Positions 1 to 64,000 of a stretch of DNA of 64,000 nt are shown here, piece by piece. The notes below the pieces were generated by a model, which saw only the letters and a list, made by a program, of their open reading frames with translations, had not been told where the DNA came from and ran no database searches. Every line of letters begins with the position of its first letter. Positions within the stretch are counted from its first letter, which is position 1. Source of the stretch: Acidobacteriota bacterium (GTDB taxonomy: Bacteria > Acidobacteriota > Terriglobia > Acidiferrales > UBA7541); the NCBI GenBank assembly GCA_003154775.1, contig PMES01000031.1, positions 4,334 to 68,333 on the forward strand. The letters are read 5' to 3'. The position numbers and the translations under genes are program-made.

Positions 1-991
1 CGGAAGCGCGAATGGTGAGCGTACGGTCCATCACAATTTCCGAGTCAATGGCGGCAGGGATGGAAGCTTTGAGTGCCGGAAGCACGGCACGGATGCGATC
101 CACGGTGTCAATGATGTTCGCGCCCGGCTGGCGGAAAATGATGATGAGGACACAGGGTTTGCCGTTCGCGTACCCGGCAGCGCGCACGTTTTCCGTGGAG
201 TCCTGGACGTTGGCGACATCGGACAATTTGACGGCGGCGCCATTGTGGTAGCCCACCACAAGAGGCATGTAGTCCGCCGCCTTCAGGAGCTGGTCGTTCG
301 TTGTGATGTCCGCTGACGTCGCGTCATCCGTGATTTGGCCCTTGGGACTATTGGCATTCTGCCGGCTGAGCATCGCGGCAACGTCCTGTAAGCCCAGACC
401 ATAGCTGTTGAGTTGGGTAGGATTCACGTCCACCCGCACACCCGGTAGCGAACTGCCACCAACGCTCACTTGTCCGACTCCCTGAATCTGAGAAAGACGC
501 TGCTGCATGATGGTGGAGGCGGCGTCGTAAAGCGTGCCTTTGTCGTACACATTTGACGTCAGCGCCAGAATCATGATCGGAGCATCGGCCGGGTTGACCT
601 TGCGATAGGTGGGATTGCCAGGGAGATTCGAGGGCAAGTAACTCCGCGCGGCATTGATCGAGGCTTGGACGTCGCGCGCGGCTCCATCAATGTTACGGTT
701 CAGATCAAATTGCAGGGTGACGCCGGTCGTGCCCAGATAACTGGAGGACGTCATTTCCGTCACGCCGGCAATCCTTCCGAACTGGCGCTCCAAGGGCGTC
801 GCGACGGAGGAGGCCATGATCTCCGGACTGGCTCCCGGCAAACCGGCGCCAACCGAAATCGTGGGGAAATCGATCTGGGGAAGCGGCGAGACCGGCAACT
901 CGCGAAAAGCCACGGCCCCAGCCAGCGCGATGGCCGCCGTCAGAAGAGTGGTGGCCACCGGCCGTCGAATGAATGGAGAAGAGAGGCTCAT
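1..991 (-). CDS. mdtC: RND efflux permease subunit, MdtC-like (partial, runs off the window start)
   Basis: Manual translation from ATG at 991 gives [17 protein letters not shown]...[14 protein letters not shown]...ATPLERQFG. It follows mdtB in the same operon and is absent from the ORF track because it is truncated by the window edge. Confidence 0.9.
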
Positions 992-995
992 AGCA

Positions 996-3900
996 TCAAT
1001 CCGCTGGGACAACCTCAAGTCCGGCTTCGGGCGCGCGACGCGAAGAGAAGCGTTGCGCGAGCCGGTCGAAGAAGATGTAAATGACCGGAGTCGTGTAGAG
1101 CGTCAGAACCTGACTCAAGAGCAAGCCGCCAACCATGGAGATGCCCAAGGGGCGACGCAGCTCCGAGCCTATTCCGGTACCAAGGGCCAGTGGCAAGCCG
1201 GCCAGCAATGCAGCCATGGTGGTCATCATGATCGGACGGAATCGCAGGAGGCAGGCTTCATAAATGGCGACTTCCGGCTTCTTGCCTTCTTTGCGCTCCG
1301 CCTCGAGAGCGAAGTCGATCATCATGATTCCGTTTTTCTTGACGATACCGATCAGAAGGATGATACCGATGAGGGCGACGACGCTGAGTTCCTGGCCGAA
1401 AAGCAACAAGGCCAGAATGGCACCCACCCCGGCGGAGGGCAGCGTGGACAGAATTGTGAGGGGGTGGATGTAACTTTCATAGAGCACGCCAAGGACGATA
1501 TAAACCGTGACCAGCGCCGCGAGGATCAATAGCGGCTCGTTCGACAAGGAGGCTTGAAACGACGCGGCGGTGCCCTGAAAGGCGCCCTGCACGCTGAGAG
1601 GCATGCCAATTTCCTGCTGGGCTTTGTCGATGGCCTTGGTGGCTTCGCCAAGCGACGCACCGGGTGCCAGATTGAACGAGATGGTGACGACGGGAAATTG
1701 CCCCTGGTGATTGACGGACAAGGGGCTGCTCTTCATTTCGAAGCGGGTAAAGGCGCTGAGGGGAACCGCGCCACCATTTACGGTTGCTACGGGGCTAGGA
1801 TTGGCAGAACCGGAGCTGACAGCCGTATTGGGGACAGCGGAAGGGCTGGGCGCAGCAGAGGAAGCCGAATTGCCGGAAGACGTCGTCGCCGTGACAGTCT
1901 GCGTACCTGAAGAGCCAGTGGTGAGTGCAGTTGGAGCCAGAGCAGAACGCACGTAGATGTCCTGTAATTTCGAGGGGTTCTTCTGAAACTCGGGTTGCGT
2001 TTCAAGAACGATGTGGTACTGGTTCACCTGGGTGTAGAGCGTCGAAACTTGGCGCTGTCCAAAAGCATCGTAAAGCATCTGGTCGATCGCTTGCGGCGTG
2101 ATGCCCATGCGGGAAGCGGTGACGCGGTCGATGGTGAGGGAGGCGGCCAAGCCGGAAGTCTGCTGGTCCGTGGCCAGATCGCGAAGCTCCGGAATGGCTT
2201 GCAGTTTGGCCATCAGCTTGGCCGTCCAGTAATTCAGTTCGCGCTGATCGGGATCTTCGAGGGTGTACTGATATTGCGTGCGGCTCACGCGGTCTTCGAC
2301 CGTAAGGTCCTGCACCGGCTGCATGTACAGAGTGATGCCATCGATCTTTTCCAGATTTGGCTGGAGCCGCCGGATGACATCCGAGGCGTTGATTTTGCGC
2401 ACTTCCAGGGGCTTCAAATTGATTTGGATACGCCCGCTGTTCAATGTCGTGTTGGTGCCGTCGATACCGATGAAGGAAGAAAGACTCTCCACGGCAGGAT
2501 CCTGCAAGATCAAGTGGGTGAGTTGCTGCTGCTTATCCGCCATGGCCGGAAACGATACGGACTGGGCGGCTTCCGAAATGCCTTGAATGATGCCCGTATC
2601 TTGCACCGGGAAGAAGCCCTTGGGGATGAAGATGTAGAGGATAACAGTGAGCACCAGCGTGGCGGCGGCCACAAGCAGAGTTGCGGTTTGGCGCTTTAAC
2701 ACCCACGTTAGAGTTCGTCCATAGAAAGCGATGATGCGGTCAAAGGCTCTCTCCGAAGCCATATAAAAACGGGTCTGCTTTCGCCCGTGCGTGCTTTTCA
2801 AAAGACGCGAACACATCATGGGTGTGAGAGTCAGAGAAACCACCGCGGAGACGAGGATGGTAACGCTCAGGGTGATGGCAAACTCGCGGAAAAGCCGCCC
2901 GACGATGTCGCCCATGAAGAGCAGGGGAATCAATACGGCAATCAAGGAAATCGTGAGCGATACGATGGTGAAACCGATCTGCTCGGAGCCTTTCAGCGCG
3001 GCTTGCAGCGGCGGGTCGCCCTCTTCGATAAATCGGATAATGTTCTCGATCATCACGATGGCGTCATCGACGACGAACCCCGTGGAAATCGTGAGGGCCA
3101 TCAGCGTGAGGTTGTTTAAGCTGAAGCCCGCGAGATACATCACGCCGAACGTGCCGACGATGGAGAGAGGGACGGCGACGCTGGGGATGATGGTGGCGGA
3201 AACATTGCGCAAGAACAGAAAAATGACCATGACGACCAGCGCCACGGTGAGCATGAGTTCAAATTCCACATCCTGGACGGAAGCCCTGATCGTGGTGGTG
3301 CGGTCCGTCAGTACATCCACTTGCACGGCGGCGGGGAGATTGCTTTTCAGGACAGGAAGCAACTTTTTAATGCGATCGACTACCTGAATGATGTTGGCCC
3401 CGGGCTGGCGCTGAATGTTGACGATGACCGCGGGAGTTTCGTTCATCCAGGCGGCCTGGCGGTTGTTTTCCACGTCATTTTCGACCGTAGCCACATCGGA
3501 GAGTTTTACGGGCGACCCGTTGTGGTAAGCAATGATGACCTGCTCGAAATCGGAAGCGTTGAGCAGTTGGTCGTTCGATTGAATCTGGTAGTCCTGTTGC
3601 GGGCCGTCGAAGTTCCCTTTCGCCTGGTCGAGGCTGGTTTGCTGGAGGGCCGTGCGGACATCCTCGAGATTTATGCCGTACGAGGAGAGCGCCGTGGGAT
3701 TCACGCGCACGCGAACGGCCGGCTTTTGCCCGCCGCTGATGCTGACGAGTCCCACGCCCGGAAGCTGAGAAATTTTTTGGGCGAAGCGCGTATCCGCGAG
3801 GTCTTCGACTTGCGACAGCGGAATTGACTTGGAGGAAAGCGCCAGCGTAAGAATCGGCGTGTCCGCCGGATTCGTTTTGCTATAGATCGGGGGGATCGGC

Positions 3901-4268
3901 AGATCGGAGGGCAGATAGGTTTGGGCGGCGTTGATGGCGGCTTGTACTTCCTGTTCGGCGACGTCGATGTTCAATTCAAGTGAAAACTGCAAAACAATGA
4001 TGGAACTCCCGTCGGAGCTCGTGGAAGTCATCTGATTGAGGCCGGGAACCTGGCCGAACTGGCGCTCGAGTGGCGCGGTTACGGCCGAAGCCATCACATC
4101 CGGATTGGCGCCGGGATAAAACGTAACGACCTGAATGGTGGGGTAGTCGACCTCCGGCAGCGCCGAGACGGGCAACTGGAGATAGGCGACGAAGCCAGCA
4201 AGCAAGATGGCCGCCATCAATAGCGACGTCGCTACCGGCCGTAAAATGAACGGACGAGAGGGACTCAC
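996..4268 (-). CDS. mdtB: RND efflux permease subunit, MdtB-like (AcrB/AcrD/AcrF family)
   Basis: 1090 aa with [49 protein letters not shown] and RFRPIMMTT motifs. Overlaps the mdtA stop. Confidence 0.93.
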
Positions 4269-5587
4269 TGCGACGAGCCTCCCTTTTTGCCTGCCGGGGC
4301 GCCTGCCCCACGGGTTGTGGGCGGACCAGATTGGGTATCCTGGCCCGTTTGAGGCTGCTGGCCGGAGGCTCCGGCACCGCCGCTGGTGGGCTTGCGAACG
4401 GTAACTTTCGAGCCATCCTGAAGCTTGTCGAATCCATTGACAGCCACGACTTCCTGAGGTGCGACTCCCTCGACAGCGGTCACGGAACCATCCGTGGTGC
4501 CGGGGGTTATTGTCCGCATGGAGGCGGTCTGGTCACTTTTGATCACGTAGACAAAAGCCCCTTGGGCGCTACGCTGAATCGCCGGAGTGGGAATCAAAGT
4601 CATATTGCGTTGCGTGTCGACGAGCAGTTTGACGTTCACGAACTGGTTGGCGAAGAGAGCGTTGTCCGCGTTTTCAAAGATGGCTTTGAGTTTCAACGTG
4701 CCGGTGGTGGTGTCAATGACATTATCGAGGGTGAGCAGCGTGCCGGACGCAAGTTTCGTGCTCTCTGCACGGTCAAACGCATCGACAGGCAGCTTTTTCC
4801 CTTTGCGCAATTGCTGTTGAATCTGGGAGAGCTGATCTTCGGCGATGCTGAAAATCACCGTGATGGGCTGAAGTTGCGTGATCACGACCAAGGCCGTGGT
4901 GCTGTTGGCCTGGACGATATTCCCGGGGTCAATGAGGCGGAGTCCAACGCGCCCGGCAATGGGTGCGGTGATATGGGTGTAGACGAGATTGACCTTGGCA
5001 TTGGCGAGCTGGCCCTCGTCGTTTTTGACGGTGCCTTCATCCTGCAACACGACCTGCTGTTGATCATCCAATTGCTGCTTGGCGATGGCGTTGCGAGTGA
5101 AGGCTTGCTGGTAGCGTTCCAAATCGATCTTGGCTTCGTTCAAGACGGCCTGATCATGCGCCAGTTGTCCTTCGACTTGCGTTAGCGACGCCTGATAAGG
5201 GCGGGGATCGATTTCGACCAGCGGGTCGCCCTTCTGGACCATTTGCCCTTCGTGATAGTAGACCTGGGTAATCTCGCCCTGCACCCGGCTTGTCACCGTT
5301 ACGGTGTAGACAGGAGTCACCGTGCCCAATGCGTTCAGGTAAATTCCGATGTCGCCCTGGTGCGCTGTCGCCGTCGAGACCAAAACTGGCCGGGAGGCAG
5401 GGTCACCGCCGGTTTTCGCCGCGGGAGTGGCCCCGCGAAGTTGCCACCACGCCACGCCGCCAAGGACAAGGGCTCCGAGGATCAGCCAGATCCACCAGCG
5501 GCTCTTGTGTGTGGATGCGTTTTCAGTTGCGTAATGCCCGGGCTTCCCGGAGTCCGTTGAGTTTGCTTGTTGTTCCGTCACTTGCAC
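4265..5587 (-). CDS. mdtA: RND efflux periplasmic adaptor (membrane fusion protein), MdtA-like
   Basis: N-terminal TM segment, [17 protein letters not shown], lipoyl-like [14 protein letters not shown] and [12 protein letters not shown]; first gene of an mdtABC-type operon. Confidence 0.92.
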
Positions 5588-6023
5588 TCCTCAAATCGAT
5601 GAGGGACAGTCCTCTCGTGAAAAATGAAGCTGCGCACCTTCTATCGTGTGGATAAGACGCACATTCCGCGGAAAGAGCCAACCACAGGTACAGTCCTCTC
5701 CCCACACTTCCAGTACATCCTATCATCGTCTTCACTATCTTTTCGACGTGCGGGAGGGGCGGCAAGTTTCATTCGATTACCGGAGAGGGATACGGCGAAA
5801 AGGGTCGGGGGCATCGCTTACGGCGTCCCGCGATGGCCGCGTGACTCGATGTCGCGCTGGGCGCAGCGGTCAAGGGAAACGATTGTCCCCGATGGAGCAA
5901 CAGTTGTCGCTCATCGTGTTGATAGGAAACAAGGTTGGCAGGGGATGAGTGCCGTTGAATGCGTGTTTACCGCAGCGAGCTTCGTGGTAGACTACGGGCC
6001 ACGAAATCGCTGCTGGAATCGCC

Positions 6024-8663
6024 ATGAAAACCTGCCGCGTCTGTCAGCGGAGCTACTCCACTCATTTCGCCAACTGTCCCCAGGACGGGACGCCCCTCAT
6101 CCAGTCGGAAGAATGGGCCGAGGGGGAGCTGGTCCGTGGAAAATACCAAATCATTCAGAAGATCGGCCAAGGGGCCATGGGCGCGGTGTACAAAGCGTTG
6201 CACATGCACTTCCAGGAGCTGCGCGCGCTGAAGGTGATTGCGGCGGCCCTGGCGAGCGATAAGAAGTTCGTCAAGCGTTTCGAGCAAGAGGCCATCCTGG
6301 CGCGGAAGCTCCAGCACCCCAATGCGGTGCGCGTGGACGACATTGACGAAACGGAAGACGGCCAACCGTTCATTGTCATGGAGTACATCGAGGGCAAGAA
6401 CCTGAGGGATGTCATCGCCGAAGAAGGCCCGATGACGCCGACGCGGGTGGCCTCGATCATCCGGCAAGTGGCCTCGGCGCTGGACGCGGCGCACCACTTG
6501 GGAATCATTCACCGCGACATCAAGCCGGAGAACATCGTTCTCATCCAATCGCAAAAGGAAGTTGTGGCCAAGGTGCTGGATTTCGGCATCGCCAAGCTCA
6601 AGGAAGGCCTCAGCGGTTCCTCCGCGACTTCCATGACCGGCACAGGAATGGTGGTGGGCACGCCGCTGTACATGTCCCCGGAACAGGCCATGGCTTCGCC
6701 CGGCAAGGACCTCGACGGCCGGTCGGACATTTATTCGCTCGGCGTCGTGATGTATCAAATGCTGACGAACGAACTCCCGATTCAAGGCGACACTTCGCTG
6801 CAAATCGTGATGGCGCACATCCAGACTCCTCCCATTCCCATTCAATGCGCGCAAGCCGGAGTAAAAATTCCCCAGCCCCTCGCTGATCTGGTGATGAAGT
6901 GCCTGGCAAAAAATCGCGAAGAGCGGCCCGCGAACGGGCAGGCAATCATTGAGGCGCTGGACCGGTGGGAATTGGAAAGGCGTGAAAAAGAAGAAGGAGA
7001 GACGCTTTTGGTTGCGCCCGGGGGTGCCACGCCGCGCCGGGAAACGGCGGCGCGTTCGACGGTGCAGGTGGCGAAGGGTTCCGCATCCGTGAATCCGGCG
7101 GGAACAATTGGGGTTGCGCCCGCAGGCCAGCAAGTTTCATCGCGTTCGGCGCGTAGTTGGATTCCCTGGGCCGCGTTGTTTGTCGTGGCGGCACTTGGCA
7201 TTGCCGGCGGGTGGCGGTACCGCGGCGTGTTGCTCCGGGCCGTAGCTCGGCGCGCGAATTCCGCGGCTTCTTCGAGTGCGTCCCAGCCAAAGACGGAGAC
7301 GCCCAGCCCGGCGCATCAGGCGGACACTTTGCCCGGGATTCCAACGGAAAAGCCCGTTGCACCGGCAGCCGCCTCGGAGAATCTTGCCGCGGAGAACGGA
7401 GCCGCTCCTCCAGCATCGCCTTCCACGAAACCGGTGCTGCCGCCGGACCCGGCGAAGACCAAATACTACACCGACGCTGCGGGACGCAAAGTCTCGAATG
7501 CGGTTGGTACGGCGGCCGAGCACAACGAATTCAAGGCGGTGCAAGCCGAAAAAGACGAGGCGCACCAGATCCAGCGCCTGAACGACTTCGTGTCGCGGTT
7601 CCCGAATTCCGAGCTGCTTGTGGATGCTTATGCGCTGTACTACCGGGACTATCGTGAACTCAAGAATTTCCCGAAGGTGATCGAGTACTCCGACAAACTT
7701 GTGGCGCTGGGAGACAAAGCCGATGCCAACGCGCGATTCCAGGCGCTCTACGCCCGCGCGATTGCCTACGACGCGCTGCCGCCAAATGATCCGGCGCAAG
7801 CGAAACAAGCGAAGGAAGCAGCCGCGCTGGGGTTGAGCACCCTGAACGAGATCAAGAAGCCCGAAAACGTCACGGAAGCAGCGTTTGCCGCGGAGAGAAA
7901 GCCAATCATGGTGTACCTGGATGAGACCTCGGGAACGGCCTCCATGACGTTGAAGGACTATGCGGGCGCAATCGGGGCCTACCGGGCCGCGCTGGCGTTG
8001 GATCCGGAAGATGGCAACGCCACTTACCAGCTTGGGCTGGCGTATTTGGGAGCGAGCCCGCCGCGCCAACTGGACGGCTTCTGGGCCTTGGCGCGCGCGG
8101 CTAGCGCGAAAAACAGGGGTGGGCCGCAACCGCAAGAGATCAAGGCGTACCTGAAAAAACTGATGGCGAGCTACGAGCAAACGGGATGCCCGAGCCTGGT
8201 TGACGCCCAGCTCAGCGAATTGATGCAAGTTGCGGGTAGCTCTTCGGAGCGCCCGGAAAGTTACAGCCTGCCGAGCAAGGCCGACCTGGACGCCGCGAGA
8301 AACGTCATGACGATTACCAGCGTCGTGGCGGACATAAAGGGCCCCGCCGACAAAGCCAAGGCGACTTGGCTGGCGGCTTGCGGAATGGAATTTCTGAACT
8401 TACCCAGCAAAGTAATCAGCGTGGTGCAGGGCGATCCCGTTGTTTTGAAAGTGGCCCTGGTGACCACCGAACTGGAATTCCGGGCGGCGCGGAGGGCGAA
8501 CATGGATGTCAGCGTTGCCGGGCAGCCGGAGGCGGCGACGCTTCAAGTGGGCAGCCTGGTGCGCTTTACGGGCACCCTCTCCGGTTACGACCGGACGCCT
8601 CTGATGCTGCACTGGCAGAAAGCCAGAATCAATCCGCACGATATCCCGGCGGCCAGCAAGTAG
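6024..8663 (+). CDS. Hanks-type Ser/Thr protein kinase with N-terminal zinc ribbon, TM helix and TPR-like C-terminal region
   Basis: Kinase motifs IGQGAMG, RALK, HRDIKPEN, DFG and SPEQ. N-terminal CxxC..CPxDG, TM segment WIPWAALFVVAALGIAGGW, and TPR-like AIGAYRAALALDPEDGNATYQLGLAY. Confidence 0.92.
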   Translation: MKTCRVCQRSYSTHFANCPQDGTPLIQSEEWAEGELVRGKYQIIQKIGQGAMGAVYKALHMHFQELRALKVIAAALASDKKFVKRFEQEAILARKLQHPNAVRVDDIDETEDGQPFIVMEYIEGKNLRDVIAEEGPMTPTRVASIIRQVASALDAAHHLGIIHRDIKPENIVLIQSQKEVVAKVLDFGIAKLKEGLSGSSATSMTGTGMVVGTPLYMSPEQAMASPGKDLDGRSDIYSLGVVMYQMLTNELPIQGDTSLQIVMAHIQTPPIPIQCAQAGVKIPQPLADLVMKCLAKNREERPANGQAIIEALDRWELERREKEEGETLLVAPGGATPRRETAARSTVQVAKGSASVNPAGTIGVAPAGQQVSSRSARSWIPWAALFVVAALGIAGGWRYRGVLLRAVARRANSAASSSASQPKTETPSPAHQADTLPGIPTEKPVAPAAASENLAAENGAAPPASPSTKPVLPPDPAKTKYYTDAAGRKVSNAVGTAAEHNEFKAVQAEKDEAHQIQRLNDFVSRFPNSELLVDAYALYYRDYRELKNFPKVIEYSDKLVALGDKADANARFQALYARAIAYDALPPNDPAQAKQAKEAAALGLSTLNEIKKPENVTEAAFAAERKPIMVYLDETSGTASMTLKDYAGAIGAYRAALALDPEDGNATYQLGLAYLGASPPRQLDGFWALARAASAKNRGGPQPQEIKAYLKKLMASYEQTGCPSLVDAQLSELMQVAGSSSERPESYSLPSKADLDAARNVMTITSVVADIKGPADKAKATWLAACGMEFLNLPSKVISVVQGDPVVLKVALVTTELEFRAARRANMDVSVAGQPEAATLQVGSLVRFTGTLSGYDRTPLMLHWQKARINPHDIPAASK

Positions 8664-8684
8664 TCCGCGTGAATAACGATTCCC

Positions 8685-8794
8685 AGCGCCGGAGGCGCGC
8701 ATTTTGCGCCCGCCGTTTTCTGGAGGGCGCGAAACACGTTAGCTCAGGGCGTAAGCCCTGGGTACGCAACAAACACAATCGCAAGCGCCGGAGG
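8685..8794. repeat. REP-like element: central palindrome flanked by direct repeats
   Basis: CAGGGC-GTAA-GCCCTG hairpin (8745-8760) flanked by AGCGCCGGAGG at 8685 and 8784; intergenic. Confidence 0.55.
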
Positions 8795-8915
8795 ACGCGG
8801 CACATCCCCCACCCGCCAGCGCCCAACGACCAATAATCCAAAAAATTCTCAACCTGCCCTTCTCTTGTATTCACCGGAGCCGTCCGTCACAATATCGCCC
8901 GCGCCGACAAACCCC

Positions 8916-9323
8916 ATGCTCAACTCCCTGCCCGCACCTATTCTGCTGGACATCGCGATACTCTTCACCGCGCTCGCTTGGGGGCTCGGGCTTTACCTGG
9001 TGGACAAACGGGTGTACCTCTTTGCCTCGCTGGCGATTGGTTGTTTTGTGTGCCTGTTCGGGTACAGCGTCGCGAGCCTGGGTGCGCCGGTCTGGGCCGT
9101 GGTTGCCGCGCCACTTCCTTTGGATGTGTTGCTGCTCTGGTATGTCCTGCGAAAACCACGAAAAATAGCACTGGCTTACGTGTTGATTTGGGCGATTTAC
9201 ATCGTTTTTCACATGCTTCTTAGTTCTTTGCTTCGTTACGACTCCCTGGTCCCCGCATGGAGACTCCATTCCTGGGCGCGCCTCATGCGTCCGCCGTTTT
9301 CTGGGGAAAGCTCCACACGCTAG
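8916..9323 (+). CDS. Hypothetical integral membrane protein (about 4 TM helices)
   Basis: Almost entirely hydrophobic ORF. Start placed at ATG 8916 (MLNSLPAP) rather than 8865. Confidence 0.65.
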   Translation: MLNSLPAPILLDIAILFTALAWGLGLYLVDKRVYLFASLAIGCFVCLFGYSVASLGAPVWAVVAAPLPLDVLLLWYVLRKPRKIALAYVLIWAIYIVFHMLLSSLLRYDSLVPAWRLHSWARLMRPPFSGESSTR

Positions 9324-9586
9324 CGGACATACCTTGAAGATAATGTGCACTAATGTTTATGAGGATACAACCACGGATTTTCTTTCTACCGGGCAATTTG
9401 CTAGCCACCCCTCTGCAACGCTTGCAAACCCCGAAGCCACGCTATCGGCGGGTGGCGCACCCCTTTGTAGGCAGGCAAGACGTGGGCGGGTGGCAGACCC
9501 TTAAAGCGGTGAGGCAATCATGGGTGGCCTATTCGGATCGCGCCACGCACGTCCACCACGCTCTGCGCTGTGATAGCATCGGGAGT

Positions 9587-9748
9587 ATGATGAGCACTCA
9601 CCGAAAACAGCCCTGCCGCTGCGGGCACGGTTCCACAATCCACAGGCCGGAGCCCGGAAGAGCGAATCGACCTCGCGTAATCTGCTATTACCCCGGCTGC
9701 AAATGCAAGAAGTACAGGCCGGCGGCTGGCGCACGCTCAAAGCGCTGA
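9587..9748 (+). CDS. Small Cys/His-rich putative zinc-binding protein (53 aa)
   Basis: GGGAG upstream of ATGATG; pattern CxCxHx4H...Cx4CxC (CRCGHGSTIH...CYYPGCKC). Confidence 0.5.
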   Translation: MMSTHRKQPCRCGHGSTIHRPEPGRANRPRVICYYPGCKCKKYRPAAGARSKR

Positions 9749-9918
9749 GGCAATCTCGGGTAGCCTATCATTTACGGCGTTCGTAAAGGGTGAGCCCGCT
9801 CTTCGCCCTGCTCTCTTCCTTCCTCCCCTTTACCCTGCTTGCCCCGAGCTTCGAGGGGAGCGCTCTTCGCGAAGGGCTCCTCGTGCCAGTTTCGAAACTA
9901 GTACCCACTTATTACATA

Positions 9919-9947
9919 TTGACATGTGGTAAATAACGTGCTACCAT
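9919..9947 (+). promoter_or_regulatory. Near-consensus sigma-70 promoter with extended -10
   Basis: TTGACA (9919-9924), 17-bp spacer, TGn plus TACCAT (9942-9947). Confidence 0.65.
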
Positions 9948-10328
9948 GTCTTATGAATACTCGCCACCATCCCGCCCGCGCTCCAGACTCCCCCGACAAA
10001 CTCACTCCCTGCACACCAGTTCGCATCAATAGCAAAACAAACGCTTTATCCGTATTTTCACCTTTTGCGGGAAAGCATCATGGAGCCCATTGCGGACAAG
10101 AGCGGACAAAAAGATAGAGCAGCATGGTTCCTCAAGGTCTGGTTACCATGACGCGTAACAACAGAGCCATCTATCCCTCTTATCGCCGCTGCAAGACGTA
10201 TGAATTGGCTGATGCGCCACGGGGCGATATCCTGCCGCGTTTGCCACCGCATCCAGCCGCGTGACAAAGCCCGCCGGGTAACCAATGTCGTTACTACGGG
10301 AACTCAATCGCCCGGCCGAACCACAGCT

Positions 10329-10967
10329 TTACACTGAGGCTATCAACCGGCGGGCCAAAGCTACTGCCGAGTTCGCATTCTCGCTGTAGCCGTCAGCGCC
10401 GATCTCGTTGGCAAATTCCTGGGTCACCGGTGCGCCACCAATCATCACTTTGATTTTCTCGCGGATGCCCGCTGCCTTCAATGCCTCGATCGTGGTCTTC
10501 ATGGAGGGCATCGTCACCGTCAGCAGAGCGGAGAGGGCCAGGATGCTGGCGTTGGTATCCTTCAACGCCGCAATGAACTTCTCCGGCGGCACGTCCGCAC
10601 CAACGTCGATCACTTCAAACCCGCCACCTTCGAGCATGGACACGACCAGATTCTTGCCGATGTCGTGAAGGTCGCCCTTCACCGTTCCGATGACCACGCG
10701 TCCCACCGGTTTCGCGCCGGAAGCGGAAAGTAAAGGGCGCAACAGATCCAACGCTCCCTTCATCGCACGGCCCGAAAGGAGCAATTCCGGAACGAAATAC
10801 TCTTCACACTCAAAAAGACGCCCCACCTCGGCCATTGCCGGGATCATCGTGTTGGCAATCAATTCCCCAGGGTCCATCTTTTCGGCGATTGCCTGTTGCG
10901 TAATGGCGACCGCTTTCTTTGAGTCACCGTTCACGATTGCATCATGAAGTTGCTGCAAGTCTGCCAT
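10329..10967 (-). CDS. Corrinoid (cobalamin-binding) protein, MtbC/MttC family
   Basis: B12-binding cap (MIPAM.EVG.LF...EYFVPELL) and GDLHDIGKNLV (DxHxxG). Start at ATG 10967 after a GAAGGGAG RBS. Confidence 0.92.
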   Translation of the reverse strand: MADLQQLHDAIVNGDSKKAVAITQQAIAEKMDPGELIANTMIPAMAEVGRLFECEEYFVPELLLSGRAMKGALDLLRPLLSASGAKPVGRVVIGTVKGDLHDIGKNLVVSMLEGGGFEVIDVGADVPPEKFIAALKDTNASILALSALLTVTMPSMKTTIEALKAAGIREKIKVMIGGAPVTQEFANEIGADGYSENANSAVALARRLIASV

Positions 10968-11102
10968 ATCTGCTCCTTCCCGCTTACCCGTTCGATGATC
11001 TCGTGGAACAGCCGTCGCATCCCTGGCCACGCCGATTGATTGCTATGGCGGGCAACGCGAACTTAATCTCTGGCACCAGGAAGACTCCGCAATTTCTTAT
11101 CT

Positions 11103-12374
11103 CTAACTTCCAAATTCCTTTACCGCATCGATCATGGCAACGATGTTTTCGACTGGGGTCGCCGCCTGTATGTTGTGAATGGTGTTGAAGACGAAACCCC
11201 CACCTGGAGCAAAGATTTCGCATCGCCGCAGAACCTGCTCCCGAACTTCAGAAGCTGCGCCGAATGGCAAAACCTTTTGTGTGTCCACGCCCCCGCCCCA
11301 GAAGACCAGGCTGTCTCCAAAGTTCGCTTTCAACTGTTGCGGTTCCATGCCAGCCGCCGAGCACTGCACAGGGTTGAGAATATCGAAGCCGGCCTCGATA
11401 AAAGACGGTATGAACCTCGCGACCGAGCCGCAGGAGTGTTTGAACGTTTTCCAGAGTGTGTGGGAATGGATCCAGTCGTTGACTTGTTTGTAGTACGGGA
11501 AGTACAGCGCGCGGAAGGTTTTCACGGAACAGAATGCAGAGGTCTGCGTGCCGAAATCTGTGCCGCAGAGGAACACCGCATCCACGTTTTCGCCGACAGC
11601 AGCGTGAATGCGCTCGAGGTTCTTGAGGGCGATCTCACACTGGCGTTCAAAGATCTTGTGGATGTAGTTTTGACGGCTGCTGGTGGAGACATACCATTCC
11701 GCGATGTCGCGTATCCCTTTGGGGTACTTGAGAGATGGCGCTGGAACCAGGGCGATATCACCGAACGCTGTCCCCCCGAAAGAGGCAATCACAGCACCGC
11801 CCGTAGCCGCTGCTTGCCGCACCGAGCCCACAAAGTGATCGAGATCTTCCCGCGAGATCGGTGCAAACTCCTCCAGGTTGTCCTCGGGATTCAGCTTTTC
11901 TTCCTCGATCGGCGGCTGTCGTACGATGGCGTCGAAGAAGTAGCCGCCTCGCGGCATGCGTCCGCTGGCAGGAGCCGTGATGTCCCCTTCGGGATAGATA
12001 AGAGTGTCGCCATGCGCGTCAACCGTTGTGTTGAAGCCCTCCGGAACCAGCACTTCGAGTCCATTCAACTGCCAGCACTTCCAGTTCTCTGCCGGAAAGC
12101 CGAACATGGTCTTTCGGGGAAAAACGCCGACGACATCAAGACCCATCGCATCCCGCAGATCATCTTCCACCAGCCCCAGCATTTGAAATGGTTCGTGAAT
12201 GCGTACGGGCCGCTTCTCGAGGCCGTAGTGGTCTCGCAATGCGGCCACGCAACTGGCGTGCACGCCGCTGACGGCGGTTCCTCCGAAATCAATCGGGATG
12301 CGGTCCGGTTCCTTGTGATCCAGGGCGGTGACGAGCCGCTCACGGCTCGACTTATTCTTGACTGAAGTGCCCAT
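11103..12374 (-). CDS. Uroporphyrinogen decarboxylase-family methyltransferase (MtaA/CmuA-like)
   Basis: SRERLVTALDHKEPDRIPID, LCGTDFGTQ, KHSCG (Zn ligands H-x-C), FWGGGVDTQ and GGGFVFNTIHNIQ; adjacent to the corrinoid protein gene. Confidence 0.85.
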   Translation of the reverse strand: MGTSVKNKSSRERLVTALDHKEPDRIPIDFGGTAVSGVHASCVAALRDHYGLEKRPVRIHEPFQMLGLVEDDLRDAMGLDVVGVFPRKTMFGFPAENWKCWQLNGLEVLVPEGFNTTVDAHGDTLIYPEGDITAPASGRMPRGGYFFDAIVRQPPIEEEKLNPEDNLEEFAPISREDLDHFVGSVRQAAATGGAVIASFGGTAFGDIALVPAPSLKYPKGIRDIAEWYVSTSSRQNYIHKIFERQCEIALKNLERIHAAVGENVDAVFLCGTDFGTQTSAFCSVKTFRALYFPYYKQVNDWIHSHTLWKTFKHSCGSVARFIPSFIEAGFDILNPVQCSAAGMEPQQLKANFGDSLVFWGGGVDTQKVLPFGAASEVREQVLRRCEIFAPGGGFVFNTIHNIQAATPVENIVAMIDAVKEFGS

Positions 12375-12547
12375 CGTTTCCGCTCCAGCGCCTCGATATT
12401 TTCCAGGATCGCCCACGACAATTCCGGCATGCCGCACCAGCATAGAAAAAATACCACCACCAAGACAGCAAGGAAAATCAACAGGAACATTCTGATCAAG
12501 ACAACGGCTTAAATATCCCCTTGGTGCTTTGCTGGCGAGTCTCCTCG

Positions 12548-14080
12548 CTACCAGGAATTTTTCAGCTCGCCGACCTCGGCGGTGACGGCGTCGAGGACGG
12601 CGCAGGCCTTGACCGCGTCTGTCATGGCGTTGTGGTCTGTGAAGAGCGGCCGGTCCGCGTCCAGGTGCTCCACGACCTTGCGCACGGCGGCCTTGGCGGC
12701 CAGCGTCCCTTTGCCCGGCGTGAACTCGCGGAAGTCCAATCCTTGGGCGGCGGCGATGAACTCGATGGCCAGGACGCCGTTGGCGTTCTCCAGGATCTGT
12801 CTCGTTTTGAGTGCCCCGTTCATGCCCATGGAGACGAAATCCTCCTGGTCCGCCGCCGCGGGGATGGACTGGACGTAGCTGGGGGCGGAGAGGATGCGCT
12901 GTTCGACGATGAGCATGTCGGCGGTGTACTGGCTAAGCATGTGGCCCGAGAACATTCCGGCGCCCTTGGTGAGGAAGGCCGGCAGGCCCACGGAGAGGGC
13001 GGGGTTGAGGAGGCGGTTGAGGCGCCGCTCGCTGAGGACACTGACCATGGTCACGCCCGCGCCGACCACGTCCAGGGGCAGGCTCACGGGCGTGCCCTGA
13101 AAATTGGCGCCCGTGTAGACCTTGTTCTCCTCCGCCACGAAAATGGGGTTGTCCGCCACGCCGTTCAGTTCCGTCTCCACCTGCTTGCGGGCGTAGGCGA
13201 GCAGGTCGCGCAGAGCGCCGATGACCTGGGGCGTGGAGCGCATGGAGTAGGCGTCCTGCACCTTCACCTTGAGCTTGCCCGTGACCAGGTCTGAGCCCGC
13301 GATGACGGTTCGAAGGTTCGCCGCTACGGTCTGCGCGCCGCGGAAGCCGCGTAGCTCGTGAAGCTTGGCCTCGTACGGGCGCATGTTGGCCAGGAGCGCC
13401 TCCAACGTCATGGCTGCGGCAATCTCCGCCTGGGCCACCCAGCGCTCCGCGTCGTAGAGTTCCAGGCACGCCATTCCGGTGATGAGGTTGCTCCCGTTAA
13501 TGGCCGCCAGGCCGTCGCGGGCCTTGAGGCCGGGCACCGGGATGCCTGCCTTGTCCAAAGCCTCCTGGGTGGCCATTCGCTGGCCTTGGTAGAAGGACTC
13601 GCCCTCGCCCATCAGCGACAGAGCGCACTGAGCCATGGGTGCCAGGTCGCCGCAAGCGCCCACACTCCCCTTCTCGCACACGACGGGCGTGACGCCCGCG
13701 TTGAGCATGGCGATGTAGGTGAGCGGTATCTCCGGCCGGCACCCGGAGAAGCCCTTGGCGTGCACATTCACGCGGCTGAGCATGGCCGCGCGCACGTGTT
13801 CCACAGGCGCCGGCACTCCAATGCCCGCCGCGTGATTGTAGATGAGGTATTTCTGGAACTCCTTTACCTGCTCATCGTTCAGGACCACTTCGGAGAACTC
13901 GCCGATGCCCGTGTTCACGCCGTACATCGTTTCGTGGGCCTGGATCTTTTCCTCCAACATCCCGCGGCAGGTTTTGATGCGCTCGAGCGCTTCGGGCGTC
14001 AGCTCCACTTTTTCCGCATGGCGCGCCACACGCACCACAGCTTCGATGGTCAGGCTGCTGCCGTCAAGACGGATCGTCAT
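12548..14080 (-). CDS. hutH: Histidine ammonia-lyase-like aromatic amino acid lyase (MIO family, Ala-Cys-Gly variant)
   Basis: YGVNTGIG (Y53), H83, GSVGACGDLAP, AYSMRSTPQV and QEDFVSM. Substrate is unproven, so the symbol means hutH-like only. Confidence 0.8.
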   Translation of the reverse strand: MTIRLDGSSLTIEAVVRVARHAEKVELTPEALERIKTCRGMLEEKIQAHETMYGVNTGIGEFSEVVLNDEQVKEFQKYLIYNHAAGIGVPAPVEHVRAAMLSRVNVHAKGFSGCRPEIPLTYIAMLNAGVTPVVCEKGSVGACGDLAPMAQCALSLMGEGESFYQGQRMATQEALDKAGIPVPGLKARDGLAAINGSNLITGMACLELYDAERWVAQAEIAAAMTLEALLANMRPYEAKLHELRGFRGAQTVAANLRTVIAGSDLVTGKLKVKVQDAYSMRSTPQVIGALRDLLAYARKQVETELNGVADNPIFVAEENKVYTGANFQGTPVSLPLDVVGAGVTMVSVLSERRLNRLLNPALSVGLPAFLTKGAGMFSGHMLSQYTADMLIVEQRILSAPSYVQSIPAAADQEDFVSMGMNGALKTRQILENANGVLAIEFIAAAQGLDFREFTPGKGTLAAKAAVRKVVEHLDADRPLFTDHNAMTDAVKACAVLDAVTAEVGELKNSW

Positions 14081-14716
14081 GGTGTTCCTCCTGGTGGGGC
14101 CGCATCGACTTGGCAGATCCCGGAGAAAATGCCGCGCGGCTCATCCTCCCGCGGTACCCAGATGGAGCGAGGGGTGGGGGTCAGACCACGGCGCAGACGA
14201 GTGCGTGGATTGACCCGACATTTCCAGTATGAACTTCGCGCTGCCACCATCATAAACGATTCCACACAACCTGCTGTCAAGCTATCACCTTCGGAGCATT
14301 TTCAGGGCTATATCCCCCTGGCTGGTGGCATAAGAGGGCCTTCCCAGCGCTCGGCGTGTGGTCTTCCGCATCGATCTTCCGATGGTCCACAAGGATTCTC
14401 AGTCGTTTTTCCCAATACGCACGCCAACCTGGAGGCCACTCATTTTTGTGAAGTAACCTGCTGGAAGAGAGGATACAACGCAAGGCTCATCATGTCCGAA
14501 GCCAAAGCCCGTTAGCGGCTGATGCAAATCGACCCGGTTTAAGGACCGTTCCGAATATAGGACTTGGCCGCTCACATTTTCACCCAGGGTTGTGGGATTT
14601 TTGCGTTTATCGGGCAGGCAGCAAACTGGCCAAAGTCACCGGGTCAGAAAGTTAGCAGCAATACTGTTCACTTTAGTGGGTATCATTGATATTTTCTTCG
14701 GAAGGAGGAACGAGAA

Positions 14717-15178
14717 ATGGCCCATAATCCTGCCGAATTTCATTCCAACTCGCACATCCGGCTGGACCAATGCTCGCGTTGGCCGGTGCGCCAGAATTGC
14801 GGGCAGGAGTGCCTCTCCCAGGTGAACGCGGACCCGGCACAGTGCCTGGTCTGGAACATCGTGGACCAGTGGTACAAGGGCAAGGCGTGCGCGTACTGCC
14901 AGAAGCCCTTCACCGAAATCCACTGGCATGAGCGGCACCCCGCGTTGATGGCACCGGATCACACTTGCGTGCAGTGGAATGAAGTGCCGCCGGAAAAATT
15001 GCCGGAGGTTTTCGAGTCGTACCTGCCGGTGTGCTGGAACTGCTACATCGCGGAGACATTCCGGCGGCAGAATCCCGAGAAGGTTCTGGACCGGACATGG
15101 GAGCGCGGCCCGGGCGGCGAGTACATTCCAAAAGAGGATTCGGCGGCCCCGGCGGCGAAACAGGCGACGCGGAACTAG
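14717..15178 (+). CDS. Hypothetical Cys-rich soluble protein
   Basis: AGGAGG RBS upstream; 9 Cys including CAYC and CWNC pairs. Confidence 0.75.
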   Translation: MAHNPAEFHSNSHIRLDQCSRWPVRQNCGQECLSQVNADPAQCLVWNIVDQWYKGKACAYCQKPFTEIHWHERHPALMAPDHTCVQWNEVPPEKLPEVFESYLPVCWNCYIAETFRRQNPEKVLDRTWERGPGGEYIPKEDSAAPAAKQATRN

Positions 15179-15351
15179 CCTTAACACCCTGTGCAGACCA
15201 TCGAAGGAAAAGCCGAAAGTGGGCTACTTTGAACCGTCGCGAAGTTGGTTGGCGAACAGGAAGCGCACAAGTGGGGAGAAGAAAGAGCGGCACCAACCGC
15301 ACCCACCTTAAAGCCCACAAACCAAAACATAAGGTGTAATATGGACTAGTT

Positions 15352-16026
15352 ATGACTTCCACTACTTCCCACGACTTCGTTAAAGGGAGCAAACTCCAGA
15401 TCCGACGCCTGATCAACGACAATCCGCAGCGCATCGAAGAACAACTTCGCAAGGTAATCCCCGGGTGGGGCACAGCCGAATTCGACTGGCGCTCGCCGCT
15501 CGCCTCGGAGCAGTACAAAGAGTATTGCGATGAAGAATTCCTGGCAGTTCTTGGGCTAGAGGACTATTCCAAGGCGTTGGCGGGCGGTTTCTGGCCGCGC
15601 CGCGGTCCCAATTGGGATGCTCTGGCCCGAGTGGCTCTGCCCCATCCTGCCGTTCTCCTGATTGAGGCGAAGAGCCACCGATCGGAAATGGCGAGCTGCT
15701 ACGGTGGCGGGCCCGATTCTCTCAAAATCATCAAGGCCGCTTTTCACAAAACTCAACAGTGGCTACAGCCCCAGAATCGCCGAGACTGGAAGTCGCCGTT
15801 TTATCAGTTCGCCAACCGCCTGGCCCACCTCTATTTCCTGCGTAAGGAATGCGGACTGGAAGCGTGGCTCGCGCACGTGTATTTCACGGGCGACCCATAC
15901 TACCCGACCAGCCGCGAGCAATGGGATGACTGGCTGCGCGAGGTTCGCTTTGAGCTCGGAATCGGCGACGGCAAAATCGAAGGACTGGCGGATATCTTCC
16001 TGTCTGTGAACGGAGGCAAAGCGTGA
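15352..16026 (+). CDS. Uncharacterised PD-(D/E)xK-fold nuclease-like protein
   Basis: FWPRRGPNWD(89)AL...LLIE(105)AK(107); stop overlaps the next gene's start (GTGA). Confidence 0.7.
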   Translation: MTSTTSHDFVKGSKLQIRRLINDNPQRIEEQLRKVIPGWGTAEFDWRSPLASEQYKEYCDEEFLAVLGLEDYSKALAGGFWPRRGPNWDALARVALPHPAVLLIEAKSHRSEMASCYGGGPDSLKIIKAAFHKTQQWLQPQNRRDWKSPFYQFANRLAHLYFLRKECGLEAWLAHVYFTGDPYYPTSREQWDDWLREVRFELGIGDGKIEGLADIFLSVNGGKA

Positions 16027-16766
16027 GCGAACAGGATCTCTACCGTGACCTCCGCCGGATCTGGAACTTGCGCACCGAGTTCAACGGTCCAAAGGTGATC
16101 AAGGACCTGGACGATCAGATTGCGGACAACTACCAGCGGCTGAAGGAGATGGACCGCGCCGGTTCCAGCTCCGAGAATTGGCGATGGTATGCAAATTCCG
16201 ATTACGACCGCGCGAAGAATAGATCGCCGGAAACGATCGTGGAGCGCGAGATCATCGGTCTGACACAGGCGCTCGGAACATGGGCGAACCAGGTTCCGGT
16301 AAACAGCGGGATCTCCGAAGGGAACAATCAGCCCAGTCATATCGACCTCGTGCATCGCACCACAGAGCGAACCTTCGAATTAATTGAGCTGAAGATCGAT
16401 AGCAAGGATCCGTACGAAGCGGCGCTGCAAATCCTCCGCTACGGCCTCACCTACAGACTGTTCCGCCGCGTTCCAACGCTGTTGCGATCGAAGCAGCATT
16501 CGCTCACAAAGAAGCTATTCGAGGCGAGCCATATTCATTTGCGCGTGCTGGCTCCAGCAGAATACTACCGGCAGGGGAATGCAGAGACCATCGAGCCTGC
16601 ATTGCGCGAGGGGTTCGAGCACCTGCTGAAAGACGAGGACTGGAAGATGGATTTCGCCTTTCTCCAGTTTCCGGATTGGTTCCGGCCCAAGTCGTTAGAA
16701 TTAACAGAGATAAGACAGACACTGGAACTCGCTCTTGTCGGTCGCGGACCGTTGCGCCGGGATTAG
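16023..16766 (+). CDS. Uncharacterised PD-(D/E)xK nuclease-like protein with QxxxY motif
   Basis: HID(108)LV...FELIE(122)LK(124)...AALQ(136)ILRY(140); GTG start coupled to the upstream stop. Confidence 0.72.
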
Positions 16767-17806
16767 TGGCAGAACTCGCAGGCGCGGCCGACCGTCCCCA
16801 AACCAAGCAGGTCGATATGCGGCGTGAGGTAGTCTTCGCGCACAGGCTCATCGTGCATGAGCGCGGTGCTCAGGTATTTCTTATTGTCGTCGCAGAAGAC
16901 GGTGACGACGGCGGCGTCTGGCGCGATTTTGTCCTGGGCGCGCAAAGCGGCGAGGAAGTTGCAGCCAGAAGAGATCCCCACAGCCAAGCCAAGATTAAAG
17001 GCGAGCTTCTGCGCCATGAGGATGGCATCGCCATCGGGGATGGCGATGACCTCGTCGAGATCCTCGAGCTTGATGATCTCGGGCACGAATTCGTCGGAGA
17101 TGCCCTGGATGCGGTGGTTACCGACTTTGCAGCCGGTGGATAGCGTGGGCGATTCGGCGGGCTCGACGGGATGAATGTGGATGGAGGAGTCGCGCTCCTT
17201 CAGAAATTTCCCGACGCCCATGACCGTGCCGCCGGTGCCCACGCCGGCGACAAAGGCCTGCGGCCGCTTGGCCACGGAAACCATTTGCGACCAGATCTCC
17301 GGGCCGGTGGTTTCTTCGTGGGATTCGACATTCGCGGGGTTGGAGAACTGCCGGGGGAGGAAAACGTCTTTGCGGGACGCTGCCAGCTCTTCGCACAGGC
17401 GGATGCAGCCGAGGAATCCCCCTTGCGCGGCGACGACGGACACGACTTCGGCGCCGTAGCTGCGAATCAGTTGCACGCGCTCCTGGCCCATCCAATCGGG
17501 CATGAAAATCTTGACGGGGTGGCCCAGGATGCGGCCGAGCGCCGCAAAGGAAATGCCGGTGTTGCCGCTGGTGGCCTCGGCGATGGTGAAGCCGGGTTCG
17601 ATCTTCCCTTCTTCATAGGCTTTTTGCAGGATGCGCAGGGCCATGCGGTCCTTGATGCTGCCGGTGAGATTCATGTTTTCGGATTTGGCGTAAAGAATGC
17701 GTTCGCGGCCCTTATAGCGGAAGTGGATGCTGACGAGGGGGGTATTACCGACGAGACGAGTCAGGGCCTTGAACTTCGATGTGGGACTATCGATGAGTAT
17801 GGTCAT
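16763..17806 (-). CDS. cysK: PLP-dependent cysteine synthase family protein
   Basis: [16 protein letters not shown] (PLP Lys), [15 protein letters not shown] and HRIQGI. Start placed at ATG 17806. Confidence 0.88.
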
Positions 17807-17948
17807 AACAATTGTTTGTCGCATGTTTGCGGGAATTCGGCAAGTGCATTGGGTACGGGCAATCAAACTGGCGACTGGGGCGGAAAGTTCGGATGGTAAT
17901 GGGTGCGGGAACAACCTTCGGGCGCTGCTCGGCCGCATGGAGCGGGGA

Positions 17949-18710
17949 TCAGGACCAACCAGCGTCGACGGTGAATTCCTGCGCGGTGCACATGCGACTG
18001 GCGTCGGAGGCGAGGAAGAGAGCAAGCTGGGCGACGTCCTCCGGCTCGATGCGAGCCTGGAGACATTGTCCGGCCATGACGTCGCGCTCCATCCGCGGAT
18101 TCAGCCACAGTTGCTTCTGGCGTTGGGTCCAGACGGCGCCGGGGAGAATGGTGTTCACGCGAATGCCGGCTTGGCCAAAATCGCGGGCGATGGCGCGGGT
18201 GAGGCCGTGGATGGAGGCTTTGCTCATGCTGTAGATGGGCGCGTCGGTCTGCTTGATTTTCCAAATGATAGAGCTGAGGTTGATGATGGAGCCGCCGCCG
18301 CGGCGCTTCATGATGGGAAACACTTCCTGCGCGGCGAAGAACATATGGCGCTGATTGACGGCGATGCGGTCGTCCCAATACGCCTGGGTGACGCTGCCGA
18401 TGGCGTGGCGATCGTCGTTGCCGGCATTGTTCACAAGAACGGCGATGTCGCCGAGGCGCGCCGCGGCTTCCTGGATGGACTTCTGTAAAGCGGCGATGTC
18501 CCGGAGATCGCAAGGTAAATACAAAGGCTTTGCGCCTGTGTCGCGGTGAACGAGATCGGCGAGGCGTGTGCTGGCGTCCTCGGCGATGTCAACAAACGCC
18601 ACCAGCGAAGCTTGTTCGGCGAAAGCGCGGGTCATGGCGCCGCCGATGCCATTCCCTCCCCCGGTGATGAAAACGACCTTGCCGCGAAGATCAGGGTAGC
18701 TGGCCAACAT
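17949..18710 (-). CDS. SDR oxidoreductase, resembling D-xylose 1-dehydrogenase
   Basis: [22 protein letters not shown] (YxxxK) and RVNTILPG. Confidence 0.85.
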
Positions 18711-18960
18711 GGGGAATATTCCTCTGAGCTTGTATGGAAACCGTTGTCCGCGAGTGGCGGAAGTACACGAAATTCATTTGCGGAATGATTTCGTCAAACG
18801 ATACTCCAACTCGAAGGCGAACGCCAAGCCAAGAATCGCGGGGCGGCGGATGGCAGTCAAGGAAGTCGCGCCACGGAGCGAAGGAAGGCCGGCCGACGGA
18901 CATGCCGTGCCGTGGTCCATCGCACTGCCACCGACTCAAGATCGAGAGATCGTGCGGACC

Positions 18961-18997
18961 AGGGGCGCCCGCCTTCGGCGGGTGCTGCGCCCCTACG
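18961..18997. repeat. REP-like GC-rich palindrome
   Basis: AGGGGCGC-CCGCC-TTCG-GCGGG-TGCT-GCGCCCCT, a nested hairpin with a UUCG loop; intergenic. Confidence 0.5.
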
Positions 18998-19094
18998 CGA
19001 AAGGACATGCGGGTCAGGAGAGATATTCGAGGGCGGCGCGAATTCGGTACAATTGAGCAGCGGAAAGAACTTCCCAATCGGGACAGGTGAGCGC

Positions 19095-19982
19095 GTGATT
19101 CATCGTAACGTTTTTCATAATGAGGAGTTGCTAGGGATCGAAAAGGTACGTTGGTCGCCCGGGCAGGCGGGATTGATCTGCGGTTGGGGGCTATTCACCA
19201 CGGTGCGCATCACGCAGGGAGAGGCGTTTGCCTACGAGCGGCACTGGCGGCGGCTGGAAAAGGATGCGGCGCTGACGCGGCTGCCGCTGACGTATTCCGG
19301 CGCAAAGGTGCGCGTGCATTTGCAGGAGGTGATCCGGGCAAACAAAGTGACGGAAGGATGCGCAAGGATCTACCTGATTTGGAATACGGTGGGTGGCTGG
19401 AAAAGCGACGAGAACATGCCCGATGTGGACCTGCTGATAACCACCGCCGACCTGCCGCAGCATCCGGAGAGCGTGCGGCTGACAGTGCGCGAACAAGGGC
19501 GGCACGCGGCTTCGCCTCTGGCGGGAGTGAAAACGATTTCGTGGTTGAACAGTGTGTGGGCCTCGGCCGAGGCACATCGGGAAGGGTTTGACGAGGTGGT
19601 GCTGCTGAATGAGCGGGGCGAGGTAAGCGAGTGCACGGCCGCAAATATTTTCGTGGTGAAGAAGGAGAGAGTGGTGACGCCGCCGTTGAGTTCCGGATGC
19701 CTGGAAGGAGTGACGCGCGGGGTGCTGATGGAAATCGCCGCGGATGCGGGAACCAGCGTGACGGAGCAGACCTTGCGCATGGAGGATTTGTACGGCGCGG
19801 ATGAGGTCTTCATCACATCGACCAACCGCAATGTGATTGGCGTGCGGGAGATCGCGGGGCGGCCGATGGCAAACGAGGGAAAAGGCGAGATAACCCAGAA
19901 GCTGGATGAAGCGTTTGGCGCGTTTATGAAGGATTACGTGGGGAGACGGTTGGCGGCGCGGACAGGAAAAGCGGAAGGCTGA
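19095..19982 (+). CDS. Class IV aminotransferase (branched-chain aminotransferase / ADC lyase family)
   Basis: GWGLFTTVR, AYERHWRRL, GVKTISW (PLP Lys), ECTAANIF, CLEGVTR and EVFITST. GTG start at 19095. Confidence 0.9.
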   Translation: MIHRNVFHNEELLGIEKVRWSPGQAGLICGWGLFTTVRITQGEAFAYERHWRRLEKDAALTRLPLTYSGAKVRVHLQEVIRANKVTEGCARIYLIWNTVGGWKSDENMPDVDLLITTADLPQHPESVRLTVREQGRHAASPLAGVKTISWLNSVWASAEAHREGFDEVVLLNERGEVSECTAANIFVVKKERVVTPPLSSGCLEGVTRGVLMEIAADAGTSVTEQTLRMEDLYGADEVFITSTNRNVIGVREIAGRPMANEGKGEITQKLDEAFGAFMKDYVGRRLAARTGKAEG

Positions 19983-20090
19983 GAACCAAGAACGCAGCAG
20001 AAAGATCCAACGCAAAGATGCCCCGAGCAGACCGGGATAACCGCCGGGCACAGAGGTCTGCAGAGTAGCACGGAGAAAATGAACCCAGGA

Positions 20091-20115
20091 GCACAGACAG
20101 GAGTGTCTGTGCCAC
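20091..20115. repeat. REP-like palindrome
   Basis: GCACAGACA-GGAG-TGTCTGTGC-CAC, a perfect 9-bp stem. Confidence 0.6.
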
Positions 20116-20192
20116 AAGAAGCGGGGCCAGGCAAACTGGCCGGGCACGTGCTACAATGCGCGGACTAGCTGAGGGGTCAGGACGGGAAAAGC

Positions 20193-21935
20193 ATGACAGA
20201 AACGTTGGCCCAGAGTGAGGCCGTACTGGAAGTCATCTCGCCCGACGGTGCGCGGAAGTACGTCCGCGTAACGCAGACGCCGTTTTTGATCGGGCGCGGC
20301 GCGGAGACGGGCAACCATTTACAGTTGACGGACCGCCGGATTTCGCGGAACTGTGCCGCGATCGTCATGGAGGCGAACCACTACTACCTGGAGGACCGCG
20401 GGCAGAGGCGCGGGATGTTCATCAACCAGGAAAAGGCGGAGAGCCGGCAGTTGAACGACGGCGACGTGATCACGTTCGGGATTGAAGATTCCTACCAGAT
20501 TATTTTCCGGGCGGCGACGGGAACTTCCGACGAAGCGATTCCGCAGCTCTTGACGCGGATCGACCACATGACCAGCTCGGAATCGACGGGCGGGGGCTTG
20601 CGGAAGTTGAACATGCTCCTGGAAGCCACTTCCCTGCTGCACTCGCAATTACCGCTGGATTCCGTGCTGGCAAAGATGATTGATCACGCCATCGCGGTAA
20701 CGGATGCGGACCGCGGTTTGCTGGAAGAGGCGGAAGCGGGACGCCCAGAAAATTTGCGCGTGCGGCTGGCACGCCGAAGCGGGGGACAGCGGCTGCCTCC
20801 CGAAAGCATGACACCCAGCCAAACGGCGATTCAGTTGGCGATGAAGCAAGGCTCGCCGGTGATCACGGAAGATCTGGCGCAGGCGGAGATGAACCTGCAG
20901 GCCGCGGCCAGCATCGTGGCGCAAGGATTGCGGGCGGTGGTGGTGATTCCGCTTTATGCCAGTTCGCGCGCGGCAAGCGAAGGCACGGGTGTGGATGTGC
21001 GCCGGGGCGTTTTTTTGGGCGTGCTGTATCTGGACTCAAAACGCCCGACGGCATTCACCAAGCTGGACCGGCAGATCCTGGACGCGCTGGCGGCCGACGC
21101 GGCCAGCATTCTGGACAATGCGCGGCTGGTGGAACGCGAACGAGAACGGCAACGGCTGGAGCAAGAGATTGGCATCGCGCGAGACATTCAGCAGGCCTTG
21201 CTGCCGAAAAATTTCAAGGATTATCCGCACCTGGCCGTCCTTGGCGTGAATTTTCCCTGCTTGTCGGTCGGGGGAGATTACTTCGACGTGTTTCCCCTGG
21301 ATGAAAAGCGGACAGCTTTTCTTCTGGCGGACGTGAGCGGAAAAGGGCTGGGAGCAGCGCTGTTGACGACCATGCTGCAGGGGGCACTCTCCGGCATGAC
21401 GCTGGGGACGGATCCGGCGCGGACATTCAACCACGTGAACCGGTTTCTGTGCGACCACGCGGAGGTCGGGCGTTACGCGACGATGTTTTTCGGCATCCTT
21501 GATGAAGCCGGGAAGCTGGAGTTCATTAATGCGGGGCACCCTTCGCCGATATTGATGCGGCAAGGACGGGCCGAGGAAGCGTTCACGGAAGGGTCGTTCC
21601 CCGTGGGGCTTGTGCCGGAAGCGGAGTTCGCGACGGCGACGCTGCAACTGGAGCCGAACGACACGCTGTTCCTTTTCAGCGACGGTGTTACGGAAGCGAT
21701 GGACCCGGATGAACAGTTATATGGAGTGCCGCGGCTGATCGGGGTGCTGCAAGGGAAGACCGACCTGCCGCTGGATGAGATCCAAAAGACGGTGCTGGAA
21801 TCGGTGGAGAACTTTGCGCGAGGCGCGCGACAGGCCGACGATTTGACCATGCTGGTGGTGCGATATCGGGCGGCAGGCGTGACGGTGGCGGATACGGATG
21901 TGTCCGCTGCGAACAGCGCGGCCGCGAACGGGTGA
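20193..21935 (+). CDS. FHA-GAF-PP2C (SpoIIE) Ser/Thr phosphatase
   Basis: FHA motifs (FLIGR, ISRNCA), GAF (LGVLYLDS), coiled coil, and SpoIIE motifs (VGGDYFD, LADVSGKG, SDGVTEA, DDLT). Confidence 0.9.
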   Translation: MTETLAQSEAVLEVISPDGARKYVRVTQTPFLIGRGAETGNHLQLTDRRISRNCAAIVMEANHYYLEDRGQRRGMFINQEKAESRQLNDGDVITFGIEDSYQIIFRAATGTSDEAIPQLLTRIDHMTSSESTGGGLRKLNMLLEATSLLHSQLPLDSVLAKMIDHAIAVTDADRGLLEEAEAGRPENLRVRLARRSGGQRLPPESMTPSQTAIQLAMKQGSPVITEDLAQAEMNLQAAASIVAQGLRAVVVIPLYASSRAASEGTGVDVRRGVFLGVLYLDSKRPTAFTKLDRQILDALAADAASILDNARLVERERERQRLEQEIGIARDIQQALLPKNFKDYPHLAVLGVNFPCLSVGGDYFDVFPLDEKRTAFLLADVSGKGLGAALLTTMLQGALSGMTLGTDPARTFNHVNRFLCDHAEVGRYATMFFGILDEAGKLEFINAGHPSPILMRQGRAEEAFTEGSFPVGLVPEAEFATATLQLEPNDTLFLFSDGVTEAMDPDEQLYGVPRLIGVLQGKTDLPLDEIQKTVLESVENFARGARQADDLTMLVVRYRAAGVTVADTDVSAANSAAANG

Positions 21936-22030
21936 GAGCCCGGTTTCCTTCCCTACTGTCCCGAGTCAGAATTGTCTGCAAATAGTTGTAGCCTTCCAGG
22001 GCATTCCGAGAGTCACGCGCCGCACGGGCC

Positions 22031-22097
22031 CGAGGAATCCGCTTTTGTTTTCAGCATTCAAGAGAAAAACAGATTCCTCGCTCCGCTCGGAATGACA
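22031..22097. repeat. REP-like element
   Basis: CGAGGAATC (22031) and GATTCCTCG (22072) inverted pair, followed by CTCCGCTCGGAATGACA. Confidence 0.55.
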
Positions 22098-22206
22098 ATT
22101 TCACCCCTTCGGCGTATTTATGATTCAGGACACTGGCGGCGCGAGCGCAGTGCAGGCAGGATAGAGGGCTACACTCGAATCGAGGGAAAGAAGGGAGCAA
22201 TCGACC

Positions 22207-22623
22207 ATGGATCTCGCGGAGGTTTTGCGATTTTTAGAGGGAGAGAAACTGGCGGTGCTGGCGACGTCGGCGGAGGATGGCAGGCCGGAGGCGGCAGTGA
22301 TGGGATTTGCGGTGACGCCGGAGCTGGAGATTATTTTCGACACGGTGAGGAGTTTCCGGAAATACCCGAACCTGAAGAAAAATCCATGCGTGGCGTGGGT
22401 GATTGGGTGCACGTCGGAAATATCGGTGCAATATGAAGGAATTGCGGTGGAGTTGGAGGGGGCGGAATTGGAGAAGTACAAGAGCATCTATGCGAAGAAG
22501 TATCCCGACAGCACGGGACGCGACAAGTGGGCGGACCTGACGTATTTCGTGGTGCGGCCTACATGGGTGCGGTATGGAGATTACACGCCGGGGAAAAGGC
22601 GGATCGAGGAGAAGGAGTTTTGA
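22207..22623 (+). CDS. Pyridoxamine 5'-phosphate oxidase-like FMN-binding split-barrel protein
   Basis: LAVLATSAEDGRPEAAVMGF and RKYPNLKKNPCVA. Confidence 0.85.
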   Translation: MDLAEVLRFLEGEKLAVLATSAEDGRPEAAVMGFAVTPELEIIFDTVRSFRKYPNLKKNPCVAWVIGCTSEISVQYEGIAVELEGAELEKYKSIYAKKYPDSTGRDKWADLTYFVVRPTWVRYGDYTPGKRRIEEKEF

Positions 22624-22733
22624 GAAGTGAGCGGTAGAGGAAATTGCGAATTCGATCGCCAAAGAGACAATGGGGACTGGCGGGGCTTCCTCACGAGCAG
22701 CAGTTTATCCGTTGTTCAAGTTCAGCAAAAGAT

Positions 22734-22868
22734 TGTCATCCTGAGGCGATCCGATGAGGATCGACAAAGGATCTCAACCTTGGAATCATGCACCGTTTCG
22801 GCGTTGAGATCCTTCGGGGCGCCCCGACCAGGTCGGGGTAAACGCCCGGCGCGCCCCTCAGGATGACA
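22734..22868. repeat. REPIN/MITE-like element with nested inverted repeats
   Basis: Perfect 13-bp IR TGTCATCCTGAGG (22734) / CCTCAGGATGACA (22856), with inner 11-bp IR AGGATCTCAAC (22768) / GTTGAGATCCT (22803). Confidence 0.7.
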
Positions 22869-22968
22869 GCGCATTGCTGTGTGTGAGTGACGGGCAAAAC
22901 TATATCTCGTGAGAAATGCGAACTATTGCCATGAGTTGAGGCTGCGCGATTGCCCGTATTTCGCAGTG

Positions 22969-24252
22969 CTAGAGTTCGCGAAGCGCGACCGCGACGGGGC
23001 GAATGGCGGCGCGCACCGCCGGGAGCAAGCCGCCAAGAACGCCCATGACCAGGGCGAAGAGAAGACCCAAACCCAAAAGCCTAAAGGTGATCTTAAAGGC
23101 GAAGGCGATACTGGAAAAGGTCTGAAAATTCATCGTGCTGGTGGTCCAGCCGTTCAGAGGAAGAACGGCGAAGCAGCCAATCAAACCCCCAACGAAAGAA
23201 ATCAGGAGTGCCTCGAAGAGAAAAGAGAGGATGACGCTCCAGGTGCTGAAGCCGACGGCGCGCATGGTGGCGATTTCGCGGCCGCGTTCGGCGACAGCGG
23301 AATACATGGTGTTTAGCGCGCCAAACACGGCGCCAACCGCCATGATGAGGGCAACAAGGCCCCCAAGGACGGTAATCAACCGGGTCATGGTGGTGGATTG
23401 CTTCGCGTAATAGTCAACCTCGCGGATAGCGTCGACGTTGAGTTGCGGGTTGGAGGTAACAGAATCCTTGAACGCCTGGAAGGACGCGGGCGAATCGAGG
23501 TGGACGGTGGCGGACTGAAAAATGTTGGGAGGGCGCAGCAGGACTTGGTTGAGGATTTTGGCGTCGCACCAGATTTCGGAGTCGAAGGCAGAGCCGCCCG
23601 CATCGAAGACGCCGACGACCTGCCAGTGGCCCCCGCCAAAATTGATGGTATTGCCGACGGTCAGCCCGGAATAGGTTTTGGAAGCGTTTTTCCCGACGAC
23701 GAGCTCCGATAGGCCCGGCTGGAACATGCGCCCCTGGGATACTTTCACGAAAGTGCGAATCTGCAGAACATTGGGGGAGACGCCGCGGACCTGAACGTTG
23801 GCATCGGTGCCGGTGCTAATCAATGGAATCGGGACAACCCCGACAACTTCCTGGGTAATGAGGGGGCCTGAGGAATCGTGGGCGACCCCCGGCGCGTCTT
23901 GGACAAGCTTGACGGAATCAAGGCTTATGCCGCCCATCATCTCCGTAGGAGAGCCGGCGCGCATCACGAGGGCGTTGCCTGGAGAACCGGAGGCCACTAA
24001 CGTGGCTTTAAAGCCGTTAGCCAGGGATAGCATGGCGACGAAGACGCCAACCGTGCCGGCAATGCCGATAATGGCAACGATGGTGGACGTCCAGCGCGCC
24101 CGGATGCTGCGAAGGTTATAGGAAACCGGCACATTGCCGAGGAAAGGCGCGAGCAAGCCAGCAATGATCCCCCCAACTATGACCAGAACAAGCAGAAGGG
24201 CGAAGATCGCCACTACGGTAATCAAGAATCCGAAGAACAGTTTAGGCAGCAT
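22969..24252 (-). CDS. ABC transporter permease (MacB/FtsX family)
   Basis: SYNLRSIRARW, MacB periplasmic core, NTMYSAVAERGREIATMRAVGF and GGLLPAVRAA. Confidence 0.9.
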   Translation of the reverse strand: MLPKLFFGFLITVVAIFALLLVLVIVGGIIAGLLAPFLGNVPVSYNLRSIRARWTSTIVAIIGIAGTVGVFVAMLSLANGFKATLVASGSPGNALVMRAGSPTEMMGGISLDSVKLVQDAPGVAHDSSGPLITQEVVGVVPIPLISTGTDANVQVRGVSPNVLQIRTFVKVSQGRMFQPGLSELVVGKNASKTYSGLTVGNTINFGGGHWQVVGVFDAGGSAFDSEIWCDAKILNQVLLRPPNIFQSATVHLDSPASFQAFKDSVTSNPQLNVDAIREVDYYAKQSTTMTRLITVLGGLVALIMAVGAVFGALNTMYSAVAERGREIATMRAVGFSTWSVILSFLFEALLISFVGGLIGCFAVLPLNGWTTSTMNFQTFSSIAFAFKITFRLLGLGLLFALVMGVLGGLLPAVRAAIRPVAVALREL

Positions 24253-24254
24253 TC

Positions 24255-25403
24255 TCAGACTCTCCTGAGGGCATTCACAACGCGCATGTGCATGGCGCCA
24301 AGTCCGGGAAGTAGCCCGCTGGCCAAGCCCACAAGCAAGGCAACGAGCAGGCCGGAGGCAAGCATCGTTGGAGAAAGTATCAGGTTGGGCAAAAGACCGC
24401 TGAGCGCCTTGGCCAGCACGGGAATGAGCAGGAGGGCAGAGAGGAGGCCAATCACGCCGCCGATCAGGGCGATGGCCAGCGATTCAGCAAGAACAAAGAA
24501 GAGAACAGCACGGTCGGAGAAACCGATGGCTTTGAAGACGGCCAGTTCGGAGGTGCGTTCACGCACAGATATGGCCATGGTGTTGCCGGTGACGAGAAGA
24601 AGAGTGAAGAAGACGATGGTGCCAATGCTGACGATGAGGAATTGAATGTTGCCCAACTGCTTGACCCAATTGGCGGCAAAGGCGGATTCCGTTTCGGTCT
24701 TGGTTTCGTTGGCGGAGTTGGCAAACTCCTCGTCAATGGCCTTGGCGACGCGGACGGAGTCATCGGGCTTTTCCACCCGCAACACATACCAACCGACATT
24801 ACCTTTATAGGCCTGGACCATTCTTTCCTCGTAGTAGTCCCACTGGAACCAGAGCTGGGTTTCGTCGTCCTGGGGCCGCTTGCCATGGTAGATGCCCACG
24901 AGGTTGAATTCCCAGGCACCGCCACCATAGATGGTCGACTTGAGAGGAATACGGTCACCGATTTTCCAACCGAAGCGTTCGGCGGTGCGCGCACCGGCAA
25001 TGACACCCTGTCGGTCCTTCACGAAGGCGTTCCACTGATCGTCGGGGACGATCAGTTCGGGAAAGACCTGGCGCTGGTTTTCCGGGTCAATGACAAATTG
25101 CGGAAAGAAATTCTTTTCATCTTGGTAGATACCGCCAAACCAATTGTCGTGGGTGATGCATTTCACGCCCGGAATTCGGGCGATCTTATCGCGATAGGAA
25201 AGGGGGATGGGATTGATGATGGAGGTGCGGTTTATGACCCACAGGCGGTCGGCTCCCGCAACATCGGCGCCGCGGGTGAAGGCATCCCGCACGACCGCGA
25301 GAAAGACAAAGAGGAAGAGGGCCACGGCGAAAGAACCGAGAGTAAGGAACAAGCGAATCTTTTTTCGCAAGAGGTTGGCAAGGATGATCCGCGCGAATTT
25401 CAT
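24255..25403 (-). CDS. ABC transporter permease (MacB/FtsX family)
   Basis: NLLRKKIRLFLT and NTMAISVRERTSELAVFKAIGF. Confidence 0.9.
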   Translation of the reverse strand: MKFARIILANLLRKKIRLFLTLGSFAVALFLFVFLAVVRDAFTRGADVAGADRLWVINRTSIINPIPLSYRDKIARIPGVKCITHDNWFGGIYQDEKNFFPQFVIDPENQRQVFPELIVPDDQWNAFVKDRQGVIAGARTAERFGWKIGDRIPLKSTIYGGGAWEFNLVGIYHGKRPQDDETQLWFQWDYYEERMVQAYKGNVGWYVLRVEKPDDSVRVAKAIDEEFANSANETKTETESAFAANWVKQLGNIQFLIVSIGTIVFFTLLLVTGNTMAISVRERTSELAVFKAIGFSDRAVLFFVLAESLAIALIGGVIGLLSALLLIPVLAKALSGLLPNLILSPTMLASGLLVALLVGLASGLLPGLGAMHMRVVNALRRV

Positions 25404-26143
25404 GCGACGCCTCCAGCGCCAGTAAGCTGAGAAGCGTGCTTACCTTCGACCAGCACGCCTTTGTCGAGGTGCAGGATGGAGCTGGCCCGGGCGGCGACGA
25501 CGGGATCGTGGGTCACCATCAGCACGGTTTTATGGTGCCTGCCGACAAGCTCTTCGATGATCGTCATGACGTCATCGGCGCTCTTGCGGTCGAGGTCCCC
25601 GGTAGGCTCGTCGCAGAGAAGGAAGGTGGGATCGGAAACGATGGCTCGGGCAATGGTGACGCGCTGCTCCTGGCCGCCGGAGAGCTGCCGGGGAAAGTGG
25701 TGCATGCGGTCAGTGAGACCAACGACGCCGAGAGCGGTCTCGACGTGCGAGCGGCGCTCCGCCTTGGAAAGTTTTGTCAGGAGGAGAGGCAGCTCCACAT
25801 TCTGAAATGCGGTGAGCACGGGAATGAGGTTATACATCTGAAAGATGAAGCCGACGTGGCGGGCGCGCCATTCGGTGAGCCGGCCGCTGGACATGTGAGT
25901 AATCTCATCGCCGGCGACGGTGATGCGGCCGCGGGTGGGCACGTCCAGACCACCGAGCAGATTGAGGAGAGTGCTCTTGCCGGAGCCGCTGGGGCCCATG
26001 AACGCGACGAATTCACCGGCTTCCACATCGAGATTGAGCCCCTGGAGGACGTCAATCACTTCGCCGCCGCGGCGATAGGTTTTGTCGAGGTCGCGGACCT
26101 GGATGAGACTCGACTGACCGCCACTACCATCCACCTTGACCAT
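25400..26143 (-). CDS. ABC transporter ATP-binding protein (LolD/MacB-like)
   Basis: Walker A GPSGSGKS, signature LSGGQEQR, Walker B LLCDEPTG and H-loop VTHD. Confidence 0.95.
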   Translation of the reverse strand: MVKVDGSGGQSSLIQVRDLDKTYRRGGEVIDVLQGLNLDVEAGEFVAFMGPSGSGKSTLLNLLGGLDVPTRGRITVAGDEITHMSSGRLTEWRARHVGFIFQMYNLIPVLTAFQNVELPLLLTKLSKAERRSHVETALGVVGLTDRMHHFPRQLSGGQEQRVTIARAIVSDPTFLLCDEPTGDLDRKSADDVMTIIEELVGRHHKTVLMVTHDPVVAARASSILHLDKGVLVEGKHASQLTGAGGVA

Positions 26144-26154
26144 TTCGTGCGCTC

Positions 26155-27423
26155 CTATTTTTTGATCTGGACGCTCTGACCGTCACGAAGAGTTTCCGGG
26201 CCGCCGACCACGACCACCTGCTCGGGCTGCAAACCCGCAAGGATTTCGACATCGGCACCGCGCACGGCGCCGAGCGTAACACCGCGGCGCTCGAGCGTGT
26301 TGTCCTTCACGATATAGACAAACTTGGAAGAGTTCTCCTGGCGCACCGCGGATTGCGGCACGAGAGCAACGGCGGCAGACTTTTCCTCTTTCTTCTTGGA
26401 GGGATCACTTTCTTCGAGGAACGTGACTTTCACGCCCATGTCCGGAAGAATGCGCGGATCTACTGCCGGATCGATCAGGTGGACGTGATCCTTATCGGTG
26501 AAGGAGATGCGGACTTTGACAGTGGCCTTCTGGCGGTCCGCGGTTGGAATGACGGTGCGAACCTTCGCGGGAATCTCCCAATCCGGATAGGCATCGAGCA
26601 CTGCTTTGACGGGCTGATTGGCCTGCACCTTGGCGATGTAGGATTCGCTTACGTCCACTTCGATTTCGTTGGAATGAAGGTCGACGATGGTGGCGATGCC
26701 GGTGCGAGTGAACCCGCCTCCGGCAGAAACGGGCGAGACCATTTCGCCAACTTGGGCGTCTTTCGAGACCGCGATGCCGGCGAAAGGCGCGCGGATGGTG
26801 CAGTTATCGACGGCCTGCTGCTGTTCGCGGATGCGGGCTTCCGAGGCAAGAACCTGTTGCCTGGCCAGCTCGATCTTAGCCCGGAGGCTGTCCGCGGAGG
26901 TGGCGGCGGCATCGAGGGCCTGCTGGGTCTGCACACCTTCCTTGACGAGTTGCTGTGTGCGGTGAAGCTCAATTTCAGCATTGCGGAGCTGGACCTGGAA
27001 GTCCGTAATCGCTGCCTGCAAGGCGTCCCGATCGGCTTTGGCGGAGTCCAGAGCGCGGCGGGTATCGGAATCGTCGAGCGTGGCGAGGAGTTGGTTCTCG
27101 CTGAGGCGCGTGCCTTCGTCGAAAAAGACGCCGGTGACGCGGCCGGTGATCTTGGCGGCGATGGTAGCGCGACGCCGCGGCGTGATGTACCCGCTGGCAT
27201 TGAGAACGCCAGCCGGGCCGGAAGCAGGCTTGCGAGCGGAGGTGACCTCGACCTCGGCCTTACGGTTGTGATACGCGGAAGCGATGGCGGCTACCAGGGC
27301 GATCACAATCACGGCAAGGATAATCCAAAGCCAGCGCCGGCCAGCGCCGGGATTGCTGCGTTTGGCGTCGGTGATGCGCAGGGAGGACAGGTCGGGCTTC
27401 AGGGACTTAGGTGTTGTCGCCAT
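26155..27423 (-). CDS. Efflux periplasmic adaptor subunit (MacA-like)
   Basis: N-terminal TM segment, LNASGYITPRR, coiled-coil hairpin and IRAPFAG; first gene of the ABC operon. Confidence 0.9.
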   Translation of the reverse strand: MATTPKSLKPDLSSLRITDAKRSNPGAGRRWLWIILAVIVIALVAAIASAYHNRKAEVEVTSARKPASGPAGVLNASGYITPRRRATIAAKITGRVTGVFFDEGTRLSENQLLATLDDSDTRRALDSAKADRDALQAAITDFQVQLRNAEIELHRTQQLVKEGVQTQQALDAAATSADSLRAKIELARQQVLASEARIREQQQAVDNCTIRAPFAGIAVSKDAQVGEMVSPVSAGGGFTRTGIATIVDLHSNEIEVDVSESYIAKVQANQPVKAVLDAYPDWEIPAKVRTVIPTADRQKATVKVRISFTDKDHVHLIDPAVDPRILPDMGVKVTFLEESDPSKKKEEKSAAVALVPQSAVRQENSSKFVYIVKDNTLERRGVTLGAVRGADVEILAGLQPEQVVVVGGPETLRDGQSVQIKK

Positions 27424-27588
27424 ACGGGCGGCGTCTCCTCGACCGGGGAGTTCTCACGAACTTCTCATAGTGGATACGCACCCAGGTGTCTAGAAGTTAC
27501 GATGAAGATGACTCCAAATCCGGTACTTGGGATTTTACCGCGAGAGGCGGGTTTCCGGGAGGAAGAATGACTGGGGCGAGAAACCGGT

Positions 27589-28224
27589 TCAGACCCGCGA
27601 GCCATGGTAGAAGAACTGACCCAAGCCAATCGTAAAGATGAAATTGCCGAAGATCGCGTGGTCGAGACAGGCGAAAAGGAGCGATCCGGAGTGCTGGTAG
27701 GTGAGGGAAAACAGGACACCCCCCACGATGCAGAGGATTACGGCAAGCCAATTGCCAAAAATTATGTGCACGAACCCGAAAGCAAAAGCGCTGGCCAGAA
27801 TCATTACGATGCCGCTGCCAAAAAGCGGCTGGTAACGGTGAAAGAAGAAGGCGCGGTAGATCAGTTCCTGGGGATAAACGGAAACGAGCGGGTAGAGGAG
27901 CATGACCAGGGCCCAGAAGCCGGGAGCGCGCTTGAGAAAGGAGAACAGGAGCTGGGGCGCAAAAACGCGGACCGCGAGCCCCAAGAGAGCGAGAAAGACA
28001 GCATCACGCACGAGCAGCGGCAGGAGTTGGGAGCGAACATTATTCCACGAAGCGAGATGAGAGAAATCAAAGCTGGGGTCGCTGCGAAGAACCAGGAAAG
28101 CGGCAAGAGCGGCAAACAGGAGATAGGGGATGGGGAAGTTGGGCACAAGGCGGTAATAAACAAGCAGAGGAACGCCGACGAAGAGCGCTGAGAACTCCAA
28201 CGAAAGCAGAACGAGGCGCAGCAT
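27589..28224 (-). CDS. CPBP family intramembrane metalloprotease (CAAX/Abi)
   Basis: Multiple TM segments; QELIYRAFF (EExxxR variant), FGFVH and ACLDHAIFGN. Confidence 0.85.
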   Translation of the reverse strand: MLRLVLLSLEFSALFVGVPLLVYYRLVPNFPIPYLLFAALAAFLVLRSDPSFDFSHLASWNNVRSQLLPLLVRDAVFLALLGLAVRVFAPQLLFSFLKRAPGFWALVMLLYPLVSVYPQELIYRAFFFHRYQPLFGSGIVMILASAFAFGFVHIIFGNWLAVILCIVGGVLFSLTYQHSGSLLFACLDHAIFGNFIFTIGLGQFFYHGSRV

Positions 28225-28552
28225 AGATGAGAGCCAACAGCTTACCTCAGGTTGCGGACGGCTTGTCAGCCATGATGGGTGGCGGAGGAGAAGGGCGGCG
28301 CAGAGTGTTGCGGAGGTTGTTCACGGCCGCCTGGGCTTGATGGACGTGCTGGTGGATGGTCCTGGCGTTTTCGCGGTCCTGCGGCAAGAGAGAGGGCATA
28401 CCGGCACGAAGCCCCGAAAAGTCGAGGATGGCCGTAATTTGGGCTGTGTCGGCTGCACTTGCAAACCACGGAGGTGTAGGGGAACCTAATAGGCTTGCGG
28501 TATCGCTCCCCGCAGCCACAGTTTTAGAGGTTAACTAACGAGCGAGGAATCC

Positions 28553-29875
28553 ATGCGATATCGGACAGCACAGGAAGACTACGCAGCGAAGCTCACTACG
28601 CCGGCCAAGGCAGTCGAAGGAATAGCGAACGGAAGCACGCTTTGCCTGGCGCTGGCGGTGGGCATGCCCGGAGGGCTGGCCAGGGCCGTTGCCGACCGCG
28701 TTCTTGCGGGCAACCTGAAGGATTTGAATTTGTATTACCAGCATTCCATGAAGTACAGCGAAGAAACGCTGATCCGGCCGGAAGTATTGTCCAAAGTGGA
28801 TGCGCGGTGCTTTTTCATGGGCGACCCGGACCGCAAAATGGTCAAAGTGGGCATCTCGGAAGGGAGAAAGTACCTGAGTTACGTTCCGGTGAACTTTTCG
28901 CAGATACCCCGCGCGCTCACGGAGCACATCCGGGTGAACACTTTTCTGGTGACCGTGTCGCCGATGGATGCTTCGGGCCACTTCAGCCTGGGCACAAATA
29001 ATGACTACGCCTCGACGGTGCTGCGGCACTGCGACCGCGTGGTGGTGGAAGTGAACCGCAACATGCCGCGGGTGTTCGGCGATTCGCTGGTGCACGTATC
29101 GGAAGTGCAGGCAATCGTCGAAAACCATGCGCCGCTGGTGCAGGTGCCGTACAAAGATCCTGACGAAGATTCGATGAAGATCGGGCAGTGCATCGCCGAA
29201 CAGATCCCGGACGGCGCGACGCTGCAACTGGGAATCGGGAACCTGCCCAATGCCGTGGCGCTCCACCTTGGGCATCGCAATGACCTGGGGATTCATTCCG
29301 AGCTTTTCAGCCACGCGTTAATGCGGCTGGTGAAAAGCGGCGTGGCCAATGGAAGGAAAAAGACGCTGCACCCGCGAAAGCACGTGTTCACCTTCGCGAT
29401 TGGGGACGATGAGGTCTACAGGTTCATCAACGACAACCCGTCGATGGAGAGCTACGCCTCTTCCTACGTGAATGACATCCACATCATCGCGCAACACGAC
29501 AACATGATGAGCGTGAACACCGCGGTTGAGGTGGATCTCTACGGCCAGGTAAACGGGGAATTCATCAACGGCCACCAGTACAGCGGGTCCGGCGGACAAT
29601 TCGACTTCGTGAAGGGCGCGTCCTTTTCAAAGGGCGGGAAGGCCTTCATCGGATTGAAAGCGGCGGCGAAGAACGGAACAATTTCCAGCATCGTGCCGCA
29701 CGTGCAAATGGCGACGGATACCCGCATGGACGTCGAGCACATCGTGACGGAGTATGGCTGCGTGAACCTGCGCGGGAGGTCGACGCGGGAACGCGCGCTG
29801 GCGCTGATCAGCATCGCGCATCCGAACTTCCGGGACGAACTGACCAAGCACGCCAAATCGATCAACCTGATTTGA
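28553..29875 (+). CDS. Acetyl-CoA hydrolase/transferase (4-hydroxybutyrate CoA-transferase-like)
   Basis: VSPMDASGHFSLG, LQLGIG, LGIHSE (catalytic Glu), SGSGGQFDF and VTEYG. Confidence 0.92.
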   Translation: MRYRTAQEDYAAKLTTPAKAVEGIANGSTLCLALAVGMPGGLARAVADRVLAGNLKDLNLYYQHSMKYSEETLIRPEVLSKVDARCFFMGDPDRKMVKVGISEGRKYLSYVPVNFSQIPRALTEHIRVNTFLVTVSPMDASGHFSLGTNNDYASTVLRHCDRVVVEVNRNMPRVFGDSLVHVSEVQAIVENHAPLVQVPYKDPDEDSMKIGQCIAEQIPDGATLQLGIGNLPNAVALHLGHRNDLGIHSELFSHALMRLVKSGVANGRKKTLHPRKHVFTFAIGDDEVYRFINDNPSMESYASSYVNDIHIIAQHDNMMSVNTAVEVDLYGQVNGEFINGHQYSGSGGQFDFVKGASFSKGGKAFIGLKAAAKNGTISSIVPHVQMATDTRMDVEHIVTEYGCVNLRGRSTRERALALISIAHPNFRDELTKHAKSINLI

Positions 29876-30321
29876 CCGGCTCAATTGCTATAGCTTGATT
29901 ACGACCGGCGCGGAAACGGCTGAGGCTTGTAAAGCTGGCCCCTGATGACAGAGAACAGTTTTTTAGGATTTGGCGGACAGACGAAGCCAAATGCGGCGGA
30001 AGAGACCGGGAAGCAACGAATGGGAAGGCGCTGCCTGCGCAGCCACGGACGGCACGAGGGCGACGGGCGCGAACGAGCTGACATTCGCCGTCATGCCACT
30101 CCCGGCGATTCGGCGGACTTCCTCGCCGCTGCCAAACATTATGCGGGCCAAACTGAGATTCGACATGACGGCCTCCGAACGCTCCAGCCAGTACATCTTG
30201 CATTTGTCGATTTTGCGCCGAGTGGCATCAAAAGAAAGTCGGAAACGCAGGGAATCGCCGAGAAGGTAACTGTTCCAAGGGTCAGGTTTGTTAGAATGCG
30301 AAGCGAAACGGAGGAACTAAA

Positions 30322-30756
30322 ATGGCGGAACAGAATTTTGCGAATCATACGAGGTTGGTGCCGATGTTTCATTACTTTATCTTGCCGGCGCTGACGTTGA
30401 ATTTTGGCTGGTCCATCTATCGCTTGGCACACTGGCGCCATTGGATGGAGGGACTGGTAGACTTGCTGACCGCAGCAGCGTTGCTGGTGCTGGCCTTTTA
30501 TGCGCGCATCTTCGCGCTTACGGTGCAGGACCGCGTGATCCGGCTGGAAGAGCGGCTGCGGTTTGAGCGGTTATTGCCGGAAGATTTGAAGGCGCGAATA
30601 CCGGAATTCACGCGCGGTCAATTTGTGGCCTTGCGGTTTGCGAGCGACGCGGAACTCCCGGCACTGGCGCGTAAAGTCCTGAGCGACAATCTGACGGACG
30701 GCAAAGCCATCAAGCAATTGGTGCAGAGCTGGCGCGCCGACCACCTGCGCGCGTAG
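30322..30756 (+). CDS. Conserved membrane-anchored protein, DUF6526-like
   Basis: QNFANHTR..P.FHY, QDRVIRLEERLR, QFVALRFASD.E and IKQ.V.SWRAD..R. Confidence 0.75.
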   Translation: MAEQNFANHTRLVPMFHYFILPALTLNFGWSIYRLAHWRHWMEGLVDLLTAAALLVLAFYARIFALTVQDRVIRLEERLRFERLLPEDLKARIPEFTRGQFVALRFASDAELPALARKVLSDNLTDGKAIKQLVQSWRADHLRA

Positions 30757-30765
30757 TTGAAGCGA

Positions 30766-31560
30766 TCAGAGGATGCTGCGGAGGATGCCGCCTTCGGCGC
30801 GGACCGCGGCACCATTGATAATGGCGCCTTGCGCGCTGGCCACGAAGGCGACGACAGCCGCGACTTCTTCCGGCGTTTCGAAGCGCTTGAGGAGCGACGA
30901 TGGCCGGACCGTCGCGAAAAATTGCTTTTCAATCTCCGCGACAGAGACACCCTGCCGGCGCGCTACATCCTGGACAAATGAGGTTGCGCCTTCCGAACTT
31001 GTGGGTCCCGGCAATACGGAATTCACGGTGACACCCGTGCCGGCAACCGATTCGGCCAGGCCGCGAGCGAGAGCGAGCTGGGCGGTCTTGGTCATGCCGT
31101 AGTGAATCATCTCCGCGGGAATTTGCAGAGCAGAATCGCTGGAAATAAAGATCACGCGGCCCCAGTTTTTGCGCAACATCCCGGGAAGAAAATGGCGGGT
31201 CAGCCGGACGCCGCTCAAGACGTTCACCGCAAAAAAACGGACCCAATCCGCATCCGGGATTTCCAGAAAGGGCTTGGGCTCGAAAATGCCGAGATTGTTC
31301 ACGAGAATGTCAGCTTCCGGAACCTGCTCGATGAATTGTGCAATGCCTTCGGAATTTTCCAGATCGGCGGCGATGCCGCGGACATCCGCGCTTTTGGTGC
31401 GTTGACGAATGGAATCGAGCGCGACGGCGACACGCGCGTCGGTGCGACCATTGATAATGACGCGCGCCCCTTCTTCCGCAAGTGTGGAAGCGATGGCGAG
31501 ACCGATTCCCGCGGTCGAGCCGGTCACCACGGCCTGCTTGCCCTGCAAACCCAAATTCAT
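30766..31560 (-). CDS. SDR family oxidoreductase
   Basis: TGSTAGIG, LVNNLG, YGMTK (YxxxK) and VNSVLPGPT. Confidence 0.9.
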   Translation of the reverse strand: MNLGLQGKQAVVTGSTAGIGLAIASTLAEEGARVIINGRTDARVAVALDSIRQRTKSADVRGIAADLENSEGIAQFIEQVPEADILVNNLGIFEPKPFLEIPDADWVRFFAVNVLSGVRLTRHFLPGMLRKNWGRVIFISSDSALQIPAEMIHYGMTKTAQLALARGLAESVAGTGVTVNSVLPGPTSSEGATSFVQDVARRQGVSVAEIEKQFFATVRPSSLLKRFETPEEVAAVVAFVASAQGAIINGAAVRAEGGILRSIL

Positions 31561-31604
31561 GTTTCGTTTCCCCTTGTCTGAGAGTTAGGCGCCCTGAAGC
31601 GCGT

Positions 31605-32588
31605 TTAGAGTGCGGCTTTTGCCTTCGCCACAGTACTGGAAAAGGCTTCGATTTCGGCAATTTCCTGCGGGCTGAGTCTCAGCTCCCCGCCGCGCATCAC
31701 GCCTTCCGCTTGTTTTGCGCTGCGCGAACCAACAATGGCGCCGGTGATCACGGGATTGCGCAGCGTCCAGGCAATGGCCACTTCCCCGGGACCCCGGCCG
31801 TGACGCGCACCGATTTCCTTCAGTTTCTCCACCAGTTCCAGATTCTTGGAGAGCTTTGGCTCCTTGTACTCGGGATTGCGGCTGCGGAAATCGTCGGGCG
31901 GAAGAGCAGCGGCGCGCTCGCGAGTCATGCCACCGGTGAGCATTCCCGAAAACATCGGGGCGTAGACAATCACGCCAATGCCGCGTTTCGCGCAATACGG
32001 CAAGGTGGTTTCCTCGATCTGGCGACGCAGAATGGAGTAAGGGGGCTGGAGAGAAGTGACCGGCGCGATGGCCTCCGCGCGCTTGATTTGCTCCGCGTTA
32101 AAGTTGGAGACGCCAATCCAGCGCACCTTGCCTTCCTTTCGCAAGGCTGCCAGAGTTTGCCAAACTTCTTCCAAGCCGGGCCCGTTATCGGCCGGCGGCC
32201 AATGGACCTGATACAGATCGATGGTGCCGGTTTGCAGGCGGCGCAGGCTGCTCTCGCACTCCTCGCGGATGGAATTGGCGGAATGACTGGGGCTGATTTT
32301 GCCGCTGGCGTCCCAACGAAGAACGCACTTGGTAAAAACATAGGGCCGCGCGCCACGCCAGTCTTTCAGAGCACGGGCAACGACCTCCTCCGAGTGGCCC
32401 AAGCCGTAAACGGCAGCGGTGTCGATCCAGTTGACGCCGAGTTCGAGAGCGCGGTGGATGGCAGCGATGGAATCGGAGTCTTCCTGCGGGCCCCAGGAGA
32501 ACTCCCATCCCGCGCCGCCGATGGCCCAAGCGCCAAAACCTGTTGGAGTGATGTAAAGATCAGAATTGCCAAGTTTGCGTGTTTGCAT
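31605..32588 (-). CDS. Aldo/keto reductase
   Basis: MQTRKLGNSDL, IDTAAVYG, TKC, IDLYQVHWP and IGVSNF. Start at ATG 32588. Confidence 0.92.
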   Translation of the reverse strand: MQTRKLGNSDLYITPTGFGAWAIGGAGWEFSWGPQEDSDSIAAIHRALELGVNWIDTAAVYGLGHSEEVVARALKDWRGARPYVFTKCVLRWDASGKISPSHSANSIREECESSLRRLQTGTIDLYQVHWPPADNGPGLEEVWQTLAALRKEGKVRWIGVSNFNAEQIKRAEAIAPVTSLQPPYSILRRQIEETTLPYCAKRGIGVIVYAPMFSGMLTGGMTRERAAALPPDDFRSRNPEYKEPKLSKNLELVEKLKEIGARHGRGPGEVAIAWTLRNPVITGAIVGSRSAKQAEGVMRGGELRLSPQEIAEIEAFSSTVAKAKAAL

Positions 32589-32693
32589 ATGTCCTTCATA
32601 CCGCAAGAAGAGTCGCCCAGGCAATCGAAGATCGAGTGCAGGCACCGGGCGCATTTATTGGATGAAGGGTGCGCGGCAAAGGTTAGGAAGGTA

Positions 32694-35600
32694 TCACTGA
32701 GCGACGAATGCCGCGTCCAGGGTAACGGATTCCCCATCGGGATTAGTAAGAATCAATTGCTGCGGGCCCGCCGAAAGCACGGGAGTGGTAATCAGCAGCG
32801 TGTTTATGTCCTTGAAGGTGACACTCGCCGACTTACCGCCGAGGGTGGCTTTCGTTGCGGACTGGAAGCCGCTGCCGCGGATGGTGACGCTGGTGCCACC
32901 GGCCGCGGCTCCGGAAGATGGTGAAAGGTTGCCGATGCCCAGAGGCACATTGGCGAGTTGCAGGACCGTCAGGCCGGACGTAGTGAGCGCGAAAAGATAC
33001 ACCCCATTCTCGTCGGTGGTCAGGAAACAGCCGTGAAGGCCATCGATATCCGTGGAAAGCATGGCGAAGGGCTCGGGGAGATAGATGCGCAGGCGAAGCC
33101 GGCCGCTGTGCGCATCGCGAATGTCGATGCCGCCTCGAATGCCTTGAGCCGGAGGAGCGCTGGGAGGAGGGCCATCCAAAAAAGGATCGAAGAGGAGCGA
33201 GCCGGAAGGATGCAACGCAACGCCTGGAACGGAGACGCGGCCGGGAATGGATTCGAGTTGGGCGGAGACAGGTGTGGAGAACAAATAAAGATCCGCGCCG
33301 CGGATTTCCGTGGCGCTGTTGGAGCGCATGGCGAACAGAGTTCCATCGGCGGACGTGGAGAGATCGGAAGCGGAGTCGTTTGCGGAGGAAACGGTGAAGG
33401 CGTTGGGAGCTGCCGCGGTCCACTGGGCCACCGGCCCGCCAGGCGCTGTGCCGAATGCCAGGTAGACGGTGTCTCCGGCGGAATCCGCCTGGAGCAAGGG
33501 AGCGCCGGTCAGCGAACTGACTTCGGGTTGAGGAGCGGGCTGAAGAGTTGGCGGACTGGCGGTCAAATCCATTTGGCCGAGACAGGAATTGCAGCCTCCG
33601 GTTGAGCCGCCTTCTCCGCTAAGGCCGACGAAGACGGTCGCGGCGCTCGTGGCCGCCACACGGGCCGGGCCGGAGTCTGCATAACCCGGCACGCCGCCGA
33701 CTGGAACCTGCGCGCCATTGTTCGTTGCCCCATCGGGACTGATGAGGTACACGCTCTGTGCGCCAAAATCGGCGACGATGAGCTGCGAGCCGTCAGGTGT
33801 GAGCGCGAGGCCCCGGAGCGCGGCGTCGGGCGGAGGCCCATTGGGGGGTGGCTCGATCGGGCTCCGGAATTCCTGACCTGTGCGATCGAAAACGTCCACG
33901 TGATCGGTGGCGCTGAGATAGACCTGCTGGCGCAGGGGATCGTTGAGAAGGAACTTGTAGAGGCCGGAATGGGGGAAGGTAGCGCTTGCATTCAGATACT
34001 GGAAAGACTTGGGCGCAGTCGTATTGCCTGAAGGAGCGGTGATGGAAATGTCAGTTTTGCCGGGTGTCCCCGGAGGCGTGGTCACGGTGATGCGTTCCAG
34101 AGAAAAGGGATAAGTGGCATCAAGGGAAAGTGCGCTCGCAAAACTTGGCAGGCTTTCGACTTTTTGCACAGTGGCGGCCGTGCCACCAATGGTGACCGTG
34201 AGATTACCGGTGCTGACGCCAAACCCAAAGCCTAAGAAGCAAACCGTGTCGCCACCTGCTTGGGAACCAGCATCCGGAAATACCTGAAGGATGGCGGGAC
34301 CATAGCTGAATGCAGCGGGCGCCACGGCGATCCAGCCGTTGGAAAAGTAGGCGGTGAGATTCACGGGGCCGGAGGTGGCGCTCGGAGGAGAAGAAACCTG
34401 CAGTTGTGTGGAACTTGTCGCCGTGGCATTGACGGTGGACTGCGAGCCAAAGCGAATCTGTGGATTGGAGGAGAAATTAGAGCCGTTCAAGGCGATGGAT
34501 ACAGCACCCGTGTTGGTTCCTTCCGCTGGCTGAGCAACCGGCGCACTCGCAAAGACCGGCGCGTTTTGCGGCAGCGTCGTGGGGTTGGCGGCATCCAGGA
34601 AATTCAGGCCACGATTCGACAGCCCAATCAGAAGCTGGGTCTCATCCGCGTCCTCGAGGGTCGTGGGAATGCCTTCAACCGCGAGATCGGGGATCTGCCC
34701 GAGGTTCAGGAGATTCGACACGGAAAGCGCCGTCACGACATGGCCGCTGCCAAACGGCTCGGTCACGTAGAGCGTTTGTCCCTCACGGGAGAAAACAATT
34801 CCGGCGGCGCTTGGCGAAGAGTAAGAACCCAGCAAGTTCAGATTTCCATCCAGCAAAAAGACCTGCGACGCGCCCGGCGCGCCAAAAACGACGGCGAATT
34901 GGCTTCCATCGGAATTGGCGGCCGCGAACGAAATCGCCCCCGAACCAAGTGCCTTGGGCCCGGTCAGGAGATTGCCGTTGGAATCGAAGACGGCAATCTC
35001 ACCGGTGGAATCATTGCACGCCACGATCACGTGGGTGTGGTCACCCGAGCGGGCCATCACACCAACGCCGTTTTGAAAGAGGGCCGGGGCAGCCGGCGTG
35101 AGATTTGTAAAGAGATTCGAGGCGGGAACCCAGAGCGCCAGGAGCGCTTCACTGGCCGAAGGCTGGCGCAAGCGAACGAGCAATTTGCCTGTGGCGAGTG
35201 AAAGGACTTCGTTGGGGCGATCGAAGACGACATTGGGAATGGGTGTGAGGCCCGCAACAGGGTAGCGCGTGGCCACCTGGAGGGATGCGGTGTTGATGGC
35301 GAGGATCTGTTCAAGCGCGGTGCCCACCCACAATGTTGCGCCGTCGGTGGAAAGATCAACGCTGGAGGCGCCCGGGGCGTCTATGGTGGCTTGCAGCGAG
35401 GCATCGGAAGACGAGAATACCTCCACGCGATTCATCGCCCGATTGGCGACAAAGAAGCGTTTGCCACCCGCGTCATAAACGACATGGCGGCGATGCGGCT
35501 CGCTTGCGGGGCTATCAAGCAGAAGCACGGAATCATTGCGGACATAAATGCTGCGCGGAAGGTTTTGCGCGGAACCCGCCTGGATGCTGATCGAAAGATC

Positions 35601-35993
35601 GGAGGAATGCGAAAGGGATCCGCTGGTGCCCTGCGCGGTCACGGAGAATTGTCCCGTGGAGGCATTGAACGCAGCGCCGAACACCACCGCTATGTTTTGA
35701 CCCGCGGCCACGGAAAAGGGGCTGGTAGGATTGCTGATGATGCCGGAGGGCATGCCGGCCAGGGTGATTTGCACGTTTCCCGCAAAGCCATTTTCAGAGG
35801 TGACGGAAACGGTGACGGGCGAGCTTGTGCCGCCCTGCGGCAGGCTCACCGAAGAGGAAGAGAGCGAGATGGTGAAGTCTGGTTGTGGAGGAGGGGGTTG
35901 GATGCCACCTCCGCCACTTCCTCCACCGCAGCCTGCTGTGAATACCAGGATCGCCAGACCGAGGGCCGGGATTCCTCTAGCGCCTCCCCACAT
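32694..35993 (-). CDS. Large IPT/TIG-domain, beta-propeller surface protein, probable lipoprotein
   Basis: Hydrophobic leader ending TAG-C, three IPT/TIG-like repeats (e.g. SPSSGAAAGGTSVTIRGSGF) and YVTN/propeller-like repeats. Start uncertain (35993 or 36074). Confidence 0.75.
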   Translation of the reverse strand: MWGGARGIPALGLAILVFTAGCGGGSGGGGIQPPPPQPDFTISLSSSSVSLPQGGTSSPVTVSVTSENGFAGNVQITLAGMPSGIISNPTSPFSVAAGQNIAVVFGAAFNASTGQFSVTAQGTSGSLSHSSDLSISIQAGSAQNLPRSIYVRNDSVLLLDSPASEPHRRHVVYDAGGKRFFVANRAMNRVEVFSSSDASLQATIDAPGASSVDLSTDGATLWVGTALEQILAINTASLQVATRYPVAGLTPIPNVVFDRPNEVLSLATGKLLVRLRQPSASEALLALWVPASNLFTNLTPAAPALFQNGVGVMARSGDHTHVIVACNDSTGEIAVFDSNGNLLTGPKALGSGAISFAAANSDGSQFAVVFGAPGASQVFLLDGNLNLLGSYSSPSAAGIVFSREGQTLYVTEPFGSGHVVTALSVSNLLNLGQIPDLAVEGIPTTLEDADETQLLIGLSNRGLNFLDAANPTTLPQNAPVFASAPVAQPAEGTNTGAVSIALNGSNFSSNPQIRFGSQSTVNATATSSTQLQVSSPPSATSGPVNLTAYFSNGWIAVAPAAFSYGPAILQVFPDAGSQAGGDTVCFLGFGFGVSTGNLTVTIGGTAATVQKVESLPSFASALSLDATYPFSLERITVTTPPGTPGKTDISITAPSGNTTAPKSFQYLNASATFPHSGLYKFLLNDPLRQQVYLSATDHVDVFDRTGQEFRSPIEPPPNGPPPDAALRGLALTPDGSQLIVADFGAQSVYLISPDGATNNGAQVPVGGVPGYADSGPARVAATSAATVFVGLSGEGGSTGGCNSCLGQMDLTASPPTLQPAPQPEVSSLTGAPLLQADSAGDTVYLAFGTAPGGPVAQWTAAAPNAFTVSSANDSASDLSTSADGTLFAMRSNSATEIRGADLYLFSTPVSAQLESIPGRVSVPGVALHPSGSLLFDPFLDGPPPSAPPAQGIRGGIDIRDAHSGRLRLRIYLPEPFAMLSTDIDGLHGCFLTTDENGVYLFALTTSGLTVLQLANVPLGIGNLSPSSGAAAGGTSVTIRGSGFQSATKATLGGKSASVTFKDINTLLITTPVLSAGPQQLILTNPDGESVTLDAAFVAQ

Positions 35994-36092
35994 GGCGTGA
36001 CTCCTGTATCGCCTGAACCAGCGGAGCAGCGCACAGCCGGCGAGGACGGACGCCGGCTGGAACAACGCCGCCAATAGAGGTATACGAAGCTC

Positions 36093-36121
36093 ACAATAAA
36101 TATATAATCTAGACTTGTCAA
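36093..36121 (-). promoter_or_regulatory. Sigma-70 promoter for the IPT/TIG gene
   Basis: Minus strand TTGACA-17 bp-TATTGT; palindrome ACTTG-T-CAAGT (36113-36123) overlaps the -35. Confidence 0.6.
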
Positions 36122-36222
36122 GTTATTAAATACTGTTGGAGCAATAGTAGAGAACAATAACAAAACGGCGCGAACCGGAAGTCCGCGCCGCTCTTGCTGA
36201 AAATCCGCTGCAGGCCGTGCCG

Positions 36223-36777
36223 TTAGATGGTCTTCGGGGCAGCACCCGCGGCCGCCGTCGCCGAGGTGCGCGAGAAAGAACCCGCGCCGGATTCCTTTTC
36301 ACCGGACTTGTCGATTTCGATGGAGCCTTTAAAGTAGGCGCCATCTTCGATCATGATGCGGGCGGTGGTGAGATCGCCGTTGACGGAGCCATCCTTCTTA
36401 ATCTCGATGCGGTCCTTGGCGCGGAGATTCCCCTTGACGGTGCCGTAGACCACAACTTCACGAGCGATAATATCCGCGGTCAGCTTGGCCGCGGCGCCAA
36501 CGGTGAGTTTGCGCTCGTCAAGTTGCACCAGACCCTCGACCGTTCCCTCGATCACCAGGTCTTCGTTTCCGGTGATTTCGCCCTTCACATGCAGGCTTGG
36601 CCCGAGCCGCGCCGTGGCGCGATCCGCGGTTGCACCTATCGGACGCATTGCATCAGTACTCATGGCGGTAGTTCCCTCCCAAGATGCCGCAGAAGGCTTC
36701 GGCGGCGGATTCACTGGCAAATTTTTTGTTACCGGCTGCGCGGCTTGCGGCGTATCCGGCTTCTTATTACTCCACAT
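36223..36777 (-). CDS. Bactofilin (polymer-forming cytoskeletal protein)
   Basis: LGPSLHVKGEITGNEDL.IEG.VEG...ARIMIEDGAYFKGSIEI; GGAGG RBS before ATG 36777. Confidence 0.92.
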   Translation of the reverse strand: MWSNKKPDTPQAAQPVTKNLPVNPPPKPSAASWEGTTAMSTDAMRPIGATADRATARLGPSLHVKGEITGNEDLVIEGTVEGLVQLDERKLTVGAAAKLTADIIAREVVVYGTVKGNLRAKDRIEIKKDGSVNGDLTTARIMIEDGAYFKGSIEIDKSGEKESGAGSFSRTSATAAAGAAPKTI

Positions 36778-37050
36778 CGGACCTCCCAAGGGACAAACAC
36801 ACCCCACGCAGAGTTCTGGCCCGGGGTATGCAAACAATAGTCCGCGGGGATGCGCGCCGCAAATACAGTATCCCAAGTGGGTTCCTGAAAGTAACTAGTC
36901 GCAAGAACAGGTAACCAGTTGTACCAGGGCCAGACGGAGATCAGGCGAACGGCGGGCGGGTGTGGCCGTTGCTGATCTAGACGATCAGATCGCGCTGGTT
37001 GCGCAAAAAGCGCGAAGCAAACTGCTCGTGCTTGATGAGCGCGGGTCCGC

Positions 37051-37389
37051 TCACGGAGTGATGGTGACCAGAAGATCCTTGGGCTCGACGTGCTGCCCGG
37101 GCGTCACCAGCAGCTTGCTGATGCGGCCCGCAATCGGCGCATGAATCTTGGACTGCATCTTCATGGCTTCCAGTGTCAGAAGTTTAGCGCCACGCTCCTC
37201 GACCGGCCCCTTTCCGGCGCCCACCTGGTAGGCTTCATCGGCCTTGAAGCGATGCAAGGCCAGGCGATCCTCCAGAGAGTAGATGGCGACGGTGCACATT
37301 CCCAGCTCATTGGCGGCGCGGAAAATACGGATGGCGATTTCGCTGCGATTGGCAGCCAGCACTTTGCGAATAGGTGGCTTCTTCTTCAT
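37051..37389 (-). pseudogene. pyc: Pyruvate carboxylase remnant with large in-frame internal deletion
   Basis: N-terminus [22 protein letters not shown]...HRFKADEAY is fused directly to the biotin-carrier tail EAMKMQ..IHAP..G.I..LLV; 112 aa in total. Confidence 0.85.
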
Positions 37390-37768
37390 GGGAGAGCGTC
37401 AGCCCGGCTCGTTCGGGCAATGCGAAACTTTACATTGTTTCACGGGGAGACCGACAGTGCGGACTGCTTTTTTCAATGCAGCACAGCGGAAAATCTCATC
37501 CTAGTGTTTCAGCAGGGCCACAGCAAAGCGTTTCCTTGCCACGGGCTTTCTGCGGAGAAAGTCATCTGGAGGGGACCGTGGAGTTCGCCACTGCATGCGC
37601 GAAGTGGTAAGGGCGGATATCAGGTAGGTGCCCCTGATTAGCGCTTGCAGTCAAGCGGATAACTTCAGAGTGCCCCGTGATTCGGTCTCAATCGCGGAAG
37701 AGCATTACGCTCCCTGCGTGAACAGCCGGCGAGACACGCTCGAAAAAGAAATTGAGAAGGCGTTGAAG

Positions 37769-38479
37769 CTATGACGACCGCGAATTCCTAATCTTGTTTT
37801 CGTCGATGTATTTGAGATTTTGTTCGCTAGAGGAATAGGGAATCACATCGGGTGTAACACCGAACCAAAGAAATATCTGTCGCACCAACAAAAATGCTGC
37901 GACATCGGGACGGGATTGCAGCTGTTCGGTCGCCACGGGCAGCCGACGGGTGGTGGACGCTGTGGGAGCAACATGTTTGTCATCCGTGAACGAGAACGAG
38001 ATGGTCGATACTGGATGTGGGATCAGGAACAGTTTCGACGTGCCGAAGAATGCGTTTCGAATTTCGACCTTCAATTCGACCTCGGTCGGCTGGGGCTCCA
38101 TATACTTCGTTAAGGCCGAGCACAGTCTGCAAAAATTGAGAGAGAACTCGATCATCGCCAATGTGTTCAAACGAGGCATTTCGCGGAAATTGTTGTCGTT
38201 CAAGCCCCATGACAGGTAATCGTTAGCCGCTGATACGCGCACAAGCAGTGAGCCGTCCTCATATACTTGAATGCGCTTGCGCTCGGCACTCGTTAGTTCG
38301 ATATAGTCGCCTTTGATGATTTGTGCGTGGCTATTCGTTGTAAGGTCCCATCCCGCGTAGCGCAGCTGGCCAGGATTTTCGAGGAGCGATTTGAGAGGTC
38401 CGGCCTCAAAGAGATTCTTATAGGCAGTGGTTTGAAGCGGAACCATTGAGTAGATGAAGACTGGCATCTCGTTCTTCAT
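37769..38479 (-). CDS. Hypothetical protein, partner of the upstream AlbA_2/Schlafen gene
   Basis: 236-aa ORF with lower GC; ATGA overlap with the upstream gene; LLENPGQLRYAGWDL segment. Confidence 0.75.
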   Translation of the reverse strand: MKNEMPVFIYSMVPLQTTAYKNLFEAGPLKSLLENPGQLRYAGWDLTTNSHAQIIKGDYIELTSAERKRIQVYEDGSLLVRVSAANDYLSWGLNDNNFREMPRLNTLAMIEFSLNFCRLCSALTKYMEPQPTEVELKVEIRNAFFGTSKLFLIPHPVSTISFSFTDDKHVAPTASTTRRLPVATEQLQSRPDVAAFLLVRQIFLWFGVTPDVIPYSSSEQNLKYIDENKIRNSRSS

Positions 38480-39168
38480 AAGGAATCATCATCCAGTATG
38501 CGTGCCGTTCGTTCGTCATAGACTTCGTCCGGAGTTTTTGTAGGCGGCGCAGGTCGCGTTTGGGCTTCAATCAAGGCGTCGAGTTTCGCTTCAACACGAG
38601 CGAGGGTCTGAGGAACCGGGTGTTTGCCGCTCTGTGTGTATTTGTATAGCTCGGCGATGGTGAAAGGGTCGTTCGAACTATCATTCCGCTTTGCAATGCC
38701 GAAAACGATCTGCTTCAGTTCGGCTCCGGAGTCGACGACTTTGGCGATAAGGAAAAACTTGTGGCTCGCGCTCTGCGGCTGAACCTCAATGACGCCGAGA
38801 CCCTGCGTCGCCTCCGCGTTCACTGGCAACCAATAAACTTTCAAATCCCTGATCGCCGGATAGACGTGCTCTTTGATGATGCCAAGGTATTGCGCCACAT
38901 CAAACTCAGCTTGGGAACAGAGGTCGTGCGCGCCGATTCGTTCGGTTTTGGCTTCGGCGGCGGGGGCAGTTGTTAATCCGACCAGGAGAATGCCACCTTC
39001 GGCGTTCGCAAAAGCTGTAATATCCTTCGCAAGCTCGTAACGACCTGCTGGCGTCGCGAAATCGTAGGGATTTTTTCTTTTCGCTTCAAGCCACGTATCC
39101 TCATCGAGGCCGATAAGCGCGGCAAATTGCCGAGTCTCAAGGATGGTCTTGATCGATTCGAATGACAT
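38476..39168 (-). CDS. AlbA_2 / Schlafen-like domain protein
   Basis: E23-x4-E28-A-K30, then KD49ITAFANAEGGILLVG, the AlbA_2 (PF04326-type) signature. Confidence 0.85.
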   Translation of the reverse strand: MSFESIKTILETRQFAALIGLDEDTWLEAKRKNPYDFATPAGRYELAKDITAFANAEGGILLVGLTTAPAAEAKTERIGAHDLCSQAEFDVAQYLGIIKEHVYPAIRDLKVYWLPVNAEATQGLGVIEVQPQSASHKFFLIAKVVDSGAELKQIVFGIAKRNDSSNDPFTIAELYKYTQSGKHPVPQTLARVEAKLDALIEAQTRPAPPTKTPDEVYDERTARILDDDSL

Positions 39169-39416
39169 AAGAATCGGCTGCGTTCAGGATACCGAAAGGG
39201 CACAATCCCAAGCAACTAGAAGATCCTCTTTTCGAATAGCAGGAGATCACGAACGTATCGTCTGCAACTCGGAAATTATCTGCCGCATCCTTTCGTCCGC
39301 TGCGAACAGGCAACGCAGGAATTGTCGCCACTTAGAAGCTGAGCGGCCATCTCAGGTCGGCAAAGCATACTCGGGAGACTCTGGGGACTTTGCCCCAGTT
39401 AGGCTGGAGCCTGCCG

Positions 39417-40040
39417 TCAGTACTTGCGCAGGACGCCGATGACGCGGCCCTGGATCTTAACGTCGGCGGCAGCCACCAGGATGGGCGGCATTTCCGAATT
39501 GGCAGGCTGCAGGCGAACTTTCCCCGAGCCTTCGCGATAGAATCTCTTGAGCGTGGCATCATCGCCGCCCACCAGAGCAACAACGATATCCCCGCCATTG
39601 GCTACCTGGGTCTGTTCGCAAACCACATAATCGCCATCCATGATGTGATCTTCAATCATGGAATTGCCTTTCACCTGCAGCACGAAAGAATTGCCGCCAC
39701 GGGCAAAATCACCCAAGGAAATGGTCTCGCGCTCCTCGACGGCTTCCAGCGGGCGGCCGGCGGCGATGCGGCCAACCAGCGGAAGTTCCTGGATGCGCCG
39801 CTCAATCACTTGTTCCTTCACGGACTTCGGCAATTGCAGGATTTCGATCGAGCGGCTCTGGTTATAACCGCGCCGGATAAAGCCCTTTTTCTCAAGGGTG
39901 CTGATGTGTTTGTGGACCGTGGCGAGCGAAGTGAGTTTCAATCCGCGTCCAATCTCTTCAAAACTCGGCGCGTAACCGTGCTTGGTCTCAAACGCGACGA
40001 GAAAATCAAGCACTTCTTTTTGGCGTTTTGTCAGGGCCAT
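39417..40040 (-). CDS. lexA: SOS repressor LexA
   Basis: LTKRQKEVLDF, PSFEEI wHTH, Ala-Gly cleavage site (GRIAAG), catalytic GNSM and TLKR. Confidence 0.97.
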   Translation of the reverse strand: MALTKRQKEVLDFLVAFETKHGYAPSFEEIGRGLKLTSLATVHKHISTLEKKGFIRRGYNQSRSIEILQLPKSVKEQVIERRIQELPLVGRIAAGRPLEAVEERETISLGDFARGGNSFVLQVKGNSMIEDHIMDGDYVVCEQTQVANGGDIVVALVGGDDATLKRFYREGSGKVRLQPANSEMPPILVAAADVKIQGRVIGVLRKY

Positions 40041-40138
40041 GAGTTCCTCCGTGTGCGTGCTGGTGCGGGGCGTGAATCAGTTGTCCAAGCCGCCTGTGGC
40101 TGCGCCGCGATCGGGAATCTGCTCAGCCATCCACGGCC

Positions 40139-40167
40139 ACTTTAGGCGAAAAGAAAGCGAACGTCAA
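40139..40167 (-). promoter_or_regulatory. lexA promoter with overlapping LexA (SOS) box
   Basis: Minus strand TTGACG-17 bp-TAAAGT; box GTTC-GCTTTCT-TTTC (40162 to 40148) overlaps the -35 and fills the spacer. Confidence 0.85.
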
Positions 40168-40229
40168 GTGGCATTTTGAATACTCGCGCGCGCAACTCAC
40201 TCTGTTCAGGAGTACCGCCGTGTGCTGTC

Positions 40230-40748
40230 ATGCCTAAAGATATGATGCCCGCAAAAAATCGTTCCGCAGGCGTAACCGCCGCCGCCACCCTCGCCGTACT
40301 CGGAAGCGTGATCGCCTTCTTCCTCTGGGGCTGGCTCTTCCTTCCTCTGATGAACCTCCCGCCGGACTCGAACGGTCAACACGCGTATCAAGTTCATCCG
40401 ATTACGTTCGCGCTGATTGCGCTGGTTCCGCCGTTTCTGGTGGCGCTTGGCATGCGCACGGGCATCGGCCTCTTCCAGCTTCGACCGCGGGCCCGGAAGG
40501 CTGCGCTTTGGTGGGCTTCGATCGCCCTGGCGTTCTGCTTGAGCATGATCGCGCTGCGGCCCTTCGAGACGTTTGCGATACCCGAGCATTTTGTCGCCGA
40601 AGCCGAATCGTTGAAGCAGCTCCTGGCGGTGTCCGCCGTATTCATGCTGCTTCCGGTCAGTATCTGGTGGCTTTTTTTCTTCCGGCTCAAGAGCGTGGTG
40701 GAGCAATTTGAAGGACGAAGTACGACGGCCAGTTCATCGGAGAGTTAA
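40230..40748 (+). CDS. Hypothetical membrane protein (about 4 TM helices)
   Basis: Four hydrophobic segments; divergent from lexA; start uncertain. Confidence 0.65.
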   Translation: MPKDMMPAKNRSAGVTAAATLAVLGSVIAFFLWGWLFLPLMNLPPDSNGQHAYQVHPITFALIALVPPFLVALGMRTGIGLFQLRPRARKAALWWASIALAFCLSMIALRPFETFAIPEHFVAEAESLKQLLAVSAVFMLLPVSIWWLFFFRLKSVVEQFEGRSTTASSSES

Positions 40749-41098
40749 GCCCCGATCTGGTTTTTACAAGTGGGCCGCAAAAAGGCAGATTCAGCGCACG
40801 AAAGGCGTGCGATGGAGAAGAGTGCATCGCGAAAAAAACAGGCGTGGAGGAGAGTTCCTCGCGCCATTCAAAAAGCGACCAGCTCCCGGAATGACATTGG
40901 CGGAAAATGATTCCCGCGGGCACGGCCGAGCGTGCCGGCAATGAAGGCGGCGGGTGGGTGCAGAGCGGAAGGCGTCCCGAGGCCCTCAACTCCCCGGGCG
41001 GCCCTGCATAATCCCGCCCAGAGACAGCCTTACCGAGCGAGGCAAGGTTGCAGCCTCAGTGAGAATTTCCTGATGTGTGGCAAGCCCTTCGCTAGCTA

Positions 41099-41560
41099 CT
41101 ATTTCGCGGCCGTGGCACCCATAACCCGGATCTTGAACCAGATCGTGCCAGACGGGTAGAGCGTATCGCGAAACTGTGCGCTCTGGTCATCGCCGGGCCC
41201 GATGGTGATGGGGATCTTGCCTTGGTTGACGAGCAAAACCCGATTCTCCGCCCCGATATAAGTCGTCTCGTACGCGATATTGCTGTAGGTGAGCTCCGCC
41301 GATGAGTTCTTAATGTCCACCGACCACATTGCGGTCGTGCCGCTGAAATCTTTATCCATCTTGGCGCTCACTACCCGCAAGTCGTGGACTGGATCGGCCT
41401 TCACGTTGGTGAGCGTTGCAACGGGGGCCGGGCCTTTCGCGCTGCGCTTTGAAGTCACGTAGATCAGCGCCACCACTGCTAGGACCACAACTATCCCAAT
41501 GCCGACCCACAGTCCCGTATTGCTGCCTTGTTGCTCCTGCTTTAGAGGTGACTCAAACAT
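41099..41560 (-). CDS. Hypothetical single-pass membrane protein with periplasmic beta-sandwich domain
   Basis: TM segment GLWVGIGIVVVLAVVALIYV followed by a beta-rich domain; start at ATG 41560. Confidence 0.7.
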   Translation of the reverse strand: MFESPLKQEQQGSNTGLWVGIGIVVVLAVVALIYVTSKRSAKGPAPVATLTNVKADPVHDLRVVSAKMDKDFSGTTAMWSVDIKNSSAELTYSNIAYETTYIGAENRVLLVNQGKIPITIGPGDDQSAQFRDTLYPSGTIWFKIRVMGATAAK

Positions 41561-42133
41561 AGTAGTAACCGGAATATCCGGTTTAGACCTCCGGTGCCTC
41601 AGCGTACTCTTTTCCTGCCGAGGACACAACGAGATTTCCACGCCAGCAAGTCCCAGCGAAATCAGCGGAACTCCGACGGTTCGTTCTGCCCGATGACTTT
41701 CTCCAGAGCGAGTCACTCATTCACTCGCGCATCAGAATCAGACCACCATCGGGAGTCACTCGCGCCCACGGGAAATCGACCTTCAAGGAAGCATTGAATG
41801 AAATTTGCAGGGGGTGATTGTGTTTTTCGCCCATTGGATGCGTATTTTCAGGGCGTCCTCATCACATTGAAACCCGCATAAACACAGGGGCGGCGCGCGG
41901 CATAAACATCGTTGGAAAGAGTTCATCCCGGAAATGCGGGTAAGGTACTTCGTGACGCGCTGACTGACGCGGTCCCGAGTTACCGCTGCGCTCCTGTGGT
42001 ATTCTTGATACGCTGGTTCTTGGCGTTCTAGCGCTCGCTTTCGCTGGAAACACACCGAACCGCCGATTCATTGCAAGCCGCGCTCCTTCCAGCACGCGGG
42101 AGGAGTCACTGAAAGACGGGGGTAAGTCGCACG

Positions 42134-44005
42134 ATGTCCACGCTCATGGATGTTCCCGCGGGGAAAACAAAACGCGAAGTCATTGATCAGGCGGTGATCC
42201 GTTTCGCCGGGGATTCGGGCGATGGCATGCAGATCACTGGCAGCCAGTTTACAAACACGGTGGCGCTTTATGGAAACGATATTGCCACTTTTCCGGACTA
42301 TCCGGCGGAGATTCGCGCTCCTGCCGGCACCGTTCCGGGCGTGAGCGGCTTCCAGTTGAATTTTTCCTCGGAGGAAGTGCATACCCCGGGCGACTCCATC
42401 GATGTATTGATCGCCATGAATCCGGCGGCCTTAAAGGTGAATGTTGGCGACCTGAAGGCGAACGGCATCGCCATCATCAACTCCGACAGCTTCAAGGAAG
42501 GCGACCTGCGCAAGGCGCACCTGACCAGCAATCCCCTGGAGGACCATTCGCTCGACAAATTCCGCGTCTTTCCCGTGGAATTGCAGCGTCTGACGCGTTC
42601 GGCCCTGCAGCATCTGGGTCTCGACGCCAAAGCCATGGACCGTTGCAAGAACTTCTTTGCGCTGGGCATGTGCTACTGGCTGTACAACCGCTCGATGGAG
42701 CCGACGGTCCGCTGGATCGATGACAAGTTCAAGAAGAAACCGCTGCTGGCAGAGGCCAACAAGCTGGCGTTGAAGGCCGGCTATTCCTATTGCGAAGCCA
42801 CCGAAGCGTTTCAGATCAGCTATGAGATACCGCCGGCGCAGCTTTCTCCCGGGTTGTACCGCAATTTGAGCGGCAATCAAGCCCTGGCGCTTGGGTTTGT
42901 CACGGCGGCGAAGAAAGCCGGTCTCACGTTGTTCCTGGGCAGTTATCCGATTACGCCCGCTTCGGATATCCTGCACGAGCTTTCGCAGTACAAGGACTTC
43001 GGAGTGCTGACCTTCCAGGCGGAAGATGAAATCGCGGCGATTACTTCCTCGATTGGCGCTTCCTACGCAGGATCGCTGGCCATCACCACCACTTCCGGCC
43101 CCGGGATGGCGTTGAAGACGGAAGCCCTGGGACTCGCGGTGATGACGGAGCTTCCGCTGGTGATTTGTAATATCCAGCGTGGCGGCCCTTCTACCGGTCT
43201 GCCCACGAAAACCGAGCAGGCCGACCTGCTGCAGGCGCTGTTTGGGCGCAATTCCGAAGCGCCCATTCCCGTACTTGCGGCCGCGACGCCCGGGGATTGT
43301 TTCTGGATCGCCGTGGAAGCCAGCCGCATTGCGTTGAAGTACATGGTGCCGGTGATTATTCTCTCGGACGGCTACCTGGCCAACGGTGCGGAGCCCTGGC
43401 GCATCCCCAGCGTTGACGAAATTCCAGGGTTCCCCGTGCGTTTCGCTACGGATCCCGAAGGATTTCTGCCCTACAAGCGCGACCCGGAGACGCTGGCGCG
43501 GCCTTGGGCCATTCCGGGAACACCCGGGCTGGAACATCGCATCGGCGGTCTGGAGAAACAGGACGTCACGGGGAACATAAACTACGAGCCGCTGAATCAC
43601 GAGAAGATGGTGCGAATTCGGGCGGCCAAAATTGACGCCATTGTCCAGGATGTGCCGAATGTGCTGCCCAGCGGCGACCCGGAAGGCGACCTGCTCCTCG
43701 TTTCCTGGGGCTCGACGTATGGTTCGATCACGCAAGCGGTGAAGGCGGAGCGCGCCAAGGGCCGCAAGCTCGGCCACCTGCACTTGCGCTACTTGAATCC
43801 ATTGCCAGCCAACCTCGGCGACGTTTTGAAGCGCTATCGCAAGGTTTTGGTGCCGGAACTCAACATGGGACAACTCCTCTGGGTACTGCGCGCGAAATAT
43901 CTGGTGGACGCCGTGGGTTTGAACAAAATTCAGGGGCGTCCCTTCAAACAGAACGAGCTTGAACAAAAAATCGAAGAAATGCTGGGACGCCAGGAGGCGC
44001 GATGA
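42134..44005 (+). CDS. korA: 2-oxoacid:acceptor oxidoreductase alpha subunit
   Basis: RFAGDSGDGMQ, YPITPAS, QAEDEIAA, TSGPG and QRGGPSTGLPTKTEQ. Confidence 0.95.
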   Translation: MSTLMDVPAGKTKREVIDQAVIRFAGDSGDGMQITGSQFTNTVALYGNDIATFPDYPAEIRAPAGTVPGVSGFQLNFSSEEVHTPGDSIDVLIAMNPAALKVNVGDLKANGIAIINSDSFKEGDLRKAHLTSNPLEDHSLDKFRVFPVELQRLTRSALQHLGLDAKAMDRCKNFFALGMCYWLYNRSMEPTVRWIDDKFKKKPLLAEANKLALKAGYSYCEATEAFQISYEIPPAQLSPGLYRNLSGNQALALGFVTAAKKAGLTLFLGSYPITPASDILHELSQYKDFGVLTFQAEDEIAAITSSIGASYAGSLAITTTSGPGMALKTEALGLAVMTELPLVICNIQRGGPSTGLPTKTEQADLLQALFGRNSEAPIPVLAAATPGDCFWIAVEASRIALKYMVPVIILSDGYLANGAEPWRIPSVDEIPGFPVRFATDPEGFLPYKRDPETLARPWAIPGTPGLEHRIGGLEKQDVTGNINYEPLNHEKMVRIRAAKIDAIVQDVPNVLPSGDPEGDLLLVSWGSTYGSITQAVKAERAKGRKLGHLHLRYLNPLPANLGDVLKRYRKVLVPELNMGQLLWVLRAKYLVDAVGLNKIQGRPFKQNELEQKIEEMLGRQEAR

Positions 44006-45030
44006 CGACCACAGCTCTTCCGCCACTCACAAAGAAAGATTTCCAGACGGACCAGGAAGTCCGCTGGTGCCCGGGATGCGGCGACTACGCGATCCTCGCC
44101 GCCGTGCAAGCCATTTTCCCGGAGCTCGGCGTGCCCCGCGAGAATTTTGTCGTGGTCTCCGGCATCGGCTGCTCCAGCCGCTTCCCGTATTACATGAACA
44201 CGTACGGGTTTCACTCCATCCACGGCCGCGCTCCTGCGGTGGCCTCCGGCATCAAGATCGCGCATCCGGAATTGGAAGTCTGGGTGGCCACCGGCGATGG
44301 AGATGCTCTGGCCATTGGCGGGAATCACACCATTCACATGCTGCGGCGGAACGTCGGCATCAAGGTGCTGCTGTTCAACAACCGCATCTATGGTTTGACG
44401 AAAGGCCAGTACTCGCCCACCTCGGAATTTCACAAGGTCACGAAGTCCACTCCCTTCGGCTCGCCGGACCGGCCGTTCAATCCCGTGTCATTGGCGATCG
44501 GCGCGGAAGCAACCTTTGTGGCGCGTGCCGTGGATGTGTTTCAGGCGCAGTTGAAAGACACGTTGAAGGCTGCGGCGGCCCACAAGGGTTCCGCGTTCAT
44601 CGAGATTCTGCAGAATTGCAACATTTTTAATGATGGCGCATGGCTCGGCTTGACGGAAAAAGATGCGCGCAGCGAACACGTCATGCAACTGGAGCACGGG
44701 AAGCCTCTCGTGTTCGGCAAGAATCGCGACAAGGGCATCCGCCGCAAGTCCGACGGCGACATCGAGGTCGTGCCGCTCGGCAATGGCATCACGGAATCGG
44801 ACCTGATCGTGCATGATGCGCATCACCCGCGGCCATCCTACGCTTTCCTGCTTTCGCACATGGAGCATCGCCCTGGTTTCCCCACCCCCATCGGCGTGTT
44901 TCGCGCCTGGGACGATCTGCCGCGCTACGAGGATGTCATCAACGACCAGGTGCGCGAAGTCATCGCCAAGAAGGGCCCGGGGGATCTGAACCGGCTGCTG
45001 CAAGCAGGCGATACCTGGGAAGTGAAGTAG
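44002..45030 (+). CDS. korB: 2-oxoacid:ferredoxin oxidoreductase beta subunit
   Basis: WCPGCGD, SGIGCSS, TPP motif GDGD..AIGGNH and NNRIYGLTKGQYSPT. Confidence 0.95.
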   Translation: MTTTALPPLTKKDFQTDQEVRWCPGCGDYAILAAVQAIFPELGVPRENFVVVSGIGCSSRFPYYMNTYGFHSIHGRAPAVASGIKIAHPELEVWVATGDGDALAIGGNHTIHMLRRNVGIKVLLFNNRIYGLTKGQYSPTSEFHKVTKSTPFGSPDRPFNPVSLAIGAEATFVARAVDVFQAQLKDTLKAAAAHKGSAFIEILQNCNIFNDGAWLGLTEKDARSEHVMQLEHGKPLVFGKNRDKGIRRKSDGDIEVVPLGNGITESDLIVHDAHHPRPSYAFLLSHMEHRPGFPTPIGVFRAWDDLPRYEDVINDQVREVIAKKGPGDLNRLLQAGDTWEVK

Positions 45031-45262
45031 GCGAAATCTCCGCTCATATATGGGCAACGTGCAGCATCTTCTTGGGTCTCTGCTGCCCTATCTCAGTCCG
45101 TCCCTCTCACTAGCAAGACGGCCGCACCGTTTTTGCCGTACTCGCGATCATCTTTTTTCATGGCGCTTGGAAGCAATTCCTTACCCATTCACGATAAAAT
45201 GGGCTGCGCGTGAAACCAACCGCTGCTGGCTACATCTAAGGTGCAGTGGTCGGCCTTGAGCC

Positions 45263-46630
45263 ATGGATCAGAGTCCCAAACTTATTCCGTTTTCGCTGCT
45301 CGGAGAAGCCGATCCCGTGCCTGCGACGGCTTATGTAACGGAGCCCAAGCAAGCGGAAACACTCGCCCTCCTGTACGAGCTCAGTCATGAAATCACGTCC
45401 ATCCTGGACCGCAGCGAACTCTTGCGGCTGATCGCGGAACGGGTCAAGAAGTTGGTGGACTATGACGTTTTCACCGTCATGCTTTGGAACGAGTCCACAC
45501 AAGTGCTGGAAAGCGTTTTTGCCATGCGCTTCGAGGACGCCATCCCTTCTCGCATGAGCATACCCTTGCATCAAGGCATCACCGGAAGCGCGGCGGCGGA
45601 GCGCCGGACCATCCGTGTGATTGACGTGCGCCTGGACCCGCGCTACCTGCAGGGCGAAGCGGATGTGGAGGTGCGCTCGGAACTGGTCGTGCCCCTGCTT
45701 CGGCAGGACCGCCTGGTAGGCGTGCTGGATCTGGAAAGCACGGTGCCGAATGCTTTTACGGTCGAGCATGAACGCCTTCTAAATATCCTGGGTTCCTACG
45801 TTGCCGTGGCCCTCGAAAATGCGTGTTTGTTTGAAGAATCGCGGCAGAACCAGCTTCGCCTGCAGAATGACCTGGAGACCGCCAGGGAGATTCAGCGGCA
45901 ACTTCTTCCCAGTGGCGCGCGCGATGTGCCCGGGCTGGACCTGGCGACCGCCTATGTTCCGGCGCGGGAACTCGGCGGGGATTTCTACGATTTACTGCCG
46001 TTTGGCGTGGGGCGCCTGGCCATTGCCATCGGGGATGTCTCCGGAAAGGGTACAGCGGCCGCGCTGTACGGTTCGCTGGCCATCGGCATCCTGCGCGAGC
46101 TTGTCGTTGATCGGGAGGCAACTCCCGCTGAAATGCTCAGGCTTCTCAATGGCAGGCTGCTGGCCGCGCGACTGGATGCCCGCTTTATTGCCATGCATTT
46201 TGCGATTTACGATGCGGCTCTGCGCGAGCTGAGCATCGCGAACGCCGGAGGCACTTTGCCGTTGCTGATTCGCGGCGGCGAAGTCACGGAAATTGATGTT
46301 CGGGGAGTACCTCTTGGGTTGTTGCCCAACACCGAATATGACGAGGTCCGGCTCTCGCTAAAGCCGGGCGACATCGTGGTTTTTGCCTCGGACGGTGTCC
46401 ATGAGTCCATGAATACTGATCTTGAGGAGTTTGGGTCCGATCGATTGAAGAGCCTTTTGGCCGGGGTTGCGATCGCGGACCCGGCTTATACGATTGCGCA
46501 GCGCATCGTGAAGGCCACGGACGAGCACGCGGGTGTCGGCCGCCCGCCTCATGATGACCGTACGCTGCTGATTCTGCGCGTAACCGATGAAGGCGCCGCC
46601 GACTTCTCCAAATTGCCGATTATTTACTAG
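45263..46630 (+). CDS. GAF-PP2C (SpoIIE/RsbU-like) phosphatase
   Basis: GAF motifs (RSELVVPL, GVLDLES) and SpoIIE motifs (LGGDFYD, GDVSGKG, SDGVHE, DDRT). Confidence 0.9.
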   Translation: MDQSPKLIPFSLLGEADPVPATAYVTEPKQAETLALLYELSHEITSILDRSELLRLIAERVKKLVDYDVFTVMLWNESTQVLESVFAMRFEDAIPSRMSIPLHQGITGSAAAERRTIRVIDVRLDPRYLQGEADVEVRSELVVPLLRQDRLVGVLDLESTVPNAFTVEHERLLNILGSYVAVALENACLFEESRQNQLRLQNDLETAREIQRQLLPSGARDVPGLDLATAYVPARELGGDFYDLLPFGVGRLAIAIGDVSGKGTAAALYGSLAIGILRELVVDREATPAEMLRLLNGRLLAARLDARFIAMHFAIYDAALRELSIANAGGTLPLLIRGGEVTEIDVRGVPLGLLPNTEYDEVRLSLKPGDIVVFASDGVHESMNTDLEEFGSDRLKSLLAGVAIADPAYTIAQRIVKATDEHAGVGRPPHDDRTLLILRVTDEGAADFSKLPIIY

Positions 46631-47873
46631 CCGTCTCCAGTTGCTTTTCCCCGTTCAGCACGGGCAGCCACTCTTCGCGCACCCCGGCAAACTCGGGCAT
46701 GTTCTTTTTGGAAACGGGGTCCGATGGCGGCAGGCCCAGCCTCTCAAAATTCTTGAATTGGCCCTTCTGCATGATGCGGAAATCGAGATGGGGACCGGTT
46801 GCCAGGCCGGTCATACCCACCAAACCGATGGTCTTGCCGATTTCCACGTGCTCGCCGGGATGCACGAACATCCTGGACAAGTGGAGATACATCGTTTCGT
46901 AGCCATTGGAATGGACGATGTGCACCATGTTGCCGTCGCCGCCTTTGCGGCCGGCGAAAACCACTCGTCCACTCCCGATGGTCTGTACGGGTGTGCCAAC
47001 AGGTGCGCCGTAATCGGTGCCCAGGTGAGGGCGGTAGGTCTTCAGAATCGGATGGAAGCGCGACTGGCTGAAGTGTGACGTCACGGGCGCCCCAAACTTC
47101 AGCGGCGACCTCAGGAAGGCCTTCTGAAGGCTTTTGCCGTCCGCCGTATAGTAGGCGGGGCGGCCTTCGGGATCATGAAAGAGCAGCGCCTGATACTTCC
47201 TGCCGTCATTGATATATTCGGCGGCGAGGATCTTGCCGTATCCCGCGGTTTCACCATTAGCGTATTTGCGCTTCTCCATCACGATGCGGAAAGTGTCGCC
47301 CCTGCGCGCATCGGTGTAGAAATCCAGGTCGTACCCAAAAATCTGCGCCAGCCGCATGGCCACTTCGGCGCTTTCGCCTGTTTCTTCGACGGCGTTGAAC
47401 AGCGAATCCTCCAGCTTGCCGCTGACGATCGCGACTTCCGAGCGCACCGGAATTTCGCGAACTTCGGCGGCAAAGCCCGGCGTCTGCGGCACGATGTGCA
47501 GCACGCGCTCGGCGTTAATTTTGTAGTCGATTTCGCGCAGACTTCCTTCCACGGAGCGCCCCACGGTGATCGTATTCCCGGCCCTCACTTGACGCAGATT
47601 GAAGGCGCGTTGCGCGGCCGCGGTCGCATCCGCTGCTTCAGCAGCAGACAAACCGAACTGCGCCAGCATTCCGGCAAAATTTTCGCCGCTGGGCATCTTC
47701 TTCGCGGTGGGAAGCACCAATTCCGCGCGCATTCGTGCACATTCGGCTTTGGCCAATTCCATTTGGCGCTGCGATTCTTTTGCAGCGCTTACGTTTTTGT
47801 TGATCGCGTAGCCATCAACGATAATTCCGGCCGCGAGAAGTACTGCCGTCCCCATCAAAAATCGTCGGTTCAC
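46620..47873 (-). CDS. M23 family metallo-endopeptidase (MepM-like)
   Basis: HLGTDY (HxxxD) and TGPHLDF (HxH), with OapA/Csd3-like N-terminal region. Confidence 0.92.
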   Translation of the reverse strand: MNRRFLMGTAVLLAAGIIVDGYAINKNVSAAKESQRQMELAKAECARMRAELVLPTAKKMPSGENFAGMLAQFGLSAAEAADATAAAQRAFNLRQVRAGNTITVGRSVEGSLREIDYKINAERVLHIVPQTPGFAAEVREIPVRSEVAIVSGKLEDSLFNAVEETGESAEVAMRLAQIFGYDLDFYTDARRGDTFRIVMEKRKYANGETAGYGKILAAEYINDGRKYQALLFHDPEGRPAYYTADGKSLQKAFLRSPLKFGAPVTSHFSQSRFHPILKTYRPHLGTDYGAPVGTPVQTIGSGRVVFAGRKGGDGNMVHIVHSNGYETMYLHLSRMFVHPGEHVEIGKTIGLVGMTGLATGPHLDFRIMQKGQFKNFERLGLPPSDPVSKKNMPEFAGVREEWLPVLNGEKQLETASK

Positions 47874-48173
47874 TGCTCCCCCAAGATGCTCTTCTCGATT
47901 GGTCGGTGCGCGCAGGGCAGACCGGCGCGCCGTGCCCGAACTTACGAGAATACCGCACGCTTACCTTTTGTCCTAAACCGGGGTGCAGGTCAAATCAATG
48001 TCGCGAGAGGTGCGCTCAATCAACCAAGGGTCTTTCCGCGAGATTCGCAGAGCCGCGTGCGCAAATTCACCCGCTACAACCGTAAGCCGTTGTTTTAAGT
48101 CCTTTATATTCAATCTGCGCAATCACGGGATCGTGGCATCCAGCGTGCCATCAACAGTTTAGGGGGAATTCTG

Positions 48174-48395
48174 ATGATCGCGCTGGAAGTTCATCCCGAA
48201 ATTCACGTTCGCGAGCTGCGCGCGCGCCCGGCTTTTTCCTCGTGCCATGAATGCCACCGGAGTTGCCACGCGAAGAGCGAAGACCAGTTGTGCCTGGAGC
48301 TCTGCGATTCCTGCTTTGACGCCACGCGCCAGCTTCGCGAACCCGTCATCAGAGCGCACGTGAAACCGCGCCCCTGCCGCCCCGTCTCCCTGTAA
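48174..48395 (+). CDS. Small Cys-rich hypothetical protein (73 aa)
   Basis: AGGGGG RBS; CHECH...C...CLELCDSC. Confidence 0.5.
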   Translation: MIALEVHPEIHVRELRARPAFSSCHECHRSCHAKSEDQLCLELCDSCFDATRQLREPVIRAHVKPRPCRPVSL

Positions 48396-48451
48396 CAACA
48401 CACCTCCAGCGGGCGTTGTCTGCAACGCGCTCCGAGTTTCTCTAAACCTGA

Positions 48452-49591
48452 TTATTTGCCCGTGGAATTTGCCGGGATGGAAGTTCCCTTGGGACCGTCC
48501 GTGAAGTAATTCTGCTCGCGCAATCTCCGGTAAATGTGACCTGCCACCTGCGCCGCCGTGGGGCCCTTCACCCGCCGCGTATTCCCGCGGAGCAACACGG
48601 CCAGGGCAATCTTCGGGTGCGTCTCATCGGCATAACTCACGAACCAGCCGATGCGCGAAGGAGTGGTGTTGTGGTCATCGCAGGTGCCGGTCTTGCCAAG
48701 AGGCGTTTCGTTCCCGCCAGCGTCATAGCTGAGGCGGCCCGTGCCGTACAGGACGGCGGCGAGCATGCCTTCGCGCACTTCCGGGAGAACATTGGAAATA
48801 TTCAGATCCCGCTTCACGCGCGGGGCGAAATTATCAATCTCTTCCTGCGAATGCGGATACTGCAGATAGTAGAGCGTGCCGCCATTGGCAAACGCGGCAC
48901 CCAGCGCTGCCAACTGCAACGGCGTGATCTGAATACCTTCACCGAAACTCGACATGCGCGCCACACCGCCATAGGCCGGCGGCTGCATAGGGAACGATCC
49001 CGGATGCTCATCGGGTAGGTTGTAACCCGCAAGTTCACCCAGGCCCAGCAAGCGGCCGTACTTCGAGACGGTGTCAAAGCCCATGCGGCGGCCGAGTTCC
49101 TCAAAGAACGAATTATTGGAGTGCGCCAGGGCTTCCGTCAGGTTCATGTATTTGCGGCGGCCCACCTTCAACATGGTGTCGCGGGTGATCACGTTCTCTT
49201 CGAGAGCGGCGATGGCAATCGTGGGCTTGATCGTCGAGCAAGGAATGTAGCCGTCGCTGAAGGCAATCTTCTGATTCACGATGGTGAGGATGCGGCCGGT
49301 GTTTGGGTCCACGGCGACGACGGAACCGTTATAGCGGCCCAACCCCTCGACAACGGCCTGCCGCACGACGGGATCGTCGAATGTGGGATCATCGTCGCGC
49401 ACGGAATCCGCATAGGTGGGCACGCCGCGATAACGCGCGGCCACGTGGCGTGTGCGTGCGCTGGATTTCGATTTTGATTTCGTGGATGTGCTTTCGATCG
49501 GCTGGCCGGAAGATTCCGCGGCAGGCAGCGGCACGCCTAGCGTTACGCCCAGGCACGCCACCATCACAATTTTCCCAAATTCGCGGATCAT
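48452..49591 (-). CDS. Penicillin-binding transpeptidase-domain protein (short, no dimerisation domain)
   Basis: SxxK (STIK), SxN (SNN) and KTG motifs; N-terminal signal peptide or anchor. Confidence 0.88.
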   Translation of the reverse strand: MIREFGKIVMVACLGVTLGVPLPAAESSGQPIESTSTKSKSKSSARTRHVAARYRGVPTYADSVRDDDPTFDDPVVRQAVVEGLGRYNGSVVAVDPNTGRILTIVNQKIAFSDGYIPCSTIKPTIAIAALEENVITRDTMLKVGRRKYMNLTEALAHSNNSFFEELGRRMGFDTVSKYGRLLGLGELAGYNLPDEHPGSFPMQPPAYGGVARMSSFGEGIQITPLQLAALGAAFANGGTLYYLQYPHSQEEIDNFAPRVKRDLNISNVLPEVREGMLAAVLYGTGRLSYDAGGNETPLGKTGTCDDHNTTPSRIGWFVSYADETHPKIALAVLLRGNTRRVKGPTAAQVAGHIYRRLREQNYFTDGPKGTSIPANSTGK

Positions 49592-49980
49592 TCGGCCCTT
49601 ATCCCTGGTCAGTCTCAGTAGTTCTAGGAGGCGTGCACCTAAATTTACTCCACGTACACGTCCCGGTCAACTTCCGTCCATTGACGCATGCGCGATGCCA
49701 GCCTTTCCGATGGTTCATAACAATCAAGTTATCGCTGGCAAATCGAGCGCTTCTCATCTGTGAGCTGAACAGCACTCGCAGACTGTGACGTAGTGTACGC
49801 AGACGGGGGATGCCCTGACAATAGATAACTCGGCCCAGTACGCCTCTATGTGCTTTGTTTTGAAAGCCTGACCGACGGGACAGCACACCCTGCCCGAGTG
49901 TCCCTCCCACAGGAGTGCCTGCCTGTCCGCGGAACGCCGTGGGCACGGCACGTTGCAATTTGCTTCACGCGTCAGAAATA

Positions 49981-50015
49981 GAAGCGGACGGGAAGACTCG
50001 CCCTCCTCCCGCCCG
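49981..50015 (-). terminator. Possible intrinsic terminator after recA
   Basis: Minus strand GGGCGGGAG...CTTCCCGTCC stem followed by GCTTCTATTT; the U-tract is weak. Confidence 0.35.
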
Positions 50016-50041
50016 GTTCGTCTTACCCGAAACAATCTTTC

Positions 50042-51160
50042 TTAGCGTGCCGGCCGTGCTTTTGCGTCTCCAACTGCGGCAGCGGCAGCCGCAGCCTTCA
50101 CCGGAGGCTTATCCGTGGCAACGTTTGCGCTGCCATTGGCGCCCGCCGTCGCGGCGGTTTGCCAGGGGGTGGGAATTCCCATGTTCTTGCGCAAGGCATT
50201 TTCGAGCTTATCGCGGATGTCCTTGTTCTCGCGCAGGAAGACGCGGGCGTTCTCGCGGCCCTGGCCCATTCTTTCGCCGCCATAGCTCAGCCACGTTCCG
50301 GACTTTTCGATCAAGCCCTTGTCCACGCCGAGGTCGATCAGGTCACCTTCGCGCGAAATGCCTTCGCCGTACAGAATGTCGAACTCCGCTTCGCGGAATG
50401 GCGCAGCCACCTTGTTCTTCACCACTTTCCCGCGGGTGCGCGAACCAACCACGCGGTCGCCTTCCTTGATCGCCTGGATGCGCCGGATATCCACGCGCAT
50501 GGAGGCATAAAACTTCAGCGCGCGCCCGCCGGTCGTTGTTTCCGGGTTGCCAAACATCACGCCGATTTTTTCGCGGATCTGGTTGATGAAAATCAGGCAG
50601 GTTTTTGACTTGGAGACAATGCCAGTAAGCTTCCGTAGCGCTTGCGACATCAGGCGTGCTTGAAGACCCATTTGCGGGTCACCCATGTCGCCTTCGAGTT
50701 CGGCCTTGGGCACCAACGCGGCAACGGAGTCCACCACAACCACGTCCACGCCGCCCGAGCGGATCAGTGTTTCCACGATTTCCAGGGCCTGCTCGCCGTT
50801 GTCCGGCTGGGACACCAGCAGATTGTCCACGTCCACGCCCAGCTTGCGCGCGTAGTTCGGATCGAGCGCATGCTCCGCGTCGATGAACGCGGCCTGCCCG
50901 CCCAATTTCTGCGCTTCGGCGATGATATGCAGCGTCAGTGTCGTCTTACCGCCCGCTTCCGGCCCGTACACCTCGCTTACACGTCCTCGCGGGAATCCGC
51001 CCACGCCGAGAGCCGCGTCCAGCGACAAACAGCCCGATGGAATCACGTTCACCGGCACCAGCACATCTTTGCTGCCCAGCCGCATGATCGAACCCTTACC
51101 GTGGGTCTTCTCGATTTGCGCGATTGCTGCTTCTAACAGTTTTGCCCGTTCATCTGACAT
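50042..51160 (-). CDS. recA: Recombinase RecA
   Basis: [38 protein letters not shown] and GGRALKFY. Confidence 0.98.
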
Positions 51161-51354
51161 TTCACACCTCGGTGGAGGAAATTAGGATACTCGCGAATAG
51201 GTCTTTCGGGGGCATTTGCAAGCGGGCGCCGCGAACTGCGCCGCGGCTTCTCCAGATACGTTACGAGAGCGGTATATTACCACTTCGTATCTGAGAATGC
51301 TACCCCTACTTCCCTTCCGCCCTTCGCCGGCCTATACCGGCAAAGGTTCGCCCT

Positions 51355-51558
51355 TCAACGGTTGCAGCCATGCTCCAGTTCATGATCCACCAGACTCGCC
51401 AACGCCCGCTGCTCCCGGCGGTCCCACTCGGCCTGTTCTTCCCGGGAGATCGAGCGCAAGCGTGTCAGGTACTGCCCTCGTGTGCGGACCTCGAGCAACT
51501 CAAATTCGAGTCTCTCATGCTCCACACAGCTTAGAACATCGCATCGCGTCTGGGTCAT
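51355..51558 (-). CDS. Small helical Cys/His protein (67 aa), putatively SOS-regulated
   Basis: AGGTGG RBS; CxxH (CVEH) and HxxxHxC (HELEHGC); directly downstream of a LexA-boxed promoter. Confidence 0.7.
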   Translation of the reverse strand: MTQTRCDVLSCVEHERLEFELLEVRTRGQYLTRLRSISREEQAEWDRREQRALASLVDHELEHGCNR

Positions 51559-51602
51559 GGGCCACCTGTTGAAAACTGCTGGTGGTACAGTAGCCCAAAG
51601 GC

Positions 51603-51647
51603 GAACAAAAAGCAAACACTATGTTCGCTTTGTATTCTCCCTGTCAA
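51603..51647 (-). promoter_or_regulatory. Promoter with two LexA boxes upstream of the small ORF and recA
   Basis: Plus strand GAAC-N7-AAAC (51603-51617) and GTTC-GCTTTGT-ATTC (51623-51637); minus strand TTGACA (51647-51642)-18 bp-CATAGT. Confidence 0.82.
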
Positions 51648-51670
51648 CCTGGCTGCTTTGGGAGGAGGCC

Positions 51671-53407
51671 TTAGGCTGCCCGCGGCCGGAACTCCATTTT
51701 GAGCCTCTCCTTAAGAAAGTCTCTGAGGACAAACACTTCTATGTTCCTCTCGTCCGTGTCCGAACTGAGCATGTATTTCGTATGGTTCAAAGCCCCGACC
51801 GGTTTGGTGATCTTTAGGGTCCTGGCTTCCCCGCGGATATCTTTCAACTGGTCCCCGGTACCAAGGTTGCAATCCCAACAAATAACGGAGGCCAGTTTCG
51901 AGAAGGAGTGATTAAACTCCCTTTCAAGGGTCTTCTTAAACTCCACAAATCTGAGAGTCTCCCTGTCCAGGCCAACCGACGTCTTCGTCTCAACTAAGGC
52001 GTCGTATCCAAGGTGTGCGTCATAGTCGACTATCTTGAACCCAAAGAGTTCGGGGTTTAAGACATAGATCATAGCGAATATCGCGTAAACCTCGATCTCT
52101 TGTCGTGGTTCAAAGAACTCAATCTGTTTCCGGACAAGAAGAGAGTCATTTGTTTTCAAGCACACCTTCTTGGAACCCGCCTGGCGTTTGCGCTTTCTGT
52201 GTTCCTTCTCTTCCTCCTCAGGCCTGCGATATTAGACCTCAAGCGCGAGCTCTTCCTCGTATTTTTGGTAGACCGGATCGCCCAGTACGATATTCTGAAA
52301 CCAGGTTACAATTGTTTCTCTGATTGCAGACATCAGTCGCTCGTCCGTATTACCCACGTCTCCCCTATTTGCTGTCAGTTTGAACTGTTGACAGTTGGCA
52401 AATGCGTGGAACTTCGTTGATGCTGCTCTTTGGCCCCTGCCGATCCATTCCGTTAAGTTCTGCACGGGTATGTAATCTTTTGCCGCCCAAAGCCCGTAGC
52501 GCTGCTCAACTAGGTACATGCCCTCGCGGACCGGTGCTCCCTGACGACGGATCATCTTGTTGTAACTCTTGGCTCGGTCACCTTCTATGTAAAACACCAT
52601 GTCGAGCGAATAGTGGGGAAATCCCTTGATCGGGATCCCGGATTCGCACCATTTCTTGACGAAATACTTTGTGGGCGAACCTGCGTCCTCCCTTCGAAGG
52701 CTCTTGAGGTCATACTGTTCTTTTGCAGGGAAACGATGCCCGAATTCGAGGACTTCGGGAGTCTCGCGGCCCAAGCCTTGTAGAGTTAGCTTGGTTGTGG
52801 CATGAGTTAAGAGGCCCAGTTCCGCCTCGATGGAGCCGAACTTCGTGAACCAATAAATGAAATCCATCAATTCATCATGGCTAAAGCCTTGCGTCCGATT
52901 CTGGTTGTACCCTTTCACTACAATCGTCGTTCCCGTCTTCAGTGGATCAGCGCACGGCCTGTGTTCCCAGTCGTATTCCGGAATTTGTTTTTCTGCGAGT
53001 CGGGATCTCGGTTCTGGCATCACGGCGTAGGTCTCCTGTCCGTTTCGCCAGCTATAAACCTCAATCTCCCTGCTATTGAAGAAAGTCTTGGTACCGTGAC
53101 CTTTTTGGCCGATCCGGTCTGGACTTTCTCTGCTCGTCGATCGACCCAGGTCAAAGAAAGCGTGCAGATTCGGAACACCCGCGTCGAGTGACTCAGCCTC
53201 AATTCCCACCCCGTTGTCCTCGAACGTCAAGACCAGTTCGTCTTGTCCACGGTAAGGAACAATGCGTGCGCGCACCGAGATTTCGGTAGCGCCCGCGTCG
53301 AAGTCGTTGCTGATGGCCTCGCGAATCGCGTCTCTCGGATCCCGAAAGTCCATTACGATTTCAAAGAATTCGGCTGCGGCGTCAACCTCAGGCTTCCCTT
53401 TTTGCAT
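51671..53407 (-). pseudogene. GHKL (MORC/Hsp90-like) ATPase fused to a C-terminal PD-(D/E)xK nuclease, interrupted by one in-frame TAA
   Basis: GHKL motifs EAISNDFDA, DNGVG, GQKGHG and GTT; C-terminal YDALV...FVEFK. TAA at 52232-52234 is in frame with the downstream ORF; readthrough gives about 578 codons. Confidence 0.8.
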
Positions 53408-53449
53408 CGGACACCCTCCTCGCGTGTGGAGTACCCTGAATCAAAGATC

Positions 53450-54316
53450 TTAGCTTAATCCGTAGCTGTAAAATCCTCGTCCGCTCTTTCTTCCTAACCA
53501 CCCCGCCGCCACGTACTTCTTCAGCAGCGGACACGCCCGGTATTTCGGGTCGCCCAGGCCTTCCAGCAGCACGTTCAAGATATCCACGCACACATCCAGG
53601 CCGATAAAGTCGGCGAGTTCCAGCGGCCCCATCGGATGATTCATCCCCAGCTTCATCACCGCGTCCACCGCCTCCGGCGTGGCCACGCCTTCCATCACGG
53701 CGTAGGCCGCCTCATTGATCAGCGGCATCAGCACGCGGTTGGAGACGAATCCCGGCGCATCGTTCACGGCCACGGGAGTCTTGCCCAGTTTCTTGGCCAG
53801 TTCCATGGTGGTGGCAAAGGCCGCGTCGCTGGTCTGCAGCGCGCGGATCACTTCCACTAGCGCCATCACGGGCACGGGATTCATGAAGTGCATGCCCACA
53901 AAGAGCTCTGGCCGCTTGGTAATCGCGGCAAGCGTGGTTATCGATATCGAAGAAGTGTTGCTCGTCAAGATCACTTCGGGGCGCAGCACTTTGTCGGCTT
54001 CCGTCAACACCGCCCTCTTGATCTCGATTTTCTCCGGCACGGCCTCGACGACAAAGTCCGCCGCCGCAATGGCCGCGAAATCGGTCACCGGCTTCAGTCG
54101 CGCGAGCACAGCGGGCTTATCCGCTTCGGCGAGCTTGCCCTTCTTCACTTCGCGGTCGAGGTTTTTGCTGATGGTCTCCATCCCGCGCTGCAAAAAGCGC
54201 TCTTCCACATCGCGCAAAATCACGCTATAGCCCGCCCGGGCAAACACGTGCGCGATGCCGTTCCCCATGGTCCCAGCACCCAGCACCGCCACCGTCTTGA
54301 TGGAATCAATGGACAC
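53450..54316 (-). CDS. hbd: 3-hydroxybutyryl-CoA dehydrogenase
   Basis: GAGTMGNG, EAVPE, SNTSSISIT, GMHFMNP, PGFVSNR and HPMGPL.LAD.IGLD. Confidence 0.95.
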   Translation of the reverse strand: MSIDSIKTVAVLGAGTMGNGIAHVFARAGYSVILRDVEERFLQRGMETISKNLDREVKKGKLAEADKPAVLARLKPVTDFAAIAAADFVVEAVPEKIEIKRAVLTEADKVLRPEVILTSNTSSISITTLAAITKRPELFVGMHFMNPVPVMALVEVIRALQTSDAAFATTMELAKKLGKTPVAVNDAPGFVSNRVLMPLINEAAYAVMEGVATPEAVDAVMKLGMNHPMGPLELADFIGLDVCVDILNVLLEGLGDPKYRACPLLKKYVAAGWLGRKSGRGFYSYGLS

Positions 54317-54399
54317 GAATCACCCCTCCGCGTTTTTTGAAGCCTGCCCCTTCGAGAAACCCAAGCATGCCTGCCAGCTAAAGTAAGGTCAAGCGAGCG

Positions 54400-55095
54400 T
54401 CACTCCGGCGGCTTCCCCTCCACAACTTCGCGGACCAGTTCGCGGGCGCGGCTTTCGTCTTCCGGAAGAACGTACACCGCTGCTTTGCTGCCTTCGCGGT
54501 CTACGCGGCAGTGGATGCCGTTCTCATGCAAGGCCGCCACAAGAAAATCGCTTGGCTCGCCCGTCTCCGTCTCCCACGCCTTGGCGGTGGCATCTTCTTC
54601 AAACCACCCGGTCTCATCGCCGGCCGCGGGAGGACCGGGAATGTCGTCGCTCTCGGCCGGAGTCAGTATTTCCGGCAGCGTATCAAATTGGCGTGGCGCA
54701 TCTACCAGAAGCTTCTGCAGCTCCCGGCTTCCCACCTCTTCGATGTCGTCCGTGCCATACGCTTCCTTTACGGCCGTTTCGGCCTTTTCAAACAGCGAAA
54801 ATGGCACGCCAATTTCATAAGCAGGAAAATTAGTCAGATTGAAGAGACGATCGCGCCGGAAAACTGTATTGTGGGGAACGCCCGCTTCGTCCAGAACCTC
54901 GCACAACTCCGCGTGCACGCGGGCATCCTCACCCTTCCAGAAAGAGCAGAACGGATCCTCATTGGGATCACCGGGTTCTGCCGGTGCGCCCAGGGGCCCC
55001 GGCGCGTGCTGCGGTTCCCACACCAAGTCCACGTCGCAATCGGCGCAACGCGTGAACCCTGGCCGGTACTCCGCTTTGCATTGAGGACAAATCAT
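54400..55095 (-). CDS. Zinc-ribbon plus DUF2007-like domain protein
   Basis: MICPQCKAEYRPGFTRCADCDVDLV, and two DUF2007-like segments (L.EAGV.H; ALHENGIHC..VYVLPED..RARELV). Start at 55095. Confidence 0.8.
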   Translation of the reverse strand: MICPQCKAEYRPGFTRCADCDVDLVWEPQHAPGPLGAPAEPGDPNEDPFCSFWKGEDARVHAELCEVLDEAGVPHNTVFRRDRLFNLTNFPAYEIGVPFSLFEKAETAVKEAYGTDDIEEVGSRELQKLLVDAPRQFDTLPEILTPAESDDIPGPPAAGDETGWFEEDATAKAWETETGEPSDFLVAALHENGIHCRVDREGSKAAVYVLPEDESRARELVREVVEGKPPE

Positions 55096-55409
55096 TTCGG
55101 TCACCTGCTCGATTCTTGCGAACAAGGGCTGGTATTTCGGAGTGACTCCCAGATTGTAGAACACGAAGGAATAGATGTGCGCGGCAAGTTTGATCGCCCT
55201 GGTCGCGCTGCTGGCGAGGTGTCCAGATCTGATGTCCACGCCAAACAGCACGGGCTTGTCACGCGCGCCGACCGCCAGGCCATCGAGGCCTACCTGGCGA
55301 AGATGCGCTTCGTCACCGGCCAGCCCCCCAACAACTTCCGCTGAGCCAACGACTTACGTCCCTCTTACGTCTGCGTCTTTTTCACCCCCTGCTGCGTATT
55401 CAAGGTAGT

Positions 55410-56033
55410 ATGAGCGCACAAGCTTTCACGCTGACGTTTTCGAGGTTCCCGGTACTCTTCGCGGGTCTCATGACTGACGATAAGCAAACCATCGCGCTCG
55501 GCCTGCGCCGCCGCGACCCGGATGTGCTCGACCAGCTCATCGAGCAGTACCAGCACCGGCTGTTCCGCTATCTCCTTTTTCTCACCGGCAATCCCGCGCT
55601 GGCCGAAGACTTCTTCCAGGAAACCTGGGTTCGCATCCTGGAACGCGGCGACCAGTACAACGCCAAATCCAAGTTCGAGTCCTGGCTGTTCGCGATTGCG
55701 CGGAATTTGGTGATTGACGCCTCGCGTCGCAAGAAATTCGCAAGTCTCGAGGACTTCGCCGATCCGGAAACGCAGCAGCCGTTCGAGCCGCCGGACCTGC
55801 ACGCCACCTCGGCGTTGCAGCTTCTGCTGGCGCGCGAAAACCAGCAAGCCGTGCAATTCTCGCTGCTCAAGATTCCCGCCTACTACCGCGAAGTGCTGGT
55901 GCTGCGCTTTCACGAAGAGCTTGGACTGGAAGAAATCGCCGGCGTGCTCTCCGCTCCTATTTCGACGGTTAAGTCCCGGCTGTACCGCGGTCTGGCAGCG
56001 CTCAAATCCGCTCTGACGGAAGGTGCCGCATGA
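55410..56033 (+). CDS. ECF sigma-70 factor
   Basis: AEDFFQETW (region 2), WLFAIARN and EEIAGVL..PISTVKSRLYRG (region 4). Start 55410 or 55470. Confidence 0.92.
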   Translation: MSAQAFTLTFSRFPVLFAGLMTDDKQTIALGLRRRDPDVLDQLIEQYQHRLFRYLLFLTGNPALAEDFFQETWVRILERGDQYNAKSKFESWLFAIARNLVIDASRRKKFASLEDFADPETQQPFEPPDLHATSALQLLLARENQQAVQFSLLKIPAYYREVLVLRFHEELGLEEIAGVLSAPISTVKSRLYRGLAALKSALTEGAA

Positions 56034-56533
56034 ACGAAAACTTTCACCAGCGTGCCCAAAGACTCCTGGCGGAATCTCTTGTGGAAGGGATCGCAGCGCC
56101 CGACCAGGCGTGGCTGGGGCAGCATCTGCGCGAGTGCCCCGATTGTGCGCGTGAGGCTGCGGCCACTCAGGAGCTTCTGCAGGCTCTACGCGGTGTGCCG
56201 GTTGCGGTGCCGCGGGACCTGGTGGCGCGCACGCAGTTGCGGGTTCGCCTGCGCGCTCAGGAAGCCAGCGAATCTTCGCGCAGCGGGCTGCTTCTCTGGG
56301 TGATCACCGCTGCCAGTTGGCTGCTCGGCGTGCTCAGCGCGCCGCTGGTCTGGCGCGGTTTCGCCTGGTTCGGCGGGCAATTCGGCGTGCCGAGGCTGGC
56401 CCTGGAAATGGGATTCGTGCTCTGGTGGACGGTGCCAGCGTTGCTCGCCGCTGCTGCAGTGCTATACCAGCGCGGTGTCGCGCAGGGTTTCGCAGGTCAG
56501 CGCTTGCCGCGCGAATCGAAGACGCCGCATTGA
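56030..56533 (+). CDS. Zinc-binding anti-sigma factor (ZAS), membrane-anchored
   Basis: HLRECPDC (HxxxCxxC) and two TM helices; ATGA overlap with the sigma gene. Confidence 0.85.
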   Translation: MNENFHQRAQRLLAESLVEGIAAPDQAWLGQHLRECPDCAREAAATQELLQALRGVPVAVPRDLVARTQLRVRLRAQEASESSRSGLLLWVITAASWLLGVLSAPLVWRGFAWFGGQFGVPRLALEMGFVLWWTVPALLAAAAVLYQRGVAQGFAGQRLPRESKTPH

Positions 56534-56588
56534 GTTTGTCATTGGCACCTGAAGGATTGCTTTTGGTGGTCTAGAAAACGAGGAAACT

Positions 56589-57212
56589 ATGTCTGACATG
56601 TGGAACGACCGTCTGCGGCTTATCCGCTTCCGCCGGAAGCACGAGCGCACCAAATTCCGCGAGGAGCTGCGCATCATCCCCCGCTGGCTGGTGCGGACAT
56701 GCATAATCGTTTGGCTCATCGCGATCGCCATCGCCTGTTCCGTCAACTACTACAACGTGCAGCACAATGGCGACTATTTCCCGGCCCCCGGCTTGGCTAA
56801 TCATCCTCTGCTCGCCAGCCTGGCTCTGGCTGGAATGATTACCGCGGGTACTTTTGTACTTTCCTGCCTGCTGTTCATGTTCGGCTACGTTTATAAAGAT
56901 GCCCAGCGCCGCGGCATGAATCCCGCGCTTTGGACGCTTCTCGTGTTCATTCTTTCGCCCGCATACGGCTTCATCGGCCTCATCATTTATTTGCTGGTTC
57001 GCGAACCTTTGCCCTATACCTGCCCGCAGTGCAACGCGACGGTTTCCGCGCGCTTTAATTTCTGCCCCACCTGCAAATACAACCTGCACCTTGCGTGCGC
57101 GCACTGCCAGCGCGAGGTTGCCGACACGGACAAGTTCTGCCCCTACTGCGCCGCGGCACTCACGCCGACAAAATCGCAGAACGCACCCACGGCCGGCGAT
57201 TCGCTGGGTTGA
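56589..57212 (+). CDS. Membrane protein with C-terminal double zinc ribbon
   Basis: TM helices; YVYKDAQRRGM; CPQC...FCPTC...CAHC...FCPYC. Confidence 0.85.
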   Translation: MSDMWNDRLRLIRFRRKHERTKFREELRIIPRWLVRTCIIVWLIAIAIACSVNYYNVQHNGDYFPAPGLANHPLLASLALAGMITAGTFVLSCLLFMFGYVYKDAQRRGMNPALWTLLVFILSPAYGFIGLIIYLLVREPLPYTCPQCNATVSARFNFCPTCKYNLHLACAHCQREVADTDKFCPYCAAALTPTKSQNAPTAGDSLG

Positions 57213-57221
57213 AGTTACGGT

Positions 57222-57342
57222 CTGCGAACCCGCGAAGGCGTAGCACCTCAGAGTCTGTGCGGGTTCGCAGCTTCTTCGTCAGGGCACGACTTCAGTCGTG
57301 CCGTTAAGAGCGCCAAATCAACCTGGCTTCAGCCGCTGAGGG
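57222..57342. repeat. REP/REPIN-like cluster
   Basis: Perfect 12-bp IR CTGCGAACCCGC / GCGGGTTCGCAG, then GGCACGAC-TTCA-GTCGTGCC and GGCTTCAGCCGCTGAGG; lies between convergent genes. Confidence 0.65.
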
Positions 57343-57370
57343 CTGGTTTCTCCAGGTCACGCGCAGGCTC

Positions 57371-59008
57371 TCAACTCTTCTCTTCGTGGTACTCCATCTC
57401 CGTGTTCACGGCCCAAATGTTGCTCTTCTCCGTGCGGCCCGCGATGATATTGTCCACCGCGACCATGGCCGTGAGCATGGAGTGGTCCTGATTGTTGTAC
57501 TTGTGCATGCCATTGCGGCCAACCAGGAACAAGTTCTCAAAGCCATCCACGAACTCCTGAACTTCCCCAAAACGTTCATACGCGCCGAAATACGCGGGAT
57601 AAGCCTTCGGCACCCGCTCGACGTGCCAGTCCAGCACCTCGCGCGCGTCGATGATTCCAATTTTCTCCAACTCCGTCATGGCCAGGCGCGCCATTTCTTC
57701 CTCTGGGAGCTTCCAGAGCTTGTCGGACTCGCAGCAGAAATATTCCACTCCGATCCAGACCTTCGACGGGTCCTTCACCAGATAGGGGCTCCAGTTGTTG
57801 AAGATCAGCAAGCGCCCCGCAAGAACATCCGGGTCCTGGAGGTAGATCCACGTATCGGCAACGAGCCCGCCGGTGGCGTTTGCGTCATCCTTCTTAATGC
57901 GCAAGGAATTCAGAAGCAAGCCCACGGCAATGAAGTCGCGATACTGGAGACCCGCGGCCACTTCCCGCACGTTATCGGGAACGGGGCCATCCAGAAGACC
58001 CACCAATTCCTTCACCGGCATCGTCGAGAAGACAAAATCGCACGCGATGCGGCGCTGTTGCCCCGCGCCGTCAACAACATGCACGGCTTGCACACTCGGC
58101 CCGACCGTTTCCAGGCGGAGGGGTTGCGTCTGGCGCAGAATCTCGCCGCCCAGCGCTTCCACTTTGCGCGCCACTTCCCGCCACATTTGCCCGGGACCAT
58201 ATTTCGGATACAGGAACTGCTCAATCAGGGAAGTTTCGGTTTGCTTCTGGAAGATGTCCCGCGTCGCGCGGCCAAGACTCTGCTTCAAGAAATGCGTTAG
58301 GCTCTTGCGGACGGACAGACTTTTTACCCGCTGCGCGCCCCAAGCGGCGCTGATCTGCTGGCACGGCACTCCCCAAACTTTTTCCGTATAGGATTTGAAA
58401 AAAGTCAGATACAGCTCTTTCCCAAACCGGCGAATGAAAAAGTCCTCGAGGTTTTTGACCGGGCGCGGCGGGAAGAGAGCGGCACGCAGGTAGCTGAGCA
58501 GGATGCGAACAGCTCGCTTCATTCCAAGCTTGGAGAGCGTGTCCCGGCTCATTTGAATGGGGTAGGCAAAGAACTTGCGCAGAAAATAGATGCGGCTTTG
58601 CCGGCGCCGCAGCAACATGACCGCTTCCGGATTTGGGGCGAGCCCCGCCACACTTTCGGCTGCCGCTGCGGCATTCTGCCGTGCCTGGGCGTCCGAATGG
58701 CCGGGCGTTTCGATTCGCCGCGTCTTGTGCTGGTAACTGATCTCGGCTCCGCCCGCGGCTGACGCTTCCAGCGGCAGGTGCATCAACCACCAATTCATCA
58801 CGCGATCCGATTTAGAGAAGAAGCGATGACCACCGATATCCATGAGGTTTCCGTGGTGTTGGATCGTGCGCGAGAGACCGCCGACGTCGGGGTTCTTCTC
58901 CAGCACGATAGGCCGGACATCGCTCCGCGTCAGCAGTTCGTACGCCGCCGTCAGCCCCGCCGGCCCCGCCCCAATGATCACCGCCGTTCTAGTCCGCTCT
59001 CCGCTCAT
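57371..59008 (-). CDS. NAD(P)/FAD-dependent oxidoreductase (protoporphyrinogen oxidase / UDP-galactopyranose mutase-like superfamily)
   Basis: IGAGPAGL (GxGxxG), [25 protein letters not shown]. Start at 59008. Confidence 0.85.
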
Positions 59009-59380
59009 CCCCACCCAATCCAGCCAATTTGCGCCAACCGCATACTGTCGCTCCCAAATTGTACAAGGTAATTCGACGAAGGACCCGCATTGGTCGTCGT
59101 GACTCAAAGAACCAGGACTTGCAAGCGCACCGTTTTCTGGTGGCTTACGACCACACGCCGGAGAGCCTCGCCTGCATTCCCACGAAGTACCTCCGAAGGG
59201 GAATCCTGATTACGACGAGTCACACGTTGGCGAGGAAAACTCGACCGGCCGGGCGATCCTTCCGCCCCGTTTTTGAACGAGACCGAAGGAGGCCAACTGC
59301 TCAATCAGCGCTGATTCGAGGTGGAAGAAGTTCCTCCGGATTGCACGCGCCATCGGGGCGAAACAATAGAAAGAAGCGCC

Positions 59381-59887
59381 TCAAGGGTTTTCGTCCGCGC
59401 TCGGGCCATACAGAGCCGGCACCGGAACGTCGAGCGCCCGAAAATACATGGTCAATTGCGCGCGGTGATGAATGGTATGGTTGAAGCAGAAGCTCCGCAG
59501 CACGGCGTAGCGAGGCATTGTGAAAAGCGCCCGGCCGCCCATCAACAGTGTCCAGGGCTTGCGCAAATCCTCATCGCTGGCGCCCGCCAGTGCGGCACGC
59601 GCTTCGCGGGTGAGCCGGTCAAAAACTTCCAGCAATTCCTTGCGGTTGGAGGTCTTGGGCTGCTCGTAGCGAGGGCCATTGACCGGAGCGAAGTCCAACT
59701 GGTCGGTTTTGATCGCCTGAATGGTCCAGTCGTTCATCGTCGCGATGTGTCCGGCCATCGAGCCGAGCGTGCCGGACTTTTCGTGCGGCTTCCAGCCCCA
59801 CTTGTCGTCGGGCACGCGCTCCAACGTTTTGCGGGTGTTGGCCATTTCCTGATCGAATTCGGGAAGAAGTAATTGACTGATGGACAT
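59381..59887 (-). CDS. DinB family protein
   Basis: EFDQEMANTRKTLERVP, GHIA and NHTIHHRAQL (His triad). Confidence 0.9.
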   Translation of the reverse strand: MSISQLLLPEFDQEMANTRKTLERVPDDKWGWKPHEKSGTLGSMAGHIATMNDWTIQAIKTDQLDFAPVNGPRYEQPKTSNRKELLEVFDRLTREARAALAGASDEDLRKPWTLLMGGRALFTMPRYAVLRSFCFNHTIHHRAQLTMYFRALDVPVPALYGPSADENP

Positions 59888-60051
59888 GAAGTCCTCCAAA
59901 GAGAAATCGTAGAGGTGAAGACAGGCCTTGATTCTACTACGTTTCCGGTGAGGCTTGCTTTACGAGGGGCGTGGCGATGAGTGCGATGATTCCAATTGCG
60001 GCTCGTCTATCCTAAATAGCTGCGAAAATGTCACTCTCAGCTTGAGATGCC

Positions 60052-60276
60052 ATGGCGAAACCTCATTACAGTGAACTTGTTTTCGATGTCACCGAAGAAG
60101 CGGACGGTGGCTATGTGGCCGAGTGTCTGAGCGAGAACATAGTGACCCAGGCCGACACTTGGGAGGCGCTCCGCGCCAGTGTGAAAGAGCCAACGAAAGC
60201 GTTTTTCTACGATGGACCCAAGCCGAAGTACATCCGACTGCATCTGGTTCGCGATGAACTCCTGACAAGGGGATAA
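60052..60276 (+). CDS. hicB: HicB-like antitoxin (short form, no DNA-binding domain)
   Basis: ELVFDVTEEADGGYVAECL.ENIVTQADTWEALR.SVKE; no intact hicA adjacent. Confidence 0.75.
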   Translation: MAKPHYSELVFDVTEEADGGYVAECLSENIVTQADTWEALRASVKEPTKAFFYDGPKPKYIRLHLVRDELLTRG

Positions 60277-60291
60277 ATACCCCCAGATTTC

Positions 60292-61536
60292 GGTAGTGGG
60301 TCAACTTCCATTTGGGCCACGCTTTAATCGAGCACATGGGCCCCAGTACGAAAATGTCCGGTTTGCCGGAAAAGGTCCCGGCATCATTTGCGCGTCTCGG
60401 TCTAACAATTACGAAGGTCGAAGATTAGTTGCGGTTCCTTAATCGCTTGCCGGAGCACGGCCTTTACGGTTTGGCGGAGGAGAGTGAGTGCAGACCTTGG
60501 ACTAAGTAGGTTGAGTTTTCCCTTGAAGTCTGGTTCACTTCCGTGGGCCAGAGCACTGCGATAGGAGTACATTTGAGACCAAATGGACTCGGGTGTTGCT
60601 TCCTTGAATGCTGCGTAGTCTAGACGGGGCTGCCAACGATTATTTAACAGGATAAGCTTCCGTTTCACCTGCCTAGTTATGGAATCGATCGTGTCGTTTG
60701 GATTTGGCGCATGGGTAAGCAATGATTCCAGGATCGCGAAGTACCCTAAGAAAAGCAGGAGGGATTCATAGGGCAGCGCATCGAGCCCCAGCATCTCTTT
60801 TGACAATCTCTCGACATTCACTAAATGGCGGTCGCAGGTTTGCAAGGTCTGATGCATAGTCAGAATTTCTGAGGCAATTGTCGGTGTTATTTCGACGAAC
60901 GGCAAATCTTCTTGGAGTATTCGATTTACTTGCGAAAAAAGCCGCCCCGCATCAAATATCAACGTGGGTGTCTTTGCCTTTTGTCCCGCAAATGCACTTC
61001 GGAGCAGCGTGAATCCTAACTTAAATTCGACAGGTGCTATTGAGAGGAGCTGCTCTAGTGCTGCAATAGGTGAATTTGAGCCCTCAAAACCGACTACGAA
61101 GTACCTCCATTGGTCTTCAGGCAGGACAGCGTGCGACCACTTGTTATCAGCTTCTTGTACCTTCGAGTTTTGCCATGGCGTATAAGTACCATTTCCGGCT
61201 TGCTTTTCAAGCACATCTTTGATTGCTGCGATCTCGGCTCCAGTCGCTTTTCTCAGTTGAAGACCGGGCACCAGCTCAAGCCCGGTGCCGGGGGGTTCAT
61301 GTTGTACGTTCGAGACGTTAAGCACAAACGCGAAATTCGTTTCGACCTCTAAAATGGAACGCGATCCTGTTTGGTAAATGATTGCGGTCGAGTAGTCGTC
61401 TAGCGAGAAATTGGGCTTCATCTTTGCCATTGGCGCATCCTGAAATGATCAAAGGCTATTCTGTAACACAAATGGCCAAATAGGCTTCATTTATAAAATG
61501 ACTCAAGTTCCGATTACCGGCAACTGACCCGTTACC
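60292..61536. mobile_element. Putative non-autonomous cassette bounded by imperfect inverted repeats, carrying the HEPN gene
   Basis: GGTAGTGGGTCA (60292-60303) vs TGACCCGTTACC (61525-61536), 10/12 complementary. Interior is lower in GC; no transposase and no target-site duplication seen. Confidence 0.4.
60402..61430 (-). CDS. HEPN-domain protein (ApeA-like putative RNase)
   Basis: C-terminal FAILESLL...YSYRSALAHG with R-x4-H (60543-60560); sampled lines about 47% GC. Confidence 0.8.
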   Translation of the reverse strand: MAKMKPNFSLDDYSTAIIYQTGSRSILEVETNFAFVLNVSNVQHEPPGTGLELVPGLQLRKATGAEIAAIKDVLEKQAGNGTYTPWQNSKVQEADNKWSHAVLPEDQWRYFVVGFEGSNSPIAALEQLLSIAPVEFKLGFTLLRSAFAGQKAKTPTLIFDAGRLFSQVNRILQEDLPFVEITPTIASEILTMHQTLQTCDRHLVNVERLSKEMLGLDALPYESLLLFLGYFAILESLLTHAPNPNDTIDSITRQVKRKLILLNNRWQPRLDYAAFKEATPESIWSQMYSYRSALAHGSEPDFKGKLNLLSPRSALTLLRQTVKAVLRQAIKEPQLIFDLRNC

Positions 61537-61544
61537 CTGACTTC

Positions 61545-61559
61545 TTTCGCTTTGTCTTC
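61545..61559 (+). promoter_or_regulatory. LexA box upstream of the UvrD-nuclease gene
   Basis: TTTC-GCTTTGT-CTTC-TCC is nearly identical to the recA box; -10-like TAAGGT at 61565. Confidence 0.7.
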
Positions 61560-61589
61560 TCCCGTAAGGTGCGCTACGCTTTCTGAATC

Positions 61590-64000
61590 ATGCCCACCCT
61601 TTTCGATATGGCACCTCGCCCCGATGGCGGCGAACTAAAGCCGAACGATGCGCAGCGGCGCGCGATTACCCACGGCGAAGGACCCCTGCTGGTGATCGCG
61701 GGCGCGGGCACAGGAAAAACCCGCGTCATCACGGAGCGCATCCGCCACCTCCTCGAATCGGATGCTACCCTGCTCGGGGAGAATATCCTTGGGCTGACGT
61801 TCACGAAAAAAGCCGCGGGTGAAATGAAGACGCGCGTGGTGAAGGCCGTCGGCGAACGCGGCAAGGACGTGGTGCTGGCGACGTTCCACTCTTTTTGCGA
61901 GACGCTGCTGAAGGAAGTCGATCCCAACCGCGTGGCGCTGGAATCAGTGGACCACTGGATCCTGCTGCGGCGGAATCTGGCGCGACTGAAACTTGAAAAG
62001 TACCGCCGCCTGGCCGAGCCCGGGCAATTCCTCAGCGATTTCATCCAGTTTTTCTCGCGTTGCCAGGACGAATTGGTGTCCAGCGGAGAATACCAGGCCT
62101 ATGCCGATCAGCTCGCCGCGGAATTGCAGGCGGAGAAGAGCGGCCTCGATGAAGACACCGGCAAGGAGCGCGCCGAACAGGTCGCACTGCAACAGGAGAT
62201 TGCCCGCGCCTACCGCGCCAGCGAAGAAATCCTGAGAGAGAAGCGGGCCGTGGCGCTCAACGGGCTCATCACCGAAGCCGTCGCGCTGCTCAAGCGCGAC
62301 ACCAAGCGGCGGCGGCAGCTTCAGGAGCGGTTCAAGCACGTCCTGGTGGACGAATTTCAGGATACCAATATCGCGCAGCTCGAATTGCTGCATCTGCTGA
62401 GCGCGGAATCGCGCAACATCGTCGTCGTGGGCGACAACGATCAGGCCATCTACCGCTTCCGCGGCGCTTCCTTCGGCAGCTTCAAGCTGTTCCTCCAGCG
62501 GTTCACCGGCTGGAAGGAAGGGCAGGACTCGACGCCGTATCGCGTGGCATTGATGGATAACTACCGTTCGACACCCAACATTCTGCGCGTGGCAACGCAA
62601 GTGATCGGCCAAAACGAGGTCAGCCCCGAATTCCCCAAGAAAGTCCTGCAAGCAAACAAGTCAGAAGGGGAGAAGATCCGCATTGTGGAGATGGAAACGC
62701 CCGAGGACGAAGCCTCGTGGGTGGCGGATGAACTCGAGCGGCTGCACGGCGCGGGGCGGCGATGGAAGGATTTTGCCGTGCTCTACCGGCAGCACGCGCA
62801 CCGCGACCAGTTGGTGGAAGAGCTGTCGCGGCGCAAGATTCCCTTCGTCATCAGCAAGCTTTCGATTCTGGAGCACCCGCTGGTGCGCGACGTCCTCGCT
62901 TATCTTCACTTGATCGCGCTGCCTTATGACGACATCGCTTGCGCGCGCGTGCTCTCCGCGCCGGCATGGCATCTGACGGCGGAGGACCTGGTGCGCCTGG
63001 CGGAGCGCGCCGCTAAGAAACGCGGCACGGCTCTTTACGATGTTTTGCAGACGCCACAATCGGAGCTGCCGTTTGACGCCTCGCACATTGCCCTGCCAAC
63101 GCTGCTGGAGTTTTTGGGTGCGCAACGCAAGACGCTAAGGAGGCGCACGGCCCGCGAAATCCTTGGCGATCTCATCGAGTGGCTGGAAGTGCCGCAGCGC
63201 GCCGCCACGCAGGACCGCAAGTACGTCAACCAACTCGGGCAATTCGTAAAGGAGTGGGAAGCGAAAAGCGAGACGCGGGGCTTGCCGGAATTTCTGGAGT
63301 ACCTGGATTATTTTCAGCAAGCCGGTGGAACTTTGAGCCTGGAAGATGATGCGCCCGGCGATGCCGTGCAGCTCATGACGGTGCATGGCGCCAAGGGCCT
63401 GGAGTTTTCGCACGTATTTCTGCTGCGCGTGAATTCCAACGCCTTTCCGCCGCGCAAGCGCTCGCCGCTTTTTGAATTTCCCGATCGCCTGATGAAGGAA
63501 GAATTGCCGGAGGGCGATTTTCACATTCAGGAAGAGCGCCGGCTTTTCTACGTGGCCCTGACGCGCGCCATGGAGCGGCTGACCATCACCACGCTGACCG
63601 AAAAGAAGGGCAAGGTGCCCGTCTTCATCGAGGACATCGTGATGGAGCCGGCCATCAAGCGGCGCGACGTCCTGCAACTCGCCCCGAAAAAGAAGACCAA
63701 AGCCGCGGACGTCACAATGGAACGGGCGGAAGCCCGCGCGGGCGAATTATTCGCGGCCAAGGAAGGGCCGCCCAAGATCTTTTCCCGCATCGCCAAGTGG
63801 GCGGAGGAATTTCATCCACCAACGCCCGAGCCCTTGAAGCTCAGCAGCTCCGCGGTGGATAACTACCGCAAATGCCCGCAGCAATATGCTTTCAGCTATC
63901 TTTGGTCCCTGAAGGAGGGGCCGCGGGCCACGCTGAGCTTCGGCAGCGTGATGCACACCACCATCAAGCGCTTCCTGGAGCAATTGAAAAAGGGCGCGAA
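61590..64000 (+). CDS. UvrD/PcrA-family SF1 helicase fused to a C-terminal PD-(D/E)xK nuclease, AddA/AdnB-like (partial, runs off the window end)
   Basis: Manual translation: AGAGTGKT, VDEFQD, VGDNDQAIYRFRGA, NYRS, MTVHGAKGLEF and EERRLFYVALTRA, then LSSSAVDNYRKCPQQY...GSVMH. Confidence 0.92.
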   Translation, partial: MPTLFDMAPRPDGGELKPNDAQRRAITHGEGPLLVIAGAGTGKTRVITERIRHLLESDATLLGENILGLTFTKKAAGEMKTRVVKAVGERGKDVVLATFHSFCETLLKEVDPNRVALESVDHWILLRRNLARLKLEKYRRLAEPGQFLSDFIQFFSRCQDELVSSGEYQAYADQLAAELQAEKSGLDEDTGKERAEQVALQQEIARAYRASEEILREKRAVALNGLITEAVALLKRDTKRRRQLQERFKHVLVDEFQDTNIAQLELLHLLSAESRNIVVVGDNDQAIYRFRGASFGSFKLFLQRFTGWKEGQDSTPYRVALMDNYRSTPNILRVATQVIGQNEVSPEFPKKVLQANKSEGEKIRIVEMETPEDEASWVADELERLHGAGRRWKDFAVLYRQHAHRDQLVEELSRRKIPFVISKLSILEHPLVRDVLAYLHLIALPYDDIACARVLSAPAWHLTAEDLVRLAERAAKKRGTALYDVLQTPQSELPFDASHIALPTLLEFLGAQRKTLRRRTAREILGDLIEWLEVPQRAATQDRKYVNQLGQFVKEWEAKSETRGLPEFLEYLDYFQQAGGTLSLEDDAPGDAVQLMTVHGAKGLEFSHVFLLRVNSNAFPPRKRSPLFEFPDRLMKEELPEGDFHIQEERRLFYVALTRAMERLTITTLTEKKGKVPVFIEDIVMEPAIKRRDVLQLAPKKKTKAADVTMERAEARAGELFAAKEGPPKIFSRIAKWAEEFHPPTPEPLKLSSSAVDNYRKCPQQYAFSYLWSLKEGPRATLSFGSVMHTTIKRFLEQLKKGA

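What the first reader, a model, noticed from the sequence alone, without database searches (positions are those of the whole stretch)
37769..39168. Two-gene Schlafen/AlbA_2 module immediately downstream of lexA
Seen: an AlbA_2-signature protein retaining E-x4-E-x-K and KD...AFAN.EGG is coupled (ATGA overlap) to an unknown 236-aa protein. Sampled lines of the partner gene are about 48% GC against a host of about 60%. The module is co-directional with lexA, 248 bp downstream. Established: the Schlafen core uses acidic residues for tRNA/rRNA cleavage in eukaryotic SLFNs, and bacterial Schlafen-domain proteins have been linked to phage defence. Inference: a split effector plus sensor/antitoxin abortive-infection module, possibly induced by read-through from the SOS-controlled lexA promoter.
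Basis: partly seen in the sequence, partly recalled or inferred. Interest (0 to 1): 0.7.

Follow-up and report, generated by a model that had tools for sequence, protein, structure and literature searches.

The report
Split bacterial Schlafen nuclease gene pair
Two overlapping genes next to lexA encode a Schlafen-type RNA-cutting enzyme and its partner, which is fused to that enzyme in other microbes. The pair is most likely a two-piece version of the recently described bacterial Schlafen anti-phage proteins, and it sits beside lexA by accident of insertion.

Summary
On the minus strand, lexA (39417-40040) is followed after 248 bp by a 230-aa Schlafen/AlbA_2 protein (38476-39168). That gene overlaps a 236-aa unannotated gene (37769-38479) by ATGA.

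The pair is not a frameshifted pseudogene:
- Every relative with upstream DNA (37 loci, down to 34% identity, two phyla) keeps two genes, mostly with the same 4-bp overlap.
- dN/dS is 0.14-0.31 for both genes.
- An independent assembly of the same strain has the identical junction.

A profile search found 828 clusters of the partner domain. In the 32 full-length clusters of 431-500 aa among the 147 best, it is the C-terminal half of a protein whose N-terminal half matches gene 1 end to end. Split and fused forms interconverted at least 5 times, so the two genes are one functional unit.

Gene 1 keeps Ex4(E/D)xK and has a Schlafen fold. Gene 2 has a weak TBP-like fold match, and TBP-like domains are a published class of Schlafen fusion partner.

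The lexA link is incidental. The pair is absent from 36 congeners, sits next to lexA in no other locus, lacks a LexA box, and has its own promoter-like motif.

The defence function is inferred, not shown. This is a new variant of a known kind, of moderate interest.

The parts
38476..39168 (-). Gene 1: 230-aa prokaryotic Schlafen (AlbA_2) nuclease subunit. The Slfn core is about residues 1-165, followed by a helical tail of about 65 aa that is modelled with low confidence.
   Evidence: PF04326 at 29.9 bits, above the 25.3 cut-off. AF2 pLDDT is above 88 for residues 1-140. Foldseek matches 2kyy, SLFN11 7fex and SLFN13 5yd0 with probability 0.99-1.0. dN/dS is 0.17-0.31.
39079..39102 (-). Codons for E23-D-T-W-L-E28-A-K30, the Ex4(E/D)xK catalytic motif of Schlafen RNases.
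   Evidence: Sequence. E23 and K30 are invariant, and position 28 is E or D, in 17 split and 32 fused relatives. The motif definition comes from PMC13056530.
38992..39027 (-). Codons for K48-D49-ITAFANAEGG (residues 48-59), the second Schlafen signature block.
   Evidence: D49, N55 and G59 are 32/32 in fused relatives, and K48 is 31/32. This block aligns to the AFAN..GG block of SLFN12, SLFN5, SLFN14 and CbCash.
38476..38479 (-). ATGA overlap of the gene 1 stop and the gene 2 start, implying translational coupling.
   Evidence: The same 4-bp overlap occurs in most of the 37 related loci that have upstream DNA. The junction is identical in the independent assembly L074.
37769..38479 (-). Gene 2: 236-aa partner subunit from an uncatalogued family. 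In other organisms it is the C-terminal domain of fused Slfn proteins. It is a probable sensor/regulator with a tentative TBP-like fold.
   Evidence: No Pfam, NCBIfam, PADLOC or PHROGs hit. A profile search found 828 clusters at 50% identity, many of them 445-491 aa with this domain at about residues 233-460 and an N-terminal half homologous to gene 1. AF2 gives pLDDT 83.7 and pTM 0.87. The best Foldseek hits are AdoMetDC and TBP at E about 1e-2 and TM 0.2-0.3. dN/dS is 0.14-0.21.
39186..39215 (-). Promoter-like motif TTGCTT-18 nt-TATCCT, ending 18 nt before the gene 1 ATG. There is no Shine-Dalgarno sequence, so the leader is short or absent.
   Evidence: The same TTGCnn-17/18-TAnnCT arrangement lies at the same distance in 5 of 9 loci compared (window, L001, L005, L027, L028), although the flanking DNA is otherwise unrelated. 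This rests on sequence only.
37447..39416 (.). The 1970-bp segment specific to this genome. It sits between the lexA stop and the start of the pyc remnant and is 52.6% GC.
   Evidence: BLASTN against six same-genus genomes. Homology stops at 39417 and resumes at about 37446. No flanking repeats were found.

Best explanation
The two genes are the two halves of one protein unit. Gene 1 is a prokaryotic Schlafen (pSlfn) nuclease. Gene 2 is the domain that forms the C-terminal half of the same polypeptide in many relatives.

Shown here:
- The pair always travels together.
- It is usually translationally coupled through an ATGA overlap.
- Both genes are under purifying selection.
- The split and fused forms have interconverted repeatedly.
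- The pair is a rare, patchily distributed accessory cassette. It entered a variable slot between lexA and pyc in this strain only.

Inferred, by analogy with RorSlfn5 and EcoSlfn7:
- The two products form a complex, probably in equal amounts. The helical tail of gene 1 corresponds to the inter-domain linker of the fused forms and may serve as the docking element.
- The gene 2 subunit holds the Ex4ExK nuclease inactive until it senses a phage-derived cue.
- The nuclease then cleaves tRNA, shuts down translation and aborts or limits the infection.

Expression is most likely from the cassette's own promoter-like element. The position next to lexA is an accident of insertion, not SOS wiring.
For: Identity of gene 1:
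- It passes the PF04326 gathering score.
- Its model matches the Schlafen fold of SLFN11, SLFN13 and 2kyy.
- E23, E/D28, K30, E45, D49, N55 and R161 are kept in 32/32 fused relatives.

One functional unit:
- In all 37 loci with upstream DNA, an AlbA_2 gene directly precedes the gene 2 homologue, mostly with a 4-bp overlap.
- Two distant split representatives checked separately were also paired.
- 32 of the 147 best representatives are proteins of 431-500 aa. Their N-terminal halves align to gene 1 over profile positions 1-227 at E 1e-37 to 1e-67.
- The tree needs at least 5 changes between split and fused states on well-supported branches, and 15 by parsimony.

Not a pseudogene:
- dN/dS is 0.14-0.31 for both genes.
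- The junction is identical in the same-strain contig L074.

Accessory and mobile:
- Present in 1 of 37 genomes of the genus and 3 of 401 in the phylum.
- Also found in a Chloroflexota MAG.
- Low GC.
- DNA homology among relatives ends at the ORF boundaries.

Defence flavour of the contexts:
- One fused relative sits between hsdS and hsdR.
- Another is followed by a ResIII helicase and an MNT nucleotidyltransferase.
- Others lie beside UvrD-like helicases and a GmrSD fragment, VapBC/PIN pairs, or Cas1, CHAT, DUF4238 and T5orf172 genes.
- Transposases and integrases also occur nearby.

Literature:
- pSlfn proteins are phage-activated tRNases fused to sensor domains. TBP-like domains are a listed fusion class at 1.5% of pSlfn proteins (PMC13056530).
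Against: - No experiment or transcript data bear on this locus.
- Defence-gene enrichment around the split clade is weak. Among 149 neighbouring ORFs from 35 loci no recurrent partner appears, and several loci are housekeeping (rnpA-yidC, tsaE, nifU).
- The window locus itself lies among housekeeping genes.
- Neither gene matches any PADLOC model, and no relative was found in IMG/VR.
- The TBP-like fold call for gene 2 rests on weak Foldseek scores (E about 0.01, TM 0.2-0.3). I could not confirm that the published TBP-like fusion class is this family, because its supplementary tables were not held.
- The residue matching the third catalytic acid of eukaryotic SLFNs (E57 here) varies within the family.
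- Whether gene 2 senses, inhibits, activates or helps bind substrate is unknown.
Confidence: 0.6

Rival explanations
1. A classical toxin-antitoxin pair. Gene 1 is an RNase toxin and gene 2 a labile protein antitoxin that neutralises it. The module stabilises mobile DNA or triggers abortive infection when the antitoxin is degraded.
For: The pair is small, translationally coupled, mobile and self-contained. In two loci it lies next to VapBC/PIN modules. The nuclease motif is retained.
Against: The two halves are covalently fused in about a quarter of full-length representative clusters, and fusion or fission recurred at least 5 times. That is not expected for a toxin and a degradable antitoxin. 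Gene 2 is large (236 aa), well folded (pTM 0.87) and strongly conserved (dN/dS 0.14-0.21), and it has no HTH, RHH or other DNA-binding domain for autoregulation. The nuclease gene comes first.
Confidence: 0.15
2. An SOS-coupled module. The pair is transcribed by read-through from the LexA-repressed lexA promoter, so DNA damage or prophage induction switches it on.
For: The pair is co-directional with lexA and 248 bp downstream. The only hairpin after lexA (39381-39398) has no U-tract and folds no better than shuffled sequence (z -0.39), so there is no clear terminator. The lexA promoter carries a conserved LexA-box-like GTTCGCTTTCTTTTC.
Against: lexA adjacency exists only in this strain. The pair is absent from 36 congeners, whose lexA-pyc slot holds other genes. 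No lexA occurs in about 50 other loci, apart from the same-strain contig L074. The spacer has no LexA box; its best sites have 2 of 8 core mismatches. A promoter-like motif shared with unlinked relatives lies directly before gene 1. Any read-through would be incidental to this strain and not a property of the system.
Confidence: 0.07
3. A non-immune nucleic-acid-handling module, for example a regulator or RNA-processing factor built on an AlbA_2 nucleic-acid-binding domain. The published survey notes that 30% of pSlfn genes are not near defence genes.
For: Many split-clade loci are flanked by housekeeping genes, and no recurrent defence neighbour appears. There is no PADLOC hit. PMC13056530 allows for non-immune roles.
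Against: The distribution is extremely patchy, at under 1% of genomes in the phylum with transfer between phyla. GC is low and the slot is variable. The catalytic motif is strictly retained. Some fused relatives sit inside a type I R-M operon or next to restriction and helicase genes.
Confidence: 0.12
4. A single fused gene broken by a recent frameshift or an assembly error, making this a pseudogene.
For: Fused relatives of about 460 aa exist.
Against: The whole clade around the window (37 representative clusters, down to about 35% identity) is split. The ATGA junction is conserved in loci of 34-88% identity. Both genes are under purifying selection. The independent contig L074 has the same junction.
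Confidence: 0.01

Closest known systems
Prokaryotic Schlafen defence proteins (pSlfn1-55; RorSlfn5, EcoSlfn7), Perez Taboada et al., Nat Microbiol 2026 (PMC13056530)
   Same: An N-terminal Slfn/AlbA_2 nuclease with the Ex4(E/D)xK motif, combined with a C-terminal non-catalytic domain thought to act as the sensor. The genes are accessory and patchily distributed. 'TBP-like' domains are one of the listed fusion partners, at 1.5% of pSlfn proteins.
   Different: Here the partner domain is a separate, translationally coupled polypeptide, whereas 97.1% of published pSlfn proteins are single-chain fusions. The partner family is absent from Pfam and PADLOC. Neither the TBP-like class nor any split form was tested experimentally. 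I could not verify that the published TBP-like class is this family.
PrrC anticodon nuclease in the EcoprrI type I R-M locus (recalled from my own knowledge, not checked in the literature here)
   Same: One fused relative (L077) lies exactly between hsdS and hsdR, as prrC does. Both would be latent tRNA-directed nucleases.
   Different: The nuclease fold is unrelated, since PrrC has an ABC-ATPase-like N-domain and its own nuclease domain. The window's pair is not in an R-M operon, and only one such locus was seen.
Cash (CRISPR-associated Schlafen, Csx15-Slfn), Nat Commun 2026 (PMC13462974)
   Same: A Schlafen tRNase effector controlled by a separate sensing module. CbCash is the best sequence match among solved structures, though the match is weak (E 0.03).
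   Different: Cash is activated by cA4 through a fused Csx15 Rossmann-like domain within type III CRISPR loci. The pair here has no such domain and no conserved CRISPR linkage.
Type II toxin-antitoxin RNase modules (for example VapBC)
   Same: A two-gene, overlapping, mobile cassette that includes an RNase.
   Different: The partner is often fused to the nuclease, it is large and lacks a DNA-binding domain, and the nuclease gene comes first.

Membership tests
Prokaryotic Schlafen (pSlfn) nucleases | Slfn/AlbA_2 domain (PF04326) above the curated threshold | tested here: met
   29.9 bits against a cut-off of 25.3, E 8.6e-7, residues 23-167.
Prokaryotic Schlafen (pSlfn) nucleases | Catalytic Ex4(E/D)xK motif | tested here: met
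   E23-x4-E28-x-K30. The motif is conserved in 17 split and 32 fused relatives. Its definition comes from PMC13056530.
Prokaryotic Schlafen (pSlfn) nucleases | Schlafen nuclease fold | tested here: met
   Foldseek matches 2kyy (E 2e-4), pig SLFN11 7fex (8e-4) and SLFN13 5yd0 (1e-3), with probability 0.99-1.0.
Prokaryotic Schlafen (pSlfn) nucleases | Nuclease fused in one polypeptide to a sensor domain (97.1% of published members) | tested here: not met
   In the window and its whole clade the partner is a separate gene. The fusion is present in more distant relatives.
Prokaryotic Schlafen (pSlfn) nucleases | Location in defence islands or next to defence genes (69.6% of published members) | tested here: inconclusive
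   The window locus is flanked by lexA, a pyc remnant and bactofilin. Contexts among relatives are mixed: R-M, helicases, GmrSD, VapBC, Cas1 and transposases in some, housekeeping genes in others.
Prokaryotic Schlafen (pSlfn) nucleases | Phage-triggered tRNA cleavage and protection against phage | not testable with these tools
   Needs experiments.
pSlfn fused to a TBP-like domain (class listed in PMC13056530) | Partner domain has a TBP-like fold | tested here: inconclusive
   In the AF2 model (pTM 0.87), residues 7-124 have the beta-alpha-beta4-alpha order of a TBP repeat. TBP and AdoMetDC dominate the Foldseek lists in both PDB and BFVD, but only at E 0.01-0.1 and TM 0.2-0.3. The paper's Supplementary Table 2 was not available.
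Type II toxin-antitoxin system | Antitoxin is a separate, labile protein, usually with a DNA-binding domain for autoregulation | tested here: not met
   Gene 2 has no DNA-binding or other Pfam domain. It is frequently fused to the nuclease. Its stability in vivo was not testable.
SOS (LexA) regulon member | LexA operator in its promoter region | tested here: not met
   There is no GTTC-N7-GTTC-type site with 1 or fewer mismatches in 39169-39416. The lexA promoter itself has one, at 40148-40162.
SOS (LexA) regulon member | Conserved linkage to or co-transcription with lexA | tested here: not met
   Linkage occurs only in this strain.
R-M-embedded latent anticodon nuclease (PrrC-like arrangement) | Gene nested in a type I R-M operon | tested here: not met
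   Not so in the window. It is met in one fused relative, L077, with the order hsdS, Slfn fusion, hsdR N-terminus.

The most novel reading that the evidence does not exclude
The 236-aa protein represents an uncatalogued, widespread family, with at least 828 clusters at 50% identity. This sensor/regulator domain would control a Schlafen nuclease either in cis (fused) or in trans (as a separate, translationally coupled subunit). Some members would be guarded inside type I R-M operons in the way PrrC is. The split form would then be the first natural two-subunit Schlafen system, one in which sensing and cleavage can be separated biochemically.
Probability: 0.3. Interest if true: 0.6.

Novelty: new variant of a known kind. 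Interest (0 to 1): 0.38.

Why it matters
Bacterial Schlafen nucleases were shown only in 2025-2026 to be phage-activated tRNases, related to human SLFN11 and SLFN13. How their many fused sensor domains control the nuclease is largely unknown. A natural version with the sensor and the nuclease on separate polypeptides offers a simple way to study activation, because the subunits can be mixed, titrated and swapped. It also gives a name and a role to a large, unannotated protein family of at least 828 clusters. For this genome, the practical point is that the pair is strain-specific cargo in a variable slot. It is not part of the SOS regulon.

Tried and rejected
- Frameshift pseudogene: rejected.
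- SOS wiring: rejected as a property of the system.
- Flanking direct or inverted repeats marking a mobile element: none beyond chance.
- Rfam RNA in 36900-40400: none.
- Intrinsic terminator after lexA: the hairpin at 39381-39398 folds no better than shuffles, and no terminator-like site lies in the spacer.
- Homology between gene 1 and gene 2 (second Schlafen lobe idea): none by hhalign.
- Sequence match of gene 2 to solved structures: only RdgC, at E 0.27.
- Pfam scan of 16 gene 2 family members at E up to 10: nothing consistent.
- PADLOC on the split and fused forms: nothing.
- PHROGs: nothing meaningful.
- IMG/VR viral contigs: no relative.
- A conserved third gene: none among 149 neighbouring ORFs.
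- Supplementary tables of the pSlfn paper and its preprint: not held.
- Fusions of the partner domain to TIR or CHAT effectors, reported in earlier notes of this scan: not examined. Six hits of 263-315 aa have N-terminal extensions that do not match gene 1, and these remain unidentified.
Full report
**1. The observation**

All the genes concerned are on the minus strand.
- lexA is 39417-40040. It matches TIGR00498 at E 1e-60, with the Peptidase_S24 and LexA_DNA_bind domains.
- Gene 1 follows 248 bp downstream, at 38476-39168 (230 aa). It matches PF04326 (SLFN_AlbA_2) at 29.9 bits, above the gathering score of 25.3.
- Gene 2 is 37769-38479 (236 aa). Its ATG overlaps the gene 1 stop as ATGA.
- Gene 2 has no hit in Pfam, NCBIfam, PADLOC or PHROGs.
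- GC is 53.2% for gene 1 and 50.4% for gene 2, against 58.6% for the window. The pair lies at the 2.7th percentile of windows of equal size.

**2. Split or broken?**

The word-index search found about 90 homologues of each protein. Their lengths are almost constant (about 230 and about 236 aa), identity goes down to about 50%, and the same contigs appear in both lists.

I read or fetched about 50 loci.
- In all 37 loci that have DNA upstream of the gene 2 homologue, an AlbA_2 gene lies directly in front of it.
- The overlap is 4 bp in most. The rest have -1, -8, -11, +7 or +8.
- These loci range from 88% down to 34% protein identity.

The ATGA junction is conserved even where synonymous sites are saturated. 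For the two closest relatives, dN/dS is 0.17-0.31 for gene 1 and 0.14-0.21 for gene 2.

A 1609-bp metagenome contig (L074) is the same strain.
- It has no mismatches to the window and six single-base deletions.
- Two of those deletions fall inside lexA, so they are errors in that contig and not in the window.
- It spans the 3' end of lexA, the spacer, gene 1 and the start of gene 2.
- None of its indels is at the junction.

The pair is therefore not a frameshifted pseudogene or an assembly artefact.

**3. Fused relatives show one functional unit**

A profile of gene 2 was scored against 1.84 billion representative proteins.
- It found 828 clusters at E <= 1e-3, of which 122 were at E <= 1e-30.
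- Among the 147 best representatives other than the query's own cluster, 86 are stand-alone proteins of 200-250 aa.
- 32 are proteins of 431-500 aa in which the gene 2 domain occupies about residues 233-460.
- Those long proteins carry PF04326 at the N-terminus.
- A profile of gene 1 aligns to their N-terminal halves over positions 1-227, at E 1e-37 to 1e-67.

So gene 1, including its helical tail, plus gene 2 equals the fused protein cut at the domain boundary.

A tree of the gene 2 domain (124 rows) places the window in a clade of 37 representatives that are all split.
- In the rest of the tree, split and fused forms are interleaved.
- At least 5 state changes are forced by well-supported branches, and 15 are needed by parsimony.
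- The 'split' label was assigned by length. It was checked on two distant representatives, and both had an AlbA_2 gene in front.

Repeated fusion and fission is classical evidence that two proteins work as one physical unit.

**4. What the two halves look like**

*Gene 1*
- The AF2 model is confident for residues 1-140 (pLDDT above 88) and poor for the C-terminal helices.
- Foldseek finds the AlbA_2 domain 2kyy and the nuclease domains of SLFN11 and SLFN13, with probability 0.99-1.0.
- E23, E/D28, K30, Y35, E45, D49, N55, G59, G64 and R161 are kept in 32 of 32 fused relatives.
- In my alignment of split relatives, all of these except position 28 are invariant. Position 28 is E in all but one, which has D.
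- This fits the Ex4(E/D)xK active site that Perez Taboada et al. showed to be essential (E15A/D20A in RorSlfn5).
- The residue before GG, which I recall as the third catalytic acid of eukaryotic SLFNs, is E57 here but varies in the family.
- The invariant D49 or E45 may take that role instead. This is inference.

*Gene 2*
- The AF2 model is good (pLDDT 83.7, pTM 0.87).
- It has no significant structural neighbour.
- The top of both the PDB and the BFVD lists is filled by TATA-binding proteins and AdoMetDC, at E 0.01-0.1 and TM 0.2-0.3.
- Residues 7-124 have the strand-helix-four strands-helix order of a TBP repeat. The second half deviates from it.
- I therefore call the fold 'TBP-like' only tentatively.
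- Across 148 family members the most conserved positions are P36, R40, G43, G57, K68, D75, G76, L89, W91, N105, E111, F116, F206 and P214.
- The most conserved block, ENPGQLRxAGWDL, is a loop modelled with low confidence. It is a candidate interaction site.
- There is no homology between gene 1 and gene 2.

**5. The lexA neighbourhood**

*The pair is rare*
- It is absent from 36 other genomes of the genus and 24 further relatives.
- It is present in 3 of 401 genomes sampled across the phylum, one of them a fused 465-aa frame.
- It also occurs in a Chloroflexota (Limnocylindrales) MAG.

*The slot is variable*
- In six congeners, homology to the window ends at the lexA stop (39417). It resumes at about 37446, at the start of a pyruvate-carboxylase-like gene.
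- Between these points they carry other genes. These include a response-regulator/trypsin-like protease of 550-584 aa, a 443-468-aa protein and an Ogt-like methyltransferase.
- The slot holds different cargo in different strains, and the 1970-bp segment 37447-39416 is specific to this strain.

*No link to lexA elsewhere*
- No other locus has lexA nearby. The only lexA hit among all loci is the same-strain contig L074.
- DNA similarity between the window and its closest relatives (83-88%) ends within a few bases of the two ORFs.
- There are no flanking repeats.

*The lexA promoter and the spacer*
- The lexA promoter is TTGACG-17-TAAAGT at 40139-40167. It contains GTTCGCTTTCTTTTC, and the stretch around it (40130-40170) is 96-97% identical in three of the six congeners compared.
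- I recall that Acidobacterium LexA binds GTTC-N7-GTTC. Similar sites lie at the recA and uvrD loci of the window.
- The 248-bp spacer has no such site with fewer than 2 core mismatches.

*The cassette's own promoter*
- TTGCTT-18-TATCCT (39186-39215) ends 18 nt before the gene 1 ATG.
- The same TTGCnn-17/18-TAnnCT arrangement recurs at the same distance in L001, L005, L027 and L028, whose flanks are otherwise unrelated.

*Read-through*
- The hairpin after lexA is not a convincing terminator.
- Some read-through in this strain cannot be excluded. It would be incidental.

**6. Is it a defence system?**

*Literature*
- Prokaryotic Schlafen nucleases protect against phages.
- 97.1% of them are fused to presumed sensor domains, in 55 architectures.
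- 'TBP-like domains' make up 1.5% of these.
- RorSlfn5 senses a T5 tail-assembly chaperone through its Ig-like domain and then cuts the tRNA anticodon arm (PMC13056530).
- Cash proteins are cA4-activated Slfn tRNases (PMC13462974).
- An Enterococcus Slfn protein with an unannotated C-terminus also defends against phage (PMC13552941).

*Contexts in my loci*
- The fused relative L077 lies between hsdS (Methylase_S, E 4e-35) and the N-terminus of hsdR. As I recall, prrC occupies the same position in the EcoprrI locus.
- L076 is followed by a ResIII helicase and an MNT nucleotidyltransferase.
- L081 and L083 sit next to UvrD-like helicases, and L083 also next to a GmrSD fragment.
- L001 and L087 are next to PIN/VapBC.
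- L003 lies among Cas1, CHAT, DUF4238 and T5orf172 genes.
- Transposases and integrases occur in several loci.
- Other loci are plainly housekeeping.
- A tally of 149 neighbouring ORFs from 35 loci shows no recurrent partner and only scattered defence-type hits.
- No relative is present in IMG/VR.

The defence assignment therefore rests mainly on three things: homology to the pSlfn class, the retained active site, and the accessory, patchy distribution. Context gives moderate support, mostly from the fused branch.

**7. Most likely mechanism**

*Shown*
- Two co-inherited, translationally coupled subunits correspond to the two domains of a single-chain pSlfn.
- The nuclease motif is intact.
- The cassette is a self-contained accessory unit.

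*Inferred*
- The subunits form a complex.
- The gene 2 subunit keeps the nuclease latent and releases or activates it on sensing a phage cue.
- The nuclease then cleaves tRNA and arrests translation.

I give this 0.6 overall. The 'one split protein unit' part stands at about 0.9 and the 'phage-triggered tRNase' part at about 0.55-0.6.

*Rivals*
- A classical toxin-antitoxin pair (0.15), disfavoured by the recurrent fusions and by the nature of gene 2.
- A non-immune nucleic-acid function (0.12).
- A functionally meaningful SOS coupling (0.07).
- A pseudogene (0.01).

**8. Novelty**

The class (pSlfn) is published, and fusions to TBP-like domains are counted in that survey.
- I could not find a description of the natural two-gene form, or of this partner family as a named entity.
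- No library holds the partner family.
- Earlier notes of this scan report look-alike split Slfn pairs in at least four other genomes. They reached the same reading.
- Those notes are AI leads, not independent evidence, and my conclusions were drawn before I read them.

I rate this a new variant of a known kind, of moderate interest.

Noticed in passing
window 37051-37389 (-): A 112-aa ORF joins the first ~55 aa of a biotin carboxylase N-domain to the last ~45 aa of a biotinyl domain. In six same-genus genomes the two matching ends are about 3.1 kb apart, within a full-length pyruvate-carboxylase-like gene. This genome therefore carries an in-frame internal deletion right next to the inserted cassette.
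   Followed up: partly
window 37447-39416 and loci L020-L025: The interval between lexA and pyc is a variable cargo slot in this genus. Congeners carry a response-regulator/trypsin-like protease (550-584 aa), a 443-468-aa secreted-looking protein, an Ogt-like methyltransferase or a membrane protein in place of the Schlafen pair.
   Followed up: partly
window 40139-40167 (-): The lexA promoter-like site TTGACG-17-TAAAGT has a GTTCGCTTTCTTTTC box in its spacer. The stretch around it (40130-40170) is 96-97% identical in three of the six congeners compared. Similar GTTC-N7-GTTC-type sites lie at 51603-51637 and 61632-61646.
   Followed up: partly
L077:626-3431: A fused Slfn plus partner-domain protein (459 aa) is nested between hsdS and the start of hsdR of a type I R-M operon, with gaps of 1 and 9 nt. 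This is the position that prrC occupies in EcoprrI.
   Followed up: partly
L030:1866-3298: The same split pair (52% identity) occurs in a Chloroflexota (Limnocylindrales) MAG, which implies transfer between phyla.
   Followed up: no
L003:1927-3459 and 7420-10868: An 80%-identical copy of the pair lies among a solitary Cas1-like gene (510 aa), a Ser/Thr kinase, and DUF4238, T5orf172 and CHAT-domain genes. This is a possible defence island on a 331-kb contig.
   Followed up: no
P0209, P0258, P0264, P0268, P0295, P0304: Six gene 2 family members of 263-315 aa carry N-terminal extensions that do not match the Schlafen subunit. They may be mis-called starts, or fusions to other small domains.
   Followed up: no
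L074 (whole contig): A public metagenome contig is identical to window 38130-39744 except for six single-base deletions at short base runs. Two of them would break lexA, so the contig is error-prone. It shows that the strain is present in that sample.
   Followed up: yes
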